64,000 nt of DNA, from positions 544,001 to 608,000 of the forward strand of contig OZ242376.1 in NCBI GenBank assembly GCA_965209085.1, in the 5' to 3' direction. The position numbers were made by a program, and so were the translations under genes. The DNA is from Nitrosopumilaceae archaeon (GTDB lineage Archaea; Thermoproteota; Nitrososphaeria; Nitrososphaerales; Nitrosopumilaceae). Below, piece after piece: positions 1 through 64,000 of this stretch. Numbering within the stretch: position 1 is the stretch's first letter; each line of letters begins with the position of its first letter. The notes below the pieces were generated by a model. That model searched no databases. It was not told the origin of the DNA and saw only the letters and a list, made by a program, of their open reading frames with translations.

Positions 1-907
1 GTTTTTTGTACGGCTGCTTTGAGATAATGCCCCGATAGTCTTTTTCCACGGACAGATATCCCTTGTCAGTATATAGCATAATTTGGCGCTCTTTTTTTGT
101 ATCAGAGTTTTTCATGCCATCGGTCCATTTGCCAAAATTTGGCGGATTACGCCGCAGTACCTCCATGTCATGTACTGAGCCCTCTTCAGGTCCGCCAATG
201 TCAAGTACCAACCCGTCTTTGTTTGAGGTTATCTGTACGTTGTAGACGTGCCTCTTGCGCTTTCCAGAGTATACTACCTCTTGGTTTTCCTGCGGTCTTT
301 GAACCTGTACAAACGTGGCATCAAGATACATCTCGCCGCCGCCTCTGCCGGGTACGAATTTTTTAAACAACTCGCTTGTACGTATTGTCCGTATTGCAGC
401 ACCAATATTCTTAGCCGTTGGAAGAATATTCATCAACAATTCATCAGAAAAGGTCAGATATCTGCTGATGGTGCTCTGATCAACGCCTGCAATGGCCGCA
501 AGCAATTCCTGTTTAGGATTGTTGCGTTTGCGGCACAGTGTGACAAACAAAATTTGAGATGCAGTGAGAATACAGGTGTTTCCAGGATCGTCGACATAAT
601 CTGAAAAGCGGGGGACCTTGGGCGAATATTCGATAACTTTTTCAAACCGTTCCTGAATCCATTCAAACTCTTCACGGTTCATTCCAGTCGTCCCGTACAA
701 ATAATTGTCATCATCAATTATGTGGTTCAAATATTCGTAGGCAGATTGTTGTTTTTCGACCTCATTATCATGTATCGTTTTTTTGTAGTGTTGAATTTCT
801 GCTTCAAGCTTGGAGATCATCTCTGTTTGCTGGGCGATTATACGCTTGTCTGGGGCACACATGCTGTACGAATGTGATACTAGATCATAGATCTTTCGAT
901 TTGTCAA
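1..907 (-). CDS. IS5-family (ISL2/PIF-Harbinger-like, DDE_Tnp_4-type) transposase of 'IS-A'; 3' part runs off the window start
   Basis: TTG start at 907 gives MTNRKIYD. Closely similar to the complete copies at 13726-14877, 15702-16901 and 28970-30166. Absent from the ORF track because its stop lies outside the window. Confidence 0.9.
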   Translation of the reverse strand, partial: MTNRKIYDLVSHSYSMCAPDKRIIAQQTEMISKLEAEIQHYKKTIHDNEVEKQQSAYEYLNHIIDDDNYLYGTTGMNREEFEWIQERFEKVIEYSPKVPRFSDYVDDPGNTCILTASQILFVTLCRKRNNPKQELLAAIAGVDQSTISRYLTFSDELLMNILPTAKNIGAAIRTIRTSELFKKFVPGRGGGEMYLDATFVQVQRPQENQEVVYSGKRKRHVYNVQITSNKDGLVLDIGGPEEGSVHDMEVLRRNPPNFGKWTDGMKNSDTKKERQIMLYTDKGYLSVEKDYRGIISKQPYKK

Positions 908-930
908 AATTGATTTTTTGGTTAATTATG

Positions 931-2369
931 TAGGTCATATCACAACCTGCCTAATTCTGACATTTTGACTAAAACGATATTAAAATATCCAAGTTGGCGA
1001 CAATTTTGATTCCATAGATTTAGATCATCCCACAAAGTGGACGAATTATGAGAAACACCCACGGAGATGATCCACTATGAGTAGAAAGCACTGTGTAATA
1101 AAAATATCGAATGCAGAAACCAAAGAGGCGGATAAAAAAAGAATTGCCGAGAAAAACCTGAAAAGCCGTGCTGCATCCATGCTGTTTGGCCATCTGAGCC
1201 AGTTTGCAGTCCCAAAAGAATACAAAAAAGAACTCAAATGCATGAACAAATGTAAGAACGGCAGACGTTACATGTATCCGGACAAGCTTTTTTGGGTATT
1301 ATCTGTAATTCAAGCGTGCACAAGTTACTCAAGCTGCACTATTGAAGGGATGGTTAGAAAAGTAATGGATGATGCATCTCCATCTAGCAGTACGATATAC
1401 AAACGCATACAGAGATTGGACATTTCTGATAACGGATTGGAAAAGATGGCCCGCATGTGTGGTCTGTCTTTAAAAACACTTGATCCGACAAGGCGCATGA
1501 ACGGACAGCCTACGATGCTCATCTCTATTGATTCAAGAGGACTGAAACTATCAAAACTTGGATCATGGATAAAAGAAAAATGGGGCATATCAAGTCCGTT
1601 TCTAAAACTGCATCTTGTCATAAACGTAGAAACGCTTGAAATACTCGATTTTAAGATAACAAAAAGCAACAAGGGGGATGCATCACAGTTTCCACAGATG
1701 ATAAGAAAGGCACGCAAAAAGATCAGATGGCAGCTTGCGCACATGATATCTGAGATGGATTCAACTGAAGAGACTGCCAAATACAAAAACACAATGATGA
1801 AAATTCTTGGCGATGGGGCATACGGTACAAAAGAAAATTACAACGTGTGTGACAAACTTTGCATGTCTGGTCTGTTAAAGGTGCGTATCAATTCAGCACT
1901 GTCAGGCGGCAGTCATGAACGCAATACGGCGGTGCGAGAACAGCTTGGAGGAGATGCAAGCAAGCGTACAATGGATGATGTTTCAATACAAAAACGAAAG
2001 GAAAATCTGAAAAAATGGAAAAAAGATATAGAGTATGGAAAAAGATGGCACTCTGAAATTGTTTTTGCAATATTCAAAGAAAGGTTTGGAGAACATGTAC
2101 GATCAAGATATATGAAAAACATAAAGCAAGAAATTGGCATGAAAATCCTAGTGTACAATTTGTTAATATGTGCCGTACACTGACACAAACTGCAATAAGC
2201 CTAGCGGACGCTGTATGCAGATGTGTGAATTTTGGAAGATTTTTGTGTAAAATTACGGTTTGATAACAAATGGGTCCGGATATCGATGACAGGTGTGTGT
2301 TTTTGGAAGATTTACTGTCATTTTTGATGGAATTTCCAATAGAATTTTCAATAGTTGTGACATGACCTA
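931..2369 (+). mobile_element. 'IS-B', complete IS5-family (IS903-like) element inserted in the left TIR of IS-A
   Basis: TIRs TAGGTCATATCACAAC (931-946) and GTTGTGACATGACCTA (2354-2369). 8-bp direct repeat TAATTATG at 923-930 and 2370-2377. Confidence 0.9.
1077..2183 (+). CDS. IS5-family (IS903-like) DDE transposase
   Basis: Motifs DSRGLK, WIKEKW, FLKLHL, GDGAYGT and YGKRWHSE..F..FK..FG. Confidence 0.85.
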   Translation: MSRKHCVIKISNAETKEADKKRIAEKNLKSRAASMLFGHLSQFAVPKEYKKELKCMNKCKNGRRYMYPDKLFWVLSVIQACTSYSSCTIEGMVRKVMDDASPSSSTIYKRIQRLDISDNGLEKMARMCGLSLKTLDPTRRMNGQPTMLISIDSRGLKLSKLGSWIKEKWGISSPFLKLHLVINVETLEILDFKITKSNKGDASQFPQMIRKARKKIRWQLAHMISEMDSTEETAKYKNTMMKILGDGAYGTKENYNVCDKLCMSGLLKVRINSALSGGSHERNTAVREQLGGDASKRTMDDVSIQKRKENLKKWKKDIEYGKRWHSEIVFAIFKERFGEHVRSRYMKNIKQEIGMKILVYNLLICAVH

Positions 2370-2387
2370 TAATTATGCATAAGGTCT

Positions 2388-2449
2388 AATGAATCAAATT
2401 AACAATTTTTACAAACAAAAATGAATGATTTGAATGATTAGACTTTATT
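2388..2449. repeat. Degenerate core of the 78-bp MITE, flanked by two IS-A left ends
   Basis: AATgaatcaaattaacaatttttacaaacaaaaatgaatgatttgaatgATT aligns with the MITE interior at 24881-24932. Confidence 0.7.
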
Positions 2450-2690
2450 CATAATTAACTAAAAAAGCAATTTGCTAAATCAAAAGATCTATGATCAAGG
2501 ATCACATTCATGCAGATGTGTACTCCGGGCAGTCATATAATTCCCAAACTGAAAATGAAGAATTCCAACCTTGAAGCATGAATAAAGATCTACAAAAAGA
2601 CGGTTACAGACAACGGTGAAAATCATGGGCTATAGACAGACGGTGTTTTTGACCACATGATTGATAATAATGAGCAGCTGTACTGGGAAA
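2450..2690 (+). pseudogene. Decayed IS-A left end and 5' transposase fragment
   Basis: AGACTTTATTCATAATTAACTAAAAAAGCAATTTGCTAAATCAAAAGATCTATGATC resembles the IS-A left TIR plus the start of the MANRKIYD coding sequence; disrupted by stops and indels. Confidence 0.7.
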
Positions 2691-2855
2691 TCCAACAGCG
2701 GTTCAGTGTTTGTATGGATCACTCTCTCTTGTATCGGCGACTCGAACATTCTCTTGTTTGTAGTGCTGGTTATTGTTTAATAGGTAAATTCGTACAATAT
2801 TTCACTCGTTTGCATAAACATGAATTTAGTGATTTTATGAAATTACAACATCATA

Positions 2856-4646
2856 TCATAGACATTTATAATAATTCTCAATTTTTTTTGCCATAAGCTC
2901 TCTCCTTTGATCTAAAAAGTCGTGATAATCATCAATTGACATATCAAACACAGATTTTGGTATGCAGTTTTGCTTCATGTTTTCATTTAAATCCTCTGAA
3001 TTGATAATGCCACCGTATTTGATTTCTCCATCATTACATTGTTTCAATACATCCTCAAAATATTTGAATGGAGGTTCATCATTTATTGCAATATTAATTT
3101 CAGGTTGTGTGTATACAAGATTTGAAATTTGATTGTAATCTCCTCTATTGTTAAATTTTTTCTTAAGATATGCTTTAGGAAATATATGGTGAATATCACC
3201 TTTTCCATCTACCATATCTCTGATTGTGATATCTTTGGAAAGGAATCCTTTATCATTATATTTAATTTGAGATGCAAAAAATACACTAAGAAACGAACTG
3301 CCTCGGTTAGAGTTTTTTAATTTAGATAATAATTCCACACTCCAAAATGCTTTAGATAAATCAGTATCTTCTATGAATTTTAAATGACTTTTAATATCTT
3401 GTGTGATCTTTTTAACATCACTATCAAATGTTGATTCAGGTGATGATGAATATCTGCCAGTGAGTAATGACATGACCAACCATTTCTTAACAAATTGTTC
3501 AATTTCAGATGGAACCATTCCTTGTTCTTTTAATTTTAAATAAACAATATATGCAAAATTTATGGCATGTTGTGGTTGTATAAATTTTGAATTGGTGAAT
3601 CCTGCAGATTTTACGATTAGGATAAATCTTTTAAAATTTGTTTCATTTACAAATTTTAATACGCTTTTTTCTAATTTTTTAAATGTATTCTCTTGTATTA
3701 TAGATTCAAATTCTCTTGTTTCAAAATTCCTTCCAGAAAGAAGACTTACTAAATCTGACATTTTCCCTCTGTTAAATTCACTTGTAAATGCAACACGAAG
3801 TAAATCCGAATATCTAGGTTCGTATAAATTATTATTTTCTTTTTCCAACCATTGTATTTTCTGTAAAAAACCTGTTTTTGCAAAATCTTTGTCAATATTT
3901 TCAAGATCTGAATAAAAATCTGGCGTTTTTATTAAATGACAAAAATAATCTATCAATTTTCTAAGATTTGAACCAACATCATTTTGAGCGGCAATTTTAG
4001 ACATTACAAAATCTGCTTGGCTAAGAGTTACGCCCGTAGAATTCACTCTTTCAAAAATAATTTCAACGGTTTCTATATCAAGATCGTGTTCTAATTCAAT
4101 AATGCCTACATTCAGAGTTCCGACAGATCGTAGTTTTTCCAGATTGTCATCAACTTCATCTTCATCTGCATCAGGATTGTTTTTACAGTATTCTTGAAGA
4201 ACTTTTCTAATTCTAGATCTTCCGCTCACAATTGGTGAAATGTCTGAAATCCAAGAAGCATCCTTATCGATCACAGGATTCAGAACTTCAAATTTATATT
4301 CATCAGAACCAGATGGGTGAAATGCGATAGTAATTTTTTCTTTTTTATAGTTTTTATCAACAACTTCTTTGCCTAAAACTGCTGCTGTTAATGCTGTAAT
4401 CCTTTGTTGGCCATCTATGAGAATTTTTTTTCCTTCAGATGTAGTGCCGTCTTTCAATTTTATTGCTGGATTCTTCCATGCAATCAAATAGCCAATAGGA
4501 TATGCGTGGTACAACGAATCCATCAAATCTCTAACTTGTTTCTTAGTCCAAACAAATGGACGTTGTATTTCAGGAACTGCCATTTCTTTAGTTTTTATCC
4601 AGGTTAAAATTGTGTTTATGTCCACTTGATTTACATGGTATGTCAA
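2856..4646 (-). CDS. GmrSD-type type IV restriction endonuclease (DUF262 N-terminal domain, HNH-like C-terminal domain)
   Basis: VPEIQRPFVW, LIDGQQRIT and IFERVNSTG match DUF262; DIHHIFPK..NQISNL matches the C-terminal HNH-like domain. Start placed at TTG 4646 (ORF track start is 4724). Confidence 0.85.
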   Translation of the reverse strand: MTYHVNQVDINTILTWIKTKEMAVPEIQRPFVWTKKQVRDLMDSLYHAYPIGYLIAWKNPAIKLKDGTTSEGKKILIDGQQRITALTAAVLGKEVVDKNYKKEKITIAFHPSGSDEYKFEVLNPVIDKDASWISDISPIVSGRSRIRKVLQEYCKNNPDADEDEVDDNLEKLRSVGTLNVGIIELEHDLDIETVEIIFERVNSTGVTLSQADFVMSKIAAQNDVGSNLRKLIDYFCHLIKTPDFYSDLENIDKDFAKTGFLQKIQWLEKENNNLYEPRYSDLLRVAFTSEFNRGKMSDLVSLLSGRNFETREFESIIQENTFKKLEKSVLKFVNETNFKRFILIVKSAGFTNSKFIQPQHAINFAYIVYLKLKEQGMVPSEIEQFVKKWLVMSLLTGRYSSSPESTFDSDVKKITQDIKSHLKFIEDTDLSKAFWSVELLSKLKNSNRGSSFLSVFFASQIKYNDKGFLSKDITIRDMVDGKGDIHHIFPKAYLKKKFNNRGDYNQISNLVYTQPEINIAINDEPPFKYFEDVLKQCNDGEIKYGGIINSEDLNENMKQNCIPKSVFDMSIDDYHDFLDQRRELMAKKIENYYKCL

Positions 4647-4985
4647 TAAGAAAATCAATGATTCTAGAGTATTTATTTGATTATATGCCAAAACTGGAAA
4701 ATAAAAAGAAAGAAAGTTTAACACACACTGTGATTTTCTGTCACACTACGTCACTTACGATCTAGACTCACGGTTATGTTTTAATCTCAAACTGAGACTA
4801 CAGTAACTCTCAATCTTTTCGGATAGAATCAACTTTTTCTAATGGAAAATATGTGAATTATACTGAAAAACTTTTGAGGTATATTGTAGTCATCATCACT
4901 TACATTATAACATTCAATTTCAATATTTTTATATATTGACTAATGAAAGAGTATTTTTGCAGTGTCATTAAATTCTGTAAGTGTA

Positions 4986-5744
4986 TTACTGATCAAAACA
5001 ATTTGTTTTGTTTTGTTTTGTTTTGTTTTGTTTTGTTTTGTTTTGTTTTGTTTTGTTTTGTTTTGTTTTGTGTGTTAGATCATAAATGGGCAATACATTA
5101 TTTTTTGTTCTAGCAGGATATTTTATACATTCATTTTCTATTATGTAATCCATATGGAAGATTATATTTCTAAATTCAACTAGGAATAAATCTATATAGT
5201 ATTTTCTTTCTTCATCTTTGCATTTTATTTTATCACATAGTATGTGTATTAATTTACCAAAAGTCATCTTTTGAATATTAGGTATTTTTTTCTCATCAAT
5301 ATAGATTTTTAATGTTTCTTTAATACGTTCTAATGCATCAGCGATTATAAATGATGATGTTTTACAATGAAATACGATAAATTCATCATGTGTCAAGCCT
5401 GGAGAATTTTTTTCATCTAAGATTATTTTTGAAAATGCGGATATATATTTTATGAAATTCTTAAGTGTCAAGAAAGTTGTTCTATTCGTACATTTATCCA
5501 TATCAATGTCGATCATTTCTGCATTGTTGAGATGATTCATAAAATCAATTATCATAGTTCGTATTTTGTTTTGAGTTTCAGTATATTCTACAATCAATTT
5601 GCTGGTGTTTATGCATATATGTAACAGGTTATATTGTGATAACCTAATCATAAAAAAAAATAAAAATGTTAATATGTAAAATAACATATGATGATGTATG
5701 GATAAATCGATTTTACAATGTATATTAGGATTTAGTATAGGCAT
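4986..5744 (-). CDS. Putative HEPN-domain protein with a microsatellite in its 3' end; true start probably downstream of 5744
   Basis: TFGKLI segment followed by RNIIFH (Rx4H motif); KTKQN repeats at the C-terminus. Confidence 0.55.
   Translation of the reverse strand: MPILNPNIHCKIDLSIHHHMLFYILTFLFFFMIRLSQYNLLHICINTSKLIVEYTETQNKIRTMIIDFMNHLNNAEMIDIDMDKCTNRTTFLTLKNFIKYISAFSKIILDEKNSPGLTHDEFIVFHCKTSSFIIADALERIKETLKIYIDEKKIPNIQKMTFGKLIHILCDKIKCKDEERKYYIDLFLVEFRNIIFHMDYIIENECIKYPARTKNNVLPIYDLTHKTKQNKTKQNKTKQNKTKQNKTNCFDQ
5002..5070. repeat. (TTTTG)13 pentanucleotide simple-sequence repeat
   Basis: 13 perfect units at 5006-5070 plus a partial TTTG at 5002-5005. Confidence 0.97.
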
Positions 5745-5982
5745 GGTAATATGTGAATTATATAAAAGAGGTATGACAGAAGAAGCTAAAAAAAAATGGG
5801 AAAATACTATAAAAATTCATCATGGAGAAGCTGGATTAATAATGGTAGGTGTTGGAGGTCTTACAAAATCTCCATTCTTTATAGGATTAGGTTTAGCTTT
5901 ATCACTACACGATATTGATGATATCAACATGTGGTTCCAACTTAGCTTGGGTGCAACAGATGAACTTAATGCAGGATTATAG
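5698..5982 (+). CDS. Small putative membrane protein
   Basis: 94-aa ORF with hydrophobic segments and IHHGEAG ... HDIDD motifs. Confidence 0.55.
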   Translation: MDKSILQCILGFSIGMVICELYKRGMTEEAKKKWENTIKIHHGEAGLIMVGVGGLTKSPFFIGLGLALSLHDIDDINMWFQLSLGATDELNAGL

Positions 5983-6117
5983 ATGATATTATAAAATAAA
6001 AAAGTAGAGGTTAGATTTAACTCCAATATTTTTCCGTCTCATTGTACATCATTTACGGTCCAGACATACTGTAGACTTGGAGTGAAAACATGTAAGCCAG
6101 TCCGATGCACTTGAAGT

Positions 6118-7357
6118 TGGTGCGGACCCCTGTACAATGAGAACGATTTTTGCATTAAAAATGATATGATCGGAGGGCTCATTTTACCATTGCCCTCCAT
6201 GCGGTGCCAAATTCTGATGGCGTCGCGTATCCTATTGCAGTGTACCCGGTTCTGATTATAGTCCTCAAAGGCGTATGATATTGCAGCTTTGGCATCCTGG
6301 ATCGTCTCAAGTCGCGCGGTCAGACATACTCTTTCTTGAGACTCTTGTGGAAAGATTCCACATGAGCATCTTGCTCTGGCGTGTGATATTGGATGAATTC
6401 CTGCCTTATACCGTATGCTTTTACAGCATTGCCAAATTGCGCTGAAACATACTGGGAGCCGTTGTCGGTCCTTAAAACAAGCTTTGAGCAGTCCAGTTTC
6501 TTGGATGCCAAGACTTCAGTTAAAGCTGCAATTGCGCCGTCTGTAATAGCTCTTGTCTCAAACGCATATCCTACCCACTCGCGGGTAAATGCAAAGGACG
6601 TTAAACAGATAACACCATCTGTCCTGACCGCACCAAATGTACGTCATGTCAGCTTGCCAGATCTGATCCTGTCCTGCAGGTTTTGGGCGCTTCCTTGAAC
6701 GAATGATCTCTTTTTTGGGTTTTGCAGGTACGTTCAAGCCCAGATAATGGTATATTTTCTTCACTTTTTTGCAGTTTACAGGCTTGCCTGTAATACGGGA
6801 CATGGTGGCAGCCATTCTTCATGTTCCATATGTGAGTCTACTCGGACCAACCTGTTGCACCATCTTTGAGATTTCCTTGTCGATTTGAATAATGCGTGGT
6901 TTTTTCGGAGCGTACAGCATATTGTTGGATATTCTGACATAACGTATGGATTTGTGTGTACTAGGGTCTTGTTTTCGCATGAGTGTTACTGCATTCATTT
7001 TGTGCTCCCCTCTAACGTTTTTTTAAAGCATTATTGGCTATGGTTAGATCTCCAATGATTCTCTTCAACTTGTCCATCTCATGATCGTGCTTTTTACTCT
7101 CATTACGATTATACGGTTTTTTTATGCCTGCCTTGCCACATTCAAAGAATATGTCCCTCCACCGGGTAAAGGATGCCGGATTTATGTTATGTTTGCGACA
7201 CAGTTCTGCAGGAGTGACGTGCGTGTTTATTGACTCCATGATGATATACGCACCTTTTCGTCTGGAGCACGATGTGGTCTTTTCATTGATGGATACCTCC
7301 AAGACTGGGTAAAATTTGTTTCACTTTGCGTGTTCTCATTTTATGGGGTCCACTCCA
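6118..7357 (-). mobile_element. IS3-family element: OrfA intact (7012-7302), OrfB integrase-core fragmented
   Basis: Imperfect TIRs TGGTGCGGACCCC..AATGAGAAC (6118) and GTTCTCATT..GGGGTCCACTCCA (7357). WQADMTYI, RTDNGSQY and VESFHKSLKKE fall in separate ORF fragments. Confidence 0.85.
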
Positions 7358-7555
7358 AATTGAACATATCCATAAATTAATAACAGGTTGCAAATCGTGA
7401 AAACACCTACTAATAGAGTGGTATTCGTGCATATGCCAGATAAGTTTACAGTATCATCTATTTTGTAAACTCGTCATTTCACGGTGCTTGTTCTATATAC
7501 ATCCCTTCAAATATATGAAAAAATAATAATATACCCGTCTTAATTTTGATACGTC

Positions 7556-8437
7556 ATGACACTTCCTACATTTGAGGATATCATGTTGCCGCTAGTAGAA
7601 TTTTTAGGCGATAATAAAGAGAAAAATTACTCTGAAGTTATATCACATTTATCACATCATTTTAAACTAGATCCAGAAGATCTAAAATTAGAAAAATTCT
7701 CTGGAGGTAATTATTTTTATAATAAAATTGGATGGGCTAAAAATTATTTAACACGAGCGGGAATTTTGGACAAACAAAAAGGCAAGTTTAAGATATCTGT
7801 TAGAGGTCTAGCTGTGCTTAAACAAAAACCGCCAAAGATCGATAGAAAATTTTTACATAATTTTGAAAAACCCTATTATTGGAATGTGCCATCACTAAAT
7901 AAACATCTTCAATTAAATGATGGTGCAAAATCTCCAGATGAATTAATTGATGATGGTTTATCCCAAATTAATACTGTTTTGATTGACGATTTATCACAAA
8001 AATTAAAATCCATAGATCCTATTTCTTTTGAGCAATTACTTCTTGATCTAATAGAAAAACTTGGTTATGGAAAAGGCAAACACGTTGGCAAATCTGGAGA
8101 TGGGGGGATAGATGGAGAAATTCCTCAAGATAAATTAGGTTTGGACATGATCTATCTTCAAGCAAAGAGATATTCTTCTACTGTACCTATTCATGACGTT
8201 CGTGATTTTTTAGGTTCGCTATCAGTAAAAAAAGCAAACAAGGGAATATTCATTACCACTTCTAATTTTCCACAAAACGCTCATGATATTGTAGCAAAAT
8301 CTCAAAAAACTATTATTCTGATAAACGGTCAAGAATTGATTATCTATATGATTAAAAACAACGTAGGTGTTAAAACAAAAAAATCCATACAAATTAAAGA
8401 AATTGATGAAGAATACTTTGATTTTGATTCAAAATAA
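7556..8437 (+). CDS. mrr: Mrr-family type IV restriction endonuclease
   Basis: N-terminal winged-helix (IGWAKNYL..AG) and catalytic GKSGDGGIDG..IYLQAKRY..VRDFLGSL..KGIFITTS. Confidence 0.92.
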   Translation: MTLPTFEDIMLPLVEFLGDNKEKNYSEVISHLSHHFKLDPEDLKLEKFSGGNYFYNKIGWAKNYLTRAGILDKQKGKFKISVRGLAVLKQKPPKIDRKFLHNFEKPYYWNVPSLNKHLQLNDGAKSPDELIDDGLSQINTVLIDDLSQKLKSIDPISFEQLLLDLIEKLGYGKGKHVGKSGDGGIDGEIPQDKLGLDMIYLQAKRYSSTVPIHDVRDFLGSLSVKKANKGIFITTSNFPQNAHDIVAKSQKTIILINGQELIIYMIKNNVGVKTKKSIQIKEIDEEYFDFDSK

Positions 8438-8772
8438 ATCTCAAGTAAATATGACGACAAGGCAATATTTATGATATTTCATCACTGCATTGTACGACTC
8501 TTACATTATCTTGATGTCATCGGTTGTCTTTAAGGTATGAGAGAATTATCTGCAATAACTAGGGTGATCTTGAATCTATGATTCTTGATGGACGTTTTAC
8601 AGATCTTGCATGGATTGGAGATTTGCATCATATTTTACCAATTTAATCCAACAATCTTGTAAAACCGTATTGAAATATTATCGTGAATATACATCTCATT
8701 CCCAGTTTTACTTACAAACAAAACCCAAAACAACATCAAATCTATAAATACAAACGACAAAAAACATCATTC

Positions 8773-8931
8773 ATGCCAACAGATCCAGTATGCGGAATAG
8801 AATTTGACGAACAGGTTGCAAAAGACCTGGCAATAAAGCAAGAATACGAGGGTAAAGATTACTATTTCTGCTGCAACGGGTGCAGGCGCATCTTTTTAAA
8901 AAAACCCCGCAAATGGAAACGCAAAGACTAG
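8773..8931 (+). CDS. YHS/TRASH metal-binding domain protein
   Basis: MPTDPVCG ... YEGKDYYFCCNGC. Confidence 0.85.
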   Translation: MPTDPVCGIEFDEQVAKDLAIKQEYEGKDYYFCCNGCRRIFLKKPRKWKRKD

Positions 8932-9881
8932 ACCGGATATGCGCCGCACATGCGGCAAAACTTTGAACCATCTTGTATATGCCCGTGACAATACGGACAT
9001 TTGCCACCAGTTTCAAGGGCATGATTTTTTCTAAACGCCATGTAATAATACATGGATTCTTTACCACGTAAAATTATACCGTCTTTTCGCCGTACCTCAT
9101 CTCTTTGTGTAAAAAATTTATCATCATCAATTAAACCATCAAAATATCCGCCAAGCCCTGCAGTACCTGCACCATCCTGCATTGCAGCCTTTACTCTCCA
9201 AACTATACTATGAGGTATCTTTGCCTCAAATGCTTTACGCAGTATCCACTTGCCATATCTTTTACCATTCTCATCCCTAACTTTGTATTCAGGACCAATA
9301 GATTTTGCAACTTTAATCACATCCTCATCCAAAAACGGCGAGATAAGAGAAATTCCAATTTTTTCAGCAATTATCTGCGAGGTAAAATGCATTACAGAAT
9401 ATACCCGCTCCAACTCTTCTTGCAATCTCTCAGGATTTAATTTCACCATAAACTTGTACCCTGCAAACAACTCATCGGCCCCATCCCCTGTCATCACCTT
9501 GCTCATACCAAGTTTTTTTGCATTCTCCAACAAAACATACATGACTGTTGCATTGCGTATCTCTATATCATTAAAATTGCCCAAAATATCAACAGTCTTT
9601 TCTGCAGCAGAGGCCAACTCTACAAGGCTAGGCCGCAGCATTTCCAATCTTAAATCAAAGCTTTTAGCACATAGAGTTGAATACTCCAAATCCGGCGCAT
9701 CAAAACCCTCTGCTGCAATGCACAGCGCCAGGGGATTTTCAGATGATCCAAGATGGGCCAATATCGTACTATCAAGTCCCCCAGAGAGGGCAATGCTGTC
9801 AAAATCAGATTTACCAACTGTTCTTTGCAGCACCTCTACCAATCTTTCCACATACCTCATGAGCACTAGATATACGTGCAA
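8928..9881 (-). CDS. Asparagine-synthase C-terminal-domain protein with terminal zinc ribbon
   Basis: LSGGLDS PP-loop, TGDGADELFAGY, PFLD, GKWILRKAFE; ends in CPYC..CRMCG. Confidence 0.85.
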   Translation of the reverse strand: MHVYLVLMRYVERLVEVLQRTVGKSDFDSIALSGGLDSTILAHLGSSENPLALCIAAEGFDAPDLEYSTLCAKSFDLRLEMLRPSLVELASAAEKTVDILGNFNDIEIRNATVMYVLLENAKKLGMSKVMTGDGADELFAGYKFMVKLNPERLQEELERVYSVMHFTSQIIAEKIGISLISPFLDEDVIKVAKSIGPEYKVRDENGKRYGKWILRKAFEAKIPHSIVWRVKAAMQDGAGTAGLGGYFDGLIDDDKFFTQRDEVRRKDGIILRGKESMYYYMAFRKNHALETGGKCPYCHGHIQDGSKFCRMCGAYPV

Positions 9882-9912
9882 ACTTTAAATTCTTTTCAAA
9901 CGTGCATCCTGT

Positions 9913-10329
9913 ATGCTTCTCCCTGCGGAAATTGAATCAAAAACCCTCATACCGGCATTGCGAGCAATTATTTCAAAAAACCTCGCATCAAAGCACAAAA
10001 TACGCGAAGATGAGATATCAAAAATGCTCGGCGTAACGCAGGCGGCAATCAGCAACTACATTCGGGGCACGCGCGGGGACCCAAAAATGATAGAGCAAAT
10101 TATGAAAAACGAACAGGTGGCAAAAATGGTAACAGAATTATGCGATGGGCTAGCATCTGAGATGGCATACACTCCTGCAAGTTTGGCCCGGTTTATTGGA
10201 TTGTGCAATTATATCAAATCAAGCCTTATGATATGCGACATACATCACAATCTTGAATCAAACATTGATGAGCAAATATGCAAAGAATGCGAAAATATGC
10301 TCTTAAAAGGTCCAGGCTCCGTCTATTAG
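9913..10329 (+). CDS. Archaeal HTH transcriptional regulator
   Basis: EISKMLGVTQAAISNYIRGTRG helix-turn-helix; C-terminal Cys/His cluster. Confidence 0.8.
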   Translation: MLLPAEIESKTLIPALRAIISKNLASKHKIREDEISKMLGVTQAAISNYIRGTRGDPKMIEQIMKNEQVAKMVTELCDGLASEMAYTPASLARFIGLCNYIKSSLMICDIHHNLESNIDEQICKECENMLLKGPGSVY

Positions 10330-10613
10330 GATTTTATCAGAGTAATCTGTATCGTACTAACCATCCGTCCCATAGTCTTTGGCACATCACTGCTAAGGTG
10401 AATTTTTTCAATCCTTGAATTTCCCTTTAAGAGCCTCTCTGTTACAATGTTTGCAACAGTAACTGCACTAGTTATTGTCTCACCGCGCCCATGCAATACC
10501 ACCGTACCATGTTTTCCCAAAATCTGTAAAACATTTATCGCATATCCCATTACCTGCCGACCGTCTTTAACTGTATATTTTGTCAAATCTTTATTTTGCA
10601 CGGACATTGTCAT
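10326..10613 (-). CDS. Alba-family DNA/RNA-binding protein
   Basis: VVLHGRGETITSAVTVA ... RMVSTIQITL. Confidence 0.8.
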   Translation of the reverse strand: MTMSVQNKDLTKYTVKDGRQVMGYAINVLQILGKHGTVVLHGRGETITSAVTVANIVTERLLKGNSRIEKIHLSSDVPKTMGRMVSTIQITLIKS

Positions 10614-10644
10614 GCCCTCTCTCCTATAAGGTTAAAATTATATC

Positions 10645-11118
10645 TCACTTGAAAGCCTCGATGCTAATATTCTGATAGTCTCCGTTTGGTAAAGTTCGTT
10701 TTATTACAATGGGTATTACCTTTGCTTTGAGCTCCTCCATTGCTATATCCAAGGAGGTTTTGGCATGCTCTGGTATGGGTATGAACGTGGGCGCACCAAG
10801 TGAGAGTTGCAATGCCCTAGCCCCTAGTATGCGTGCTTTTTCAAACCGAGTCAAAGTGGGCGGTCCAATTGAGACACTTTTTTCATAGACAATTTCTACA
10901 GGCTCATGTGGGGTATCTGCCTCTACAACGTCGCGCTCTTCGATGATCTTTATCTTCTTCTCCAATTCTACCTGTTGCTCGTCTGTAAGCGTACCCTTAC
11001 TCTCTACCATCTTACGGTACATGTTTAGGGATTTTGCAAGACCTGTATCCATAGCCTTTTCTTTATCTTTATCTTCTTCTACAACAGCATCCTGAGGGAC
11101 ATCGGCATTATCTGACAA
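10645..11118 (-). CDS. rpoK: DNA-directed RNA polymerase subunit Rpo6 (K)
   Basis: LTRFEKARILGARALQLSLGAP ... IPIVIKRTLPNG. Confidence 0.95.
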   Translation of the reverse strand: MSDNADVPQDAVVEEDKDKEKAMDTGLAKSLNMYRKMVESKGTLTDEQQVELEKKIKIIEERDVVEADTPHEPVEIVYEKSVSIGPPTLTRFEKARILGARALQLSLGAPTFIPIPEHAKTSLDIAMEELKAKVIPIVIKRTLPNGDYQNISIEAFK

Positions 11119-11208
11119 ACATGGCGACTATGAAAAGCTAACTTATAACCGTATATAACAAAAAATGCAAAAACACCCCTCTGTCAATACATATAGGCAC
11201 AACCTCAC

Positions 11209-11649
11209 TTGTATTGCATGGGAAAATCCGGTTTCGCAGATACTGTGCGCAAAACTGTTCTAATTGATGCCCCACCTGCCAAAGTCTGGAAAATTATATC
11301 CAAAATAACAAACCTCTGGTGGGTTGCCGGCGTTGCAAAGACTTCATACCTTGCAGGCCCATCTAGCAAATTTGGCGCCGGCCGGGTGATATCCACTGAT
11401 GCCGGATCTGAGATTATAGAGGTGATTACCGGATGGAAGGTAAATGAATACATTTCCTATGTTGCCCTCTCAGGCTTGGATATTTCAGCATATCATGCTA
11501 CAATATCACTTGAGCAAAAGACTAAGAAAACTCGCATCGCATGGGAGTCAGTCTTTGCAGATAAAGATGAGAATAAAGTTGAGGTTTTTAAAAAAGAGAT
11601 TGCCAAATTTTATGCAAAATCCCTAAATACGCTGCGGGTAAGATTTTAA
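11209..11649 (+). CDS. SRPBCC/polyketide-cyclase-like protein
   Basis: IDAPPAKVWKII ... GAGR ... E.ITGW, with a C-terminal helix. Confidence 0.75.
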   Translation: MYCMGKSGFADTVRKTVLIDAPPAKVWKIISKITNLWWVAGVAKTSYLAGPSSKFGAGRVISTDAGSEIIEVITGWKVNEYISYVALSGLDISAYHATISLEQKTKKTRIAWESVFADKDENKVEVFKKEIAKFYAKSLNTLRVRF

Positions 11650-12605
11650 AGATTTCCACTGTTAATGTCTTGCAGACATTTTACAACATTTTCCTTTGAT
11701 ATTGAAATCGGGTTTGGATCCAAATGTCCCCTGTCAGTCATTACAGTATCAGCTGCTTTTTCAACGTCCGCCTTTAACTGCATTTTCTCAAAGCCAAGTT
11801 TCTTGACAATTTCCTTGAATTGTTCGTAAAACTGTGACTTGTTGTGTTTGTGCGCTACAGTAGTGCATGATGAGAGCGAATATCCGTGCGGAACACCCTC
11901 GTTTGAGAATACATACGATAATGCATGACCCAATGTTGTAGAGCAGTTTCCAAATCCAATGCCAGACAGCATTGAACCGTACGGATACATTTCCGGTTTA
12001 TCATTTATAATTGCATCATATAGCACATCAAACGCCTGTTTGCACATTGTACGGGTAAAATCATTTCCAAGTTTGCTGTCATACCCTTCGGTTGCCTGCG
12101 CGCACGCATCGCATACAGAATTGTTTACAATCTGTTGTGGCGTACCCTCCATAAAGTATGAATCAACAACTGCCATATCTGCTAGAAATTTATCCTCTCT
12201 GAGCAGTTTCTTTTTTCCATCAAATTTTAGCACGCAATACGTGGTCATTTCAGCTCCTGTACCAAAAGTTGTAGGGATGAGAATCTTCTCCTTGCCCATC
12301 TCCGGAGCTGAGTATTTTACAACATCCATAGAGCTCCCTCCCCCAAGACCGATTATCACTGATGGATCTTTTGATTTAAACTCTGATATCACTCCGTTTA
12401 CATCATTAATGGACGGCTCTGGTGTTACCTTGTCATACAGCATGTAATCCTCTATTCCCATGCGGTCAAGCCACTTGCCTGAGAGTGCCGGAGGCGCTGT
12501 TGTAACAACTAGGGCGTTTTTTGGGTATTTGGCCTCTGATAGGGCATTTTTGCCAAAATTGATCACTTTGGGTATTTTAAGCGTGTTCACAATCTTTATC
12601 CTCAT
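11646..12605 (-). CDS. Iron-containing alcohol dehydrogenase, probably the malonate-semialdehyde reductase of the thaumarchaeal 3HP/4HB cycle
   Basis: GLGGGSSMD, IPTTFGTGAE and LGHALSY..PHG motifs. Resembles, from memory, N. maritimus Nmar_1110. Confidence 0.8.
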   Translation of the reverse strand: MRIKIVNTLKIPKVINFGKNALSEAKYPKNALVVTTAPPALSGKWLDRMGIEDYMLYDKVTPEPSINDVNGVISEFKSKDPSVIIGLGGGSSMDVVKYSAPEMGKEKILIPTTFGTGAEMTTYCVLKFDGKKKLLREDKFLADMAVVDSYFMEGTPQQIVNNSVCDACAQATEGYDSKLGNDFTRTMCKQAFDVLYDAIINDKPEMYPYGSMLSGIGFGNCSTTLGHALSYVFSNEGVPHGYSLSSCTTVAHKHNKSQFYEQFKEIVKKLGFEKMQLKADVEKAADTVMTDRGHLDPNPISISKENVVKCLQDINSGNL

Positions 12606-12774
12606 GTATATTCTTATTATACTTTACAATCCATAATTTGTCTAAAACATGGGTTGCTTTGTGTAAAAATCCTTGGTGTTTTTTATTAATTGATATAGGT
12701 GCAAATTACGTACAAGTGCATCATTTTGACTGTTTTAAGATGTGATTGTATTTTTTTTGAATCTTTACAGCTGC

Positions 12775-13251
12775 TGATCTTACCCCATCGGTTCGCAATT
12801 CAGCAGATGTGGTCCATCACGGACATGTAACAAAAAGAGGAAAGCTGAATGATGCGGTGGCCATTGGTGGAATCTGTTACCACCCATGTCCGATTTGCAT
12901 CAGAGAGTAACATTTCTGAATTTTACTGACGTCTTGCAAAAAATAGAGGATCATCCAAGGCCAAAGTTGCAGCAGCCAAGATGCTTGATGTCATATTTTG
13001 TATACTAAAGGATAGGAGTGAATTTGAAATAAATCATAGTTAAAGCAACAAACCGCGGGTTAGATTTTGGGGATGTTACCCCTGCTGCATAATTGCGGTA
13101 AGCTTTAACATGTGGATAAAGATGGTTGTGGGATTAAATCCCGAATGGATAGATGTCTTTTTATTTTTTGACTGGAAACAGACACATAGCGAAAGCCATA
13201 CCGCATGACACAAAAAATCAAGAAACATTTAAAAAGTATTCACACGGATAA
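12775..13251 (+). mobile_element. IS110 remnant: decayed 3' recombinase fragment plus complete non-coding right end
   Basis: Highly similar to 17165-17642, with an internal TGA stop; ends CACACGGAT-AA-ACTTTATT. Confidence 0.9.
13044..13249 (+). ncRNA. Second, diverged copy of the candidate IS110 bridge RNA
   Basis: Aligns to 17436-17640 and keeps the GGGG-ATGTTA-CCCC and GGGAT-TAA-ATCCC hairpins. Confidence 0.6.
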
Positions 13252-13291
13252 ACTTTATTAGCTTTATATACTAGTTTTACTTTACAATAAT

Positions 13292-13504
13292 ATGAACGTT
13301 GGAATAATAGGTATGGGATTATTTTTTACTGGACTAGGGCTTAGTTTGTTATCTGTGTGTATTCAAAATGAGGTAGGTGGATTTCAATATTCTATCAATC
13401 CAAAAGTAGGTGGTATGTTACTCGATACTATTGGAATAGCCATAATGGCATTAGGTGCAGTATTATTAGGTATAATCATATCTAAAAAAGCAAATATTAA
13501 GTAA
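13292..13504 (+). CDS. Small protein with two transmembrane helices
   Basis: Two hydrophobic helices and a basic tail. Confidence 0.55.
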   Translation: MNVGIIGMGLFFTGLGLSLLSVCIQNEVGGFQYSINPKVGGMLLDTIGIAIMALGAVLLGIIISKKANIK

Positions 13505-13725
13505 AAATTCCAATTATGATAATACAATACTTCAATCTAAATTATGTAATATTATAATAGACCTTGTGCATATCAATCACTAAAACATACGATTCCGACT
13601 ATGACGCTGTCATGATCAAAGTACACATGGCCTAAAACCTTCAAGCAGACAACAAAATAAATCAAAATATCATATGCATGACAAAAAAACAGAATATTAT
13701 ACGTGATCGTGTGCACAAAGATGTG

Positions 13726-14877
13726 CTACTTGATTTGAGGGCAGACTTTTTCCAACGGTTCGATATACTTGCGATCCTTTAACATGATGTGCAGGTTGGT
13801 CAGTCCTGTAACCACTTGGATTTCTGTATAAAACGCATCCATTGTGTCATCATATATGGTACTCATTCTACGGAACCATTTGAGCCGGTTTATGGCATGC
13901 TCTACTTTTATGCGCTTACGACTGATTCTCTTGCTGTATTCGCGTTCTGTCTCTGTCAATCCTCTGCCCTTTGGTTTTTTGTACGGTTGCTTTGAGATAA
14001 TTCCAGGATAGTCTTTTTCCACGGACAAGTATCCCTTGTCAGTATATAGCATAATTTGTCGCTCTTTGTTTGTATCCGAATTTTTCATGCCATCGGTCCA
14101 TTTGCCAAAATTTGGCGGATTACGTCGCAGTACCTCCATGTCATGTACTGAACCCTCTTCGGGTCCGCCAATGTCAAGTACCAGCCCGTCTTTGTTTGAG
14201 GTTATCTGTACGTTGTAGACGTGCCTCTTACGCTTTCCAGAGTATACTACCTCTTGGTTCTCCTGCGGTCTTTGAACCTGCACAAATGTGGCATCAAGAT
14301 ACAGCTCGCCACCGCCCCTGCCTGATGCGAATTTTTTAAACGACTCGATGGTACGCTCTTCCCGTATCGCAGCACCAACATTCTTAGCCGTTGGAAGAAT
14401 ATTCATCAACAGCTCATCAGCAAATACCAGATATCTGCTGATGGTACTCTGATCAACGCCTGCAATGGCTGCAAGCATTTCCTGTTTGGGGTTATTGCGC
14501 TTGCGGCATAGTGCGACAAACAAAATTTGTGGTGCAGTAAGAATACAGGTGTTTCCCGGATCGTCGACATATTCTGAAAAGCGAGGGGTTTCTGGCGAGT
14601 CTTCAACGGCATTTATGAACCGTTTCTGAATCCATTCAAATTCTTCACGATCCATTCCAGTCATCCCGTATAGATAATTGTCATCATCAACCATATGGTT
14701 CAAGTATTCATAAGCAGATTGTTTTTCGGTCTTATCCCCATCTATCATTTTTTTGTAGCGTTGGTTTTCTGCTTCAAGTTTGGAGATTCTTTTTTCCAAC
14801 TTGGAGATTATACGTTTGTCTGTAGCACACATGCTGTGTGATTGTAATACTTGATCATAGATCTTTCGATTTGCCAA
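13726..14877 (-). CDS. IS-A transposase (IS5/ISL2, DDE_Tnp_4-type)
   Basis: LYLDATF, YSGKRKRH, GSVHDM, TDKGY and RIKVEHAI..LKWFR motifs. Confidence 0.93.
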   Translation of the reverse strand: MANRKIYDQVLQSHSMCATDKRIISKLEKRISKLEAENQRYKKMIDGDKTEKQSAYEYLNHMVDDDNYLYGMTGMDREEFEWIQKRFINAVEDSPETPRFSEYVDDPGNTCILTAPQILFVALCRKRNNPKQEMLAAIAGVDQSTISRYLVFADELLMNILPTAKNVGAAIREERTIESFKKFASGRGGGELYLDATFVQVQRPQENQEVVYSGKRKRHVYNVQITSNKDGLVLDIGGPEEGSVHDMEVLRRNPPNFGKWTDGMKNSDTNKERQIMLYTDKGYLSVEKDYPGIISKQPYKKPKGRGLTETEREYSKRISRKRIKVEHAINRLKWFRRMSTIYDDTMDAFYTEIQVVTGLTNLHIMLKDRKYIEPLEKVCPQIK

Positions 14878-15668
14878 AATTGATTTTTTGGTTAATATGC
14901 ATAACCATATGTGAAGGGATCTTCTAAGACCACAGATGGTTGTAAGAATGTCAAACGATCCGTATCACCGAAACGTAAATCATCTAAAAAAGATCCAAAT
15001 GCAAACAAACAGATTACCACATATTCTGGGAAGAATATGTTTGTTGGAATGGACGTTCACAAGAAATTTCTTCAAGTTGCAATGATGGATAAAAAAGCCA
15101 AAGTGATTTTTAATGAGAGGATTGAAAATGAAAACAAGTCCATCAGCCGATTCTTCAGATCAAGTGTACCTGAAAATGCAAAAATCGTAATGGAATCTTC
15201 GTCCGTATGGTACGGATTATATCGATACATGACAGATAAAATGGGTTATGATGTCGTATTGTCAAATCCATGGGCGACAAAAATCATCGCCGCATCCAAG
15301 AAAAAGACCGACAAGAGGGATGCTGTAACACTTGCAGACCTATTACGGTGCGGATACATATCCCTCTGTCATGTCTCAAACAAGGACATAGTGGAACAAC
15401 GGCAACTTGTACGATATCGCGACAGTCTTGTCAAGACAAGAACAACTCTAAAAAACAAAATACATGGAATTTTGTTACAGGGAGGGATAAAGATCTTTGG
15501 AGCAACATTTACGCTTACATACAATAGAAAACTGCGTTCTCTAAAGGATTACCGTATAAACGGATATTTGGATTCTATTGGATTCGTTAATACAAAAATT
15601 GCAGACTCAAACATAAAAGTACACAACGCATCCTGTTCAAACAAGGATGCAATGTTGCTCAAGACAAT

Positions 15669-17068
15669 AGACCTCATGCATAATTAACTAAAAAATCAAT
15701 TTTGGCAAATCGAAAGATCTATGATCTAGTATCATGTGAGCATAGCATGTGCAAATCAGACAAACGCATGATCTCTAAACTGGAAAAGACGATCTTAAAG
15801 ATGGAAAAGACGATCCTAAAGATGGAAAAGAATAGCTCCAGGCAGGAATCAGAAATTCAACACTACAAAAAGATGGCACAGAGTAGCAATGATGACAAAA
15901 GACAACATGTCGATAAATATTTGAACAAGGGAATTGGGAATGATGTTCATCTATATGAAATGACAGGAATGAACCGTGAAGAATTTGAATGGATTCTAGA
16001 ACGGTTCAAAAAAACCGTAGAAAATTCATCAGAGATTCCCCGCTTTTCAGAATATGTGGACGATCCTGGAAACACCTGTATCCTTACCGTAAAGCAAGTT
16101 TTGTTTATCGTATTGTGCCGCAAACGCAATAATCTCAAACAGGGAGCACTTGCGTTCATTGCAGACGTTGATCAGAGCACCATTAGCAGATATCTGACAT
16201 TTTCTGATGAACTATTGATGGATATTCTTCCAACGGCTAAGAATATTGGTGCTGCAATACGGACAATACGTACAAGCGAGTTGTTTAAAAAATTCGTACC
16301 CGGCAGAGGCGGCGGCGAGCTATATCTTGATGCCACGTTTGTACAGGTTCAAAGACCGCAGGAGAATCAAGAAACAGTATACTATTCTGGAAAGCGCAAA
16401 AGGCACGTCTACAGCATACAGATAACCTCCAACAAAGATGGAGTGGTAAATGACATTGGCGGTCCAGAAGAGGGCTCAGTACATGACATGGAGGTACTGC
16501 GGCGTAATCCGCCAAATTTTGGCAAATGGACCGATGGCATGAAAAACTCTGATACAAAAAAAGAGCGCCAAATTACACTCTACACCGACAAGGGATACTT
16601 GTCCGTGGAAAAAGACTATCCTGGAATTATCTCAAAGCAGCCATACAAAAAACCAAAGGGTAGGGGATTGACAGAGACAGAACGCGAATATAGCAAGAGG
16701 ATCAGTCGTAAGCGCATAAAAGTAGAGCATGCCATAAACCGGCTCAAATGGTTTCGCAGAATGAGTGCCGTATATGATGACACAATGGATGCATTTTATA
16801 CAGAAATCCAAGTGGTTACAGGACTGACCAATCTGCACATCATGTTAAAGGATCGCAAGTATATCGAACCGTTGGAAAAAATTTGCCCTCAAATCAAGTA
16901 GCACATCTTTGTGCACACGGTTACGCATAATATTCTGCTTTTTGTCATGCATATGATATTTTGATTTATTTTGTTGTCTGCTTGAAGGTTTTAGGCCATG
17001 TGTACTTTGATCATGACAGTGTCATAGTAGGAACCGTATGTCTTTGCAGTTGATTATGCATGAACTCT
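15669..17068 (+). mobile_element. IS-A complete copy (1400 bp)
   Basis: TIRs AGACCTCATGCATAAT and ATTATGCATGAACTCT; TSD AAT at 15666-15668 and 17069-17071. Confidence 0.95.
15702..16901 (+). CDS. IS-A transposase
   Basis: 399 aa with DDE motifs; near-identical to 28970-30166. Confidence 0.93.
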   Translation: MANRKIYDLVSCEHSMCKSDKRMISKLEKTILKMEKTILKMEKNSSRQESEIQHYKKMAQSSNDDKRQHVDKYLNKGIGNDVHLYEMTGMNREEFEWILERFKKTVENSSEIPRFSEYVDDPGNTCILTVKQVLFIVLCRKRNNLKQGALAFIADVDQSTISRYLTFSDELLMDILPTAKNIGAAIRTIRTSELFKKFVPGRGGGELYLDATFVQVQRPQENQETVYYSGKRKRHVYSIQITSNKDGVVNDIGGPEEGSVHDMEVLRRNPPNFGKWTDGMKNSDTKKERQITLYTDKGYLSVEKDYPGIISKQPYKKPKGRGLTETEREYSKRISRKRIKVEHAINRLKWFRRMSAVYDDTMDAFYTEIQVVTGLTNLHIMLKDRKYIEPLEKICPQIK

Positions 17069-17435
17069 AATACCTGGCATAGGTGATTTTATTTCATTGA
17101 TACTGGCAGCAGAGATTGATGGAGTTGAGAGGTTTTCTGAACCAAAACAACTCAAATCATATGCAGGTCTTGCCCCATCGGTTCGCAATTCAGCAGATGT
17201 GGTCCATCACGGACATGTAACAAAAAGAGGAAGCAGGATGATGCGGTGGGCACTGGTGGAAGCTGTTACCACCCATGTCCGATTTGCATCAGAGAGTAAC
17301 ATTTCTGAATTTTACCGGCGTCTTGCAAAAAAGAGAGGATCATCCAAGGCCAAAGTTGCAGCAGCGGCCAAGATGCTTGATATCATATTTCGTATGCTAA
17401 AGGATAGGAGTGAATTTGAAATACATCATAGTTAA

Positions 17436-17640
17436 AGCAACAAACCGCGAGTTAGAGTTTGGGGATGTTACCCCGTTGCATAACTGCGGTAAGCTTTAAC
17501 ATGTGGACGAAGATGGTTGTGGGGTTAAATCCCGAATGGATAGATGTCTTTTTACCTTTTGACTGGAAACAAACACATAGCGAAAGCCATACCGCATGAC
17601 ACAAAAAAGCAAGAAACCTTTAAAAAGTATTCACATGGAT
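17436..17640 (+). ncRNA. Candidate IS110 bridge/seek RNA with target-binding and donor-binding loops
   Basis: Guides TAGAGTTT (17453-17460) and TGCATAA (17477-17483) flank the GGGG/CCCC hairpin and match the target. ATGGTT (17513-17518) and ATGGATA (17536-17542) flank a second hairpin and match the donor junction. RNA boundaries are approximate. Confidence 0.75.
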
Positions 17641-17647
17641 AAACTCT

Positions 17648-17853
17648 ATTGAACCGTTGGAAAAAGTCTGCCCTCAAATCAAGTAGCACATCTTTGTGCA
17701 CACGGTCACGCATAATATTCTGCTTTTTGTCATGCATGTGACATTTTGATTTATTTTGTTGTCTGCTTGAAGGTTTTAGGCCATGTGTACTTTGATCATG
17801 ACAGTGTCATAGTAGGAACCGTATGTCTCAGGGATTGATTATGCATGAACTCT
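17648..17853 (+). mobile_element. Isolated IS-A right end
   Basis: Encodes IEPLEKVCPQIK*, then the 3' UTR and TIR ATTATGCATGAACTCT, followed by AAT. Confidence 0.9.
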
Positions 17854-17946
17854 AATATGTTGAACGTTTTCTTCAATTATTGGTCAATAATGGTTGGGGG
17901 AATTAAATTTATAATCACCTTGAATCTTTGTATGTGCAAAGATAAT

Positions 17947-18660
17947 TTAGGACTTTGGATAATAGCGACAATAAAATTTCCACCACAATTTCCAATATTT
18001 AGATCTATTTTCCCAACCTTGTAATATTTGTTCGATATAAATTAAAGCATCATGTTTTGTTTTTTTAATTATATATTTTTGCAATGGATTAAAACGTAGT
18101 TTATTATATTCATTATAAATACCTCTTATCCCTGATCTAAAAATATTCAAATTTGACCAAAAATATTTTGCATCTTTTTTATAATTAATTATTTTAATTT
18201 TTAATGATTTTTTTTCAAAATAATCTACATCTGTAATTAGTAATCCATCATTTAATAAATACGATATGCATTGTTTTAATATTTTATATCTTCTAACTCC
18301 AGTTACATATAGTACTGCTTTACTACATATTACAATATTTGCCTTTGGTCCTTTGTATGATAAGTTAAGAATATCTTCATTTATAAATTCATCACAATTT
18401 TTTTTTGCTTTATTTTTAATATTTTTTTTCTTAGTAACGTCAATGCCTATAATATATGGGTTAATATTCTCCCTTTTTATTCTCTCACGTGAATCATTTA
18501 TTGCTACTCCAGTAGAACAACATGCATCAATAATTACTGGAGATGTTAATTTTTTATCTTTTAAATATTCCATTATTAACTTATCGATTCCAGTGTATTC
18601 ATACCTGTTACTATATGTAGTAGTATTCTTCCAATTTCCATCTGACATAATATGTGACAT
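17947..18660 (-). CDS. Class I SAM-dependent methyltransferase-like protein
   Basis: IIDACCSTG (motif I-like), IIGIDV, and LLNDGLLI; very AT-rich. Confidence 0.6.
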   Translation of the reverse strand: MSHIMSDGNWKNTTTYSNRYEYTGIDKLIMEYLKDKKLTSPVIIDACCSTGVAINDSRERIKRENINPYIIGIDVTKKKNIKNKAKKNCDEFINEDILNLSYKGPKANIVICSKAVLYVTGVRRYKILKQCISYLLNDGLLITDVDYFEKKSLKIKIINYKKDAKYFWSNLNIFRSGIRGIYNEYNKLRFNPLQKYIIKKTKHDALIYIEQILQGWENRSKYWKLWWKFYCRYYPKS

Positions 18661-18687
18661 TGTATTCCAATATATTATTGTATGTGA

Positions 18688-18858
18688 TTATAGTCCCGAT
18701 TCAACGAATAATTTCCTCCAACGACTGAACGTCATCGGATTGATATTGTGCTTGCAGCACAGCTCTACGTGGATATTGCGTATGTTTATTGACTCCATGA
18801 TGATACACACCTTTTCATCTGGAGCATGATGTGGTTTTTTCATTGACAAATCCACTTT
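18688..18858 (-). pseudogene. IS3 OrfA fragment
   Basis: IIMESIN..ELCCKHNINP..RWR, homologous to 7012-7302. Confidence 0.75.
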
Positions 18859-18859
18859 C

Positions 18860-19604
18860 GAGATGGGAATGACTGTGTATTGCCATAAAAACAATGCAAC
18901 AACTGCCATATGATGAACTCGTAAATTATCTTGAAGATTCACCACGTTTACTATCAATACTAGGCTTGAAAAGAGTGCCGTCAAGGTCGGCGTTTCAGGT
19001 AGCATCTACTAGAATTGATGAACATTTCATCACATGGATGATAAATTCTGCAAGCAGACCTGGAATGAAAGGTACATTGTACTGGGATTTTACAGGAATT
19101 GCAATAAACGGGCATAACACGTAGCTTGATGCAAAAAATGGATCAAGGTCCCGACGGGATTATCGCAAATTGCATATTGTAACTGCTGAAAACAGCATAA
19201 TCATATCATATGATATTACCCATGTACGATGCCATGATGCACCAATATTTGAGCAAATATGTGGCACACTGCCGCACGGTTCCGACCACATGATGCTTGA
19301 TGCCGCATACCATTCACGCAACATATGCTCGCTCATAGAAAAGATCGGACGAATTCCTGTAATAATACCAAGAAAAGGTGTTCGCGTACGTGGATTTGAC
19401 GCAATGGGCATAAGATGGCATCGTGATAATCCTGATGAATTTCTATCCATATACTACAAACGCAGCAACGTAGAGGCCACGTTTTCATCCATGAAGAGAA
19501 GGTTTTCATCCACTCTGAGTGCCCGCAAATTTGCAACACAGAAAATTGAATTGGAATTCTTTGTCTTGTGCCATAATATTCACATTCTATCTGCCGCAGT
19601 CTAG
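18860..19604 (+). pseudogene. IS4/IS5-superfamily (DDE_Tnp_1-type) transposase with an internal stop at 19122-19124
   Basis: WDFTG, KLHI, HDA, LDAAY and YYKRSNVEATFSSMKRRF motifs. Confidence 0.8.
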
Positions 19605-19824
19605 ATTCTGACACTTTGTGTCAGATACCATCCTAGCGTATGCTATACTCTAAAACCCAATATTTGCAATACTGGCAAGATGAGCAGGGCTTGATGATGA
19701 TGAATTGGTAGACATGTTGCATGATTTTAAATGAATTTGATCGGATTTTATAAAAATGCTCATTCATGGACAGAACTCCAAATAGAATATAGTTTTTATA
19801 TGACACACAACAATATAAGATCAA

Positions 19825-20121
19825 ATGCTAGGTTCATGGAAGAGATTTACTAAAGAAAATGTAAAACGTGAAAAGAATACAATTGGTGTTTATGAATTAG
19901 CAAATAAAAATGACACAACACATTATATCGGAGAAGGAAAAGTGACTGATAGGTTAAATTCTCATTTTATAAAAAATAGTGATCCAATACCTGGCACGGC
20001 AAAATTTCGAACAGGACGTACAAATAGTAAAAAACTGGCACAATCCAAGGAATCTTCACTATTAGATGCATATAAGAAAAAATATGGCAAATTACCAAAA
20101 TATAATCAACACACGGGATAG
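19825..20121 (+). CDS. Small GIY-YIG-like nuclease
   Basis: GVYEL..HYIGEG..DRLNSH ... E ... LPKYN. Confidence 0.65.
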   Translation: MLGSWKRFTKENVKREKNTIGVYELANKNDTTHYIGEGKVTDRLNSHFIKNSDPIPGTAKFRTGRTNSKKLAQSKESSLLDAYKKKYGKLPKYNQHTG

Positions 20122-20132
20122 CAAAATTTGTA

Positions 20133-20255
20133 AGAGTTTATGCATAATCAATCGCAGAAACATACGATTCCAACTATGGCATTACCATGATCAAAACGCA
20201 TATGGTGTAAAGTTCTCAAACAGACAACAAAATAAATCAAAATGCCACATGCATG
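20133..20255 (-). mobile_element. Diverged IS-A right-end remnant
   Basis: AGAGTTTATGCATAATCAA ... CAGACAACAAAATAAATCAAAAT aligns with the IS-A 3' end. Confidence 0.8.
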
Positions 20256-20404
20256 TTCTGTCCATGAATAAAATCAAAAATAGTACGAGGTCCGCACCTC
20301 GTATTACTTTGTACCAACATTTTCAATCATTGTATAAAATCTATGCATGACGTGACATCGTACCATTTTGATCTTTGAATGCTTATATTGCGTTAATTTT
20401 TTAA

Positions 20405-20887
20405 TTGGAAAATATGACACTTCCAGCAGATGGTGGTAATTCAAGAACATCAAAGGAAAAATATGCCGGTGTAGTACTGTTAATTGTTATTATAGTATTT
20501 GTAACTATTGTAGGTTATAGAATATATGTCAATAATGCGGAAGAATTGAAAGCCGAAAGTGACAAAAAAGTAAATGAAGCATTGAGGGATGTAACAAACA
20601 CTAAAGAGAATGAACCAATACAAAAACCATTTACAATAGATATCATAAACTGCAATAAAGATTATGGATATCTTGAAGTAAAAGGCTCGATAACCAATAA
20701 TTGGGATTTTACGTTGGCAACTAATATAATTGTAAGCGGAAATGATGCATCAGGTAATATTGTTGATTTTGTCGAGCATTTTGAAACATTAAAGCCCGGC
20801 AAAACATACATTTCTAGACTAGTGAACGATAGCCCACAAATAACGAAATGCAACATCCTAGTAGATGATTACGATATAATCGGATAG
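20405..20887 (+). CDS. Membrane-anchored protein with an FxLYD-like Ig fold
   Basis: One TM helix, then VKGSITNN..NDASGNIV..LKPG. Confidence 0.6.
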   Translation: MENMTLPADGGNSRTSKEKYAGVVLLIVIIVFVTIVGYRIYVNNAEELKAESDKKVNEALRDVTNTKENEPIQKPFTIDIINCNKDYGYLEVKGSITNNWDFTLATNIIVSGNDASGNIVDFVEHFETLKPGKTYISRLVNDSPQITKCNILVDDYDIIG

Positions 20888-21082
20888 GCAAAATGCACCA
20901 AGACCGAATTGGAAGAAGATTCACGTCCGTATCCAACACCCGAATTTGTCAGAACCCAAAATATAATCATGCTTGATATTTTTAACCAATTTGGAGAAGA
21001 TCGCTGTTCACGAATAGGTCTCGACAACCTAGCAGAACCTGTAAACACCCATGTTTTATACAAAACCTGATAAAGCAATGCT

Positions 21083-22342
21083 GTGATAAAAAACTCCATT
21101 GCCCTCAAATCGCTGATTCAAAGGTGCGAATATGCAATTGACATGCTTGAAGAGGGATTGTATGCTGCAATGCCTGAAAATTCCCTCACCCACCACTTTG
21201 CTGATCTTCCAAATATGCCAATCCACATTATCTCATACGGCAAAGCTGCACACGCCATGGCACAGGCAGCATCCGCACATCTTGCCATTGCAGGAGGTCT
21301 GATTGTATCACCAAAAGGCAAACGCTTACCCCCGGTTCCAAACATGAGGATACATTATGCCTCACATCCGCTACCGGATGAATGCAGTGCTACAGCTGCG
21401 CGCTCCATCATCAAATATCTTGAGCAAATTCCATCCAAAGAATATGTACTATTTTTAATATCCGGCGGTGGCTCATCACTCATCTCTTTACCCCCAAAGG
21501 GCATAACCTCATCTAATCTTGCATCTGCAACGCATTTACTCTTAAATTCTGGTGCAAAAATATCTGCAATAAACTGCATACGGCGTCACATATCAGAAAT
21601 TGCAGGAGGCCGATTAGCCTCACATGTAAAGTGCAAATCTTGCGCATTAATCATATCTGATGTCCAGGGGAATCATTTCAGGGATATCTCCTCTGGATGC
21701 ACCACACATGATAACACTACATACTCTGATGCGCTAAAATACATACGAAATCTACACCTTGAATCATGCATGCCAAAATCCATAATGATGAGACTGCATG
21801 ATGGCGCAAATAATATAATACAAGAGGGTCCAAAAAAAACCCGCATCAAAAACCACATCATATCTGATAGTTTTACATGCGCCAAATCTGTGGCAAAAAA
21901 GGCCAGATCGCATGGATTACGCGTACACTTTATGCAAATATACGGCAATGTGGAAAAAGAATCAAAACGTATCGTAAATAATACAAAATATGCCAAAAAT
22001 TCCTGTATTGTTTTTTACGGCGAGCCAACTATACAGGTTAAAGGCAAAGGGTATGGGGGTAGAAATCAGCAACTTGTACTGCATCTTTTGGAGCAATATA
22101 CGAGGAAAAACATGCATTGCATAGTATGCTCTGTTGGAACTGACGGGATTGATGGAAATACAAAGTATGCCGGAGCCATTGTTGATACTGCCAGAAAATA
22201 TAATGTACAAGAGATTGCACAATTTTTAAAAAACAACGACTCATCATCATTTTTTGCAAAACATGGGGGGAGAATTTTAACCGGCCATACGGGAACAAAT
22301 CTTGCAGACGTTGGATTTATCATTGTACGCAAAGATGCCTAA
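21083..22342 (+). CDS. Glycerate 2-kinase (DUF4147/MOFRL family)
   Basis: YGKAA, ASHPLPD, LISGGGSSL, GGRNQ, GTDGIDG and TGTNLAD motifs. Confidence 0.9.
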   Translation: MIKNSIALKSLIQRCEYAIDMLEEGLYAAMPENSLTHHFADLPNMPIHIISYGKAAHAMAQAASAHLAIAGGLIVSPKGKRLPPVPNMRIHYASHPLPDECSATAARSIIKYLEQIPSKEYVLFLISGGGSSLISLPPKGITSSNLASATHLLLNSGAKISAINCIRRHISEIAGGRLASHVKCKSCALIISDVQGNHFRDISSGCTTHDNTTYSDALKYIRNLHLESCMPKSIMMRLHDGANNIIQEGPKKTRIKNHIISDSFTCAKSVAKKARSHGLRVHFMQIYGNVEKESKRIVNNTKYAKNSCIVFYGEPTIQVKGKGYGGRNQQLVLHLLEQYTRKNMHCIVCSVGTDGIDGNTKYAGAIVDTARKYNVQEIAQFLKNNDSSSFFAKHGGRILTGHTGTNLADVGFIIVRKDA

Positions 22343-22712
22343 TCTCATCCTCTGCTGCATTATCCCCCATATCATCAATGTATGATATTTTTATATTCCT
22401 TTTTTTGCACAATTGTTCAATAAAATACGTCTTTTCCAAAGCCAGTTTGCTTTTTGAAATCTCATTTGAAAATAAAGACGGAGCCATATTCTTTGATAAT
22501 GCAATATTCACACACTCGCCATCTCTAATGCGAAATGTTCCAATGCACCAAAACAGTCCCACATGGGATGCTACATACATTGAATCCTCTACACTTACAC
22601 CCTCATACATTGACACATGCACTCTGCTCTCAACGGCTGTCTGCACTCCGTTATTTTTGTGAGCCCATGCGATAAAACTCCCATTCCCTGCTATATGGAT
22701 AAAATGTGGCAT
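22320..22712 (-). CDS. Hypothetical protein
   Basis: 130-aa ORF filling the gap, convergent with the glycerate kinase. Confidence 0.4.
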   Translation of the reverse strand: MPHFIHIAGNGSFIAWAHKNNGVQTAVESRVHVSMYEGVSVEDSMYVASHVGLFWCIGTFRIRDGECVNIALSKNMAPSLFSNEISKSKLALEKTYFIEQLCKKRNIKISYIDDMGDNAAEDEIRHLCVQ

Positions 22713-22729
22713 GAAAATCTTAACCCAAT

Positions 22730-22987
22730 TTGTCTATATATTTTGCATATGCCCCTTTTGATCGCGTTATTACAGCATCTCTTATGGGTGAAAACGTATT
22801 TTTTACAAGAATGGTCGACTCGCTAGTGGAAATGTCATCAAATGATCCAGAACTTGCCGACGGAATAAGATGGCTTGACACCCAGGCGCAAAGCCGGGGA
22901 ATTACATTTTACGAAATGATCTTTAACGTACTATACCAGCATGACATGAACGCGCGCGTTGGCAAATGGAACCGCACTAGAAACTAG
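22730..22987 (+). CDS. Conserved-looking small thaumarchaeal hypothetical protein
   Basis: DPELADGIRWLD..AQ..GITFYEM; start may be the internal MGENVFF. Confidence 0.6.
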   Translation: MSIYFAYAPFDRVITASLMGENVFFTRMVDSLVEMSSNDPELADGIRWLDTQAQSRGITFYEMIFNVLYQHDMNARVGKWNRTRN

Positions 22988-22990
22988 ACA

Positions 22991-24163
22991 CTAGTCTGAT
23001 CGAAGATCAAGTGATTTATACTCGCATCCTTGCGGACCGCAGTCTTTTCCAACATAGACAGCTTTTGGCCTGTATAGCGCCGGCTTTGGCGCAGCTTCGG
23101 CAAATTTCTCCTCTATTATGTGAGCTGCCCATCCGACCGAACGGGCGATTGCAAATATCGGCGTATTCAAATCCATGGGTATGTTTAGCATATAGTATAC
23201 GGATGCGCTGTACAAATCCACGTTTGGATATATCTTTGATTTTTTCAACCTCATCATCTCCTCGGCAGTCACCTCTTCAACTGTTTTGCTTATATGAAAC
23301 CAGGGCTGACCCGTCTTTTCTGCAAGCTTTGATGACAATCTCTCTAGTATCCGCGCCCTAGGATCGTACGTTTTGTATACTGCATGCCCCATGCCCATCA
23401 CGCGCCCGCCTGCTGCAAACCGTTTTTGTATCCACGCCCTTACATTCTCTTTTGTTTTAATCTCCAAGAGCATGCGCATCACCTCGTAATTTGCACCCCC
23501 GTGCAGCTCCCCGCTTAGTGCGCCAATTGCGGCACTGCACGCTGAATACATGTGCGCCCTAGTTGATGCCACCTGCCGTGCAGCAAAGGTGGATGCATTA
23601 AACGTATGATCTGCGTGCAGTATGAGGCAAATATCAAATATTCTGGCAGATTCTGCATCCGGCTTTGTACCCGTCATCATGTACAAAAAGTTGGCAGCAT
23701 GTCCAAGCTTTGGGTCCGGTGCAATAACCTCCAAACCGTTGCGAATGCGCTGCCAGCTTGCAACAATGGTGGGCACCTTTGCTATAATGTTTAATGCCCT
23801 ATCATAGCTTGCCTCTTTGTTTGAAAACTCCTCATCATAGTATCCGGCCAAGGCTGCGACAAACGCCTGCAGCATGTCCATGGGGTCCGCATCCTTGCGC
23901 CAATTACCCATGTTTGTCTGCATTTGTTTTGGAATAATTCTTGAATCGATAAGATTTGAGAGAAATTTCCCGTATTTTGCCTTTGTTGGAAGCTTGTCGT
24001 ACAGTAAAAGATATGCAGTCTCCTCAAAGGTGGATTTTTCTGCCAGCTCGTCAATATCATACCCGCGGTATATGAGCTTGCCAAGCTTGCCGTTAATGTT
24101 GGATATTTTAGTATCAGCTACTGGTATCCCGCGCAATCCGGTATTCTTTGTGTCAATTGACAT
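22991..24163 (-). CDS. gltA: Citrate synthase
   Basis: GLRG, LIYRGY, LHADHTFNAST, GELHGGAN, GMGHAVYK..DPR and YPNVD motifs. Confidence 0.95.
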   Translation of the reverse strand: MSIDTKNTGLRGIPVADTKISNINGKLGKLIYRGYDIDELAEKSTFEETAYLLLYDKLPTKAKYGKFLSNLIDSRIIPKQMQTNMGNWRKDADPMDMLQAFVAALAGYYDEEFSNKEASYDRALNIIAKVPTIVASWQRIRNGLEVIAPDPKLGHAANFLYMMTGTKPDAESARIFDICLILHADHTFNASTFAARQVASTRAHMYSACSAAIGALSGELHGGANYEVMRMLLEIKTKENVRAWIQKRFAAGGRVMGMGHAVYKTYDPRARILERLSSKLAEKTGQPWFHISKTVEEVTAEEMMRLKKSKIYPNVDLYSASVYYMLNIPMDLNTPIFAIARSVGWAAHIIEEKFAEAAPKPALYRPKAVYVGKDCGPQGCEYKSLDLRSD

Positions 24164-24274
24164 GAATTTGATTTTTTACCCTCATATTTACACTTTTGAT
24201 CCTAAATTTCAGCTTGGCAGTTTGTCAAATATCGCAACGCCGTTAGCTTTAACCTGTTTTACCCATTTAATGCC

Positions 24275-24460
24275 ATGTCCGGAACCGAGAGGCGCTATCA
24301 AAGGAGCGTTGATGAGATGATACTTGCAGCCACGGGAAAAGAGCTTGAGCGGCTGCAGCAAATAGATTTGGATGCGCAAAAACAGGGCGGTACATTTTAT
24401 GAATCATTTGCATTAAGCGGGAGAGACCTTGAGCATCTTTTGGCGCGGGAAAAATCCTAA
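24275..24460 (+). CDS. Small hypothetical protein, possibly related to 22730-22987
   Basis: LQQIDLDAQKQGGTFYE resembles IRWLDTQAQSRGITFYE. Confidence 0.5.
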   Translation: MSGTERRYQRSVDEMILAATGKELERLQQIDLDAQKQGGTFYESFALSGRDLEHLLAREKS

Positions 24461-24726
24461 AAGATCACTTTTGAGTGGTGGAATGGCCTGAATTTTATTA
24501 CGATTTGGGCATTTCTAGTAAATGATCTGTTGTATATTTGAGGTGCGGTATGCATCAACAAGTTTACGGCACACTGGTAAATTTTAGAGAGTTTTCACAT
24601 ATTTAGCCATGCTGTAAAATTTGGGAGATGATATTTTTTTGATCACGTAATTTCATCCTCTATTGATCATGCCGTGAGGCATATTTTTACCAAGAGTTTT
24701 AATAGGAATTACGCATATGGGGTATA

Positions 24727-25566
24727 TTGAAATTAATTCACGCAAGTATGGATCATGGAAGGTACGAACAAAGAGGGATCACAGAGCCCCGAAAAATAGA
24801 AGGCAATGACGGAAACATTTATGCTGTAAAATTTTCCCCTGCAGATGAACCTGACTCGAACTACAATAGAGCGTATGCATAATGGGTCAAATTCACAATT
24901 TTTACGAATAAAAATGATCGATTTGAATGATTATGCATACGGTCTAATGAATGGCTCGGATCATTGCTGGCTTTAAAATTAGGTGTGGAAGTATTGGAAC
25001 CATTTGTGATGATATTTGATAACGACTTTGTATCAAACTCTAAAGAAATCCAAGATAGTGGAATACGTGCTGGAGCATATTTTGCCACTTTGTATCAACA
25101 TGACAAATACAATTTAAGCGAGTATCTTAATGATGCATCAACCATCAGTAATCTTGAATCAGTTAACGCATTTATAATATTTGACATATTTGTTAATAAT
25201 CGTGATAGGCATGACAGAAACACCATGCTCATACCCAATGCAAAAGCTATTGGATCGCATTACAAATATGTGCTAATCGATCATGGACGCTGTTTTAGAA
25301 TCACAGAGGGAGATTTGCCGTATGAACAACCAAAAATTGAATGGAATACGTCATGTGTTGACACATACAAATTACATGAAAAAATAAACTTTGTTATGGG
25401 GATGGCAACTTTAAATTTACTAGAGTGTATTTTTACCGAAATTGATAAACATGTTAAACGCCCGGCACATGTCGATATGTTGCAAAATGCTCTCATTACC
25501 CGTGATCCTGGAGATATAATGTCAATTATTGACAAGTATTATGGGCATTTACTCGGAGGCCAATAA
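24727..25566 (+). pseudogene. HipA-like (HipA_2) kinase interrupted by a MITE
   Basis: Removing the insert gives RGITEPRKIEGNDGNIYAVKF..NYN|EWLGSLLALKLG ... FDIFVNNRDRHDRN ... LIDHGRCF. Confidence 0.85.
24868..24945. mobile_element. 78-bp MITE with IS-A-type TIRs
   Basis: AGAGCGTATGCATAAT ... ATTATGCATACGGTCT; TSD AAT at 24865-24867 and 24946-24948. Confidence 0.93.
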
Positions 25567-25567
25567 A

Positions 25568-26341
25568 TTGGAAACTTATAATTTTTCAATTGCACGGTTT
25601 ATTCCAGATTTAATACGTGATGAGCCAATTAACATTGGTACAATAATAAATGATAGCAAATCAAACACTAGTTTTGGGAAATTTGTTGACATTCATACTA
25701 TTAAAAGCAAAACTGATGCTCCTTTTAATACCAATATGTTAAAACACGTATTAGAAAAATTAGATGGTAGAAAAGAAAAATTGATAGATTTAAAATCTAT
25801 ATCATCAACATTTTCAGGTAGGCTGTCATTCACATCTCCAAGAGCTGTAAAAAACAAAAATATTGACGATGCGATGAATCGGGTTTTTGATCAGTATGTG
25901 AGCATTATAAAACATGGTCCAATACGTGATAATGTTCTGTTACAGAACATCAAAGATCGGATTTCTGAATCAATCCGACCTGAATTCATACATGAGCATT
26001 ACACTATAGGTAATCGACCTTATTCGTTTAAAGTGGATGTTGGAATACTCTCCAATTCAGTCAAGAGTTTTATTCACATATTACATTACGTTAATCCAGA
26101 AGCTCTATTGAAAGATTGTTTGTTCCAGGCAAATTGTCTACAAAAATTACGTACTAGCAATTATGAAAATGAAAAAATGAATTCATGCATAATTCATGAC
26201 ATTCCAGAAAATGCTAGTGAGCCTATGGCACGTGCTTGTAATGATGGTATCGGGCAATTAAAAGAGGCAGGATGTAAGATATATGGATCAGATAATAAAA
26301 ATAAATGCGTGGATGCACTCATATCTGTCCATGCTTCATAA
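25568..26341 (+). CDS. DUF3037-family protein (usual partner of HipA_2 kinases)
   Basis: YNFSIARFIPDLIRDEPINIG; LSFTSPR; ..VFDQYV. Confidence 0.8.
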   Translation: METYNFSIARFIPDLIRDEPINIGTIINDSKSNTSFGKFVDIHTIKSKTDAPFNTNMLKHVLEKLDGRKEKLIDLKSISSTFSGRLSFTSPRAVKNKNIDDAMNRVFDQYVSIIKHGPIRDNVLLQNIKDRISESIRPEFIHEHYTIGNRPYSFKVDVGILSNSVKSFIHILHYVNPEALLKDCLFQANCLQKLRTSNYENEKMNSCIIHDIPENASEPMARACNDGIGQLKEAGCKIYGSDNKNKCVDALISVHAS

Positions 26342-26942
26342 AATAGTTGATTCACCATCTTCCATTTTCTCATAAATATGTCAGTATGTGGATGCACTAA
26401 CATCAAATTTCAACATGATCCACCATTTTTATTTTATTTGCTCTTTTAATTACAAATATGTCATTACCATGGAATTTAATCCGATATGGTTCATTTTCTA
26501 TCATACGTTTTTCATCGTAAAATATGTATTCTATACCATCATTAATTTCTACACGAACGGGCAGTTTCCAAGTAATCGAATCGTTTTGAGGTGCATTCTG
26601 TGGGGTGGTGGTATGAAGTCACGTCATGCCTGAAATCTACGCAATAAATGAAGATGTAGGCACAAAATAGCACAAGATGCTGACCTTGTACAGGGGCAGC
26701 TCTTCTCTTATCTAAAATGTAGTTTACCCTCACTTGATTGGAACAATTTGAAAATACCGGTGCCCGGCATTTGCAAAAAAAATGCCAAAACCTGGCAAAA
26801 GTGTTATTGATATGTAAACTTGGGGAAAATATGATGCAAAGTATGGGGTATACTACTTTTGATATGCCACACGCAAAACTTGTGATAAGGTTCTGTAAAC
26901 TTATCGGTGCATAGGCGTGGATATGGATCTTCTCTGAATTGA

Positions 26943-27194
26943 TTGTTTTATATGTTGGAATATGAGTTAAAAATTATGAGTGATTTATTGGATATTGATC
27001 GGATAGTTCCAGAACTGCCAGAAGGTTCACGTATGGATATGGTAGAGTGGGCAAATATGTTAGATGTTAAATTGCGAACATTAGATGGTCGTATAAATAG
27101 TGCATTTCAGTACCGAGATAAAAGATATAACCAATTACAAGAATTGATTTCTACCATAGAAAAAGAAATTGATGATTTGAAAAAAAGACCATAA
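26943..27194 (+). CDS. Small coiled-coil cargo protein
   Basis: Heptad-rich C-terminus; start may be the internal MSDLL. Confidence 0.55.
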   Translation: MFYMLEYELKIMSDLLDIDRIVPELPEGSRMDMVEWANMLDVKLRTLDGRINSAFQYRDKRYNQLQELISTIEKEIDDLKKRP

Positions 27195-27261
27195 TAAAAT
27201 TTATCAAAAAGTGATCATTTTTTGAGTAAGATCAATAAAGGGGCATATTTTAAAATACATT

Positions 27262-27498
27262 ATGAGTTTAGCAGCTACTGTCCCAAATGAAGCACCAAAT
27301 TGGTTTAGAGAGTGGGCAAAGGGTATGGATAGAGATACAATATTTGGAACTGCGATATTAGAACAATCGGACTATACATTGGAAAGTGTAAAGAGGGATT
27401 TTGGAAATTTTAATACACGAATGGATAAAATGGATAAAGATATTTTAGAGATAAAAGATGATATAAAAACTATAAAGAAATTGTTGACTAATAAATAA
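27262..27498 (+). CDS. Small coiled-coil cargo protein
   Basis: APNWFREW, then RMDKMDKDILEIKDDIKTIK. Confidence 0.65.
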   Translation: MSLAATVPNEAPNWFREWAKGMDRDTIFGTAILEQSDYTLESVKRDFGNFNTRMDKMDKDILEIKDDIKTIKKLLTNK

Positions 27499-27599
27499 TT
27501 TATCGGTTTTATTCAGGTTCTGCAAATCATCTATGGATTGACAAAAAAGTGATCTTTTGTTGAGTTAGATCAATAAAGGGGTAGATTGCATGATGTAGT

Positions 27600-27890
27600 A
27601 TGAGTAGATTAGATGAAATAAAATCTGTAAAAGATGTTACTGAACGTGATATACAAGAGTGGTGTGGCGATTTACGAAAACATGATGATAAGGCGTTTAA
27701 ATATATTGGTTGGTTGTTTTGGGTTCATCACGATTTTCTGAAATCGGGGTTTGAAGAAACGAAAGTTGCTATTAAAGAAATGAAAGATGATATTGAAAAA
27801 GTGAATGATAAATTGGTTAGTATGGATTCAAGGTTTGACAGCATGGATTCAAAATTGGATTCCATAAATGAAAAATTAGAAAAGTTGTAA
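27600..27890 (+). CDS. Small coiled-coil cargo protein
   Basis: SMDSRFDSMDSKLDS heptads. Confidence 0.65.
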   Translation: MSRLDEIKSVKDVTERDIQEWCGDLRKHDDKAFKYIGWLFWVHHDFLKSGFEETKVAIKEMKDDIEKVNDKLVSMDSRFDSMDSKLDSINEKLEKL

Positions 27891-28802
27891 TGCAATTATT
27901 CATACGTATGCAAACTAGCATTTTGTATCAAAGTTTGCCATTTGTTTAATCCAGCAACCTTAATGTTTGAAGCTTCAGCAGGCGTTTTGCCACCAAGTCC
28001 TATGTGTTTTTTAGTGTAATTGTAAAATGCTTGATAGCCACCGATCAAAGGGGTATCGGATTTTTTCAAACCTCTAAATGCCAATTCACGATCTCTGAAT
28101 GTACCGTTAAACCGTTCCATTTTATTATTATTACGATCCTTACGTAAATGGATATGTGAATGATGTTCCGTATCTTTACCAAATACACGTTTAGATGATT
28201 TGGCGTATGCAGGAAGTCCGTCAGTTGTAAAATGTTTAGGCGATTTGCCTATGGCATTTTTTGTGAGCTCTAATAGACGATCTGCATTATGTTGGAATTT
28301 TGTATCTGTCATGTCATAAGCAAGGAAATAACGGGTTTGATCATCTATGGAAGCAAAAAGATATTTTTTCTGACCTGATACTTTGAGCCATACTTCATCA
28401 GCTCTAACCCATGTACGATCAGCGGTTCTTGGAATGATCTCATTTAGGTATTTTTCAACCATACGAGAATATTTGGCAATCCATTTGTAAACTGCCATGT
28501 GGGATATTTTAATTCCCATCATCTCATAATGGTTGGCAATATCACGGACTGACATACCCGTGAAATACATTTGCATAGCTCCAGTAATAGTAGAGGGTAA
28601 AACACGGGTATTTTCAAAGCCAAAGTTTGTTGTAAAAATTTTGGTACATTCTTGGCATTGATACTTTTGAAGTTTGCCGTGCCTATTGGTTCTATAACCA
28701 CGTTTACGTAAATTACCCGAACTGCAATATTTGCATAGGTTGAGCTTTGATCGTTCCATGATTTTAAATTCATTATTGGCATATCCACGATTTTGTTTTA
28801 TT

Positions 28803-30199
28803 AGAGTTCATGCATAATCAACTGCAAAGACATACGGTTCCTACTATGACACTGTCATGATCAAAGTACACATGGCCTAAAACCTTCAAGCAGACAACAA
28901 AATAAATCAAAATATCATATGCATGACAAAAAGCAGAATATTATGCGTAACCGTGTGCACAAAGATGTGCTACTTGATTTGAGGGCAAATTTTTTCCAAC
29001 GGTTCGATATACTTGCGATCCTTTAACATGATGTGCAGATTGGTCAGTCCTGTAACCACTTGGATTTCTGTATAAAACGCATCCATTGTGTCATCATATA
29101 CGGCACTCATTCTGCGAAACCATTTGAGCCGGTTTATGGCATGCTCTACTTTTATGCGCTTACGACTGATCCTCTTGCTATATTCGCGTTCTGTCTCTGT
29201 CAATCCCCTACCCTTTGGTTTTTTGTACGGCTGCTTTGAGATAATTCCAGGATAGTCTTTTTCCACGGACAAGTATCCCTTGTCGGTGTAGAGTGTAATT
29301 TGGCGCTCTTTTTTTGTATCAGAGTTTTTCATGCCATCGGTCCATTTGCCAAAATTTGGCGGATTACGCCGCAGTACCTCCATGTCATGTACTGAGCCCT
29401 CTTCTGGACCGCCAATGTCATTTACCACTCCATCTTTGTTGGAGGTTATCTGTATGCTGTAGACGTGCCTTTTGCGCTTTCCAGAATATACTGCCTCTTG
29501 ATTCTCCTGCGGTCTTTGAACCTGTACAAACGTGGCATCAAGATATAGTTCGCCGCCGCCTCTGCCGGGTACGAATTTTTTAAACAACTCGCTTGTACGT
29601 ATTGTCCGTATTGCAGCACCAATATTCTTAGCCGTTGGAAGAATATCCATCAATAGTTCATCAGAAAATGTCAGATATCTGCTAATGGTGCTCTGATCAA
29701 CGTCTGCAATGAACGCAAGTGCTCCCTGTTTGAGATTATTGCGTTTGCGGCACAATACGATAAACAAAACTTGCTTTACGGTAAGGATACAGGTGTTTCC
29801 AGGATCGTCCACATATTCTGAAAAGCGGGGAATCTCTGATGAATTTTCTACGGTTTTTTTGAACCGTTCTAGAATCCATTCAAATTCTTCACGGTTCATT
29901 CCTGTCATTTCATATAGATGAACATCATTCCCAATTCCCTTGTTCAAATATTTATCGACATGTTGTCTTTTGTCATCATTGCTACTCTGTGCCATCTTTT
30001 TGTAGTGTTGAATTTCTGATTCCTGCCTGGAGCTATTCTTTTCCATCTTTAGGATCGTCTTTTCCATCTTTAAGATCGTCTTTTCCAGTTTAGAGATCAT
30101 GCGTTTGTCTGATTTGCACATGCTATGCTCACATGATACTAGATCATAGATCTTTCGATTTGCCAAAATTGATTTTTTAGTTAATTATGCATGAGGTCT
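28803..30199 (-). mobile_element. IS-A complete copy (1397 bp)
   Basis: TIRs AGAGTTCATGCATAAT and ATTATGCATGAGGTCT; TSD ATT at 28800-28802 and 30200-30202. Confidence 0.95.
28970..30166 (-). CDS. IS-A transposase
   Basis: 398 aa with DDE motifs. Confidence 0.93.
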   Translation of the reverse strand: MANRKIYDLVSCEHSMCKSDKRMISKLEKTILKMEKTILKMEKNSSRQESEIQHYKKMAQSSNDDKRQHVDKYLNKGIGNDVHLYEMTGMNREEFEWILERFKKTVENSSEIPRFSEYVDDPGNTCILTVKQVLFIVLCRKRNNLKQGALAFIADVDQSTISRYLTFSDELLMDILPTAKNIGAAIRTIRTSELFKKFVPGRGGGELYLDATFVQVQRPQENQEAVYSGKRKRHVYSIQITSNKDGVVNDIGGPEEGSVHDMEVLRRNPPNFGKWTDGMKNSDTKKERQITLYTDKGYLSVEKDYPGIISKQPYKKPKGRGLTETEREYSKRISRKRIKVEHAINRLKWFRRMSAVYDDTMDAFYTEIQVVTGLTNLHIMLKDRKYIEPLEKICPQIK

Positions 30200-30421
30200 A
30201 TTATCTTTATAATGACATGAATATGTTTACAGTCGGATTTGCGGTATTGATGATCAGGGCATTCGCATACAAGACCGTTTCCAGTCCTAGAGACCGTATA
30301 GTATTTGTCGGGCGTGGACATGGATTTTACTTTGAATGTGTGGGTATCGGTTTGAGTTATTGCATTTGCCGTTTCTAGTATTTGGTTTGCTTGTTGTTTG
30401 CGTGTATTCATACAGTTGGTA

Positions 30422-30481
30422 TTAAGAGTACGCTTAATATATGTATCTGTTAATAGTACGCTTAATTAAGAGATCGCTTAA
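30422..30481. promoter_or_regulatory. Three dyad-symmetric operator-like boxes, TTAAG-N6-CTTAA
   Basis: TTAAGAGTACGCTTAA (30422), TTAATAGTACGCTTAA (30450) and TTAAGAGATCGCTTAA (30466), between the divergent transposase and AbrB-like genes. Confidence 0.7.
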
Positions 30482-30511
30482 TTAATATGGTAATAGGTTA
30501 TTGCACCGTGT

Positions 30512-30682
30512 ATGACACGGTGGAAAAAAGATGAGACGGAATTTACAGTCAGCTTATCACATGACGGTGGGCTTGGAATGATTGCACGCATACCTAAACC
30601 AATTAGGGAAGAGTTGGGCAATCCTACCAAGATTAAATTTCTAAAGTATAAGGGTAAAATATTAGTAGATTCTGGAGATTAA
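30512..30682 (+). CDS. AbrB/MazE-like small DNA-binding protein (56 aa, below the ORF-track cutoff)
   Basis: MTRWKKDETEFTVSLSHDGGLGMIARIPKPIREELGNPTKIKFLKYKGKILVDSGD. Confidence 0.7.
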   Translation: MTRWKKDETEFTVSLSHDGGLGMIARIPKPIREELGNPTKIKFLKYKGKILVDSGD

Positions 30683-30884
30683 AACGGTTCATAGAATTTT
30701 GCGATCACGGATAAGGCGTGTGCAATATTCAAGACCATGACTGCGATTTCTAAATATTCCCGATTTTACCTGTTTGTCAATCCATCTTAAGATTTCAGCT
30801 TCTATGGATATGGCGATCTTATGCTTCACATGGTACAGTATGACTAGGTATGATTAAAATACGGTATGATAAAGTCATACTTTT

Positions 30885-40451: not shown

Positions 40452-41913
40452 GTACGTGGCTAGCCCACACGCACAAATCAATTTGATCCCACTGATCTAA
40501 ATTTACCATAACGAAACGTAATGGATCATATGCCTAACAAAACCGAGATTTCCCAGCTAAGAGCAGTAGCCTGATGGATAAAATGAGATCGCAAAAAAGA
40601 CGAACTGATTCAAAAACTATTTGCCAAAAACGATTTTCTAGAATTACAGATTGCAGAGTTTGCCATATACAAAAAGACCATGGAATCTAGGCTCCGACGG
40701 TATGAAAGCCCTGGTGCATCCCACATCCTCAAACTCGGCAACATGGGAAAAAATAAAATCTGAAAAAAACCAAAACAAAAAACGCAGCAAGAATCACGCA
40801 ACCCGGACACAAAAAGGTAAAAGCAAGATAGGACACAAGGGGGTATCTTCGACCCGAAAATCTGACAAAACTGTCATCGTTTAAACAAAAACTGCACCAA
40901 TTGCGGCAGCATCGACATTGCCCAAATCTGATATACGTACAAGTCCGTAACGGATATTCCAAAAACAGTTGCAGAAACCATAACATACAAATCTAAAAAT
41001 TATTCATGCAAAAACTGCCATCATAAATTTAAAACCAAACGATCCTAGAGTGCTCAGAACAGAGCTTGGGCCAAACCTGATTGCATTTATACACAACCTG
41101 TATGTCAAACGCAGGGCATTCAGAAACATTAGAGACCATCAATAACACTTTCATCCTCTCATTATGCCACAAAACAGTCAAAAACGCTATTGAAATCGCG
41201 GCAAATACGGTAAAACCAAAAACAAAAGAGATTCTAAAAGAGATAAGAGCATCTCTTATCATTCATGCCTATGAGACACACATGCACATCGGACACAAAA
41301 CAGGTTGGGTGTGGGTTGTGGTTGCGACAATGACAGCATACTATCAGATAGCATGGAGCCGCAGCACAGCAGTAATGGCAGAATAATTTCTGATTTGAAT
41401 CACACAATAATCTGAGACGGATACGGTGTACAAACAATACGATGCAATGCAGCGCTGCCGTATACACATTCTGGTTGCGACAAAATACGAGACATTGTAT
41501 AAAGATCCGACGATGTGTGCATCGCATACGAGGTTGCAATGGATATATTTGGATGCAAAAGCTAGGAAAAAAACAAAACCGGAAGAATGTGATCTGGTAC
41601 AGGATGTTCTGGCAATCGCATAATCCTACAAAAATGCCGGAAAACAGTTTGGAGTAAAACTTGCCAATGCTGCACCCAATTTGTTTACGTTCTTGTAGCA
41701 TCTTGGAATGGTACCGACAAACAATGCAGCCGAGCGTGCAATACGTCCTGTCACACTATATCGCAAAGAAAAGGGAGGACTGAAAAACGCAAAAGGCATG
41801 AGAAGGCTTGGTGTCATTCTGACCTTTTATGAGACCGTGCGTATGAGAGGTATCAAGCCGCACACAGAATTGGCTAAAATCTTCTGAGAGGGGTTTGAGG
41901 GCTAGCCATTTAC
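40452..41913 (+). mobile_element. Decayed IS66-family (single-ORF type) element
   Basis: TIRs GTACGTGGCTAGCCC and GGGCTAGCCATTTAC. Fragments include PSS, GHKG..R, ET..GWVWV, QRC..H and PTNNAAERAIRP; many stops and frameshifts. Confidence 0.8.
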
Positions 41914-41962
41914 GAAGAGGTGCTTAGTATCGTTTAATAGCTGACCTCATACATTAATCATA

Positions 41963-44900
41963 ATGTATGTGAATCTTGTGCTTGTGTTTGTGCTGCTCTC
42001 CCCGTTGCCGTTTGCATCCCCGTTTGCATTAAATGATTCTATACAATATGATGATATTTTCACATATAATGTTCCGCTAGCTTATGCTGCCGATCCGCTG
42101 ACGGCTACGAGTGTTGCATACTTGTTCATAAACACCAACAATACTTTTGGTGATAACGGCGACATTGCTCCTGACAAATTCGCAAAAGCAGGTGATGAAT
42201 TGTCTGTGCTTATCCAAGTAAACGAGACAATTACTGACACTACAGCAACGATTCTAAATACTGTGTCTACCACTTTCGGTAATACTGGTACGGGTAACGT
42301 CTATAATCCAAAATTAATAGTTTCAAATAATCCCATTGAATCCCACGCCACTTTTACCATTATAATTACAGGCAGCAACGGAACAGTATGGACTATTACT
42401 GAAGCTAATCTAAGCAAGGTTGGTGCTATGCCTGGTGATGCTAGTTATAGTGCCACCAACGTATTTGTCGATACAATACCTCCAACCATAACTTTAATCG
42501 GATCTGCAGACTACGTCATAGTACATAATGATGATACAGATTCTGTTCCAGACGCAACTGCAAATGACGGGAGTCCAAACTATATGGCCAGCAATTACAC
42601 CCTTGTAAAAAACGCCACAGTTGATGTTACAGCACTAGGTTCTGTTTATAATTACACGTACACAGCAGATGATGATGGTGCAGGAAATCCAGGAGCTAGC
42701 ACAACCCGAATCGTCCGGATAGTGGGTGCGGATCCAATATCTGTTAACTCGCTGAGTATTGCAAGCAATTCTGGAAATAATTATGCAAATGCGGGCAAAA
42801 CCGTAACCGTCACTCTTGTAACTGATGGTACAAATCTTAACAGCCTTACTGGAGTCTTGCTTGGAAGATCATTTACAAATATTACAACCGGAGGCTCTGT
42901 CACGTTTACCGGTACAGTCCAGTCCGGCGATGATGGAGATGCCACGTTTTCAATTACTGCTACAAACTCTAGTGGCAACAAAATCACATTAACAAATAGT
43001 GATATCACAGATAGCTCATCTATCATAATAGATACGATAAAACCCGTAATTGCCCTGACTGGAGGCTCTAGTTCTGTATTTCAGGGGGAAACATATCAGG
43101 ATCCGGGAACAACTGTATCAGATGATGGCAATACATCATATGCCGGTTCTGTATCTGCCTCATCAATTGACACCTCTACACTTGGCGCAAAAACCATTAC
43201 CTATACTGGCACTGCGGATGCGGCAGGTAACGAGCCGGATCAACAAACTAGAACAGTTACAGTATTGGAAAAACCTCTGGGTCTGAATTCGCTGGGTCTG
43301 AATTCGCTGGGTCTGAATTCGCTGGGTCTAAATTCGCTGACAATTGAATCAAACAACAATGTAAACACCTCTTTTGCCAAAGACGGAGATGTGATTACAG
43401 TAACGCTTGTTGCAAACGGCACGATTGGTAATGTTACAGGAATAATTGCAGGCAATTCTGTCACATATGCTGTCACCAATAATACTGTATTGGCCACGGT
43501 AACAGTTGATGGAACCTTTGCCGATACTGCCAGCGTCTCTTTTTCGATTACCGTATACAACGAGGATAATTCCACATTTAGAACATTTACAAATACAGAC
43601 CTGACTGGATCAAATATTGCTATAGATACAACTCCACCTAGTATAACATTAAACGGTGCAAACACCATTGCTATCATGAATCAACCTTATGAGGATCCAA
43701 ACGCCACAGCATCTGATGCATCATATGCAACAGGTAGCGTACAAGTATCCGGAGCCGGCAATGTAGATATTACAACAAATGCCATCTATACTCTCACTTA
43801 TACTGCACCTGATGATCCTGCCGGCAATATTGGATCTGTCATAACACGGACTGTTACAGTACAGGATGCGGCGCCAATAAATGTTAACTCGCTGAGTATT
43901 GCAAGTAATTCTGGAAATAATTATGCAAATGCGGGCAAAACTGTAACCGTCACTCTTGTAACGGATGATTCCGATTTGGGCAATATTACTGGAATCTTGC
44001 TTGGAAGAGCGTTGGTAAATGATACAAACGGTGGTTCTGCTGAATTTACTGCCACTGTCGTATCCGGCGATGATGGAGATGCCGCGTTTTCAATTACCGT
44101 GACAAAATCTAGCGGCAACCAAATTTCAATAACAAATGCTGACATCACAGACGGCTCTTTTGTCACAATAGATACGATAAAACCTGTAATTGCCCTGACT
44201 AGAGGCTCTAGTTCTGTATTTCAGGGGGAAACATATCAGGATCCGGGAACAACTGTATCAGATAGTAACAATGCATCATATGCCGGTTCTGTATCTGCCT
44301 CATCAATTGACACCTCTACACTTGGTGCAAAAACCATTACCTATACTGGCACTGCGGATGCGGCAGGTAACGAGCCGGATCAACAAACTAGAACAGTTAC
44401 AGTATTGGAAAAACCTCTGGGTCTGAATTCGCTGGGTCTAAATTCGCTGACAATTGAATCAAACAACAATGTAAACACCTCTTTTGCCAAAGACGTAGAT
44501 GTGATTACAGTAACGCTTGTTGCAAACGGCACGATTGGTAATGTTACAGGAATAATTGCAGGCAATTCTGTCACATATGCTGTCACCAATAATACTGTAT
44601 TGGCCACGGTAACAGTTGATGGAACCTTTGCCGATACTGCCAGCGTCTCTTTTTCGATTACCGTATACAACGAGGATAATTCCACATTTAGAACATTTAC
44701 AAATACAGACCTGACTGGATCAAATATTGCCATAGATACAACTCCACCTAGTATAACATTAAACGGTGCAAACACCATTGCTATCATGAATCAACCTTAT
44801 GAGGATCCAAACGCCACAGCATCTGATGCATCATATGCAACAGGTAGCGTACAAGTATCCGGAGCCGGCAATGTAGATATTACAACAAATGCCATCTATA

Positions 44901-47900
44901 CTCTCACTTATACTGCACCTGATGATCCTGCCGGCAATATTGGACCTGTCATAACACGGACTGTTACAGTACAGGATACACCGCCAATAAATGTTAACTC
45001 GCTGAGTATTGCAAGTAATTCTGGAAATAATTATGCAAATGCGGGCAAAACTGTAACCGTCACTCTTGTAACGGATGATTCCGATTTGGGCAATATTACT
45101 GGAATCTTGCTTGGAAGAGCGTTGGTAAATGATACAAACGGTGGTTCTGCTGAATTTACTGCCACTGTCGTATCCGGCGATGATGGAGATGCCGCGTTTT
45201 CAATTACCGTGACAAAATCTAGCGGCAACCAAATTTCAATAACAAATGCTGACATCACAGACGGCTCTTTTGTCACAATAGATACGATAAAACCTGTAAT
45301 TGCCCTGACTAGAGGCTTTAGTTCTGTATTTCAGGGGGAAACATATCAGGATCCGGGCACAACTGTATCCGATGATGGCAATGCATCATATGCCGGTCCT
45401 GTATCTGCCTCATCAATTGACACCTCTACACTTGGTGCAAAAACCATTACCTATACTGGCACTGCGGATGCGGCAGGTAACGAGCCGGATCAACAAACTA
45501 GAACTGTCACAGTACTGGCAAAATCGCTGTCCCGTACTGTGAATGTCCTTGATGTGCCGCCATTAGATCTTGAATTTCAATTTATATCTCCATCTGGAAA
45601 ATTAACCAGAGGCGTTGATTTTAGCGGCGATTATACCTTTAACTCTATAGACCCGTTTAAAATAAATGACAAAACATATGCTCTTGTAACCAACGGATTT
45701 AATACAAACAATGATTTCTTTATTCTAGATATAACAAATCCTGCATTACCTAGTGTTATATCTGAACAAAATATTGCCGGCTTTATTACACAGGATTCGG
45801 CCATCCTTACAGTAGACGGTCTGCCGTATGGTATCATGTCAACTTTTACTAGCCGCGTTAATATTTACAATCTCAGCAATCCTGCATCACCATCCGTACT
45901 CAATTCTATAGACGATGGATCTTTATATCCGACAGTAAATTCTCCATCTGGCGTTACCACTATAAAAATAGGATCCACACCGTATATCCTGATATCCTCC
46001 CAAGATAATGATAAAGGCGTCCAAATCGTAAACGCTACATTCCCCGACAGTCTAAAACATGTATCAAATATAGTAGATGGTACAACATACCCTGTACTAG
46101 ATGGCGCACAAGGCATTACCACCGTAACAATTGGATCCTCACAGTATGCCCTAGTGGCAGCCAGTGTTGATAATGGTGTACAAATCATAAACATTACAGA
46201 CCCATACAACCCCTCCCCTGCATCTTCGGTTACAGATGGTACATTATATCCGGAACTAGATGGTGCATGGGATGTCACTACGATAGCAATAGATGGCTCA
46301 ACGTATGCCCTAGTGGCAGCCAAAACTGATAATGGCGTCCAAATTATAAACATTACAGACCCATACAACCCCTCCCCTGTATATTCAGTTACTGACGGAA
46401 TAGGCGGATATGACACACTAAATGCCCCATTATCTATAGTCGCAAAACAAATAGGATTATCCACGTATGCCTTTGTGGCATCAAATGGTGATAATGGCAT
46501 CCAAGTTATAGACATTACAGACCCACAAAACCCGTTACCGGCATACAATATTGCAGATGATCCTAGTGGATATACAAATCTGAATGGTACATCTGATATT
46601 GCTCTTGCACGCATAAATGATTTAACATATGTCCTTGTGACATCATTCTATGATGGTCTGCAAATCATAAGTGTGAGATCCTCTGCTGTAATCTCAACTA
46701 CCAGTAATCCTGACCAATCATATGCCAAAGCAGGTGATACACTTACCGTACAATTTACCGTAAATGACACAATCTCATCTAATTCAAGCCAAATACTGGG
46801 ATTAACCCCCACCGTATCCATAAGCGGTGCCGATTTTAGTGCAGCAATAACTGTACCCTCTGTACAAACAGAATCGTATGCAACCTTTGCAATACAGGTT
46901 GTAAACGCTGATGGTGCAACCCTGTCTGTAACAGAGAGTGCCATACCGCAGAACAGTCGCATATTCATCGATACAATCGCACCTGAAATATCCCTCATCG
47001 GCAACTCATCTTTTACGGTAATTTTGAATTCAATTGATCCGTTCATCCCTGGTGCAATCATAACTGATGGGGACCCAAACTATCCGGATACCTTTACTAT
47101 CACAATCAACGGCACTTTGGACACTGGCGTGATAAACTCTACAGTAACGTATACGTATACTGCAGCTACTGATGGGGCAGGAAATGCCGGTTCTAGTGTA
47201 ACACGAACAGTTACAGTGGTTGAGGCTGAACCAATTACAATCAACTCGCTGACTATTGCAAGCTCATCAGGCACCAATTATGCAAATGCAGGCAAAACCA
47301 TAACTGTCACACTTGCCACTGATGGTTCGGATCTTGGCAACTTTACTGGAACACTGCTTGGCAGATCATTTACAAATACTACAAACGGCGGCTCTGCTAC
47401 GTTTACCAGTACAGTCCAGTCCGGCGATGATGGAAATGCCGCGTTTTCAATTACCGTGACAAACTCTAGTGGCAACCAAATTTCAATAACAAATGCAAAC
47501 ATCACAGACAGCTCATCTGTCACAATAGATACGATAAAACCCGTAATTGTTTTGACTGGCGGTGTAGGTTCTGTATTCCAGGGTGAGACATATCAGGATC
47601 CGGGCACAACTGTATCAGATGGTAACAATACATATGCCGGTTCTGTATCTGCCTCATCAATTAACACCTCTACACTTGGTGTAAAAATCATTACCTATAC
47701 TGGCACAGCAGATGCGGCAGGTAACGAGCCGGATCAAATAACTAGAATAGTTACAGTATTTGCAAAACCTCTGGGTATAAATTCGCTGGCAATTGAATCA
47801 AACAACAATGTAAACACCTCTTTTGCCAAAGACGGGGATGTGATTACAGTAACGCTTGTTGCAAACGGCACGATTGATTATGCAATAGGAACAATTGCCA

Positions 47901-50900
47901 GCAATTCTGCTACATACACTGTCACCGGCAATAATGCATCAGCTACGGTAACAGTTGATGGAACCTTTACCGATACTGCCAGCGTCACATTTTCGATTAC
48001 CGTATACAACGAGGATAATTCCACATTTAGAACATTTACAAATACAGACCTGACTGGATCAAATATTGCCATAGATACAACTGCACCTAGTATAACATTA
48101 AACGGTGTAAACAACACCATTGTTAACATGAATCAACCATATGAGGATCCAAACGCCACAGCATCTGATGCATCATATGCAACAGGTAGCGTACAGGTAT
48201 CCGGAGCTGGCAATGTAGATACTACAACAAATGCCATCTATACTCTCACTTATACTGCACCTGATGATCCTGCAGGTAATATTGGACCGGTCATAACACG
48301 GACTGTTACAGTACAGGATGCACCGCCAATAAATGTTAACTCGCTGAGTATTGCAAGCAATTCTGGAAATAATTATGCAAATGCGGGCAAAACTGTAACC
48401 GTCACTCTTGTAACGGATGGTACAAATCTTAACAGCCTTACTGGAGTCTTGCTTGGCAGATCATTTACAAATACTACAACCGGGGGCTCTGCTACGTTTA
48501 CCGGTACAGTCCAGTCCGGCGATGATGGAAATGCCACGTTTTCAATTACTGCTACAAACTCTAGTGGCAACAAAATCACATTAACAAATAGTGATATCAC
48601 AGATAGCTCATCTATCATAATAGATACGATAAAACCCGTAATTAACCTGACTGGAGGCAATGATTTTGTACTCCAGGGTGAGACATATCAGGATCCGGGC
48701 ACAACTGTATCAGATGATGGCAATGCATCATATGCCGGTCCAGTATCTGCCTCATCAATTGACACCTCTACACTTGGCGCAAAAACCATTACCTATACTG
48801 GCACAGCGGATGCGGCAGGTAACGAGCCGAATCAAATAACTAGAATAGTTACAGTATTGGCAAAACCTCTGGGTATAAATTCGCTGACAATTGAATCAAA
48901 TAACAATGTAAACACCTCTTTTGCCAAAGACGGGGATGTGATTACAGTAACGCTTGCTGTAAACGGCACGATTGGTAATGTTACAGGAGTAATTGCAGGC
49001 AATTCTGCTACATACACTGTCACCGGCAATAATGCATCAGCTACGGTAACAGTTGATGGAGCCTTTACTGATACTGCCAGCGTCACATTTTCGATTACCG
49101 TATACAACGAGGATAATTCCACATTTAGAACATTTACAAATACAGACCTGACTGGATCAAATATTGCCATAGATACAACTGCACCTAGTATAACATTAAA
49201 CGGTGCAAACAACACCATTGTTATCATGAATCAACCATATGAGGATCCAAACGCCACAGCATCTGATACATCATATGCAACAGGTAGCGTACAGGTATCC
49301 GGAGCTGGCAATGTAAATACCGCAATAGTTGGCAATTATACCCTCACCTATACTGCACCTGATGATTATGCAGGCAATACAGGACCTGTCATAACACGGA
49401 CTGTTACAGTACAGGATGCACCGCCAATAAATGTTAACTCGCTGAGTATTGCAAGCAATTCTGGAAATAATTATGCAAATGCGGGCAAAACCGTAACCGT
49501 CACTCTTGTAACGGATGGTACAAATCTTAACAGCCTTACTGGAGTCTTGCTTGACAGATCATTTACAAATACTACAACCGGGGGCTCTGCTACGTTTGCC
49601 GGTACAGTCCAGTCCGGCGATGATGGAAATGCCACGTTTTCAATTACCGTGACAAACTCTAGTGGCAGCCAAATTTCAATAACAAATGCAAACATCACAG
49701 ACGGCTCATATGTCACAATAGATACGATAAAACCCGTAATTGCCCTGACTGGAGGCAATGATTCTGTACTCCAGGGTGAGACATATCAGGATCCGGGCAC
49801 AACTGTATCAGATATTAACAATGCATCATATGCAGGTCCCGTATCTGCCACATCAATAAACACCTCTACACTTGGCGCAAAAACCATTACCTATACTGGC
49901 ACAGCAGATGCGGCAGGTAACGAACCGAATCAAATAACTAGAACAGTTACAGTATTGGCAAAACCGCTGGGTCTGAATTCGCTGACAATTGAATCAAACA
50001 ACAATGTAAACACCTCTTTTGCCAAAGACGGGGATGTGATTACAGTAACGCTTGTTGCAAACGGCACGATTGGTAATGCTACAGGGGTAATTGCAGGCAA
50101 TTCTGCTACATACACTGTCACCGGCAATAATGCATCAGATACGGTAACAGTTGATGGAACCTTTGCCGATACTGCCAGCGTCACATTTTCGATTACCGCA
50201 TTCAACGAGGATAATTCCACATTTAGAACATTTACAAATACAAATCTGACCGGATCAAATATTGCCATAGATACAACTGCACCTAGTATAACATTAAACG
50301 GTGCAAACAACACCATTGTTATCATGAATCAACCATATGAGGATCCAAACGCCACAGCATCTGATACATCATATGCAACAGGTAGCGTACAGGTATCCGG
50401 AGCCGGCAATGTAAATACTGCACTAGTTGGCAATTATACCCTCACCTATACTGCACCTGATGATTATGCAGGCAATACAGGACCTGTCATAACACGGACT
50501 GTTACAGTACAGGATGCACCGCCAATAAATGTTAACTCGCTGAGTATTGCAAGCAATTCTGGAAATAATTATGCAAATGCGGGCAAAACCGTAACTGTCA
50601 CTCTTGTAACGGATGGCACAAATCTTAACAGCCTTACTGGAGTCTTGCTTGACAGATCATTTACAAATACTACAACCGGAGGCTCTGCTACGTTTGCCGG
50701 TACAGTCCAGTCCGGCGATGATGGAAATGCCACGTTTTCAATTACCGTGACAAACTCTAGTGGCAGCCAAATTTCAATAACAAATGCAAACATCACAGAC
50801 GGCTCATATGTCACAATAGATACGATAAAACCCGTAATTGCCCTGACTGGAGGCAATGATTCTGTACTCCAGGGTGAGACATATCAGGATCCGGGCACAA

Positions 50901-53900
50901 CTGTATCAGATATTAACAATGCATCATATGCAGGTCCCGTATCTGCCACATCAATAAACACCACGATACTTGGCCCACAAAACATTACCTATACTGGCAC
51001 AGCAGATGCGGCAGGTAACGAGCCGAATCAAATAACTAGAATAGTTACAGTATTTGCAAAACCTCTGGGCATAAATTCGCTGACAATTGAATCAAACAAC
51101 AATGTAAACACCTCTTTTACCAAAGACGGGGATGTGATTACAGTAACGCTTGTTGCAAACGGCACGATTGGTAATGCTACAGGAGTAATTGCAGGAGTAA
51201 TTGCAAGCAATTCTGTTACATATGCTGTCACCAATAATACTGTATTGGCCACGGTAACAGTTGATGGAACCTTTGCCGATACTGCCAGCGTCACATTTTC
51301 GATTACCGTATACAACGAGGATAATTCCACATTTAGAACATTTACAAATGCAAATCTGACTGGATCAAATATTGCCATAGATACAACTGCACCTAGCATA
51401 ACATTAAACGGTGCAAACAACACCTTCGTTGTAACAAATTCCTCCTATACGGATCTAGGTGCCACGGCAACTGATATATCATATGCAACAGGTAGCGTAC
51501 AAGTATCCGGAGTCGGCACTGTAAATATTGCAACATCTGGCAACTATATTCTCACTTATACTGCACCTGATGATCCTGCAGGAAATCCAGGTAACACCAT
51601 ATCCCGTACTGTGATTGTTTCGGATGCGGCGCCGTTGGTGCTTGTAACTAAATTTATCCACTCTCCGAGTGGAACACTAACCCGTGGTACTGATTTTCCA
51701 ACCAATATACCTCCTACTACCATCAATCTGTTTGAAACAAGTGGTAAAACATATGCCTTGTTAGCGGAAGGATCTGGCGGAGCATGGATTATTGCAGACG
51801 TTACAAATCCTGCATCACCTAGTGTAGTATTTAATAATGCCAGTTTCACACCTACATACAAAACATCCATCTTTACAATAGATAATACCCAATATGCCAT
51901 AGCTGCAGGCGGTATCGGCATTACTAGTATACTCGACATCAGCTCACCTGCATCCCCATCTGTTATTACAACACTTGTAAACGGCACAGACTATCCGCGA
52001 CTATACAATGCACAAAGCGTTACAACCGTAACAATAGGTGCCTCAACTTTTGCACTGTTTGCATCTGGCAATCCTACAAACGGCGTCCAAATCATAGACG
52101 TTACAAACCCCCACAGCCCATCACATGTATCCTACCTTACCGATGATACGGATGGTTATTTGGAACTAGGAGGCGCATTTGACATTACCACTGTAATAAT
52201 CGGTGCATCAGTTTATGCCTTGGTGGCATCCAATAATGATGATGGCGTCCAAATCATAGACATTACAGACCCATACAACCCATCAAATACATCAAGTGTA
52301 ACAGATGGAATGGATGGCTATGATAAACTAGATGGTGCATATGGCATCACCACCGTAACTGTAGGATCATCAGTTTATGCCTTGGTGGCATCCTTTAATG
52401 ATGATAGCATCCAAATCATAAACATTACAGACCCATACAACCCATCAAATGCATCAAGCGTAACAGATGGAATAGATGGCTATGATGAACTAGATGGTCC
52501 ATATAGGATCACCACCGTAACTGTAGGATCATCAGTTTATGCTTTGACAGTATCCATTATTGATGATGGCGTCCAAATCATAGACATTACAGACCCATAC
52601 AACCCCCAACCTGCATATTCTCCCACGGATAATACTGGCGGTTATGTAAATCTGGATAACCCAAGAGATGTCATTACTACAACCATAAATGGCACAACAT
52701 ATGCATTTATAGCCTCAAATAATGACGGTCTCCAAATCATAAAACTGGAATCTGCACCACTGACTATATCTAGTAGCAATACAAATCCAACATATGCCAA
52801 AACAGGTGATACACTCACCGTACAATTTACCGTAAATGACACAATCTCATCTAATTCAAGCCAAATACTGGGATTAACCCCCACCGTATCCATAAGCGGT
52901 GCCGATTTTAGTGCAGCAATAACTGTACCCTCTGTACAAACAGAATCGTATGCAACCTTTGCAATACAGGTTTCAAACACTAATGGTGCAACCCTGTCTG
53001 TAACAGAGAGTGGCATATCGCAGAGTAGCAATATATTCATCGATACAATCGCACCTGAAATATCCCTCATCGGCAACTCATCTTTTACGGTAATTTTGAA
53101 TTCAACTGATCCGTTCATCCCTGGTGCAATCATAACTGATGGGGACCCAAACTATCCGGATACCTTTACTATCACAATCAACGGCACTTTGGACACTGGC
53201 GTGATAAACTCTACAGTAACGTATACGTATACTGCAGCTACTGATGGGGCAGGAAATGCCGGTTCTAGTGTAACACGAACAGTTACAGTGGTTGAGGCTG
53301 AACCAATTACAATCAACTCGCTGACTATTGCAAGCTCATCAGGCACCAATTATGCAAATGCAGGCAAAACCATAACTGTCACACTTGCCACTGATGGTTC
53401 GGATCTTGGCAACTTTACTGGAACACTGCTTGGTAGATCATTTACAAATACTACAAACGGCGGCTCTGCTGAATTTACTGCCACTGTCGTATCCGGCGAT
53501 GATGGAGATGCCGCGTTTTCAATTACCGTGACAAACTCTAGTGGCAACCAAATTTCAATAACAAATGCAAACATCACAGACAGCTCATCTGTCACAATAG
53601 ATACGATAAAACCCGTAATTGTTTTGACTGGCGGTGTAGGTTCTGTATTCCAGGGTGAGACATATCAGGATCCGGGCACAACTGTATCAGATGGTAACAA
53701 TACATCATATGCCGGTTCTGTATCTGCCTCATCAATTAACACCTCTACACTTGGTGTAAAAATCATTACCTATACTGGCACAGCAGATGCGGCAGGTAAC
53801 GAGCCGGATCAAATAACTAGAATAGTTACAGTATTGGCAAAACCTCTGGGTATAAATTCGCTGACAATTGAATCAAACAACAATGTAAACACCTCTTTTG

Positions 53901-56900
53901 CCAAAGACGGGGATGTGATTACAGTAACGCTTGTTGCAAACGGCACGATTAGTAATGTTACAGGGGTAATTGCAGGCAATTCTGCTACATACACTGTCAC
54001 CGGCAATAATGCATCAGTTATGGTAACAGTTGATGGAACCTTTGCCGATACTGCCAGCGTCACATTTTCGATTACCGTATACAACGAGGATAATTCCACA
54101 TTTAGAGTATTTACAAATACAGACCTGACTGGATCAAATATTGCCATAGATACAACTGCACCTAGTATAACATTAAACGGTGCAAACAACACCATTGTTA
54201 ACATGAATCAACCATATGAGGATCCAAACGCCACAGCATCTGATGCATCATATGCAACAGGTAGCGTACAGGTATCCGGAGCCGGCAATGTAGATACTAC
54301 AACAAATGCCATCTATACTCTCACTTATACTGCACCGGATGATCCTGCAGGTAATATTGGACCGGTCATAACACGGACTGTTACAGTACATGATGCACCG
54401 CCAATAAATGTTAACTCGCTGAGTATTGCAAGCAATTCTGGAAATAATTATGCAAATGAGAGCAAAACTGTAACCGTCACTCTTGTAACGGATGGTACAA
54501 ATCTTAACAGCCTTACTGGAGTCTTGCTTGGCAGATCATTTACAAATACTACAACCGGAGGCTCTGCTATGTTTACCGGTACAGTCCAGTCCGGCGATGA
54601 CGGAAATGCCACGTTTTCAATTACTGCTACAAACTCTAGTGGCAGCCAAATTTCAATAACAAATGCTGACATCACAGATGGCTCATATGTCACAATAGAT
54701 ACGATAAAACCCGTAATTAACCTGACTGGAGGCAATGATTTTGTACTCCAGGGTGAGACATATCAGGATCCGGGCACAACTGTATCAGATGATGGCAATG
54801 CATCATATGCCGGTCCAGTATCTGCCTCATCAATTGACACCTCTACACTTGGCGCAAAAACCATTACCTATACTGGCACAGCGGATGCGGCAGGTAACGA
54901 GCCGAATCAAATAACTAGAATAGTTACAGTATTGGCAAAACCTTTGGGTATAAATTCGCTGATAATTGAATCAAACAACAGTGTAAACACCTCTTTTGCC
55001 AAAGACGGGGATGTGATTACAGTAACGCTTGCTGTAAACGGCACGATTGGTAATGTTACAGGAGTAATTGCAGGCAATTCTGCTACATACAATGTCACCG
55101 GCAATAATGCATCAGCTACGGTAACAGTTGATGGAGCCTTTACTGATACTGTCAGCGTCACATTTTCGATTACCGCATACAACGAGGATAATTCCACATT
55201 TAGAACATTTACAAATACAGACCTGACTGGATCAAATATTGCCATAGATACAACTGCACCTAGTATAACATTAAACGGTGCAAACAATACTCTAGTTTTC
55301 ACAAATTCCACATATGTGGATAAAAACGCCACAGCATCTGATGCATCATATGCAACAGGTAGCGTACAGGTATCCGGAGCCGGCACTGTAAATACTGCAA
55401 CAGCTGGCAATTATACCCTCACTTATACTGCACCTGTTGATCCTGCAGGTAATATTGGACCTGTCATAACACGGACTGTTACAGTACAGAATGCACCGCC
55501 AATAAATGTTAACTCGCTGAGTATTGCAAGCAATTCTGGAAATAATTATGCAAATGCGGGCAAAACTGTAACCGTCACTCTTGTAACGGATGGTACAAAT
55601 CTTAACAGCCTTACTGGAGTCTTGCTTGGCAGATCATTTACAAATACTACAACCGGGGGCTCTGCTACGTTTACCGGTACAGTCCAGTCCGGCGATGATG
55701 GAAATGCCACGTTTTCAATTACTGCTACAAACTCTAGTGGCAACAAAATCACATTAACAAATAGTGATATCACAGATAGCTCATCTATCATAATAGATAC
55801 GATAAAACCCGTAATTAACCTGACTGGAGGCAATGATTCTGTACTCCAGGGTGAGACATATCAGGATCCGGGCACAACTGTATCAGATGATGGCAATGCA
55901 TCATATGCCGGTCCAGTATCTGCCTCATCAATTGACACCTCTACACTTGGCACAAAAACCATTACCTATACTGGCACAGCAGATGCGGCAGGTAACGAGC
56001 CGAATCAAATAACTAGAATAGTTACAGTATTTGCAAAACCTCTGGGTATAAATTCGCTGACAATTGAATCAAACAACAATGTAAACACCTCTTTTGCCAA
56101 AGACGGGGATGTGATTACAGTAACGCTTGTTGCAAACGGCACGATTGGTAATGCTACAGGGGTAATTGCAGGCAATTCTGCTACATACACTGTTACCGGC
56201 AATAATGCATCAGCTACGGTAACAGTTGATGGAACCTTTACTGATACTGCCAGCGTCACATTTTCGATTACCGTATACAACGAGGATAATTCCACATTTA
56301 GAACATTTACAAATACAAATCTGACCGGATCAAATATTGCCATAGATACAACTGCACCTAGTATAACATTAAACGGTGCAAACAACACCATTGTTATCAT
56401 GAATCAACCATATGAGGATCCAAACGCCACAGCATCTGATACATCATATGCAACAGGTAGCGTACAGGTATCCGGAGCTGGCAATGTAAATACTGCACTA
56501 GTTGGCAATTATACCCTCACCTATACTGCACCTGATGATTATGCAGGCAATACAGGACCTGTCATAACACGGACTGTTACAGTACAGGATGCACCGCCAA
56601 TAAATGTTAACTCGCTGAGTATTGCAAGCAATTCTGGAAATAATTATGCAAATGCGGGCAAAACCGTAACTGTCACTCTTGTAACGGATGGCACAAATCT
56701 TAACAGCCTTACTGGAGTCTTGCTTGACAGATCATTTACAAATACTACAACCGGAGGCTCTGCTACGTTTGCCGGTACAGTCCAGTCCGGCGATGATGGA
56801 AATGCCACGTTTTCAATTACCGTGACAAACTCTAGTGGCAGCCAAATTTCAATAACAAATGCAAACATCACAGACGGCTCATATGTCACAATAGATACGA

Positions 56901-59900
56901 TAAAACCCGTAATTGCCCTGACTGGAGGCAATGATTCTGTACTCCAGGGTGAGACATATCAGGATCCGGGCACAACTGTATCAGATATTAACAATGCATC
57001 ATATGCAGGTCCCGTATCTGCCACATCAATAAACACCACGATACTTGGCCCACAAAACATTACCTATACTGGCACAGCAGATGCGGCAGGTAACGAGCCG
57101 AATCAAATAACTAGAATAGTTACAGTATTTGCAAAACCTCTGGGTATAAATTCGCTGACAATTGAATCAAACAACAATGTAAACACCTCTTTTACCAAAG
57201 ACGGGGATGTGATTACAGTAACGCTTGTTGCAAACGGCACGATTGGTAATGCTACAGGAGTAATTGCAGGAGTAATTGCAAGCAATTCTGTTACATATGC
57301 TGTCACCAATAATACTGTATTGGCCACGGTAACAGTTGATGGAACCTTTGCCGATACTGCCAGCGTCACATTTTCGATTACCGCATTCAACGAGGATAAT
57401 TCCACATTTAGAACATTTACAAATGCAAATCTGACTGGATCAAATATTGCCATAGATACAACTGCACCTAGCATAACATTAAACGGTGCAAACAACACCT
57501 TCGTTGTAACAAATTCCTCCTATACGGATCTAGGTGCCACGGCAACTGATATATCATATGCAACAGGTAGCGTACAAGTATCCGGAGTCGGCACTGTAAA
57601 TATTGCAACATCTGGCAACTATATTCTCACTTATACTGCACCTGATGATCCTGCAGGAAATCCAGGTAACACCATATCCCGTACTGTGATTGTTTCGGAT
57701 GCGGCGCCGTTGGTGCTTGTAACTAAATTTATCCACTCTCCGAGTGGAACACTAACCCGTGGTACTGATTTTCCAACCAATATACCTCCTACTACCATCA
57801 ATCTGTTTGAAACAAGTGGTAAAACATATGCCTTGTTAGCGGAAGGATCTGGCGGAGCATGGATTATTGCAGACGTTACAAATCCTGCATCACCTAGTGT
57901 AGTATTTAATAATGCCAGTTTCACACCTACATACAAAACATCCATCTTTACAATAGATAATACCCAATATGCCATAGCTGCAGGCGGTATCGGCATTACT
58001 AGTATACTCGACATCAGCTCACCTGCATCCCCATCTGTTATTACAACACTTGTAAACGGCACAGACTATCCGCGACTATACAATGCACAAAGCGTTACAA
58101 CCGTAACAATAGGTGCCTCAACTTTTGCACTGTTTGCATCTGGCAATCCTACAAACGGCGTCCAAATCATAGACGTTACAAACCCCCACAGCCCATCACA
58201 TGTATCCTACCTTACCGATGATACGGATGGTTATTTGGAACTAGGAGGCGCATTTGACATTACCACTGTAATAATCGGTGCATCAGTTTATGCCTTGGTG
58301 GCATCCAATAATGATGATGGCGTCCAAATCATAGACATTACAGACCCATACAACCCATCAAATACATCAAGTGTAACAGATGGAATGGATGGCTATGATA
58401 AACTAGATGGTGCATATGGCATCACCACCGTAACTGTAGGATCATCAGTTTATGCCTTGGTGGCATCCTTTAATGATGATAGCATCCAAATCATAAACAT
58501 TACAGACCCATACAACCCATCAAATGCATCAAGCGTAACAGATGGAATAGATGGCTATGATGAACTAGATGGTCCATATAGGATCACCACCGTAACTGTA
58601 GGATCATCAGTTTATGCTTTGACAGTATCCATTATTGATGATGGCGTCCAAATCATAGACATTACAGACCCATACAACCCCCAACCTGCATATTCTCCCA
58701 CGGATAATACTGGCGGTTATGTAAATCTGGATAACCCAAGAGATGTCATTACTACAACCATAAATGGCACAACATATGCATTTATAGCCTCAAATAATGA
58801 CGGTCTCCAAATCATAAAACTGGAATCTGCACCACTGACTATATCTAGTAGCAATACAAATCCAACATATGCCAAAACAGGTGATACACTCACCGTACAA
58901 TTTACCGTAAATGACACAATCTCATCTAATTCAAGCCAAATACTGGGATTAACCCCCACCGTATCCATAAGCGGTGCCGATTTTAGTGCAGCAATAACTG
59001 TACCCTCTGTACAAACAGAATCGTATGCAACCTTTGCAATACAGGTTTCAAACACTAATGGTGCAACCCTGTCTGTAACAGAGAGTGGCATATCGCAGAG
59101 TAGCAATATATTCATCGATACAATCGCACCTGAAATATCCCTCATCGGCAACTCATCTTTTACGGTAATTTTGAATTCAACTGATCCGTTCATCCCTGGT
59201 GCAATCATAACTGATGGGGACCCAAACTATCCGGATACCTTTACTATCACAATCAACGGCACTTTGGACACTGGCGTGATAAACTCTACAGTAACGTATA
59301 CGTATACTGCAGCTACTGATGGGGCAGGAAATGCCGGTTCTAGTGTAACACGAACAGTTACAGTGGTTGAGGCTGAACCAATTACAATCAACTCGCTGAC
59401 TATTGCAAGCTCATCAGGCACCAATTATGCAAATGCAGGCAAAACCATAACTGTCACACTTGCCACTGATGGTTCGGATCTTGGCAACTTTACTGGAACA
59501 CTGCTTGGTAGATCATTTACAAATACTACAAACGGCGGCTCTGCTGAATTTACTGCCACTGTCGTATCCGGCGATGATGGAGATGCCGCGTTTTCAATTA
59601 CCGTGACAAACTCTAGTGGCAACCAAATTTCAATAACAAATGCAAACATCACAGACAGCTCATCTGTCACAATAGATACGATAAAACCCGTAATTGTTTT
59701 GACTGGCGGTGTAGGTTCTGTATTCCAGGGTGAGACATATCAGGATCCGGGCACAACTGTATCAGATGGTAACAATACATCATATGCCGGTTCTGTATCT
59801 GCCTCATCAATTAACACCTCTACACTTGGTGTAAAAATCATTACCTATACTGGCACAGCAGATGCGGCAGGTAACGAGCCGGATCAAATAACTAGAATAG

Positions 59901-62900
59901 TTACAGTATTGGCAAAACCTCTGGGTATAAATTCGCTGACAATTGAATCAAACAACAATGTAAACACCTCTTTTGCCAAAGACGGGGATGTGATTACAGT
60001 AACGCTTGTTGCAAACGGCACGATTGATTATGCAATAGGAACAATTGCCAGCAATTCTGCTACATACACTGTCACCGGCAATAATGCATCAGTTATGGTA
60101 ACAGTTGATGGAACCTTTACCGATACTGCCAGCGTCACATTTTCGATTACCGTATACAACGAGGATAATTCCACATTTAGAGTATTTACAAATACAGACC
60201 TGACTGGATCAAATATTGCCATAGATACAACTGCACCTAGTATAACATTAAACGGTGCAAACAACACCATTGTTAACATGAATCAACCATATGAGGATCC
60301 AAACGCCACAGCATCTGATGCATCATATGCAACAGGTAGCGTACAGGTATCCGGAGCCGGCAATGTAGATACTACAACAAATGCCATCTATACTCTCACT
60401 TATACTGCACCTGATGATCCTGCAGGTAATATTGGACCGGTCATAACACGGACTGTTACAGTGCATGATGCACCGCCAATAAATGTTAACTCGCTGAGTA
60501 TTGCAAGCAATTCTGGAAATAATTATGCAAATGAGAGCAAAACTGTAACCGTCACTCTTGTAACGGATGGTACAAATCTTAACAGCCTTACTGGAGTCTT
60601 GCTTGGCAGATCATTTACAAATACTACAACCGGGGGCTCTGCTACGTTTACCGGTACAGTCCAGTCCGGCGATGACGGAAATGCCACGTTTTCAATTACT
60701 GCTACAAACTCTAGTGGCAGCCAAATTTCAATAACAAATGCTGACATCACAGATGGCTCATATGTCACAATAGATACGATAAAACCCGTAATTAACCTGA
60801 CTGGAGGCAATGATTTTGTACTCCAGGGTGAGACATATCAGGATCCGGGCACAACTGTATCAGATGATGGCAATGCATCATATGCCGGTCCAGTATCTGC
60901 CTCATCAATTGACACCTCTACACTTGGCGCAAAAACCATTACCTATACTGGCACAGCGGATGCGGCAGGTAACGAGCCGAATCAAATAACTAGAATAGTT
61001 ACAGTATTGGCAAAACCTTTGGGTATAAATTCGCTGACAATTGAATCAAATAACAATGTAAACACCTCTTTTGCCAAAGACGGGGATGTGATTACAGTAA
61101 CGCTTGCTGTAAACGGCACGATTGGTAATGTTACAGGAGTAATTGCAGGCAATTCTGCTACATACAATGTCACTGGCAATAATGCATCAGCTACGGTAAC
61201 AGTTGATGGAGCCTTTACTGATACTGTCAGCGTCACATTTTCGATTACCGCATACAACGAGGATAATTCCACATTTAGAACATTTACAAATACAGACCTG
61301 ACTGGATCAAATATTGCCATAGATACAACTGCACCTAGTATAACATTAAACGGTGCAAACAATACTCTAGTTTTCACAAATTCCACATATGTGGATAAAA
61401 ACGCCACAGCATCTGATGCATCATATGCAACAGGTAGCGTACAGGTATCCGGAGCCGGCACTGTAAATACTGCAACAGCTGGCAATTATACCCTCACTTA
61501 TACTGCACCTGTTGATCCTGCAGGTAATATTGGACCTGTCATAACACGGACTGTTACAGTACAGAATGCACCGCCAATAAATGTTAACTCGCTGAGTATT
61601 GCAAGCAATTCTGGAAATAATTATGCAAATGCGGGCAAAACTGTAACCGTCACTCTTGTAACGGATGGTACAAATCTTAACAGCCTTACTGGAGTCTTGC
61701 TTGGCAGATCATTTACAAATACTACAACCGGGGGCTCTGCTACGTTTACCGGTACAGTCCAGTCCGGCGATGATGGAAATGCCACGTTTTCAATTACTGC
61801 TACAAACTCTAGTGGCAACAAAATCACATTAACAAATAGTGATATCACAGATAGCTCATCTATCATAATAGATACGATAAAACCCGTAATTAACCTGACT
61901 GGAGGCAATGATTCTGTACTCCAGGGTGAGACATATCAGGATCCGGGCACAACTGTATCAGATGATGGCAATGCATCATATGCCGGTCCAGTATCTGCCT
62001 CATCAATTGACACCTCTACACTTGGCACAAAAACCATTACCTATACTGGCACAGCAGATGCGGCAGGTAACGAGCCGAATCAAATAACTAGAATAGTTAC
62101 AGTATTTGCAAAACCTCTGGGTATAAATTCGCTGACAATTGAATCAAACAACAATGTAAACACCTCTTTTGCCAAAGACGGGGATGTGATTACAGTAACG
62201 CTTGTTGCAAACGGCACGATTGGTAATGTTACAGGGGTAATTGTAGGCAATTCTGCTACATACACTGTCACCGGCAATAATGCATCAGCTACGGTAACAG
62301 TTGATGGAACCTTTGCCGATACTGCCAGCGTCACATTTTCGATTAACGCATCCAACGCGGATAATCTTGCATATAAAATATTTACAGATACAAATCTGAC
62401 TGGATCAAATATTGCCATAGATACAACTGCACCTAGTATAACATTAAACGGTGCAAACAACACCATTGTTTTCACAAATTCCACATATGTGGATAAAAAC
62501 GCCACAGCATCTGATACATCATATGCAACAGGTAGCGTACAGGTATCCGGAGTCGGCAATGTAAATATTGCAACATCTGGCAACTATATTCTCACTTATA
62601 CTGCACCTGATGATCCTGCAGGAAATCCAGGTAACACCATATCCCGTACTGTGATTGTTTCGGATGTGGCGCCGTTGATGCTTGAAACTAAATTTATCCA
62701 CTCTCCGAGTGGAACACTAACAAGAGATACTGATTTTGCATTCAATATAATTACTAGAAGCATCAATCTGTTTGAAACAAGTGATAAAACATATGCTTTG
62801 TTAACGCGAGGATCTACCGGAGCATGGATTATTGCAGACGTTACAAATCCTGCATTACCTAGTATAGTATTTAGTAATATCTCTTTCGCATCTGCATACA

Positions 62901-64000
62901 AAACATCCATCATTACAATAGATAATACCACATATGCCATAGCTGCAGGTGGTAAAGATTCTACTCGTATAATCGACATCAGCTCACCTGCATCCCCCTC
63001 TGTTATTGCAACACTTGTAAACGGCACAGACTATCCGCGACTATACAATGCACAAAGCGTTACAACCGTAACAATAGGTGCCTCAACTTTTGCACTGTTT
63101 GCATCGGACCATCCTTCAAACGGCGTCCAAATCATAAACGTTACAAACCCTCACAACCCCTTACCTGTATCACACATCACCGATAATGTGGATGGTTATT
63201 CGAAACTAGCAGGCGCACATGACATCACCACTGTAACAATCGGTACATCAGTTTATGCCTTGGCGGTAGGCTTTTCGGATTCTAGCGTCCAAATCATAAA
63301 CATTACAGACCCATACAACCCATCAAATGCATCAAGCGTAACAGACGGAAATGAAGGCTATGATACACTATATGGTCCAATTAGCATCACCACCGTAACT
63401 GTAGGATCATCCGTTTATGCCTTGGTGGCATCCCTTTATGATGATGGCGTCCAAATCATAAACATTACAGACCCATACAACCCATCAAATGCATCAAGCG
63501 TAACAGACGGAAATGAAGGCTATGATACACTAGATGCTCCATATAGCATCACCACCGTAACTGTAGGATCATCCGTTTATGCCTTGGTGGCATCCCTTTA
63601 TGATGATGGCGTCCAAATCATAAACATTACAGACCCATACAACCCCAAACCTGCATCTTCCATCGTGGATAATACTGGCGGTTATACAAATCTAGAAAAC
63701 CCAAGAGCTGTTATTACTGCAACCATAAATGGCACAACATATGCATTTATAGCCTCAAATGCTGAGGGTCTCCAAATCATAAAACTGGAATCACCACCAC
63801 CGGTTAACATAACTAGCAACAATACAAATCCAGCATATGCAAAAACAGGCGATACACTCACCGTACAATTTACCATAAATGACACAATCTCATCTCATAC
63901 AAGCCAAATACTGGGATTAACCCCTAATGTAGCCCTAGATGGTGCCAATTATAGTGCCACATTAACCGTACCCTCTGTACAAACAGAATCGTATGCAACC
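41963..64000 (+). CDS. Giant secreted/surface protein (>7,346 aa, continues past the window) built from Ig-like (DUF5011-like) and LVIVD-type repeats
   Basis: ATG at 41963 with signal-like MYVNLVLVFVLLSP; still in frame at 64000 (..TVPSVQTESYAT). The ORF track shows no stop-terminated + strand ORF here. Repeats include IDTIKPVIAL.G..YQDPG..DAAGN..TRTVTV and VQIINITDPYNP. Confidence 0.92.
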   Translation, partial: MYVNLVLVFVLLSPLPFASPFALNDSIQYDDIFTYNVPLAYAADPLTATSVAYLFINTNNTFGDNGDIAPDKFAKAGDELSVLIQVNETITDTTATILNTVSTTFGNTGTGNVYNPKLIVSNNPIESHATFTIIITGSNGTVWTITEANLSKVGAMPGDASYSATNVFVDTIPPTITLIGSADYVIVHNDDTDSVPDATANDGSPNYMASNYTLVKNATVDVTALGSVYNYTYTADDDGAGNPGASTTRIVRIVGADPISVNSLSIASNSGNNYANAGKTVTVTLVTDGTNLNSLTGVLLGRSFTNITTGGSVTFTGTVQSGDDGDATFSITATNSSGNKITLTNSDITDSSSIIIDTIKPVIALTGGSSSVFQGETYQDPGTTVSDDGNTSYAGSVSASSIDTSTLGAKTITYTGTADAAGNEPDQQTRTVTVLEKPLGLNSLGLNSLGLNSLGLNSLTIESNNNVNTSFAKDGDVITVTLVANGTIGNVTGIIAGNSVTYAVTNNTVLATVTVDGTFADTASVSFSITVYNEDNSTFRTFTNTDLTGSNIAIDTTPPSITLNGANTIAIMNQPYEDPNATASDASYATGSVQVSGAGNVDITTNAIYTLTYTAPDDPAGNIGSVITRTVTVQDAAPINVNSLSIASNSGNNYANAGKTVTVTLVTDDSDLGNITGILLGRALVNDTNGGSAEFTATVVSGDDGDAAFSITVTKSSGNQISITNADITDGSFVTIDTIKPVIALTRGSSSVFQGETYQDPGTTVSDSNNASYAGSVSASSIDTSTLGAKTITYTGTADAAGNEPDQQTRTVTVLEKPLGLNSLGLNSLTIESNNNVNTSFAKDVDVITVTLVANGTIGNVTGIIAGNSVTYAVTNNTVLATVTVDGTFADTASVSFSITVYNEDNSTFRTFTNTDLTGSNIAIDTTPPSITLNGANTIAIMNQPYEDPNATASDASYATGSVQVSGAGNVDITTNAIYTLTYTAPDDPAGNIGPVITRTVTVQDTPPINVNSLSIASNSGNNYANAGKTVTVTLVTDDSDLGNITGILLGRALVNDTNGGSAEFTATVVSGDDGDAAFSITVTKSSGNQISITNADITDGSFVTIDTIKPVIALTRGFSSVFQGETYQDPGTTVSDDGNASYAGPVSASSIDTSTLGAKTITYTGTADAAGNEPDQQTRTVTVLAKSLSRTVNVLDVPPLDLEFQFISPSGKLTRGVDFSGDYTFNSIDPFKINDKTYALVTNGFNTNNDFFILDITNPALPSVISEQNIAGFITQDSAILTVDGLPYGIMSTFTSRVNIYNLSNPASPSVLNSIDDGSLYPTVNSPSGVTTIKIGSTPYILISSQDNDKGVQIVNATFPDSLKHVSNIVDGTTYPVLDGAQGITTVTIGSSQYALVAASVDNGVQIINITDPYNPSPASSVTDGTLYPELDGAWDVTTIAIDGSTYALVAAKTDNGVQIINITDPYNPSPVYSVTDGIGGYDTLNAPLSIVAKQIGLSTYAFVASNGDNGIQVIDITDPQNPLPAYNIADDPSGYTNLNGTSDIALARINDLTYVLVTSFYDGLQIISVRSSAVISTTSNPDQSYAKAGDTLTVQFTVNDTISSNSSQILGLTPTVSISGADFSAAITVPSVQTESYATFAIQVVNADGATLSVTESAIPQNSRIFIDTIAPEISLIGNSSFTVILNSIDPFIPGAIITDGDPNYPDTFTITINGTLDTGVINSTVTYTYTAATDGAGNAGSSVTRTVTVVEAEPITINSLTIASSSGTNYANAGKTITVTLATDGSDLGNFTGTLLGRSFTNTTNGGSATFTSTVQSGDDGNAAFSITVTNSSGNQISITNANITDSSSVTIDTIKPVIVLTGGVGSVFQGETYQDPGTTVSDGNNTYAGSVSASSINTSTLGVKIITYTGTADAAGNEPDQITRIVTVFAKPLGINSLAIESNNNVNTSFAKDGDVITVTLVANGTIDYAIGTIASNSATYTVTGNNASATVTVDGTFTDTASVTFSITVYNEDNSTFRTFTNTDLTGSNIAIDTTAPSITLNGVNNTIVNMNQPYEDPNATASDASYATGSVQVSGAGNVDTTTNAIYTLTYTAPDDPAGNIGPVITRTVTVQDAPPINVNSLSIASNSGNNYANAGKTVTVTLVTDGTNLNSLTGVLLGRSFTNTTTGGSATFTGTVQSGDDGNATFSITATNSSGNKITLTNSDITDSSSIIIDTIKPVINLTGGNDFVLQGETYQDPGTTVSDDGNASYAGPVSASSIDTSTLGAKTITYTGTADAAGNEPNQITRIVTVLAKPLGINSLTIESNNNVNTSFAKDGDVITVTLAVNGTIGNVTGVIAGNSATYTVTGNNASATVTVDGAFTDTASVTFSITVYNEDNSTFRTFTNTDLTGSNIAIDTTAPSITLNGANNTIVIMNQPYEDPNATASDTSYATGSVQVSGAGNVNTAIVGNYTLTYTAPDDYAGNTGPVITRTVTVQDAPPINVNSLSIASNSGNNYANAGKTVTVTLVTDGTNLNSLTGVLLDRSFTNTTTGGSATFAGTVQSGDDGNATFSITVTNSSGSQISITNANITDGSYVTIDTIKPVIALTGGNDSVLQGETYQDPGTTVSDINNASYAGPVSATSINTSTLGAKTITYTGTADAAGNEPNQITRTVTVLAKPLGLNSLTIESNNNVNTSFAKDGDVITVTLVANGTIGNATGVIAGNSATYTVTGNNASDTVTVDGTFADTASVTFSITAFNEDNSTFRTFTNTNLTGSNIAIDTTAPSITLNGANNTIVIMNQPYEDPNATASDTSYATGSVQVSGAGNVNTALVGNYTLTYTAPDDYAGNTGPVITRTVTVQDAPPINVNSLSIASNSGNNYANAGKTVTVTLVTDGTNLNSLTGVLLDRSFTNTTTGGSATFAGTVQSGDDGNATFSITVTNSSGSQISITNANITDGSYVTIDTIKPVIALTGGNDSVLQGETYQDPGTTVSDINNASYAGPVSATSINTTILGPQNITYTGTADAAGNEPNQITRIVTVFAKPLGINSLTIESNNNVNTSFTKDGDVITVTLVANGTIGNATGVIAGVIASNSVTYAVTNNTVLATVTVDGTFADTASVTFSITVYNEDNSTFRTFTNANLTGSNIAIDTTAPSITLNGANNTFVVTNSSYTDLGATATDISYATGSVQVSGVGTVNIATSGNYILTYTAPDDPAGNPGNTISRTVIVSDAAPLVLVTKFIHSPSGTLTRGTDFPTNIPPTTINLFETSGKTYALLAEGSGGAWIIADVTNPASPSVVFNNASFTPTYKTSIFTIDNTQYAIAAGGIGITSILDISSPASPSVITTLVNGTDYPRLYNAQSVTTVTIGASTFALFASGNPTNGVQIIDVTNPHSPSHVSYLTDDTDGYLELGGAFDITTVIIGASVYALVASNNDDGVQIIDITDPYNPSNTSSVTDGMDGYDKLDGAYGITTVTVGSSVYALVASFNDDSIQIINITDPYNPSNASSVTDGIDGYDELDGPYRITTVTVGSSVYALTVSIIDDGVQIIDITDPYNPQPAYSPTDNTGGYVNLDNPRDVITTTINGTTYAFIASNNDGLQIIKLESAPLTISSSNTNPTYAKTGDTLTVQFTVNDTISSNSSQILGLTPTVSISGADFSAAITVPSVQTESYATFAIQVSNTNGATLSVTESGISQSSNIFIDTIAPEISLIGNSSFTVILNSTDPFIPGAIITDGDPNYPDTFTITINGTLDTGVINSTVTYTYTAATDGAGNAGSSVTRTVTVVEAEPITINSLTIASSSGTNYANAGKTITVTLATDGSDLGNFTGTLLGRSFTNTTNGGSAEFTATVVSGDDGDAAFSITVTNSSGNQISITNANITDSSSVTIDTIKPVIVLTGGVGSVFQGETYQDPGTTVSDGNNTSYAGSVSASSINTSTLGVKIITYTGTADAAGNEPDQITRIVTVLAKPLGINSLTIESNNNVNTSFAKDGDVITVTLVANGTISNVTGVIAGNSATYTVTGNNASVMVTVDGTFADTASVTFSITVYNEDNSTFRVFTNTDLTGSNIAIDTTAPSITLNGANNTIVNMNQPYEDPNATASDASYATGSVQVSGAGNVDTTTNAIYTLTYTAPDDPAGNIGPVITRTVTVHDAPPINVNSLSIASNSGNNYANESKTVTVTLVTDGTNLNSLTGVLLGRSFTNTTTGGSAMFTGTVQSGDDGNATFSITATNSSGSQISITNADITDGSYVTIDTIKPVINLTGGNDFVLQGETYQDPGTTVSDDGNASYAGPVSASSIDTSTLGAKTITYTGTADAAGNEPNQITRIVTVLAKPLGINSLIIESNNSVNTSFAKDGDVITVTLAVNGTIGNVTGVIAGNSATYNVTGNNASATVTVDGAFTDTVSVTFSITAYNEDNSTFRTFTNTDLTGSNIAIDTTAPSITLNGANNTLVFTNSTYVDKNATASDASYATGSVQVSGAGTVNTATAGNYTLTYTAPVDPAGNIGPVITRTVTVQNAPPINVNSLSIASNSGNNYANAGKTVTVTLVTDGTNLNSLTGVLLGRSFTNTTTGGSATFTGTVQSGDDGNATFSITATNSSGNKITLTNSDITDSSSIIIDTIKPVINLTGGNDSVLQGETYQDPGTTVSDDGNASYAGPVSASSIDTSTLGTKTITYTGTADAAGNEPNQITRIVTVFAKPLGINSLTIESNNNVNTSFAKDGDVITVTLVANGTIGNATGVIAGNSATYTVTGNNASATVTVDGTFTDTASVTFSITVYNEDNSTFRTFTNTNLTGSNIAIDTTAPSITLNGANNTIVIMNQPYEDPNATASDTSYATGSVQVSGAGNVNTALVGNYTLTYTAPDDYAGNTGPVITRTVTVQDAPPINVNSLSIASNSGNNYANAGKTVTVTLVTDGTNLNSLTGVLLDRSFTNTTTGGSATFAGTVQSGDDGNATFSITVTNSSGSQISITNANITDGSYVTIDTIKPVIALTGGNDSVLQGETYQDPGTTVSDINNASYAGPVSATSINTTILGPQNITYTGTADAAGNEPNQITRIVTVFAKPLGINSLTIESNNNVNTSFTKDGDVITVTLVANGTIGNATGVIAGVIASNSVTYAVTNNTVLATVTVDGTFADTASVTFSITAFNEDNSTFRTFTNANLTGSNIAIDTTAPSITLNGANNTFVVTNSSYTDLGATATDISYATGSVQVSGVGTVNIATSGNYILTYTAPDDPAGNPGNTISRTVIVSDAAPLVLVTKFIHSPSGTLTRGTDFPTNIPPTTINLFETSGKTYALLAEGSGGAWIIADVTNPASPSVVFNNASFTPTYKTSIFTIDNTQYAIAAGGIGITSILDISSPASPSVITTLVNGTDYPRLYNAQSVTTVTIGASTFALFASGNPTNGVQIIDVTNPHSPSHVSYLTDDTDGYLELGGAFDITTVIIGASVYALVASNNDDGVQIIDITDPYNPSNTSSVTDGMDGYDKLDGAYGITTVTVGSSVYALVASFNDDSIQIINITDPYNPSNASSVTDGIDGYDELDGPYRITTVTVGSSVYALTVSIIDDGVQIIDITDPYNPQPAYSPTDNTGGYVNLDNPRDVITTTINGTTYAFIASNNDGLQIIKLESAPLTISSSNTNPTYAKTGDTLTVQFTVNDTISSNSSQILGLTPTVSISGADFSAAITVPSVQTESYATFAIQVSNTNGATLSVTESGISQSSNIFIDTIAPEISLIGNSSFTVILNSTDPFIPGAIITDGDPNYPDTFTITINGTLDTGVINSTVTYTYTAATDGAGNAGSSVTRTVTVVEAEPITINSLTIASSSGTNYANAGKTITVTLATDGSDLGNFTGTLLGRSFTNTTNGGSAEFTATVVSGDDGDAAFSITVTNSSGNQISITNANITDSSSVTIDTIKPVIVLTGGVGSVFQGETYQDPGTTVSDGNNTSYAGSVSASSINTSTLGVKIITYTGTADAAGNEPDQITRIVTVLAKPLGINSLTIESNNNVNTSFAKDGDVITVTLVANGTIDYAIGTIASNSATYTVTGNNASVMVTVDGTFTDTASVTFSITVYNEDNSTFRVFTNTDLTGSNIAIDTTAPSITLNGANNTIVNMNQPYEDPNATASDASYATGSVQVSGAGNVDTTTNAIYTLTYTAPDDPAGNIGPVITRTVTVHDAPPINVNSLSIASNSGNNYANESKTVTVTLVTDGTNLNSLTGVLLGRSFTNTTTGGSATFTGTVQSGDDGNATFSITATNSSGSQISITNADITDGSYVTIDTIKPVINLTGGNDFVLQGETYQDPGTTVSDDGNASYAGPVSASSIDTSTLGAKTITYTGTADAAGNEPNQITRIVTVLAKPLGINSLTIESNNNVNTSFAKDGDVITVTLAVNGTIGNVTGVIAGNSATYNVTGNNASATVTVDGAFTDTVSVTFSITAYNEDNSTFRTFTNTDLTGSNIAIDTTAPSITLNGANNTLVFTNSTYVDKNATASDASYATGSVQVSGAGTVNTATAGNYTLTYTAPVDPAGNIGPVITRTVTVQNAPPINVNSLSIASNSGNNYANAGKTVTVTLVTDGTNLNSLTGVLLGRSFTNTTTGGSATFTGTVQSGDDGNATFSITATNSSGNKITLTNSDITDSSSIIIDTIKPVINLTGGNDSVLQGETYQDPGTTVSDDGNASYAGPVSASSIDTSTLGTKTITYTGTADAAGNEPNQITRIVTVFAKPLGINSLTIESNNNVNTSFAKDGDVITVTLVANGTIGNVTGVIVGNSATYTVTGNNASATVTVDGTFADTASVTFSINASNADNLAYKIFTDTNLTGSNIAIDTTAPSITLNGANNTIVFTNSTYVDKNATASDTSYATGSVQVSGVGNVNIATSGNYILTYTAPDDPAGNPGNTISRTVIVSDVAPLMLETKFIHSPSGTLTRDTDFAFNIITRSINLFETSDKTYALLTRGSTGAWIIADVTNPALPSIVFSNISFASAYKTSIITIDNTTYAIAAGGKDSTRIIDISSPASPSVIATLVNGTDYPRLYNAQSVTTVTIGASTFALFASDHPSNGVQIINVTNPHNPLPVSHITDNVDGYSKLAGAHDITTVTIGTSVYALAVGFSDSSVQIINITDPYNPSNASSVTDGNEGYDTLYGPISITTVTVGSSVYALVASLYDDGVQIINITDPYNPSNASSVTDGNEGYDTLDAPYSITTVTVGSSVYALVASLYDDGVQIINITDPYNPKPASSIVDNTGGYTNLENPRAVITATINGTTYAFIASNAEGLQIIKLESPPPVNITSNNTNPAYAKTGDTLTVQFTINDTISSHTSQILGLTPNVALDGANYSATLTVPSVQTESYAT
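42740..64000 (+). repeat. Hierarchical coding tandem repeats: ~1098-bp unit within a ~6-kb super-unit
   Basis: Antisense shadow ORFs recur at a 1098-bp offset (48373/49471/50569) and a 6075-bp offset (51556/57631, 52642/58717). Confidence 0.95.
43277..43336 (+). repeat. 15-bp in-frame tandem repeat x4 (LGLNS)
   Basis: CTGGGTCTGAATTCG x3 plus CTGGGTCTAAATTCG; two copies at ~44417 and one in the other units. Confidence 0.95.

Follow-up and report, generated by a model that had tools for sequence, protein, structure and literature searches.

An archaeal IS1111-type element with a predicted bispecific guide RNA matched to the terminal inverted repeat of an IS5-like transposon

Relation to described RNA-guided elements

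Elements of the IS1111 group combine a DEDD recombinase (PF01548 plus PF02371) with a guide RNA, called seekRNA or bridge RNA, that is encoded downstream of the gene and has a two-loop architecture; ISEc11, ISKpn4 and ISPa11 are examples (Siddiquee et al. 2024, PMC11187229; Durrant et al. 2024, PMC11208160). In their 3' non-coding region the complement of the target top strand lies 5' of the complement of the bottom strand, and the subterminal inverted repeats carry terminal extensions of 7 bp on the left and 3 bp on the right (PMC11187229); the repeats themselves range from 7 to 17 bp (PMC11208160). In the IS110-group element IS621 (PDB 8wt6) the RNA is likewise bispecific: a target loop and a donor loop each read the left and right halves of their DNA on separate strands around a common 2-bp core. 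There, however, the left end encodes the RNA, the guides come in the opposite order and CT serves as the core (PMC11208160).

The window, a stretch of 64,000 nucleotides from a Nitrosopumilaceae archaeon, very probably contains an IS1111-type element whose bispecific guide RNA targets the terminal inverted repeat (TIR) of an IS5-like transposon. The element shares with its bacterial counterparts the recombinase domains, the downstream position and order of the guides, the two loops and the extended subterminal repeats. It differs in its archaeal host and TA crossover dinucleotide. A literature search for an IS110/IS1111 bridge RNA system in ammonia-oxidising archaea found no description, although supplementary tables of IS110 elements may include such elements.

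IS4321 and IS5075, also of the IS1111 type, reportedly land in the TIRs of bacterial Tn3-family transposons. As in those elements, the TIR of another transposon is here a specific landing site entered in one orientation. Unlike there, the hosts are archaeal IS5-like and IS630-family insertion sequences (ISs), and sister lineages use different positions of one repeat or the tip of another IS.

The features of the element and its surroundings are as follows.

13559..14903, minus strand: host IS5-like element ('IS-A') with its transposase at 13726-14877 (Pfam, sequence comparison)
14902..14903, plus strand: left crossover dinucleotide TA (all left junctions read TA followed by sequence like ACCATATG)
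14904..17639, plus strand: IS1111-type (IS110 family) element, ACCATATGTGAA ... TTCACATGGA (copy comparison)
14909..14915, plus strand: left subterminal inverted repeat ATGTGAA, pairing with TTCACAT at 17630-36
15037..15668, plus strand: recombinase gene, N-terminal part (DEDD/RuvC-like domain; Pfam PF01548, E 3.4e-28)
15669..17068, plus strand: secondary IS5-like insertion (IS-A; Pfam DDE_Tnp_4, E 8e-20)
17072..17435, plus strand: recombinase gene, C-terminal part (Transposase_20 domain, GLAPSVRNSA; Pfam PF02371, E 1.1e-16)
17619..17626, plus strand: outward-facing A/T box TTTAAAAA (position kept in relatives)
17630..17636, plus strand: right subterminal inverted repeat TTCACAT, with the 3-bp extension GGA to its right
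17640..17641, plus strand: right crossover dinucleotide TA (22/22 tabulated right junctions read GGA, AGA or GAG followed by TA)
17642..17647, plus strand: severed 6-bp tip AACTCT of the host TIR (uninterrupted TATGCA-TA/TG-AACTCT-A ends occur elsewhere)
17651..17853, plus strand: 3' fragment of a further IS-A copy (similar to 16865-17068)

Boundaries were set from about 17 copies in the genome and from paired copies in relatives. The element measures 1336 bp once the secondary insertion is subtracted (its start is 14902 if one TA is counted as part of the IS), and full-length copies elsewhere in the genome measure 1337-1340 bp. Its ends, TAACCAT-ATGTGAA ... TTCACAT-GGA, show the asymmetric IS1111 extensions, 7 bp (TAACCAT) ahead of the left repeat and 3 bp after the right one. 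The repeat itself, 7 bp and perfect, stands at the low end of the described range; short subterminal repeats (7-10 bp) are among the differences from bacterial IS1111 elements.

The first-pass annotation had read the junctions as ATGCAT-AA before CCATATGTGAA (14897-14915) and TTCACATGGAT-AA before ACTCT (17630-17647), with AA as the duplicated core. Both strings lie where it placed them, but the AA core had to be dropped because it conflicts with right junctions of GGAT-AC, GGAT-AT or GGGT-GA in other copies. TA is the duplicated dinucleotide at the crossover that agrees with all copies and relatives. An AT core was ruled out as well, TA alone being duplicated at every junction. In contigs from public sequencing runs, loose ends of other copies part from the window sequence after 17641/17642, and the loose ends and joints in contigs of four such runs are accounted for by other genomic copies. 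Neither a circle joint nor an empty-site joint was among those listed, which in contig-only data weighs neither way.

The A/T box begins 21 nt ahead of the right-hand TA, its last A lying 13 nt ahead, and in 31/31 distinct rows an A/T-rich box precedes CACAT at a distance that agrees to 1-2 bases. It may be an archaeal TATA-like promoter that reads over the circle junction into the recombinase gene, in contrast to the split -35/-10 halves at the right end of bacterial IS1111 elements.

The recombinase has both IS110 family domains and the conserved motif serine. An intact paralogue scores 219.2 bits on the NCBIfam model NF033542, 'IS110 family RNA-guided transposase' (cut-off 140). Among recombinases of solved structure, ISCro4 (9t56) matches at E 3e-8 and IS621 more distantly, at E 6.6e-6 over the C-terminal domain only. 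The serine of GLAPSVRNSA aligns with the SG serine of ISCro4, the next residue being A and not G; the motif is thus GL-P----SA, compared with SG or TG in bacterial IS1111 members. Upstream of the gene start, an in-frame GTG at 14911 is likewise open. From the TAA stop codon (17433-35), 204 nt of non-coding sequence extend from 17435 to the right end at 17639, a long region characteristic of IS1111 elements and present downstream of the gene in all relatives examined.

The gene is split by a second IS-A of 1400 bp (transposase 15702-16901), flanked by a 3-bp duplication AAT at 15666-68 and 17069-71; NCBIfam IS5 matches for IS-A are weak and under cut-off. Contigs from three public runs skip 1403 bases at this insertion, confirming its size, and its removal in silico leaves the recombinase frame intact. 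Because its gene is split, the window copy is non-autonomous and no longer makes its own recombinase.

A predicted guide RNA with target and donor modules

The non-coding region would encode a bispecific guide RNA of about 120 nt, starting in the last codons of the gene and comprising the following parts, all on the plus strand.

17431..17500, plus strand: target-binding module of the predicted guide RNA (consensus fold, guide/flank tests)
17431-36 with 17495-17500, plus strand: basal stem of the target module (consensus fold)
17445-49 with 17485-89, plus strand: outer stem of the target module (consensus fold)
17450-60, plus strand: 5' loop of the target module, AGTTAGAGTTT, with the right-target guide UAGAGUUU at 17453-60
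17461-74, plus strand: hairpin of the target module, GGGG-ATGTTA-CCCC (window sequence)
17475-83, plus strand: 3' loop of the target module, GTTGCATAA, with the left-target guide UGCAUAA at 17477-83
17505..17549, plus strand: donor-binding module of the predicted guide RNA (consensus fold, end variants)
17505-09 with 17545-49, plus strand: outer stem of the donor module (consensus fold)
17513-18, plus strand: 5' loop of the donor module, AUGGUU, complementary to left-end AACCAT
17520-34, plus strand: hairpin of the donor module (consensus fold)
17536-42, plus strand: 3' loop of the donor module, AUGGAUA, identical to the right end plus TA
17577..17590, plus strand: apparent third small conserved hairpin (UAGC-tetraloop-GCYA type), past the donor module and ahead of the right end (seen by eye in relatives' sequences)

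The strings of both modules had been picked out in the first-pass annotation and are present at the positions it gave; those of the target-module stem are ACCGCG (17444-49) and CTGCGGT (17484-90). In the target loop, the right flank finds its complement in the 5' strand, and the 3' strand repeats the top-strand sequence of the left flank; this is the IS1111 guide order.

A fold common to 21 homologous regions of the same archaeal family comprises 25 pairs in five helices, with 93.9% of cells paired; this value drops to 31.5-46.7% when the partners are slid by 1-3 columns. Fourteen of the 25 pairs are changed on both sides (a value reached by 1/500 shuffles), and the covariation score is 0.422, against 0.241 in shuffles (0/500). 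In helices 1-3, 96.8, 96.2 and 79.8% of cells pair, and two-sided changes affect 4, 4 and 3 of their pairs, respectively; in helices 4 and 5 pairing reaches 97.1 and 96.2%. RNAalifold independently yields 23 pairs, 14 of them compensatory, and leaves the guide columns unpaired. Alignment of homologous right ends, which had been proposed as a check on the two-loop model, thus gave a common fold with compensatory changes and with the guides exposed. By itself, the window sequence folds no better than shuffles (minimum free energy z-score -1.36), and in that single-sequence fold AGUUA pairs with UAACU, hiding the outer ends of both guides; these pairs are absent from the consensus structure. A scan of 14500-18200 against Rfam 15 (E <= 10) returned no family and nothing beyond two snoRNA matches at chance level (E 3.9 and 10), and the public runs listed for this stretch include no RNA run; both results count against the model.

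The guides also track the DNA next to their own element. Across 22 elements, pairing each 5' loop with the right junction of the same element gives a mean match score of 7.05, compared with 3.89 +/- 0.25 for permuted pairs (0/20000); for the 3' loop and the left junction (n = 19) the values are 6.16 and 3.79 +/- 0.24 (0/20000). The signal persists once constant bases and near-duplicates are removed, at 5.84 versus 3.42 on the right (n = 19) and 3.65 versus 2.46 on the left (n = 17), again with 0/20000 permutations reaching it. Among 70 model-aligned copies, the mean contiguous run is 6.7 in 51 distinct right pairs and 5.6 in 39 distinct left pairs, against 3.5 in controls on either side; the end patterns missed 14/70 copies on the right and 25/70 on the left, and these lie outside the counts. 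The 22-element table covers loci whose loops and ends could be placed by the same patterns (which leaves aside L035, L037, L038, L040 in part, L041, L044, L062 and L068) and stops short of the more distant recombinase matches (25-37% identity). A single-protein search for related loci gave one locus, in a Nitrosopumilus sp. MAG, and further relatives came from a genome search.

The donor module behaves similarly. The claim that its loop matches the two halves of the donor junction holds for AUGGUU with the left end and AUGGAUA with the right end, and extends to end variants in relatives: the triplet in the 3' strand equals the right-end triplet in 27/31 distinct rows (GGA 17, AGA 9, GAG 1), and the 5' strand tracks the left-end variants ACCGT, ACTAT and ATCAT. 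The donor loop would thus read the abutted ends of a putative excised circle, ..CACATGGA-TA-ACCATATG...

The register of the 5' guide to the crossover TA shifts from -1 to +2 nt across lineages, which is unexpected for a rigid ribonucleoprotein and counts against the model; in the window's lineage this guide covers one TA base only. A further point against it is that none of the four copies sharing the window's guide type retains an unbroken recombinase gene. Flank matches are poor (score 4) for L040 and L042 on the right and for L027, L032, L033 and L057 on the left.

Such imperfect matches in several elements, together with bases next to the loops that stay constant (TAA and AUA) and could be protein contacts, speak for the alternative that the protein alone picks the site, the complementary strings in the 3' region being a DNA-level by-product, for example a fossil copy of target or end. 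This explanation is nevertheless highly improbable. The half-sites lie on opposite strands of internal loops and are framed by compensated stems, a pattern that reflects selection on the RNA. Two copies of the sister genome G019 (L056 and L057), whose recombinases are 98% identical, differ in both guide (U->G) and flank (A->C). An RNA requirement has moreover been shown by experiment in homologous bacterial systems (PMC11187229, PMC11208160).

Under the guide RNA model, the DEDD (RuvC-like) serine-assisted recombinase that the element encodes would bind the RNA, and two short target-loop guides would jointly specify ...TATGCA-TA-AACTCT, the TIR of an abundant IS5-like element. Recombination at the common TA, where cleavage presumably takes place, would place the element, always in the same orientation, 6 bp inside the end of the host transposon, whose tip is thereby cut off.

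Insertion sites and natural retargeting

In the window, the element sits inside the TIR of the host IS-A, 6 bp from its tip. The host IS-A had itself inserted in a further IS-A copy, forming a nested pile of ISs. The empty target proposed in the first-pass annotation, ATGCATAAACTCT, corresponds to a real TIR that recurs uninterrupted in the genome, as TATGCA-TA-AACTCTA four times and as TATGCA-TG-AACTCTA 11 times. Mapping of insertion sites agreed with this target: 17/17 right ends of the element adjoin TIR-tip-like sequence, 11/12 left junctions read TATGCATA followed by A, and a single orientation is found throughout. The proposal of an RNA-guided recombinase using an IS5-family TIR as its landing pad is therefore supported, except that the window copy, with its gene split, is not autonomous. 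TG occupies the crossover in 43/99 uninterrupted matches to the TA-/TG-core pattern and in 1/17 occupied sites, a contrast not used as evidence because the crossover bases of occupied sites may be donor-derived.

Changes of guide and flank go together in several lineages. The four genomic copies with guide UAGAGUUU all flank AACTCT (with one A fewer at 687736), while a lineage with guide UAGACUUU mostly flanks GGTCT; three copies of the latter adjoin AACTCT, one mismatch off, and none lies at the perfect match AAGTCT. A 70%-identical sister lineage with guide GCGCAGUAUAU abuts the IS630-family tip TATACTGCGG, a 10-nt match. Insertion of the IS630 element beside the IS1111-type element, or composite movement of both, was rejected, as uninterrupted IS630 tips exist; with a TA core, both left flanks of this lineage run cleanly into the sequence on the far side of the IS630 copy. 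The lineage of the sister genome targets another TA of the same TIR, and three genomes from two genera show insertion at one or other of two TA positions in the IS5-like repeat. Comparable natural retargeting among roughly 70%-identical relatives has been reported for ISEc11 and ISXne4 (PMC11187229, PMC11208160).

The flanks could instead reflect shared descent, the copies having spread mainly as passengers of their host ISs after one or a few ancient insertions. Every copy does lie inside a mobile host, which would take left flank and 6-bp tip along when it moves; in 728596 and 959468, both truncated, the flanks stay identical far past the tip; and the mosaic make-up of 686400-687736, with parts from two lineages, shows that copies recombine with one another. 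Against such passenger spread, the left flanks represent at least five host contexts, including the 5' and 3' ends of IS-A and the two ends of a second IS type, and the tips vary among copies (AACTCT, AGGTCT, CGGTCT, TGGTCT, ACCTCT). It would also leave the joint change of loop and flank in other lineages and genomes unexplained, and loss of the tip should hamper transposition of the host. We consider it unlikely as the main route, although some of the copies could have arisen because a host IS-A took the insert with it, and not through new RNA-guided events.

Whether the family is still mobile in this genome is a separate matter. Only 2/7 other full-length copies retain an open recombinase frame, many ends are truncated fragments, and the window copy is itself split by IS-A. 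The element might thus belong to a decaying, immobile family in which guide/target matches record past activity only. We find this doubtful, since the two intact copies, one of which has its recombinase at genome positions 156309-157647, differ at 4/1341 aligned positions and occupy different sites, and dozens of TA-core TIR ends (up to 56 by a loose pattern) are still unoccupied. One nonsense mutation is common to two copies at opposite ends of IS-A elements, which suggests that they moved once already inactivated, using recombinase provided in trans. The guide module of the window copy is intact and could at most work with the recombinase of the two intact copies elsewhere.

Implications for mobile elements of ammonia-oxidising archaea

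The bridge RNA/seekRNA mechanism and the targeting of TIRs are already known in bacteria; the window element reveals no new mechanism and is a well-supported new archaeal member. It would place the IS1111 mechanism in ammonia-oxidising archaea, and it adds compact (about 120 nt) predicted guide scaffolds, a TA core and intact natural recombinases to the known set. Many copies and several retargeted lineages, in a genome assembled as a single contig, constitute a natural data set.

A more speculative and rather doubtful reading is that the family is a hyperparasite in an arms race with other ISs of ammonia-oxidising archaea. If so, guides would be repeatedly retuned to the tips of whichever IS proliferates, and every hit would amputate the tip of a host IS. 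The hosts would reply with TG-for-TA variants of the repeat at the crossover and by jumping into the recombinase gene, while copies that lack a working recombinase but have a guide module of their own would go on being mobilised in trans.

In this IS-rich archaeal genome, one mobile element thus appears to land in other mobile elements by means of RNA guides, probably disabling the elements that it targets. Such a process may bear on the control of IS load and on the origin of 'safe' landing sites.

Nested insertion sequences and the crossover dinucleotide

The IS1111-type element sits within an end of IS-A, an abundant IS5-like element, and itself contains a second IS-A copy. All strings quoted in the first-pass annotation are present (14700-17900 and ORFs), and its coordinates agree when each ruler label marks the first base of its line. 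The locus comprises:

13559-14903, minus strand: outer IS-A, with a transposase (DDE_Tnp_4, E 2.4e-21; weak IS5 matches in NCBIfam)
14904-17639: IS110-family block (N-terminal half PF01548, E 3.4e-28; C-terminal half PF02371, E 1.1e-16)
15669-17068: second IS-A copy inside the block, 1400 bp, with a 3-bp duplication (AAT)
17642-17647: severed IS-A tip AACTCT, 3' of the block

The outer IS-A is broken 6 bp from its own tip by the 2736-bp block. Contigs of three public runs skip 1403 bases precisely at the inner IS-A site, and the recombinase reading frame is open once that insertion is removed in silico; the window copy was therefore probably functional until IS-A landed in its recombinase gene. 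As a whole, 13559-17853 holds insertion sequences nested four deep (an IS-A fragment, an IS-A within it, the IS1111-type element in the repeat of that IS-A, and an IS-A in the recombinase gene). The duplications made by IS-A are 3 bp long and of the AAT/ATT type.

An intact recombinase, encoded by a paralogue elsewhere in the genome, passes the 140-bit cut-off of NCBIfam NF033542 ('IS110 family RNA-guided transposase') with 219 bits and matches the solved recombinases of ISCro4 (E 3e-8) and IS621 (E 6.6e-6). In the ISCro4 alignment, the serine of GLAPSVRNSA falls on the SG serine of ISCro4.

An AA core, as originally proposed, fits the window copy but is contradicted by copies with the right junctions GGAT-AC, GGAT-AT or GGGT-GA, and was rejected; TA is consistent with all copies and 19 relatives. 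Throughout this set, the left junction is always TA followed by a ACCATATG-like end, and the right junction is always GGA (or AGA, GAG) followed by TA. Given these constant junctions, the simplest description is a TA crossover of which the target and the circle junction each carry a single copy, and which insertion doubles. The empty site TATGCA-TA-AACTCT and the predicted circle junction ATGGA-TA-ACCAT are unchanged by this revision. When one TA is counted with the element, 7 bp lie beyond the left subterminal repeat (ATGTGAA) and 3 bp beyond the right one (TTCACAT), the lengths of terminal extension stated for IS1111 elements (PMC11187229).

Copies and landing sites

BLAST of the whole host genome (1.69 Mb, a single contig) identified 17 right ends (89-100% identity) and 12 left ends. 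Besides the window copy there are seven full-length copies of 1337-1340 bp, and in two of these (genome 156309-157647 and 693553-694891) the recombinase frame is still open, at about 330-373 aa. Mapping of insertion sites bore out the suggested landing pad: all 17 right ends adjoin tip-like sequence of one repeat family (AACTCT, AGGTCT, CGGTCT, TGGTCT or ACCTCT, then A). The left junction is TATGCATA followed by A in 11 of 12 cases, and the orientation of the insert relative to the repeat is constant among copies. Left flanks represent at least five contexts, including the IS-A 5' end, the IS-A 3' end and two ends of a second IS type.

A loose pattern, some of whose matches are due to chance, found 99 uninterrupted ends of the repeat family with a TA (56) or TG (43) core, for example at 17058-17068 and 17846-17853 in the window. 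TA stands at the right junction of 16 of the 17 occupied sites, compared with this 56 to 43 division. Among AACTCT tips, unoccupied ones have 4 TA and 11 TG, and occupied ones about 7 TA and 1 TG. TG ends could escape insertion; alternatively, the crossover bases of occupied sites may derive from the donor.

Two points weigh against the RNA-guided reading: the recombinase gene is broken in all four copies with the guide type of the window, and some copies may have spread as passengers. The copy at genome 686400-687736 is a mosaic whose 5' two-thirds resemble 682076-683413, including the same frameshift, and whose guide-RNA region is of the window's type; copies therefore recombine or convert one another. 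In copies 963197-964535 and 476687-478025 the recombinase gene has the same two-base change, which introduces a stop codon (AGATGA), yet the first or second of them occupies the 5' end of an IS-A element and its partner the 3' end of another. Movement of one or both copies seems to have followed the loss of the gene, presumably by a recombinase acting in trans, the alternative being gene conversion.

Predicted guide RNA scaffold and covariation with flanks

A single-sequence fold of the 221-nt guide-RNA stretch is no better than shuffles (z = -1.36), its minimum free energy form pairs AGUUA with UAACU and buries the outer guide ends, and no family in Rfam 15 matches the region. The argument for an RNA is comparative. 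Searching 300 same-family genomes with the protein recovered relatives in 40 (a tally that includes the unpublished G227); a relative with a public name is a Nitrosopumilus sp. MAG. Relatives at 41-62% protein identity keep one scaffold 3' of the stop codon:

First module, in order: basal stem including the stop codon; outer stem CCGCG/CUGCGG; variable 11-nt 5' loop; small hairpin; variable 9-10-nt 3' loop with UAA at its end
Remainder: linker, then a second module of the same shape

The proposed fold check gave a favorable result: in the RNAalifold consensus of 22 sequences, compensatory changes occur in 14 of the 23 predicted pairs, and the guide columns remain single-stranded. A hand-written structure was also scored on a trimmed alignment (21 sequences, 25 pairs, 525 cells). 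Paired cells make up 93.9%, versus 31.5-46.7% when partners are slid by 1-3 columns; both-sided change occurs in 14 of 25 pairs (equalled by 1 of 500 shuffles), and the covariation score is 0.422 versus 0.241 in shuffles (0 of 500). The same alignment was turned into a covariance model, which hits 20 places in the window's genome, 23 in the same-genus sister genome G019, and 19 of 151 family genomes including the window's own. A third small hairpin (17577-17590), of the type UAGC-tetraloop-GCYA and often with a GNRA loop, lies between the donor module and the right end and recurs in relatives.

Target guides covary with flanks on both sides, as the first-pass annotation anticipated. Loop columns came from the alignment, and conserved end motifs located the junctions. 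Compared as its reverse complement with its own right junction, the 5' loop reaches a mean local score of 7.05 (permuted 3.89 +/- 0.25; 0 of 20000), the own right flank being best or tied best in 19 of 22 rows. The 3' loop matches its own left junction at 6.16 (permuted 3.79 +/- 0.24; 0 of 20000, n=19). Both matches persist without constant bases and near-duplicate rows. Among 70 model-aligned copies, excluding the 14 right and 25 left ends missed by the end patterns, contiguous Watson-Crick runs average 6.7 in 51 distinct right pairs and 5.6 in 39 distinct left pairs, versus 3.5 on either side for controls (on the right, flanks of differently guided elements).

Individual lineages can be compared in the same way. 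In the window lineage, the right guide UAGAGUUU pairs with AAACTCTA, and the left guide UGCAUAA is identical to TGCATAA, perfectly so in the window copy; the right guide matches the flank in 4 of 4 copies (the flank of 687736 is one A shorter), and copy 478025 has the left guide UGUAUAA. In a sister lineage of the same genome, most copies with guide UAGACUUU adjoin GGTCT (one position being G·U), but three adjoin AACTCT, one mismatch off. In a 70%-identical lineage (three full right ends and one variant), GCGCAGUAUAU matches ATATACTGCG, which combines TA with the tip of IS-C, an IS630-family element (DDE_3, E 2e-14; NF033545, 112.9 bits, cut-off 100). The window holds a partial IS-C copy near 36700 (genome 580423-580713, minus strand) with the tip TATATTGCGG and no adjoining IS1111-type element; IS-C is TA-flanked and about 1120 bp when complete. 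In a G019 lineage inserted beside IS-A-like transposase genes, GUCAAUAA equals the left flank GTCAATAA and the 5' guide pairs with ATGCATAAGG, so that a TA 6 bp deeper in the same kind of repeat is in use. Between two 98%-identical G019 copies, a guide change of U to G is accompanied by a flank change of A to C. In G001, from another genus, ACGCAUAA equals the left flank and the right flank is CGGTCTAAT. Counting against the guide reading, the register of the 5' guide to TA shifts by -1 to +2 nt among lineages, and several elements have a poor match on one side.

Donor loop, proposed mechanism and significance

On its 3' strand the donor loop carries AUGGAUA, identical to the right end together with TA. 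Of 31 distinct rows, 27 have a variable triplet here that agrees with their own right end (GGA 17, AGA 9, GAG 1), the four exceptions being decayed copies. The donor 5' strand is complementary to the left-end ACCAT and tracks the variants ACCGT, ACTAT and ATCAT. In L040 and L068, two related loci, the right end (a CACATGGAT-like motif) occurs twice, 15 and 51 nt apart, as if duplicated. One further feature recurs at the right end:

17619-17626: A/T box TTTAAAAA, at a near-constant distance (within 1-2 bases) before the right subterminal repeat in 31 of 31 distinct rows

This box may act as an archaeal promoter of TATA type that faces outward and would reach the recombinase only across a circle junction, analogous to junction promoters of bacterial relatives (PMC11187229). 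The recombinase frame is open from a GTG at 14911, inside the left subterminal repeat, which puts about 42 codons ahead of the conserved start MFVGMDVHK. In a circle, the position of this GTG would be near the start of a transcript from the A/T box. The 70%-identical lineage lacks this open extension.

With the top-strand complement first, the guides follow the order that Siddiquee et al. (PMC11187229) reported for IS1111 elements. Combining the anatomy of this element with experiments on bacterial relatives (PMC11187229, PMC11208160), the element would excise as a circle, and the RNA-loaded recombinase would pair its donor loop with the abutted ends and its target loop with the repeat. Strand exchange would then take place at the shared TA. 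RNA transcription and processing, the circle and the cleavage chemistry are presumed.

Bridge RNAs, or seekRNAs, of IS110 and IS1111 elements are established, and a 2003 paper reportedly described IS1111 members aimed at terminal repeats of Tn21-family transposons. Of the IS1111 elements in ISfinder, 93% have a bridge RNA predicted by Durrant et al. (PMC11208160), and archaeal IS110 recombinases are known in the hundreds (662 in preprint 10.1101/2024.06.21.599552). Literature searches turned up no description of such a system in ammonia-oxidising archaea, though published supplementary tables may list elements of this kind. The element is a well-supported further case of the known IS1111 bridge/seekRNA type. 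Its value lies mainly in providing a natural covariation data set and an example of one insertion sequence using RNA guides against others.

What the first reader, a model, noticed from the sequence alone, without database searches (positions are those of the whole stretch)
15666..17071. Reciprocal IS conflict: IS-A inactivates the IS110, and intact IS-A copies lack the TT core
An intact IS-A with an AAT TSD splits the IS110 recombinase at KT-IPGIG, giving three nesting levels (IS-A > IS110 > IS-A). The two near-identical, apparently youngest IS-A copies have TIRs AGAGTTCATGCA and AGACCTCATGCA, and the MITEs have AGAGCGTATGCA and AGACCGTATGCA. All of these alter the TT core at positions 6-7 that the guide requires. 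Inference: TIR variants escaping an RNA-guided parasite.
Basis: partly seen in the sequence, partly recalled or inferred. Interest (0 to 1): 0.72.

Follow-up and report, generated by a model that had tools for sequence, protein, structure and literature searches.

The report
RNA-guided IS110 parasitising transposon ends
In this archaeal genome a bridge-RNA-guided IS110 element inserts into the terminal repeats of another transposon and its miniature derivatives, one copy of it has been knocked out by that same transposon, and a one-base repeat variant is never occupied, which may be resistance but is not proven.

Summary
The nest is real. An IS5-like IS-A copy (window 15669-17068, TSD AAT) splits an IS1111-type IS110 recombinase gene at KT|IPGIG. 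That IS110 (14904-17641) sits in the left terminal repeat of an older IS-A copy.

The crossover core is TA (repeat positions 7-8), not TT (6-7). This follows from a second IS110 family with the same donor ends, whose junctions share only TA.

The MITE "GT" variants keep the core and are hit. Two intact, 99.7% identical IS110 copies sit in AGACCG-T MITE ends, so that part of the idea is refuted.

The T7-to-C7 variant does change the core:
- No C7 end is occupied (0 of 43), against 11 of 51 T7 ends.
- C7 is derived: 15 of 15 ends read in the congener are T.
- IS110 guide variants roughly track tip variants.
- The congener may show a parallel pattern on a different target repeat.

Several points weaken the inference:
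- A second young IS-A subfamily with intact genes keeps T7 and is also unoccupied.
- The occupied IS-A copies are old lineages.
- The repeat ends are not independent samples.
- One IS-A hit inside IS110 DNA is within chance expectation.

C7 as resistance is plausible (about 0.6). Selected escape is unproven (about 0.3).

The parts
13559..14903 (-). Outer IS-A copy (IS5-like, DDE_Tnp_4). Its frame is open (383-aa ORF 13726-14877). Its left terminal repeat is cut by the IS110 after ...TATGCATA. Its right repeat reads AGACCTTGTGCAT.
14902..14903 (+). Left copy of the TA crossover core (positions 8-7 of the IS-A repeat, read on the IS110 strand).
   Evidence: IS110-A junctions share ATAA. IS110-B junctions, with the same donor ends, share only TA.
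14904..15665 (+). IS110-A, 5' part. It comprises the left end ACCATATGTGAAG (subterminal inverted repeat), 138 nt of non-coding DNA, and the recombinase N-terminal part (MFVGMDVHK... from 15042; DEDD_Tnp_IS110).
15666..15668 (.). AAT target-site duplication, left copy.
15669..17068 (+). Inner, young IS-A copy (subfamily Y1). It has a 399-aa transposase ORF at 15702-16901 and repeats AGACCTC... and ...GAACTCT (C at position 7 on both ends). It is 100% identical over the aligned 1402 bases to the copy at genome 960268.
17069..17071 (.). AAT target-site duplication, right copy.
17072..17435 (+). IS110-A recombinase C-terminal part (IPGIG...; Transposase_20), ending with the stop codon.
17444..17488 (+). 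[quoted passage not shown] The 5' loop is the reverse complement of AAACTCTAA (repeat tip plus flank). The 3' loop carries UGCA-UA, which matches the left target plus core.
17505..17548 (+). Predicted donor-binding loop. The loops AAGAUGGUUG and GAAUGGAUAG match AACCAT (left end) and ATGGATA (right end plus core). It is conserved across IS110-A, IS110-B and the G001 relatives.
17549..17641 (+). Rest of the IS110 right end, ending TTCACATGGA-TA (subterminal repeat plus right core copy).
17642..17647 (-). Severed 6-bp tip (AACTCT, which is AGAGTT in repeat orientation) of the outer IS-A left repeat.
17650..17853 (+). Solo right-end fragment of another IS-A (the last ~200 bp, with a C7 repeat AGAGTTC). 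How it came to lie here was not worked out.
12772..13257 (+). 3' fragment of another IS110-A copy (guide loop variant AGAUUUU, right flank AACTTTA).
28803..30199 (-). Second Y1 IS-A copy in the window (99.4-99.6% identical), with C7 on both ends and TSD AAT.
24868..24945 (+). MITE with AGAGCG-T and AGACCG-T ends (T7 type, free).
36580..36657 (-). MITE with AGAGCG-T and AAACCG-T ends (T7 type, free).

Best explanation
The locus is a three-level transposon nest in an archaeal chromosome.

**The IS110 element.** It is an IS1111-type member of the IS110 family. It has a DEDD recombinase, subterminal inverted repeats, and a 206-nt 3' non-coding end that encodes a two-loop bridge/seek RNA.
- The target loop reads TGCA-TA through the left target guide.
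- It reads (A)AACTCTAA through the right target guide.
- Together these match the outermost 13-16 bp of the terminal repeat shared by the IS5-like IS-A and its ~80-bp MITEs.
- Recombination is at a TA core (repeat positions 7-8).
- This cuts the 6-bp tip off the repeat and presumably immobilises that end (inferred).

**The inner IS-A copy.** It is a very recent, ordinary insertion with a 3-bp AAT duplication. It happened to land in the recombinase gene and destroyed the only copy carrying the AGAGUUU guide variant that still had an open frame. Nothing suggests that this hit was aimed.

**The T-to-C change at repeat position 7.** It turns the target core from TA into TG.
- The left target guide then mismatches (A opposite C).
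- The right target guide keeps only a G-U wobble.
- I think this most likely lowers or blocks IS110 insertion (inferred, about 0.6).
- That would fit the finding that C7 ends are never occupied.
- Whether C7 spread because of this advantage is not shown (about 0.3). The alternatives are neutral spread with the currently active IS-A and MITE lineages.

The MITE variants with G at position 6 keep the core and are demonstrably used as targets.
For: **Family and anatomy**
- Pfam finds PF01548 plus PF02371 on the two halves of the IS110 gene, and PF13359 on IS-A.
- All 11 left junctions found at recognisable IS-A or MITE ends read ...TATGCATA|ACCATATG. Fifteen of 17 right ends read GGATA followed by AACTCT, ACCTCT, AGGTCT or CGGTCT. 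One more reads GAATA followed by TGGTCT, and one fragment reads GGGTG.

**Core**
- IS110-B (65% identical, same donor ends and donor loop) has four left junctions N-TA-ACCATATG.
- Its right junction is GGA-TA-TACTGCGG in 3 copies and GGATA-ACTGCGG in the fourth.
- Only TA is shared between its left and right junctions.

**Guide RNA**
- The stems are conserved with a compensatory change (GGGG/CCCC against GGAG/CUCC).
- The target loops are hypervariable and the donor loops are conserved, over 29 distinct sequences.
- The target loops match each lineage's own flanks.

**Guide and tip covariation**
- 4 of 4 copies with the AGAGUUU guide lie at CTCT tips.
- Of 9 copies with the AGACUUU guide, 6 lie at GTCT/GTCC tips and 3 at CTCT tips (Fisher p=0.07).

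**C7 and occupancy**
- Of 148 end hits, 11 are occupied and all are T7. Free perfect ends are T7 40 and C7 43 (p=0.0008 if the ends were independent).
- For AGAGTT tips, 5 of 9 T7 ends are occupied against 0 of 11 C7 ends.
- In three elements with one T7 and one C7 end (IS-A 963195, MITEs 157703 and 260023), the IS110 is in the T7 end each time.
- In the two MITEs, the C7 tip AGACTT is the better match to the AGACUUU guide.

**Polarity**
- 15 of 15 congener ends are T7, and the basal right-end lineages are T7.

**Recent IS110 activity**
- Two open copies are 99.7% identical and lie at different sites.

**Literature, from passages read**
- In IS621 all four guides include the core, and pairing to both strands of the core is strongly preferred (PMC11208160).
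- In IS621 the second core base is almost invariant and is contacted by the protein (PMC11208158).
Against: **Age confound**
- Subfamily Y2 has 7 copies that are 98.4-100% identical to one another. Six have open frames. The ends are AGACCT-T and AGGCCT-T.
- Y2 carries no IS110 although it has T7.
- The three occupied IS-A copies are old lineages. Their nearest relatives are at 98%, 92.7% and 90% identity.
- Restricted to MITEs whose 47-bp interior has a 100% identical twin, the contrast is 4 of 19 T7 ends against 0 of 19 C7 ends. That is p=0.105 two-sided.

**Non-independence and background variation**
- The ends are copies of a few lineages, so the Fisher tests overstate the evidence.
- Repeat positions 4-7 are all polymorphic, so position 7 is not uniquely variable.
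- The number of independent origins of C7 is unresolved.

**Possible counter-examples**
- One 179-nt IS110 fragment (genome 670225-670403) ends GGGTG|AACTCT. This could be the scar of an insertion into a C7 repeat.
- In the congener, one IS110 lineage has TG at its right end with a matching guide. G at core position 2 is therefore not forbidden to this recombinase clade.
- If junction cores were inherited differently from what I infer, occupied ends would not report the original target base.

**Other gaps**
- Free T7 ends may have been hit and then cleared by precise excision.
- No RNA evidence and no assay were available.
Confidence: 0.6

Rival explanations
1. Timing only. C7 is neutral with respect to the IS110. 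C7 ends are unoccupied because the C7 IS-A and MITE lineages multiplied recently, after most IS110 activity, and the nesting is ordinary pile-up in an IS-rich region.
For: - Y2, a young T7 subfamily, is equally unoccupied.
- The occupied IS-A copies are old.
- Three of the four copies with the AGAGUUU guide have broken frames and the fourth is interrupted.
- The age-restricted MITE contrast is not significant (p=0.105).
- Positions 4-7 of the repeat vary freely.
Against: - Two open IS110 copies are 99.7% identical, which is as young as the Y1 burst at 99.2-100%.
- Four MITEs with 100% identical twins carry an IS110, always in a T7 end.
- In 3 of 3 elements with one end of each kind, the T7 end is the one occupied.
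- 0 of 11 AGAGTT-C ends are occupied against 5 of 9 AGAGTT-T ends.
- The change sits exactly on a core base.
Confidence: 0.3
2. C7 marks a shift in IS-A transposase/repeat specificity, or simple hitch-hiking with the active master copy. The currently active transposase lineage uses C7 ends. IS-A copies and MITEs carrying C7 are therefore the ones amplified, irrespective of the IS110.
For: - C7 is on both ends of all 6 Y1 copies.
- C7 is on both ends of 8 of the 41 paired MITEs.
- The C7 right end is found on three other IS-A backbones, which look chimeric.
Against: - Elements with one T7 and one C7 end exist and include a young MITE lineage.
- T7/T7 Y2 copies and T7/T7 MITEs have multiplied as recently. 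Both states therefore seem usable by the transposases present.
- This rival is not exclusive of resistance.
Confidence: 0.25
3. This is a reciprocal arms race in which IS-A actively disables the IS110, and all listed repeat variants (TC and GT at positions 6-7) are escapes from a TT-core guide.
For: - One IS-A copy does split an IS110 gene.
- C7 ends are unoccupied.
Against: - The core is TA at positions 7-8.
- AGACCG-T MITE ends are occupied at genome 157647 and 694891, and an AGACCA-T end at 1642921.
- A single IS-A hit is within chance. IS110 DNA is 1.2% of the genome, and the chance of at least one hit is 0.26 to 0.56.
- The IS-A duplication AAT is simply its commonest target: 4 of 6 Y1 copies have AAT/AAT.
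Confidence: 0.05

Closest known systems
[quoted passage not shown]
   Same: - It is an IS1111-type element with subterminal inverted repeats.
- It inserts at one fixed position and orientation inside the terminal repeat of another transposon.

Of the 2003 paper I saw only the title, in the reference lists of PMC11208160 and PMC11187229. That such insertion disables the repeat is recalled, not read.
   Different: - The host is an archaeon.
- The victim is an IS5-like IS (DDE_Tnp_4) and its MITEs, not a Tn3-family transposon.
- There are many victim copies with natural repeat variants in one genome.
- There are two guide variants of the IS110.
- No sequence comparison with IS4321 was made here.
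IS621 bridge RNA system (IS110 group) and the seekRNA of IS1111 elements
   Same: - Two internal loops, one matching the target and one matching the donor.
- The left guides read in the sense of the top strand, and the right guides are its reverse complement.
- A dinucleotide core is included in the guides.
- The RNA lies in the long right end, as described for the IS1111 group (PMC11208160 passages).
   Different: - The core is TA, not CT.
- In IS110-A the right target guide pairs with only the second core base and then runs 8-9 nt into the right target.
- There is no Rfam match.
- Function was not tested here.
IS5 family / PIF-Harbinger-like DDE_Tnp_4 transposons with MITE derivatives
   Same: - IS-A has PF13359 plus an HTH_Tnp_4 signal below Pfam's own cut-off.
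- It has terminal inverted repeats and a 3-bp duplication.
- It has short non-autonomous derivatives that share only the repeat ends.
   Different: - The subgroup was not assigned.
- No relatives were found outside the genus with the tools used.

Membership tests
IS110 family (IS1111 group) | DEDD (RuvC-like) N-terminal domain PF01548 plus C-terminal PF02371 domain | tested here: met
   PF01548 at E 3e-28 on the 5' half, and PF02371 at E 8.5e-21 on the 3' half.
IS110 family (IS1111 group) | No terminal inverted repeats and no multi-base duplication; the element is flanked only by a short core | tested here: met
   the junctions share only ATAA (IS110-A) or TA (IS110-B). Rejoining the flanks gives the free repeat sequence exactly.
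IS110 family (IS1111 group) | Subterminal inverted repeats, and a right non-coding end longer than the left | tested here: met
   ACCATATGTGAA at the left and TTCACATGGAT at the right. The left end is 138 nt and the right end is 206 nt.
IS110 family (IS1111 group) | Bridge/seek RNA with a target loop and a donor loop that match flank and ends | tested here: met
   matched by sequence and by covariation across lineages. Expression and function of the RNA are not testable here. There is no Rfam hit.
IS110 family (IS1111 group) | RNA-guided insertion shown by an assay | not testable with these tools
   No experiment was possible. No RNA run is listed for this stretch.
IS5-like / DDE_Tnp_4 transposon (IS-A) | DDE_Tnp_4 catalytic domain | tested here: met
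   PF13359 at E 8e-20 and 2e-21.
IS5-like / DDE_Tnp_4 transposon (IS-A) | Terminal inverted repeats and a short target duplication | tested here: met
   the repeats are AGA(C/G)(C/T)T(C/T)ATGCATAAT. 5 of 6 Y1 copies have matching 3-bp flanks (AAT four times, AGT once).
Adaptive escape of a target from an RNA-guided element (arms race) | The variant lowers targeting | tested here: inconclusive
   0 of 43 C7 ends are occupied against 11 of 51 T7 ends, but age and relatedness confound this. There is no assay.
Adaptive escape of a target from an RNA-guided element (arms race) | The variant is derived and arose in the presence of the parasite | tested here: met
   15 of 15 G001 ends are T7. The IS110 relatives read in G001 target other repeats, and none of the 9 distinct G001 target loops aligned fits the IS-A repeat. 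This is one comparison only.
Adaptive escape of a target from an RNA-guided element (arms race) | The variant spread because of the advantage | not testable with these tools
   This needs dated population series or competition experiments.

The most novel reading that the evidence does not exclude
This would be a transposon-against-transposon arms race visible in one genome.
- An RNA-guided IS110 lives by cutting the terminal repeats of an IS5-like element and its MITEs.
- Its right target guide has been re-tuned at least once to follow repeat-tip variants (AGAGUUU against AGACUUU).
- The victim lineages that now multiply have changed the one base the parasite cannot follow by a single guide change, namely the second core base.
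- The same signature may recur on an unrelated MITE in the sister species, where TG-core copies are free and TA-core copies are occupied.

If true, core mutation is a general route to immunity against bridge recombinases.
Probability: 0.3. Interest if true: 0.75.

Novelty: new member of a known kind. Interest (0 to 1): 0.5.

Why it matters
Bridge and seek RNA recombinases are being developed as programmable genome tools. Natural data on which target changes they can and cannot follow are scarce.

This single archaeal genome offers a natural panel:
- about 95 repeat ends that differ at defined positions,
- 11 occupied ends,
- two guide variants,
- a second IS110 family with the same donor ends.

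It gives a directly testable prediction: a one-base change at the second core position abolishes targeting, whereas changes at tip positions 4-6 are tolerated or followed by the guide.

It also shows that IS1111-type parasitism of transposon ends, known from Tn21-family transposons in bacteria, occurs in archaea against an IS5-like element and its MITEs.

If the escape reading held, it would be a rare case of selection acting between two transposable elements rather than between element and host. As it stands, the nest itself is ordinary and the evolutionary claim is only suggestive.

Tried and rejected
**Searches that gave nothing**
- Rfam scan of window 12500-18000 at E<=1 gave no match. Rfam may simply hold no model for this RNA.
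- Single-sequence folding of the 3' end gave z = -0.64, so it is not informative on its own. The alignment-based structure is what I use.
- The IS-A transposase, alone and as a 4-row alignment, found no relative in genome contigs. By DNA, only the congener G001 matched among the 40 relatives searched beside G000. The outgroup is therefore a single genome.

**Sequencing runs**
- No RNA holder is listed.
- Only Logan contigs were available. The joint 15665 to 17069 (the IS110 without the IS-A) is seen in 3 runs. It is expected from the 7 other uninterrupted IS110 copies of the same genome, so it says nothing about polymorphism.
- The goes-back joint 17650 to 13300 comes from the neighbouring IS110 fragment.
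- Loose ends after GGATA show CGGTCT, TGGTCT and GGTCT flanks. By eye, two of them do not match the right flanks. I did not check them against the genome.

**Analyses that did not resolve**
- The right-end tree needs three changes of the C7 label, but no branch is well supported. One origin is therefore not excluded.
- My first fuzzy-regex census missed many ends and was replaced by the Hamming scan.
I rejected it because IS110-B shares only TA, and because right flanks CGGTCT and TGGTCT would put a mismatch inside an AA core.
- For the G001 data I considered that the right-junction G comes from the target, which would make TG targets permissive. I favour the donor origin because the right-end base agrees with the left donor guide in 9 of 11 readable copies. 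This is not settled.

**Papers**
- I read only passages found with 'find' in PMC11208160, PMC11208158 and PMC11187229 (reference list only).
- Supplements are closed and may hold target logos for IS1111 elements that bear on core rules.
- I found no paper on escape of target repeats from IS110 elements. This rests on the listings of two searches, of which none of the listed titles fits.
Full report
**What is there**

The window lies in a single-contig 1.69-Mb genome of 41% G+C. Its ribosomal RNAs match the archaeal models best.

The flagged stretch, 15666-17071, is an IS-A copy (15669-17068) flanked by AAT on both sides.
- IS-A encodes a 399-aa protein with a DDE_Tnp_4 domain.
- Its repeats are AGACCTCATGCATAAT on the left and AGAGTTCATGCATAAT on the right, both read inward.
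- The DNA on either side is one gene. The 5' part matches DEDD_Tnp_IS110 and the 3' part matches Transposase_20.
- The unbroken site AAGACAATACCTGGCATAGG stands in 7 other IS110 copies of the genome.

Taking the IS-A out by coordinates restores a 331-aa frame. Its first 30 and last 15 residues as printed match those of the only two uninterrupted IS110 copies (genome 157647 and 694891), bar the final residue.

**The IS110 and its target**

BLAST of the element against the genome gave 26 segments: about ten near-full copies plus fragments, at 92-100% identity. It also found a second family, IS110-B, at about 65% identity.
- All 11 left junctions found at recognisable IS-A or MITE ends read ...TATGCATA|ACCATATG.
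- Fifteen of 17 right ends read GGATA followed by AACTCT, ACCTCT, AGGTCT or CGGTCT. One more reads GAATA followed by TGGTCT, and one fragment reads GGGTG.
- The flanks belong to four kinds of end: IS-A left, IS-A right, and the two ends of a ~80-bp MITE that shares only the outer ~16 bp with IS-A.

The IS110 therefore sits at one position and in one orientation inside the terminal repeat, and it cuts off the 6-bp tip.

In the window the host is an older IS-A on the minus strand (13559-14903), with its tip at 17642-17647. The rejoined repeat equals the free left end of its 98% sister copy. The three nesting levels are real.

**The guide RNA**

The 206-nt 3' end holds two stem-loops with symmetric internal loops.
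- In the first, the outer stem CCGCG/UGCGG is conserved.
- Its inner stem shows a compensatory change: GGGG/CCCC in IS110-A and GGAG/CUCC in IS110-B and in the congener.
- Its two loops differ between lineages. In the window copy the 5' loop AGUUAGAGUUU is the reverse complement of AAACTCTAA (repeat tip plus flank). The 3' loop GUUGCAUAAC carries UGCA-UA, which is the left target plus core.
- In the second stem-loop, the loops AAGAUGGUUG and GAAUGGAUAG match the element's own ends (AACCAT, ATGGATA). They are conserved across all lineages.

This is the layout described for bridge RNAs. Left guides read in the sense of the top strand, right guides are its reverse complement, and the RNA lies in the right end in the IS1111 group (passages of PMC11208160).

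The loops of other lineages match their own flanks.
- IS110-B: CGCAGUAUA against TATACTGCG.
- Congener copies: AAAUGUA against TACATTT, AAAUAUA against TATATTT, and CCACUAUA against TATAGTGG.

Rfam has no match. Expression was not tested.

**Where the core is**

IS110-A junctions share four bases, ATAA, so AT, TA or AA would all fit.

IS110-B has the same ends and the same donor loop. Its left junctions are C-TA-ACC or G-TA-ACC, and its right junctions are GGA-TA-TAC. Only TA is shared.

In both families the left target guide carries UA at the same loop positions.

The right flanks CGGTCT (twice) and TGGTCT would put a mismatch inside an AA core but not inside TA.

The core is therefore TA, which is repeat positions 7-8.

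This correction has two consequences.
- The MITE variants AGAGCG-T and AGACCG-T keep the core.
- The variants AGAGTT-C and AGACCT-C change its second base: TG on the IS110 strand.

**Test of the escape idea**

I scanned the genome for the interior signatures of the four end kinds, allowing up to 5 mismatches. This gave 148 hits, classified.

| Class | Count |
|---|---|
| Occupied by IS110 (2 IS-A left, 1 IS-A right, 5 + 3 MITE) | 11 |
| Occupied by a third element (IS-C) | 3 |
| Decayed | 21 |
| Free, perfect ATGCAT and AGR tip, T7 | 40 |
| Free, perfect ATGCAT and AGR tip, C7 | 43 |
| Free, imperfect (25 T, 4 C, 1 A) | 30 |

All 11 occupied ends show T at position 7, and no C7 end is occupied. 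Fisher's test gives p = 0.0008 if the ends were independent, which they are not.

- **The MITE part is refuted.** AGACCG-T ends are occupied at 157647 and 694891, by the two open IS110 copies, which are 99.7% identical.
- **AGAGTT tips.** These fit the AGAGUUU guide perfectly. 5 of 9 T7 ends are occupied against 0 of 11 C7 ends.
- **Elements with one end of each kind.** There are three (IS-A 963195, MITEs 157703 and 260023), and the IS110 sits in the T7 end each time. In the two MITEs the C7 tip AGACTT is the better match to the AGACUUU guide. Three of three is p = 0.125.
- **Polarity.** The congener G001 has IS-A relatives at about 74% identity, and all 15 ends I read are T7. The deepest right-end lineages in this genome are T7.

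**What weakens it**

- IS-A has two young subfamilies. Y1 has 6 copies at 99.2-100% identity with C7 on both ends. Y2 has 7 copies at 98.4-100%, with T7 on the ends that can be read, and 6 of them have open frames.
- Y2 carries no IS110, although its left end AGACCT-T is a target type seen at three IS110 right junctions.
- The occupied IS-A copies are old lineages. Time of exposure clearly matters.
- Among MITEs whose interior has a 100% identical twin, the contrast is 4 of 19 T7 ends against 0 of 19 C7 ends (p = 0.105 two-sided).
- Repeat positions 4-7 are all polymorphic.
- One IS110 fragment ends GGGTG|AACTCT (genome 670225-670403). This might be the scar of an insertion into a C7 end, or two later mutations.
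- Precise excision could have cleared some T7 ends.

**The congener as a second case**

The IS110 relatives read in G001 (about 68% identical) mostly target the middle of a different MITE, GTTC-T[A/G]-[C/T]ATTTAC. I read 32 contexts from the 30 loci fetched, out of 60 pattern matches.
- 4 are occupied, and all have TA at the left junction.
- 28 are free: TG 13, TA 10 (only 3 of these with a matching right target), TT 2, CG 2 and CA 1.
- In this MITE, six separate insertions all have TA on the left.
- The right junction is TG or TA in step with the left donor guide (UG or UA) in 9 of 11 readable copies.

I read this as follows. The left junction keeps the target's core and the right junction keeps the donor's. 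On that reading, TA targets are used (6 occupied, 3 free) and TG targets are not (0 of 13; p = 0.001). That is the same pattern as in this genome.

If instead the right-junction G came from the target, TG would be permissive and the case would count against the idea. The same data also show that this recombinase clade can carry G at core position 2 in a donor.

**Guide following the target**

- The four copies with the AGAGUUU guide all lie at CTCT tips.
- Of nine copies with the AGACUUU guide, six lie at GTCT/GTCC tips and three at CTCT tips (p = 0.07). I counted the duplicated locus 728323/959195 once, and I left out the fragment with AGAUUUU.
- This is suggestive covariation at repeat positions 4-5. 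These are positions that a single guide change can follow.

**The "reciprocal" part**

- IS110 DNA is 1.2% of the genome.
- With 25 IS-A or 66 IS-A plus MITE insertions, the chance of at least one hit is 0.26 to 0.56.
- AAT is the commonest IS-A duplication: 4 of 6 Y1 copies have it.
- The hit did remove the only AGAGUUU-guide copy with an open frame. Nothing shows that it was aimed.

**Verdict**

- The core assignment and the MITE claim are wrong.
The left target guide would mismatch the core. IS621 strongly prefers pairing to both core strands, and its second core base is nearly invariant.
- The evidence is correlational and confounded by age and relatedness.
- The system is a new archaeal member of the known class of IS1111-type elements that target transposon ends. 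The arms-race reading is a good hypothesis with a cheap decisive test.

Noticed in passing
window 931-2369 (genome 544931-546369); also genome about 917682/919142, 751101, 802855, 804327, and window about 35804: A third element, IS-C, sits inside the IS-A left repeat.
- It has a 368-aa DDE_Tnp_1 transposase (ORF 1077-2183).
- Its ends read TAGGTCAT(A/G)TCACAAC.
- It has an 8-bp duplication CATAATTA.

The same element recurs in other IS-A or MITE repeats about 18 bp from the tip, and once inside an IS110 right end. The IS-A repeat is therefore a landing site for at least three kinds of element.
   Followed up: partly
genome 666618-667873, 730252-732621, 856434-857691, 1172205-1173366 (outside the window): IS110-B is a second IS110 family, 65% identical to IS110-A.
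- It has the same ends and donor loop but a different target loop (GCGCAGUAUAU / GAGAUUCUAAC).
- It always lies next to the same repeated sequence, (T)ACTGCGGATCAAAAGTAACTGCA..., but with different left flanks.
- It seems to sit at the edge of another repeated element.
   Followed up: partly
window 17642-17853 and genome 670225-670738: In two places an IS110 right end plus the 6-bp tip AACTCT is followed, after 1-2 bases, by an internal part of IS-A running to its right end (from about base 1197 and 1069 of IS-A). The matching other side is missing in the window. This suggests deletions or recombination between IS copies. The second case is the fragment that ends GGGTG instead of GGATA.
   Followed up: no
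genome 849303, 1628550, 1620947; tandem pair 256871-258276 / 258274-259624: IS-A copies and MITEs are themselves found inserted at the AAT of another copy's repeat (ATGCATAAT), or exactly abutting another copy and sharing the AAT. IS-A may therefore prefer its own repeat as a target.
   Followed up: no
G001 loci L050 (two sites), L042, L043, L047, L052, L057: Free copies of the G001 target MITE read GTTC-TA-GATG-CATTTAC or GTTC-TA-GATTTAC. They look like footprints of excision through a TA lying 4 bp inside the IS110 right end (CACA-TA-GATG) rather than at the proper core.
   Followed up: no
genome 683413-682079 (outside the window): One IS110-A copy lies outside any repeat end, at ...TCAGTTA-TA-AGGTCCATTA. 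This is a look-alike site with the TA core. Its left target guide carries the variant UGUAUA.
   Followed up: no
IS-A copies at genome 855436, 878482, 963195: These copies sit on different IS-A backbones (86-92% identical to Y1) yet carry the Y1-type right end with C7. IS-A copies therefore appear to be chimeric, through recombination or conversion between copies.
   Followed up: partly
loose ends at window 17641-17642: Contigs of other public runs join the IS110 right end to CGGTCT... and GGTCT... flanks. By eye these differ from the flanks in this genome, which suggests further insertion sites in related strains. All of them follow GGATA.
   Followed up: no
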